Below, piece by piece: positions 1-5,629 of a stretch of 5,629 nucleotides of DNA. Both the position numbers and the translations under genes were made by a program. The notes under the pieces are model-generated. The model worked only from the letters and a program-made list of their open reading frames with translations. It did no database searches and was not told the origin of the DNA. Source of the stretch: Candidatus Woesearchaeota archaeon (GTDB taxonomy: Archaea > Nanobdellota > Nanobdellia > Nanobdellales > CAZNIQ01); the NCBI GenBank assembly GCA_964573185.1, contig CAZNIQ010000009.1:1-5629 (forward strand), given 5' to 3'. Each line of letters begins with the position of its first letter. Within the stretch, counting starts at the first letter, position 1.

Positions 1-74
1 TTGTAATAAAAGGTGGCAGGATTATCGCAGATGGAATATCTATTGATGAAGCTGTAGAATTGTTGAAGAAATGA
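1..74 (+). CDS. 3' end of an unidentified CDS entering from the left edge (...VIKGGRIIADGISIDEAVELLKK*)
   Basis: Frame 3 is open from the window edge to TGA at 72-74 and is followed by T-runs at 75-79 and 83-87. Only about 23 codons are visible, so no family call is possible. Confidence 0.3.
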   Translation, partial: VIKGGRIIADGISIDEAVELLKK

Positions 75-82
75 TTTTTAAA
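75..82 (+). promoter_or_regulatory. TATA-like box (TTTTTAAA) positioned for a leaderless transcript starting at ATG 103
   Basis: The box centre lies about 24-25 nt upstream of ATG 103, matching archaeal TATA-to-TSS spacing. This is motif and geometry only. Confidence 0.3.
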
Positions 83-102
83 TTTTTCTTGATTATCATT
101 GC

Positions 103-464
103 ATGACAGTATATATATTTAAAAAGCCGGTAGGAAGGTTAGAAGAGTTTATTAGGGAAGTAGCCCTGAAAGAAGAAGCGATTGACGAATATGAGAAATA
201 TGAGGAAGCGAGGTATGTGTTGTAGGAAAAGAAATAGAGAAAATACTTTTTTATGATGTAGTAGCATATATCTGGAGCAAAACCATAGAATATATCTTTG
301 ATAAATATTCCTCTTATTCAATTGCAAAATTTAGTATAAAAGTATATGAAGTTCCATTAATGACAATTCTGCAAGAATTTTTCCCTGAATTTGTAGGATT
401 ATTTAAGAATTTAAAAAGATGTGGCCTGAAACTTTATTTATTGTCTATCATACAATCTTTGTAA
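103..464 (+). pseudogene. Small hypothetical gene split by a frameshift. Frame 1 (103-225) gives MTVYIFKKPVGRLEEFIREVALKEEAIDEYEKYEEARYVL*. Frame 3 is open from 204 to 464 and ends ...FPEFVGLFKNLKRCGLKLYLLSIIQSL*.
   Basis: The ATG at 103 has a well-placed TATA box. The frame-1 ORF stops at TAG 223-225. Frame 3 is open for 87 codons (204-464) with no ATG/GTG/TTG until 360, and it overlaps the end of the first ORF by 22 nt. The opposite-strand ORF 139-327 has the F/L-rich composition of an antisense shadow of K/E-rich coding. No family was recognised. Confidence 0.4.
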
Positions 465-489
465 ACTTCTCTATATAATTACGTAAGAC

Positions 490-497
490 TTTTAAAA
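490..497 (+). promoter_or_regulatory. TATA-like box (TTTTAAAA) for the tRNA gene
   Basis: Its centre is about 26-27 nt upstream of position 520-523, just before the mature tRNA 5' end. A second TATA-like element (TTTATAAA, 507-514) sits only about 12 nt from the tRNA and is probably too close. Confidence 0.3.
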
Positions 498-522
498 CTA
501 AAGTTATTTATAAATACTACGT

Positions 523-597
523 AGCGGGGTGGGGCAGCCTGGAGTGCCCGGGGGGCTCATAACCCCCAGGTCCCGGGTTCAAATCCCGGCCCCGCTA
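523..597 (+). tRNA. tRNA-Met: tRNA-Met (anticodon CAT), probably the initiator tRNA; no intron, CCA not encoded
   Basis: Manual cloverleaf: acceptor AGCGGGG(523-529)/CCCCGCT(590-596), D-stem GGGC/GCCC, anticodon stem GGGGG(551-555)/CCCCC(563-567), loop CTCATAA with CAT at 558-560, variable loop AGGTC, T-arm CCGGG-TTCAAAT-CCCGG, discriminator A597. The A1:U72 pair and all-G:C anticodon stem are initiator hallmarks in archaea. The gene is GC-rich in an AT-rich background. Confidence 0.9.
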
Positions 598-623
598 TGG
601 GACATTACTATATAGTGGTAACA

Positions 624-629
624 TTTTTT
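624..629 (+). terminator. T6 run downstream of the tRNA (archaeal oligo-T terminator candidate)
   Basis: TTTTTT lies 27 nt after the tRNA 3' end. Archaeal RNAP terminates at oligo-T tracts. Confidence 0.4.
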
Positions 630-762
630 ATTGATCGTTGAAAATAACAAAAGGAATATAATTCCAAAGTCTAAAGCTACAGGTAAGAAAATTTTAAGAT
701 CAGCTTTATTGTAGTATCTTATGCTTATTGAGATACTTATAACAATTAGGTTAATTTCTTAA

Positions 763-1467
763 AAAGATTTTGAAATAATTTTTACTTTAACAAGAGAATT
801 TAAGAATTTACTTTTAATTTGTATTTCTTCAAATCCCGAAATTGATTCCGAATTACAGAAATATCCTGCAATTTATTCTTCTTATTATCCAATAAAAGTT
901 GTTTTTGGACCCTATAATGCACAAGAACTTTTACAGATTTTGGAAATCCATGCAAAACATGGACTATTTGAAAATACATGGGATAAAGATGTTTTAGCAA
1001 TGATTGCAAAGAGAACATATGATGAAGCTTTTTCAGATGCAAGAATAGCTGTTTTAACTTTGTATAATTTAGCTCAAATTTGTGAGACAAAGGGATTAAA
1101 TAAACTTTCTTCGGAATATGTCGATGAAGCATTTAAACAAGCCGTTAAATTAGCAAAGTATGAACACATTTCGAGAATAAATGATAAAGCTTTCCTTGTT
1201 TTATATTCAATAGGATTGGCTAACAAAAATGGAATAACTTCTAGTTCTGAAATTTACAAGAAATTCTTTACACAGGTTTATTCCAGAGTTTATGGAAATG
1301 TTTTATCAGAAAGGCAGTTTAGAAGATACGTTTCATATTTAAATTCATTTAATCTTGTGAATATCTATAAGAAAAGGAAAGGAGCTGTTACAGCTTTTGA
1401 ATTAGAATGCAATGTTGATTGGAAATTGTTAGAAGAAGAATATGGGAAAAGATTTGAAGAAAAATAG
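763..1467 (+). pseudogene. orc1/cdc6: Orc1/Cdc6 replication-initiator homolog, 5'-truncated remnant: sensor-1-like region, lid and C-terminal winged helix, with no Walker A/B
   Basis: The frame is open only from 763, after TAA at 760-762. Translation gives ...LLLICISSNPEIDSELQKYPAIYSSYYPIKVVFGPYNAQELLQILEIHAKHGL...FSDARIAVLTLYNLAQICE...VDEAFKQAV, then a WH-like part (FLVLYSIGL...SSSEIYKKF...LSERQFRRYVSYLNSFNLVNIYKKRKGAVTAFEL). The F-x-P-Y...EL..IL motif (898-942) and the (G/S)DAR sensor-2 motif (1033-1044) are Orc1/Cdc6 signatures. The first usable start is TTG 940. At most 234 codons are present, against roughly 400 in full-length homologs. Confidence 0.75.
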
Positions 1468-1476
1468 CATCTATTT

Positions 1477-2508
1477 TTATATTTTTCCAAGAACCAAATA
1501 TTCCAATAGTTTTATACCATCTTCTTTTGGCAGCTCTTTCATAGAACCTTGTAAACTTTGTACGCACTTTATTTTATTTAATTTTAATTTTTTAATAATA
1601 TCCTTATTAAATGGTCTTTCATATACTTTCTTAGTGATAAGTTTTATTTTAAATCTATAGGCATAAATGCCATCATCCCATATTTTGCGCTTATCTTCAA
1701 AAGGTGTTGATACTCGTTTAAAGATTCCAGTTATTTTCATTCCCTCCTTTTTATTTTTGCTCTTTTTAATATAAAAAACAAGATAATCTGTTTTATCTTC
1801 TTTCTCTATGCGTTTTATTAAATTTAAATATCTATTATCTTTTACTTCTGGTGGTATTTTTACACCCCATAATTTTTCCTTTAAACACTTTTTGTAATTT
1901 TCAATTGACGTTATCAAAAGCCAAATACGTGCCTTACCCTCATTAAGTTCTCTTTTTATGCTTTCAATTATTGATTTTTTCGTTCCTTTACGTTTCTCTC
2001 TATATTTTTCATATTCTTTCTTATATCCTTCAATAAATTCTTTTTCTAATTTCTTTCCTCTTTTCCAAATTTCATTAAAAATTTTCATCAATTTTCTATA
2101 AGTTTTATATCTTGTGAATCCATAAAGTATTGTATTAATTTCTATATTTCTTTCGAAACCTCCTTTGCTTAAATTAGAAGATCCTATTATTGCTATAAAT
2201 TTATTTTCAAAAGTAAAAACATATAATTTAGTATGAAAATCTTTATCTCTTATTATTCTAACTTCTTTATCTCCTTCTGAACATATTTCATAAAGTTTTC
2301 TTAAAGCTTTAGGAGTAGTAGAACCAAAAGCCCCTACAATTATTCTTATCTTTTTAGCTTTTCTTAAATGCTCCTCTAAAATTTCTATTCCTCCTTTATA
2401 CCTAGCATATGCTACTGCAATGTAAATTTCATCTAAATCTTTTGGTATTTTTTCTTTAATAAAAGCTCCTAATTTTTCAAATAAATTACATTGAATTCTT
2501 GTTGGCAT
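1477..2508 (-). CDS. PLD-family (single HKD) nuclease domain fused to a C-terminal EVE/PUA-like domain; predicted modification-sensing nuclease
   Basis: Intact 343-aa ORF with ATG start and TAA stop. N-terminal part: ...DEIYIAVAYARYKGG...KIRIIVG...FHTKLYVFTFENKFIAIIGSSNLSKGGFERNIE (HxK ... GSxN). A K/E-rich linker spans residues about 131-192. C-terminal part: ARIWLLITSIENYKKCLKEKLWGVK...DYLVFYIKK...ITGIFKRVSTPFEDKRKIWDDGIYAYRFKIKL...GSMKELPKEDGIKLLEYL, matching the archaeal EVE-domain pattern. It has its own TATA-like box upstream. Confidence 0.85.
   Translation of the reverse strand: MPTRIQCNLFEKLGAFIKEKIPKDLDEIYIAVAYARYKGGIEILEEHLRKAKKIRIIVGAFGSTTPKALRKLYEICSEGDKEVRIIRDKDFHTKLYVFTFENKFIAIIGSSNLSKGGFERNIEINTILYGFTRYKTYRKLMKIFNEIWKRGKKLEKEFIEGYKKEYEKYREKRKGTKKSIIESIKRELNEGKARIWLLITSIENYKKCLKEKLWGVKIPPEVKDNRYLNLIKRIEKEDKTDYLVFYIKKSKNKKEGMKITGIFKRVSTPFEDKRKIWDDGIYAYRFKIKLITKKVYERPFNKDIIKKLKLNKIKCVQSLQGSMKELPKEDGIKLLEYLVLGKI
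1480..1932 (-). other. EVE (PUA-like) domain, residues about 193-343
   Basis: Pattern W-x-x-I-T-S...N...LWGV...(D)YLVFY...I-x-G-I-F-x-V-x-S-x-P-F-x-D...Y-x-Y-R-F-K-I-K...ELPxED is typical of archaeal stand-alone EVE (formerly DUF55) proteins. W196 codon verified at 1921-1923. Confidence 0.7.
2119..2508 (-). other. PLD-like nuclease domain (residues about 1-130) with HKD motif at nt 2167-2235
   Basis: H92-T-K94-LYVF-T99...G109-S-S-N112-L-S. The His codon was verified at 2233-2235 (ATG on the plus strand, CAT on the minus). The canonical Asp of HxK(x)4D is Thr here. There is one HKD copy per chain, which implies a dimeric active site as in Nuc and BfiI. Confidence 0.75.
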
Positions 2509-2519
2509 AAATTATAATT

Positions 2520-2527
2520 TTTATATA
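2520..2527 (+). promoter_or_regulatory. TATA-like box (TTTATATA) for the divergent decayed ORF starting at 2548
   Basis: Its centre is about 24-25 nt upstream of ATG 2548. It sits back to back with the minus-strand box at 2528-2535 inside a 39-bp divergent spacer. Confidence 0.3.
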
Positions 2528-2535
2528 CTTTAAAA
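2528..2535 (-). promoter_or_regulatory. TATA-like box (TTTTAAAG on the minus strand) for the PLD-EVE gene
   Basis: It spans -27 to -20 relative to the ATG at 2508 on the minus strand, consistent with a leaderless or near-leaderless transcript. Confidence 0.35.
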
Positions 2536-2547
2536 TGATATTATATA

Positions 2548-2989
2548 ATGAGGCTTGTATCTATTTTACCTAGATATCCAGTTTACATTATTAAACCTAG
2601 AAAAGCAAAAGTAGGATTTTGTAAACTTATAAGAGCACCCACTAAGGATAAAATTATGTAATACAAACAAAAATTTCTAGATACAATTGCAAATATATTA
2701 AAAGAGAAATTGGAATTAGAACAAGGTATAGAATTGGAGTTAAAGAGGGAGAAAGAACTATAGCTAGAAATAAAGAATATATTGCAAATTTTACAGTATA
2801 TATTATCTGATCATATATAGATTAGAAGATATCTACAAATTCTACACAGAAATAGGCTTTACTATTAAAAGAAAAAGAGATAAGCTAGCTTATGTCCTAT
2901 TCCTTTTATTAAATTACGATCCTAAAACTGCGTTAAAGAAGTTTAAGGAAAGATTTGCTAAAATTGGAAGAGAATATATTTTATTTTAA
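2548..2989 (+). pseudogene. Decayed ORF (three in-frame stops plus one frameshift) resembling a LAGLIDADG homing-endonuclease core that lacks the N-terminal LAGLIDADG helix
   Basis: Frame 1 reads MRLVSILPRYPVYIIKPRKAKVGFCKLIRAPTKDKIM*(TAA 2659-2661)YKQKFLDTIANILKEKLELEQGIELELKREKEL*(TAG 2761-2763)LEIKNILQILQYILSDHI*(TAG 2818-2820). It then shifts to frame 2 (2822-2989): LEDIYKFYTEIGFTIKRKRDKLAYVLFLLLNYDPKTALKKFKERFAKIGREYILF*. The segment order and motifs (..IKP..K..F.., FLD.....GI, ..KF...IGF..K.K..KL) parallel I-CreI-type LAGLIDADG enzymes as I recall them. No LAGLIDADG helix is present, because the frame closes at TGA 2536-2538. Confidence 0.45.
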
Positions 2990-3026
2990 TATTGTGATTA
3001 TTTCAAAAAAGTTTACTACCAAAAGG

Positions 3027-3034
3027 CTTATAAA
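3027..3034 (+). promoter_or_regulatory. TATA-like box (CTTATAAA) preceded by purine-rich AAAAGG (BRE-like), for the three-gene operon
   Basis: Its centre is about 26 nt upstream of ATG 3056, implying a leaderless mRNA. A second box (GTTATAAAA, about 3046-3054) could instead serve the internal ATG 3110 with a short leader. Confidence 0.4.
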
Positions 3035-3055
3035 CACTACTGTAAAGTTATAAAA

Positions 3056-3832
3056 ATGGTTTCAATAAAAGATTATTTGGCTTACTTAAAATACCTCTTA
3101 ACAGAGAGAATGTCTAGAAGAGCCTTTTTAAAAGCGCTTTTGTTAGGAGGCACAGTGGCTTTAGGCGGTTATATTTCTGGAAATACCATATTTAAAACTG
3201 TAGAGACTGTTACTCGAACTGTAACTGAGAGATACACCAAAACTAAAACATATATACAGACTGTTACACAAACATATACAGAAAGGATAAAAGAAGTACC
3301 TGAATGTAAAGGTTACGCTTCTATTGTTGGTAAAGGATTAACAAGGATACTAATTGAAGAGGATGGAGAAGTACGAGAGGTCACAGCTATATGGGCATGG
3401 GATCAAGTTAGGAAAAGGAGTGTCTTAATAGCTCCAAAGAATATAGATGATGTATTAGAGATGGTAGACTATGCTATTAAAGTAGGGAAAGAAAGAGGAT
3501 ACATTGAAAAAGGAGAGGTGGAAAATAATGTTTGTGCAGCAACAGAAGGCAGAATTTGCCCAGTAACAGTATTAGATCCTGTATACATTAAAATAGGAGA
3601 CCTAAATGGAAAGGCCGTTCAGGTATATAGAGGGGAAGCTAAATTGACAATAGTACCATACTTTGATTGGAAAGAGAATGCATTGTATGTTTTGAAAGCT
3701 AAATATGACGATAAGGAATTCACTGGACCAAAAAAATATTTAGAATTTGTAAAGGAATTGCCAGGGGAATATAGAGGTTATGCTATAAGAGCTTTAGAAC
3801 AGTTATTAGATAAGAAAATATGTACTTCATAA
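3056..3832 (+). CDS. Tat-signal exported or membrane-anchored protein with a Thr-periodic stalk and an unrecognised globular domain of about 175 aa
   Basis: 258-aa ORF. It has a perfect twin-arginine consensus S-R-R-A-F-L-K (nt 3113-3133), then the hydrophobic stretch ALLLGGTVALGGYISG, then TVETVTRTVTERYTKTKTYIQTVTQTYTE, then a Cys-containing domain with no motif I recognise. An alternative start is ATG 3110 (MSRRAFLK...). It is first in the operon. Confidence 0.85.
   Translation: MVSIKDYLAYLKYLLTERMSRRAFLKALLLGGTVALGGYISGNTIFKTVETVTRTVTERYTKTKTYIQTVTQTYTERIKEVPECKGYASIVGKGLTRILIEEDGEVREVTAIWAWDQVRKRSVLIAPKNIDDVLEMVDYAIKVGKERGYIEKGEVENNVCAATEGRICPVTVLDPVYIKIGDLNGKAVQVYRGEAKLTIVPYFDWKENALYVLKAKYDDKEFTGPKKYLEFVKELPGEYRGYAIRALEQLLDKKICTS
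3197..3283 (+). repeat. Low-complexity coding repeat: alternating-Thr tract built from reiterated ACTGT(A/T) and ACATATA(TA)CAG units
   Basis: Residues 48-76 of the 258-aa protein have Thr at nearly every second position. The DNA shows ACTGTAGAG/ACTGTTACT/ACTGTAACT and two ACATATA(TA)CAG copies. Confidence 0.6.
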
Positions 3833-4113
3833 TCTTTTTACCACTGTTTTTTTCATTAACGTTAGCCAGCTATTTAAATAGAAAAAACATTATTCTATTT
3901 TTAATATTATTATTGTTCTCAATATTATTACCAGATTTTAGAATATTCATTATTGGTACTTCTTTTCTTTTAGTATCCGTAGCGTTATTATTAATAAGAG
4001 CTAGGCTTCTTAGAATAGCATTATTGTTAATTCTTTCTGCAGCTTTGCTTTTATCTTCTGTTTTAGCTGGTGTTCTAGTTCCAGTTCCAACTCCAGCAGT
4101 GCCAATATACTAA
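3820..4113 (+). CDS. Small polytopic membrane protein (97 aa, about 3 predicted TM helices, Pro-rich C-terminus VPVPTPAVPIY)
   Basis: Its ATG at 3820 overlaps the upstream gene by 13 nt. Its TAA (4111-4113) overlaps the downstream ATG (4113-4115) in TAATG. The sequence is strongly hydrophobic (L/I/F/A/V) with short R/K-containing loops. No family was recognised. Confidence 0.65.
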   Translation: MYFIIFLPLFFSLTLASYLNRKNIILFLILLLFSILLPDFRIFIIGTSFLLVSVALLLIRARLLRIALLLILSAALLLSSVLAGVLVPVPTPAVPIY

Positions 4114-5588
4114 TGATATTTTCTTTCATAGCTTTTTTACTTTTCTTAACTTTAGCTGTCATTCTTTTCTTCGATTTGCGCTACTCCTTATTCTCTTTAC
4201 TAAAAAATGTAAAGATAAAAGAGTACCCTTCTTTAGATAAGAAAATAAATGTTGCAGTGATAATACCTGTCAAAAATGAAAAATTTGAAGTATTGAAAAA
4301 AAGAATAAATAATATAATGGAAATAAAAAATATCGAGTTTAAAGATGTTAATTTTTATTTTATTATTGTTGATGATACTGATTTTAAGAAATCTGAATCA
4401 AGAAAAATTTTAGATAAAATACCTGCAAAAATCTATTATTACAAGAATTTCTTGGTTTATGATTTTGGAAATTTTCATTATTTGTTTAGATTAAAAGGTA
4501 TTAAGATGAAAGGTCCAGCAGTGAATGATGCTGTTTTATATGCTAAAGAAAGATTCAATATCAAATATTTTGCTTTATATGATGTAGAGTGGACTATTAC
4601 TTTAGAATACATTGTAAAAGCTGTGAGAATTTTAGAAAATAGAAAAGATTTGTCTTTTGTTTTTTGGAACAGAAGAACTATTCCTTGGGACGGTTTCCAC
4701 AAAATTTTAGGTATATATGTTGATCATTTCTTCGAAACAACCTTATATGGAAAAACATATTTAGATGGTATATCTATGGCACATGGGTCTTGTGGTGTAT
4801 TTAGATTAAAAGATTTTCTTGAGTTTGGAGGATTTAAACCACATATAACTGAAGATGCTGAATTAACAGTAAGGATGTATTTGAATGGTAAAAGAGGGTT
4901 ATATATAAGAGACTGGATAGAATATGGACAAAATTTACCGGGAAATATTAATGTTTCTTTAAAAACGTATTTAAGATGGGCATATGGAACAATTGATGTT
5001 GTACTAACTTATTTTAAGGAAATATTATTTTCCAAAAAACTAAATTTAATGCAAAAGTTAAGTTTGATCCACATGTTTACGCATTTCTATTCATTTGCAA
5101 TAGCATTTTTCCTAATCCTTATAAATTACATAATATTAGCTTTTAGAATAGTTACGCCTGATTATTTCTACTTTGAGCAATTCTTTTTATGGATAACCCC
5201 TATCATAGTTTTGCTCCTAATTTTAGTTTATTTACCAACATACTATAGAATTTATGGAAAAATTAATATTACAGATCTATTGAAAGTAGTTATTTTAGGA
5301 TGGGGTTTATCTGTAATTCACATTTACGCTTTATTAAAAAGAATATTTATTGGAAAAGAAGAATGGGTTGTTACGAAAAAAATAAGAGAAAAAGAGAGGG
5401 TAAGGCAAGAAATATTTACAATCTATTCCATTATGTTTTTCTTGATTCTTCCCTTATTTATTATTTATTTAATAAGCAATGTTAAGTATCCTGGGAAGTT
5501 AATATTAGGAGGCCTATCTTACTTTATTTGGGTAGTTTCTTTATTATGGATATTAGTGAAACAAATAGAACATGAGGCTAGAATATAA
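4113..5588 (+). CDS. Membrane-integrated family-2 glycosyltransferase of the processive-synthase type (cellulose/chitin/NodC/PgaC-like architecture)
   Basis: 491 aa with an N-terminal TM helix. GT2 core motifs: VAVIIPVKNE; IIVDDTD (DD at 4371-4376); KGPAVNDA; FALYDVEW (D157 at 4581-4583); ITEDAELT (TED at 4848-4856); LPGN..SLKTYLRWAYG (RW at 4974-4979). About five C-terminal TM helices follow. It is translationally coupled to the upstream small membrane protein. Confidence 0.9.
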   Translation: MIFSFIAFLLFLTLAVILFFDLRYSLFSLLKNVKIKEYPSLDKKINVAVIIPVKNEKFEVLKKRINNIMEIKNIEFKDVNFYFIIVDDTDFKKSESRKILDKIPAKIYYYKNFLVYDFGNFHYLFRLKGIKMKGPAVNDAVLYAKERFNIKYFALYDVEWTITLEYIVKAVRILENRKDLSFVFWNRRTIPWDGFHKILGIYVDHFFETTLYGKTYLDGISMAHGSCGVFRLKDFLEFGGFKPHITEDAELTVRMYLNGKRGLYIRDWIEYGQNLPGNINVSLKTYLRWAYGTIDVVLTYFKEILFSKKLNLMQKLSLIHMFTHFYSFAIAFFLILINYIILAFRIVTPDYFYFEQFFLWITPIIVLLLILVYLPTYYRIYGKINITDLLKVVILGWGLSVIHIYALLKRIFIGKEEWVVTKKIREKERVRQEIFTIYSIMFFLILPLFIIYLISNVKYPGKLILGGLSYFIWVVSLLWILVKQIEHEARI

Positions 5589-5629
5589 ATTTCTCTGCAA
5601 GAAGATAATTTACTAAAAAAGCGCAGAGG

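Follow-up and report, generated by a model that had tools for sequence, protein, structure and literature searches.

The PLD-EVE architecture is already known: it was catalogued computationally in 2020, when 'numerous' EVE-PLDc fusions were reported and, independently of the present work, given a predicted type IV role (Bell et al. 2020, BMC Biol 18:159; PMC7641849). That study was purely computational and named neither a member nor a specificity. Among EVE-containing nucleases, the EVE-HNH enzyme VcaM4I (PDB 6YEX) carries an EVE domain that is a proven sensor of flipped 5mC and 5hmC, with a hydrophobic/aromatic pocket made up of T11, E15, W22, W82 and Y130 and with Q128 as a wedge; the enzyme is dimeric via its nuclease domains and auto-inhibited by a linker helix (PMC7897488). 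PLD nucleases are also found coupled to other sensors, as in the PLD-wH fusions, which show Dam-dependent toxicity in vivo and could not be purified (bioRxiv 10.1101/2023.06.07.544091). As for standalone archaeal relatives of the reader domain, MJECL36 possesses an aromatic cage (W25, F79 and F90) that superimposes on the m6A cage of YTHDC1, and its binding to m6A was not detectable (PMC6112328). A literature search with PLD-EVE terms returned nothing, and no published data on modification dependence were found for any PLD-EVE protein, in agreement with the first-pass annotation of the locus studied here, whose author knew of no biochemical study of an archaeal example.

Examination of a 5,629-nucleotide stretch of archaeal DNA, the whole of which is hereafter called the window, revealed a complete PLD-EVE gene with exactly the position, strand and length claimed for it at first (Table 1). 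This intact gene joins a restriction-type cutter to a modified-base reader and its product is therefore probably a one-protein defence enzyme directed against modified foreign DNA. We consider it likely that the gene product is a restriction nuclease that works on its own and depends on modification, in the manner of type IV enzymes, in a hyperthermophilic Nanoarchaeota-like archaeon. The protein is a previously unnamed and highly divergent member of the known architecture. The host looks like a hyperthermophilic relative of the Nanoarchaeota; the proposed archaeal and hyperthermophilic source agrees with a neighbouring ABC ATPase 66% identical to that of Ca. Nanoclepta minutus, with the G+C content of the tRNA and with the presence of an Orc1/Cdc6 remnant.

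A reading frame of 1032 nt in DNA of 25% G+C (26-34% in neighbouring genes and 28% in the window, which is 72% A+T), combined with two domain matches that are independent of each other and both at E<1e-8, greatly exceeds what chance would produce. The family member P0003 and others similar to it align end to end with the window protein (residues 8-340). Two independent public contigs carry an annotated protein of identical sequence and the same gene occurs in three independent assemblies, the only other copies being 99.97-100% identical and too alike to show purifying selection, while none of the 185,579 GTDB species representatives contains the gene. The AlphaFold (AF2) monomer model has a mean pLDDT of 89.1, with no segment below 50, and a pTM of 0.62; its best Foldseek matches are SauUSI, PH1033, MJECL36, BfiI, NgoAVII and YTHDF2, so that both of the folds expected for the protein are confirmed.

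Table 1. Features of the PLD-EVE gene and of its window, and genes found at loci carrying homologs.
Feature	Position	Strand	Description
tRNA-Met (CAT)	522..598	plus	70% G+C; ARAGORN; Rfam tRNA, 58.6 bits; left edge of the variable stretch
5'-truncated Orc1/Cdc6 remnant	763..1467	plus	convergent with the PLD-EVE gene; in-frame translation
Complete PLD-EVE gene	1477..2508	minus	343 codons plus stop; ATG at 2506-2508; ORF list
EVE/PUA-like domain, UPF0310 subtype	1480..1932	minus	residues 193-343; PDB, NCBIfam, family profile, Foldseek
K/E/R-rich helical connector	1933..2058	minus	residues 151-192; helices 156-173 and 177-189 (AF2)
Single-HKD PLD nuclease domain	2059..2457	minus	residues ~18-150; Pfam, PDB, family profile, Foldseek
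Catalytic core FHTKLYVF...IIGSSNLSKGGFERNIE	2140..2238	minus	residues 91-123: H92, K94, G109, S110, N112, N121, E123
TATA-like A/T element (TTTAAAGTATATAAAAA)	2518..2534	minus	10-26 nt upstream of the ATG; sequence read
Homolog locus L083			type I R-M, Kiwa, Abi
Homolog locus L084			CBASS, HipA, IS110, DEAD/MZB, SNF2
Homolog locus L085			STAND/CHAT/caspase
Homolog locus L086			homolog between GmrSD_N and DUF429 + SNF2
Homolog locus L089			HsdM and HsdR fragments
Homolog locus L090			DUF1156 methyltransferase, FokI cleavage domain, standalone EVE
Homolog locus L095			Eco57I-like enzyme
Homolog locus L099			AAA_21, DUF4276

As judged from sequence profiles and the structural model, the N-terminus belongs to the NgoFVII/BfiI/SauUSI restriction clade of PLD nucleases and has a single HKD motif. 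Pfam PLDc_2 matches residues 26-148 (E=8.9e-13; 48.7 bits, cutoff 27) and RE_NgoFVII is also recognised (E=1.5e-9; 37.8 bits, cutoff 23.8), these two models being matched by 17/17 and 15/17 family members, respectively. A sequence search of the PDB retrieved SauUSI (7clg, 6.7e-8) and BfiI (2c1l, 2.9e-4), and a profile of the family matched SauUSI at 1.6e-28, BfiI at 9e-10 and NgoAVII at 4.6e-9, with weaker matches to PLD3 (about 1e-6) and NucT (5e-3). For the PLD half, where pLDDT is mostly above 90 (residues 11-170), Foldseek returned SauUSI (1.4e-13), BfiI (3e-7) and NgoAVII (6.8e-7) as well as NucT and Nuc. The core residues listed in Table 1 are unchanged in all 17 family members, and H92, K94, S110, N112 and E123 remain so across 141 PLD relatives. 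Moreover, H92/K94/N112/E123 align with BfiI H105/K107/N125/E136, and the core as a whole with FHAKGY...GSSNL...NYEHN of SauUSI. The single-HKD module with intact catalytic His and Lys described by the first-pass annotation is borne out by these matches and by the conservation of H92 and K94, and the profile and structure searches it had called for lead to the restriction-type PLD clade (SauUSI, BfiI, NgoAVII/NgoFVII).

The connector between the two domains is made up of K, E and R to 58%. At its beginning it can be aligned with a conserved helical extension found C-terminal to the PLD domain of SauUSI, and its Y162 is nearly invariant in the alignments of both the family and the PLD relatives. 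A K/E-rich helical linker had been announced from the sequence; composition and AF2 model agree with its nature, but its length is ~43 residues (150-192) and not 60.

The C-terminus is, on profile matches and the predicted fold, an EVE/PUA-like domain of the archaeal UPF0310 subtype represented by PH1033 and MJECL36. This assignment rests on PDB and NCBIfam matches and on the family profile because the direct Pfam match failed: EVE (PF01878) was not matched by the full protein or by the C-terminal 152 residues alone, the latter searched to E<=10. Against the PDB, phmmer gave MJECL36 (2.9e-8) and PH1033 (5.4e-8) for the C-terminal half, NCBIfam PRK00809 matches this half at 8.9e-15, the family profile finds PH1033 and MJECL36 at ~1e-27, and an EVE-domain profile finds PH1033 at 1.7e-26. 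Pfam EVE itself is matched by 13/17 family members (best E=6.8e-13). The secondary structure of the AF2 model (strand 193-200, helix 202-211, strand 213-216, helix 226-236 and strands 240-247, 258-265 and 284-290) and the Foldseek matches reproduce the PUA-like pseudo-barrel order (beta-alpha-beta-alpha-beta4), with TM scores of 0.76-0.77 for PH1033, 0.72 for MJECL36 and 0.69 for YTHDF2; YTHDF3 and YTHDC1 were also matched. Fold searches therefore place the C-terminus where the first reading had put it, among PH1033, MJECL36 and YTH domains, and the direct PF01878 match then expected did not materialise.

Conserved residues of the EVE half include W196, T200, S201, N204, W214-G215, D241, F245-Y246, W277, Y282 and Q320. 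By sequence alignment, W214/W277/Y282 match the MJECL36 cage residues W25/F79/F90 and are invariant or nearly so in the family, while T200/S201/N204 are placed at the cage rim. Two lineage-specific loop insertions (residues ~217-227 and 249-256) show lower model confidence. Over both domains, every residue that is invariant in the 17-member family alignment is kept in the window protein.

Nuclease and modified-base sensor are fused in one polypeptide in which no ATPase/helicase motif or domain was detected. The lack of an adjacent methyltransferase, a criterion for two-domain type IV enzymes, is observed here: neither the 5.6-kb window nor the 1.9 kb that L001 adds to it contains a methyltransferase or helicase. 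Domain placement and homolog neighbourhoods both support the compact reader-plus-cutter proposed at first, with modification-dependent cleavage itself a prediction. Following Nuc, BfiI and SauUSI, two protomers would dimerise via their PLD domains and form one composite HKD active site, which may cut phosphodiester bonds independently of metal ions and ATP, the intermediate being a phospho-histidine covalently bound to the substrate. The EVE domain of each protomer would flip a modified base of the foreign DNA into its aromatic cage, as VcaM4I does with 5mC/5hmC, and capture of the base would tether, and possibly de-repress, the nuclease, which would then cut at a short distance from the modified site and not within it. 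Lacking that modification, the DNA of the host would be spared. At high temperature, the most plausible targets would be N6-methyladenine or N4-methylcytosine.

A more daring version of this proposal, which we regard as doubtful, is that the UPF0310-type EVE domain reads a modification for which no NTP-independent high-temperature restriction enzyme is known, so that the metal-free cutter of a nanoarchaeal ectosymbiont of tiny genome would separate its own unmodified DNA from methylated DNA of the crenarchaeal host or of viruses. The candidate bases, put forward just as tentatively, would be N4-methylcytosine, N6-methyladenine outside the Dam context, or an archaeal/viral hypermodification such as 7-deazaguanine. 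If this were true, the protein would be the first characterised modification-dependent nuclease of DPANN archaea, would give the 'orphan YTH-like' cage of UPF0310/MJECL36 its first functional assignment, and would provide a thermostable, EDTA-resistant tool enzyme to map that modification.

The family is small: proteins with this architecture form about 17 clusters, archaeal and bacterial, and none is above 37% identity to the window protein. The family was recovered by an exhaustive HMMER search, a word-indexed search having given only the protein itself and one PLD-only relative; a homolog search with an alignment restricted to the EVE domain gave no match, and a metagenome scan was run with an alignment of 6 sequences. 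Recognised defence genes are present at 8 of about 12 informative homolog loci (Table 1), without a constant partner gene, and where methyltransferases occur close to a homolog they are part of separate type I/IIG systems. In close relatives, the same PLD module is fused to other modification sensors, namely a DpnI_C winged helix, Mrr_N and DCD. The homologs occupy variable and mostly defence-rich neighbourhoods and do not behave as housekeeping genes in a fixed context; the variable defence islands expected of type IV enzymes characterise the family and not the window copy in its about 7.5 kb of context.

These neighbourhoods bear on the alternative that survives best, although we judge it unlikely: the protein could be an orphaned or dispersed part of a multi-gene defence system, such as the nuclease or sensor subunit of a DISARM-like or SNF2-nuclease/DUF499/DUF1156 system, inactive or weakly active alone. 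In the bacterial loci L084 and L086 large SNF2/DEAD helicases are encoded immediately downstream of the homolog, so that some members may work inside multi-gene systems. In L084 it immediately precedes a 1729-aa DEAD/Helicase_C/MZB(DUF1998) protein and SNF2, a DISARM-like layout, and the gene order in L086 and the DUF1156 methyltransferase and standalone EVE gene near the homolog in L090 point in the same direction. However, the approximately 12 family loci share no conserved neighbour, and the window and its extension in L001 hold none of the helicases or methyltransferases of such systems. PADLOC gave generic matches to DrmC (2.9e-9) and ZacB (2.3e-9), but NCBIfam DISARM_DrmC_I reaches only 13.3 bits against a cutoff of 133. 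Membership in DISARM as DrmC was rejected on this score, on the lack of a helicase/DUF1998 gene in the window and on the PADLOC match (34.9 bits), which covers only the generic PLD core. Standalone archaeal EVE proteins are partners of a SNF2-nuclease/DUF499/COG1743 system, and DUF499 is a distant relative of Cdc6/Orc1 (PMC7641849). That system is present in L104, where standalone EVE relatives match PF01878 at 1e-14 to 1e-17, and a Cdc6/Orc1-type remnant adjoins the window gene. The remnant nevertheless fits true Orc1/Cdc6 models (Pfam Cdc6_lid, 1.4e-6; Cdc6_C, 1e-3; TIGR02928, 3.2e-10, over model positions 215-357 only), and a DUF499 identity was rejected. Finally, sensor and cutter are both already contained in the window protein.

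In the Orc1/Cdc6 remnant the last part of the AAA+ domain is preserved together with lid and winged helix, without Walker A/B and without a start codon before TTG 940. The other neighbours of the PLD-EVE gene are the tRNA, an operon encoding a secreted protein, a membrane protein and a GT2 protein, the ABC ATPase and an AbrB/MazE-like gene, and no defence gene was found in about 7.5 kb of context. No non-coding RNA other than the tRNA was found in the long intergenic stretches, and a synteny comparison did not find the other window genes at the Ca. Nanoclepta and Nanopusillus loci. Within the 5.6-kb window, the 3' end of the tRNA has no second copy (up to 3 mismatches allowed) and there is no relevant direct repeat; no integrase family was found in any frame, and the flanking open frames gave no PHROG/Pfam match. 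A tRNA-integrated mobile element was rejected on account of the integrase and att repeat missing from the window. The far boundary of any such element could lie beyond the window. The first-pass annotation had described the gene as the only intact one in a stretch of decayed mobile-element genes, which would fit a cargo gene of a defence island. This setting finds little support, in that Orc1/Cdc6 is the only recognisable remnant, the genes from 3056 onward look intact, and integrase, att repeat and nearby defence genes are missing. Its suggestion that the gene has a promoter-like element of its own holds as far as the motif is concerned; the TATA consensus occurs at chance rate in this A+T-rich window, and a sigma-70 scan did not exceed shuffled sequences. 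The TATA-like element could be an archaeal promoter from which an mRNA with a short leader, or with none, is transcribed.

Quite unlikely, in our view, is a target consisting of modified RNA (such as modified tRNA/rRNA or viral transcripts) or single-stranded nucleic acid in place of dsDNA, with the protein acting as a toxin/abortive-infection effector or in RNA turnover. EVE, PUA and YTH domains were first seen as RNA-binding (PMC6765204) and, after the UPF0310 proteins, Foldseek gives the m6A-RNA readers YTHDF2, YTHDF3 and YTHDC1; nevertheless, MJECL36 showed no m6A binding (PMC6112328), and the prokaryotic YTH-like McrB-N binds DNA, not RNA (PMC8868631). The single-strand-acting PLD3/PLD4 and Zucchini are among the fold matches, whereas the family profile places the PLD domain much nearer to DNA restriction enzymes, SauUSI in particular, than to PLD3 or NucT. 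RNA is the predicted target of some systems related to type IV, the CoCoNuTs (PMC11090510), but R-M enzymes, helicases and other DNA-directed systems dominate the neighbourhoods of the present family. It is hardly probable that the gene is a non-functional or drifting relic, acquired recently as cargo by a reduced genome in a region undergoing decay and open by chance only because it is recent, or a non-specific nuclease with a non-reading EVE domain: it is adjoined by the truncated Orc1/Cdc6 and by 547 nt of DNA without apparent coding function, its G+C content is slightly under that of its neighbours, close relatives and GTDB representatives are lacking, and its EVE domain is divergent, with two insertions and no direct Pfam match, but all invariant family residues are kept in both domains, the reading frame is full length compared with the family, the model is confident throughout and the identical gene comes from three independent assemblies.

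If the predicted restriction function is true, the locus would encode a 343-aa thermostable enzyme, independent of metal ions and ATP, that cuts only DNA with a particular modified base. It would also provide a function for the UPF0310/MJECL36 fold, which has a YTH-like cage and is discussed as a prokaryotic ancestor of eukaryotic m6A readers, and would indicate that genome-reduced Nanoarchaeota still invest in innate defence. Since architecture and role were published in 2020, a specialist would expect such a gene rather than be surprised by it. The nearest tested design, PLD-wH, resisted purification, which makes a hyperthermophilic and probably very stable member attractive as a first target.

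Among known systems, the EVE-PLDc fusions of Bell et al. have the same PLD and EVE architecture and the same predicted role; the window protein is highly divergent (<=37% identity to any other cluster) and belongs to a Nanoarchaeota-like genome. The standalone archaeal EVE proteins described in the same study have their counterparts in L090 and L104. VcaM4I, like the window protein, is a two-domain reader-plus-cutter with a helical linker, but its nuclease is a metal-dependent, C-terminal HNH domain, whereas here an N-terminal PLD domain of a metal-independent class is found. VcaM4I was not matched by the EVE-domain profile even at E<=10, nor was it among the top 50 Foldseek matches. We infer that T200, N204, W214, W277, Y282 and Q320 are plausible counterparts of its pocket residues; an Asn here takes the place of the VcaM4I Glu that reads cytosine N4, so that base specificity may differ.

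SauUSI (PDB 7CLG), an ATP-dependent type IV enzyme of PLD-helicase-SRA/DUF3427 organisation, has the closest solved PLD domain, including the helical extension; it is 5mC/5hmC-dependent and dimerises via its PLD domains. In contrast to this 953-aa enzyme with its SF2 helicase/ATPase motor and different sensor, the window protein has no motor and is expected to be NTP-independent. The type II enzymes BfiI and NgoAVII/NgoFVII (PDB 2C1L and 4RCT) belong to the same PLD subfamily, and BfiI has the same four catalytic residues at the same distances from one another (H+2 K, H+20 N, H+31 E). It is a homodimer that requires no metal, its subunits sharing one composite active site and contributing two DNA-binding domains at their C-termini. 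In these type II enzymes, which come with methyltransferases, the C-terminal domain is B3-like, binds DNA sequence-specifically and reads unmodified sites, whereas the window protein has a predicted modified-base reader in this position and no adjacent methyltransferase. The PLD-wH fusions Aba4572I and CbaI are, like the window protein, small standalone proteins with an N-terminal PLD and a C-terminal modification sensor, and their DpnI_C sensor recurs in one close relative of the PLD domain studied here; that sensor is, however, a winged helix for G6mATC and not an EVE domain. Closest to the C-terminal domain are PH1033 (PDB 1WMM/2HD9/2ZBN) and MJECL36 (PDB 2P5D), with 29-31% identity and TM scores of 0.72-0.77, which share the motifs W..T(N/S)..N.........WG and YPYR and the aromatic cage. 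These are standalone proteins of ~145 aa that lack a nuclease; the centre of the cage is occupied by Phe (F79) in MJECL36 and by an invariant Trp (W277) in the fusion family, which also has a conserved Gln (Q320, 'LQxxM') where standalone UPF0310 proteins have Gly.

The product of the PLD-EVE gene is probably a type IV-like (modification-dependent) nuclease. The core reading of the first-pass annotation, a PLD cutter joined to an EVE reader, is supported as far as computation reaches, and its coordinates, length and quoted motifs for the open reading frame (ORF) all proved correct. Stop codons are frequent in DNA of 25% G+C, so a 1032-nt ORF is not due to chance. The same protein is predicted on two independent public contigs, one from an ENA metagenome assembly and the other from the Logan assembly of SRR7968109, whose DNA is 99.97-100% identical to that of the window; the source samples are ERZ27262635 and SRR7968109.

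Features of the window, with positions in nucleotides
Feature	Position	Strand	Remarks
Open frame	204-461		86 codons
tRNA-Met (CAT)	522-598	+	70% G+C; acceptor stem AGCGGGG...CCCCGCU; A1-U72 pair, typical of archaeal initiator tRNA
Orc1/Cdc6 remnant	763-1467	+	5'-truncated; open over 234 codons; convergent with PLD-EVE gene, stops 10 nt apart
PLD-EVE ORF	1477-2508	-	343 codons, ATG start
Q320 codon	1549-1551	-	within 1480-1932
EVE loop insertion KSKNKKEG	1741-1764	-	residues 249-256
EVE loop insertion KIPPEVKDNRY	1828-1860	-	residues ~217-227
37-aa ORF	2548-2661		called as a gene by public pipelines
Start-less open frame	2774-2986		71 codons
Imperfect palindrome	2864-2909		25 nt
Apparent three-gene operon	3056-5588	+	overlapping stops/starts; genes look intact
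DNA repeat	3201-3219 / 3255-3273		in operon gene 1

Searches with the PLD-EVE protein returned two Pfam families above their curated cutoffs, PLDc_2 (residues 26-148, E=8.9e-13) and RE_NgoFVII (E=1.5e-9), as well as the PADLOC models DrmC, ZacB, type IV mREase and type II REase. The best PDB sequence matches of the PLD half are the restriction enzymes SauUSI (7clg, 6.7e-8) and BfiI (2c1l, 2.9e-4), and a profile of its own family matches SauUSI at 1.6e-28, BfiI at 9.4e-10 and NgoAVII at 4.6e-9. Residues H92, K94, G109, S110, N112, N121 and E123 are invariant in the family alignment (17/17), and H92, K94, S110, N112 and E123 are all invariant in a wider set of 141 PLD relatives. In HMMER alignments, the exact counterparts of the catalytic residues are H105, K107, N125 and E136 of BfiI, which are the active-site residues of that enzyme. 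On the conserved catalytic set and the restriction-enzyme matches, the nuclease module is thus intact, as had been annotated, and within the PLD superfamily it belongs to the DNA restriction clade.

For the C-terminal half, annotated as EVE/PUA-like, the PLD-EVE sequence alone gave no Pfam EVE match in a search to E<=10, contrary to the first-pass expectation. The other tests all bear the annotation out, and the assignment stands on NCBIfam PRK00809 (8.9e-15), on PDB matches to the archaeal UPF0310 proteins MJECL36 (2.9e-8) and PH1033 (5.4e-8), which are also the sole PDB matches of the EVE-domain profile (1e-25 to 1e-26), and on direct matches to PF01878 by 13 of 17 family members (best 6.8e-13); for one homolog an EVE annotation had been precomputed. 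On superposition, the aromatic cage of MJECL36 (W25, F79, F90) overlays the YTHDC1 m6A cage (PMC6112328; see also PMC8868631), and no m6A binding by MJECL36 was detectable (PMC6112328). Alignments place W214, W277 and Y282 at these cage positions and T200/S201/N204 at those of the MJECL36 rim residues T11/N12/N15; in the fusion family W277 never varies, and W214 and Y282 hardly do. By alignment, the cage of the PLD-EVE protein is intact.

VcaM4I, an EVE-HNH enzyme, contains the one EVE domain solved with DNA, in which a flipped 5mC or 5hmC is stacked between W82 and Y130 and read by T11, E15 and the backbone of W22, with Q128 as an intercalating wedge (PMC7897488). It is too distant from the EVE domain studied here for sequence alignment; we infer that the family motif W..TS..N.........WG ... 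W....Y ... LQ..M is plausibly the counterpart of its pocket, with Asn where VcaM4I has the cytosine-reading Glu. Q320 is the near-invariant Gln of the fusion-family LQxxM motif, whereas the standalone PH1033 and MJECL36 have Gly (FGKAM) at this position; similarly, the central cage residue is Trp (W277) in the fusion family and Phe in standalone UPF0310 proteins. By analogy, these family-specific changes might reflect a reader adapted to duplex DNA, the Gln acting as a wedge like Q128 of VcaM4I. Two Lys-rich EVE loop insertions (see table) are lineage-specific, being missing in all other family members, and they match dips in model confidence.

An AlphaFold2 model built from the 17-sequence family alignment has a mean pLDDT of 89.1, and all of its segments reach at least 50. 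From the pTM of 0.62, each domain is confident and their mutual orientation is not. Foldseek against the PDB ranked, in order, SauUSI, PH1033 (TM 0.76-0.77 on target), MJECL36, BfiI, NgoAVII, YTHDF2, NucT, YTHDF3, PLD3, Nuc and YTHDC1. The connector, first described as a linker of ~60 residues, spans only ~43 (residues 150-192); it forms two helices, contains 58% K+E+R, and starts with a segment homologous to the helical extension after the SauUSI PLD core.

A word-indexed homolog search recovered essentially no relatives. Exhaustive HMMER searching yielded 1696 PLD relatives, with the full PLD-plus-EVE architecture in ~17 cluster representatives at 26-37% identity. This rare family occurs on low-G+C archaeal contigs and in high-G+C bacteria, including a Minicystis contig and two others at 65-69% G+C (L096/L103). 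The closest homolog, P0003 on contig L092, adjoins a TFIIB gene. A predicted viral or proviral IMG/VR contig (L105, 3715-4944) carries a full-length high-G+C homolog; the other viral-contig matches all cover the PLD domain only. In close relatives the PLD module is fused to DpnI_C winged helix, Mrr_N or DCD, which are known modification sensors, and to many unrecognised C-terminal domains, a variety that points to a modular clade of cutter plus swappable sensor.

Neighbourhoods of the homologs are varied and often include defence genes: Type I HsdM/HsdS with KwaA/KwaB and Abi_C (L083), CBASS with HipA and IS110 (L084), STAND NTPase/CHAT/caspase (L085), GmrSD_N upstream and DUF429 and SNF2 downstream (L086), HsdM and HsdR fragments (L089), an Eco57I-like enzyme and a helicase (L095), and a NOV_C protein with an AAA_21/DUF4276 pair (L099). 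Recognisable defence genes were not found among the neighbours in L087, L092 and L094. That the PLD-EVE protein works as part of a larger system with a helicase is unlikely. No neighbour gene is constant across the homolog loci examined, as is typical of defence genes that are self-contained.

Three loci deserve separate description. On the bacterial contig L084 (8001-17065), the PLD-EVE homolog lies directly 5' of a 1729-aa DEAD/Helicase_C/MZB(DUF1998) protein and an SNF2 helicase on the same strand. This layout is DISARM-like, with the PLD-EVE protein in the position of DrmC, and hints at a form of DISARM that carries its own reader of modified bases. On L090 (6709-8933), a FokI-cleavage-domain protein, a standalone EVE and a PLD-EVE gene are adjacent, with a DUF1156 methyltransferase a few kb away. 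L104 (3-11028) carries two tandem standalone EVE genes, followed by SNF2-NOV_C, a 137-aa ORF, DUF499 (E=1e-197) and a DUF1156 methyltransferase. Bell et al. (PMC7641849) described an SNF2-nuclease/DUF499/COG1743 system that archaeal standalone EVE genes partner. This partnership recurs in L090 and L104, and both fit an origin of the fusion in which the standalone EVE of such an SNF2-nuclease/DUF499/DUF1156 system was joined to a PLD nuclease.

A modification-dependent nuclease would combine the features in hand: an intact restriction-type PLD core, an intact EVE cage, a helical connector, no NTPase domain and a family found in variable defence contexts. On the precedents of Nuc, BfiI and SauUSI, the PLD domains would pair as a homodimer with a single composite active site, cleaving metal-free via a phospho-histidine intermediate. 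Each of the two EVE domains would capture a flipped modified base, as in VcaM4I, and the cut would fall close to the modified site, outside it. Like the linker helix of VcaM4I, the connector may keep the nuclease auto-inhibited. Three points make m4C or m6A the leading guesses for the target base: MJECL36 did not detectably bind m6A, Asn stands where VcaM4I has Glu, and thermophiles prefer N4-methylcytosine and N6-methyladenine to 5-methylcytosine. A nuclease directed at RNA or single-stranded DNA is unlikely: the own-family profile does reach PLD3 exonucleases (~1e-6) and NucT (5e-3), far more weakly than the restriction enzymes.

The host appears to be a (hyper)thermophilic Nanoarchaeota-like archaeon, in agreement with the first-pass view of a hyperthermophilic archaeon. 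This is supported by an adjoining ABC ATPase on L001, a contig that extends past the left end of the window (top match Ca. Nanoclepta minutus, 66%; also Nanopusillus, 60%), by the G+C of the tRNA-Met against 28% for the window, by an IVYWREL fraction of 0.476 (a crude estimate from five proteins in an A+T-biased genome) and by the Orc1/Cdc6 remnant. The remnant retains sensor-1 (ISSNPE, FGPY), lid and winged helix, lacks Walker A/B and has no start codon before TTG 940; it may be a dead paralog or a leftover of an integrated element.

Local-context arguments for the PLD-EVE gene are weakly supported. Of the decayed mobile-element genes described beside the tRNA, one decayed gene, Orc1/Cdc6, was confirmed; the window contains no integrase, no duplicated tRNA 3' end (att) and no defence gene near the PLD-EVE gene, its other open frames have no PHROG or Pfam match, Rfam matched the tRNA alone, and the genes from 3056 look intact. 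The proposed promoter corresponds to a TATA-like motif 10-26 nt upstream of the ATG, which is not above chance in this composition. That the PLD-EVE gene is a drifting relic is about as improbable as an RNA- or single-stranded DNA-directed role, its own catalytic set being conserved.

Elsewhere in the window, the first protein of the operon (258 aa) has a weak TAT-like signal and a Thr/Val-rich repeat TVETVTRTVTERYTKTKTYIQTVTQTYTER; the other two are a very hydrophobic small membrane protein of 97 aa and a multi-pass GT2 glycosyltransferase of 491 aa (PgaC/cellulose-synthase-like). The three genes may form a module for surface glycans in the nanoarchaeon. The stretches 2509-3055 and 74-521 lack recognisable genes, are unusually long for a reduced genome, and gave no Pfam, PHROGs or Rfam match. 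Left of the window, L001 (3063-5026) carries the complete ABC ATPase and, divergent from it, a 92-aa AbrB/MazE-like gene (weak PF04014), the end of which is overlapped by a 311-aa ORF of unknown function. The latter two, ~3 kb away from the PLD-EVE gene, could act as a toxin-antitoxin-like pair.

In the literature searched, neither the term 'PLD-EVE' or 'EVE-PLD' nor biochemistry of such a protein was found. Lutz et al. 2019 restricted their experimental screen to HNH and PD-(D/E)XK fusions, and fusions of PLD with a winged helix (PLD-wH) showed Dam-dependent toxicity, with unsuccessful purification (bioRxiv 10.1101/2023.06.07.544091). The PLD-EVE gene is a reasonable candidate for the first biochemistry of its class and for identifying what the UPF0310 cage binds. 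A specialist would find it expected: the architecture is not new, and the gene is a highly divergent addition to a class already predicted, the EVE-PLDc fusions that Bell et al. proposed as type IV enzymes.
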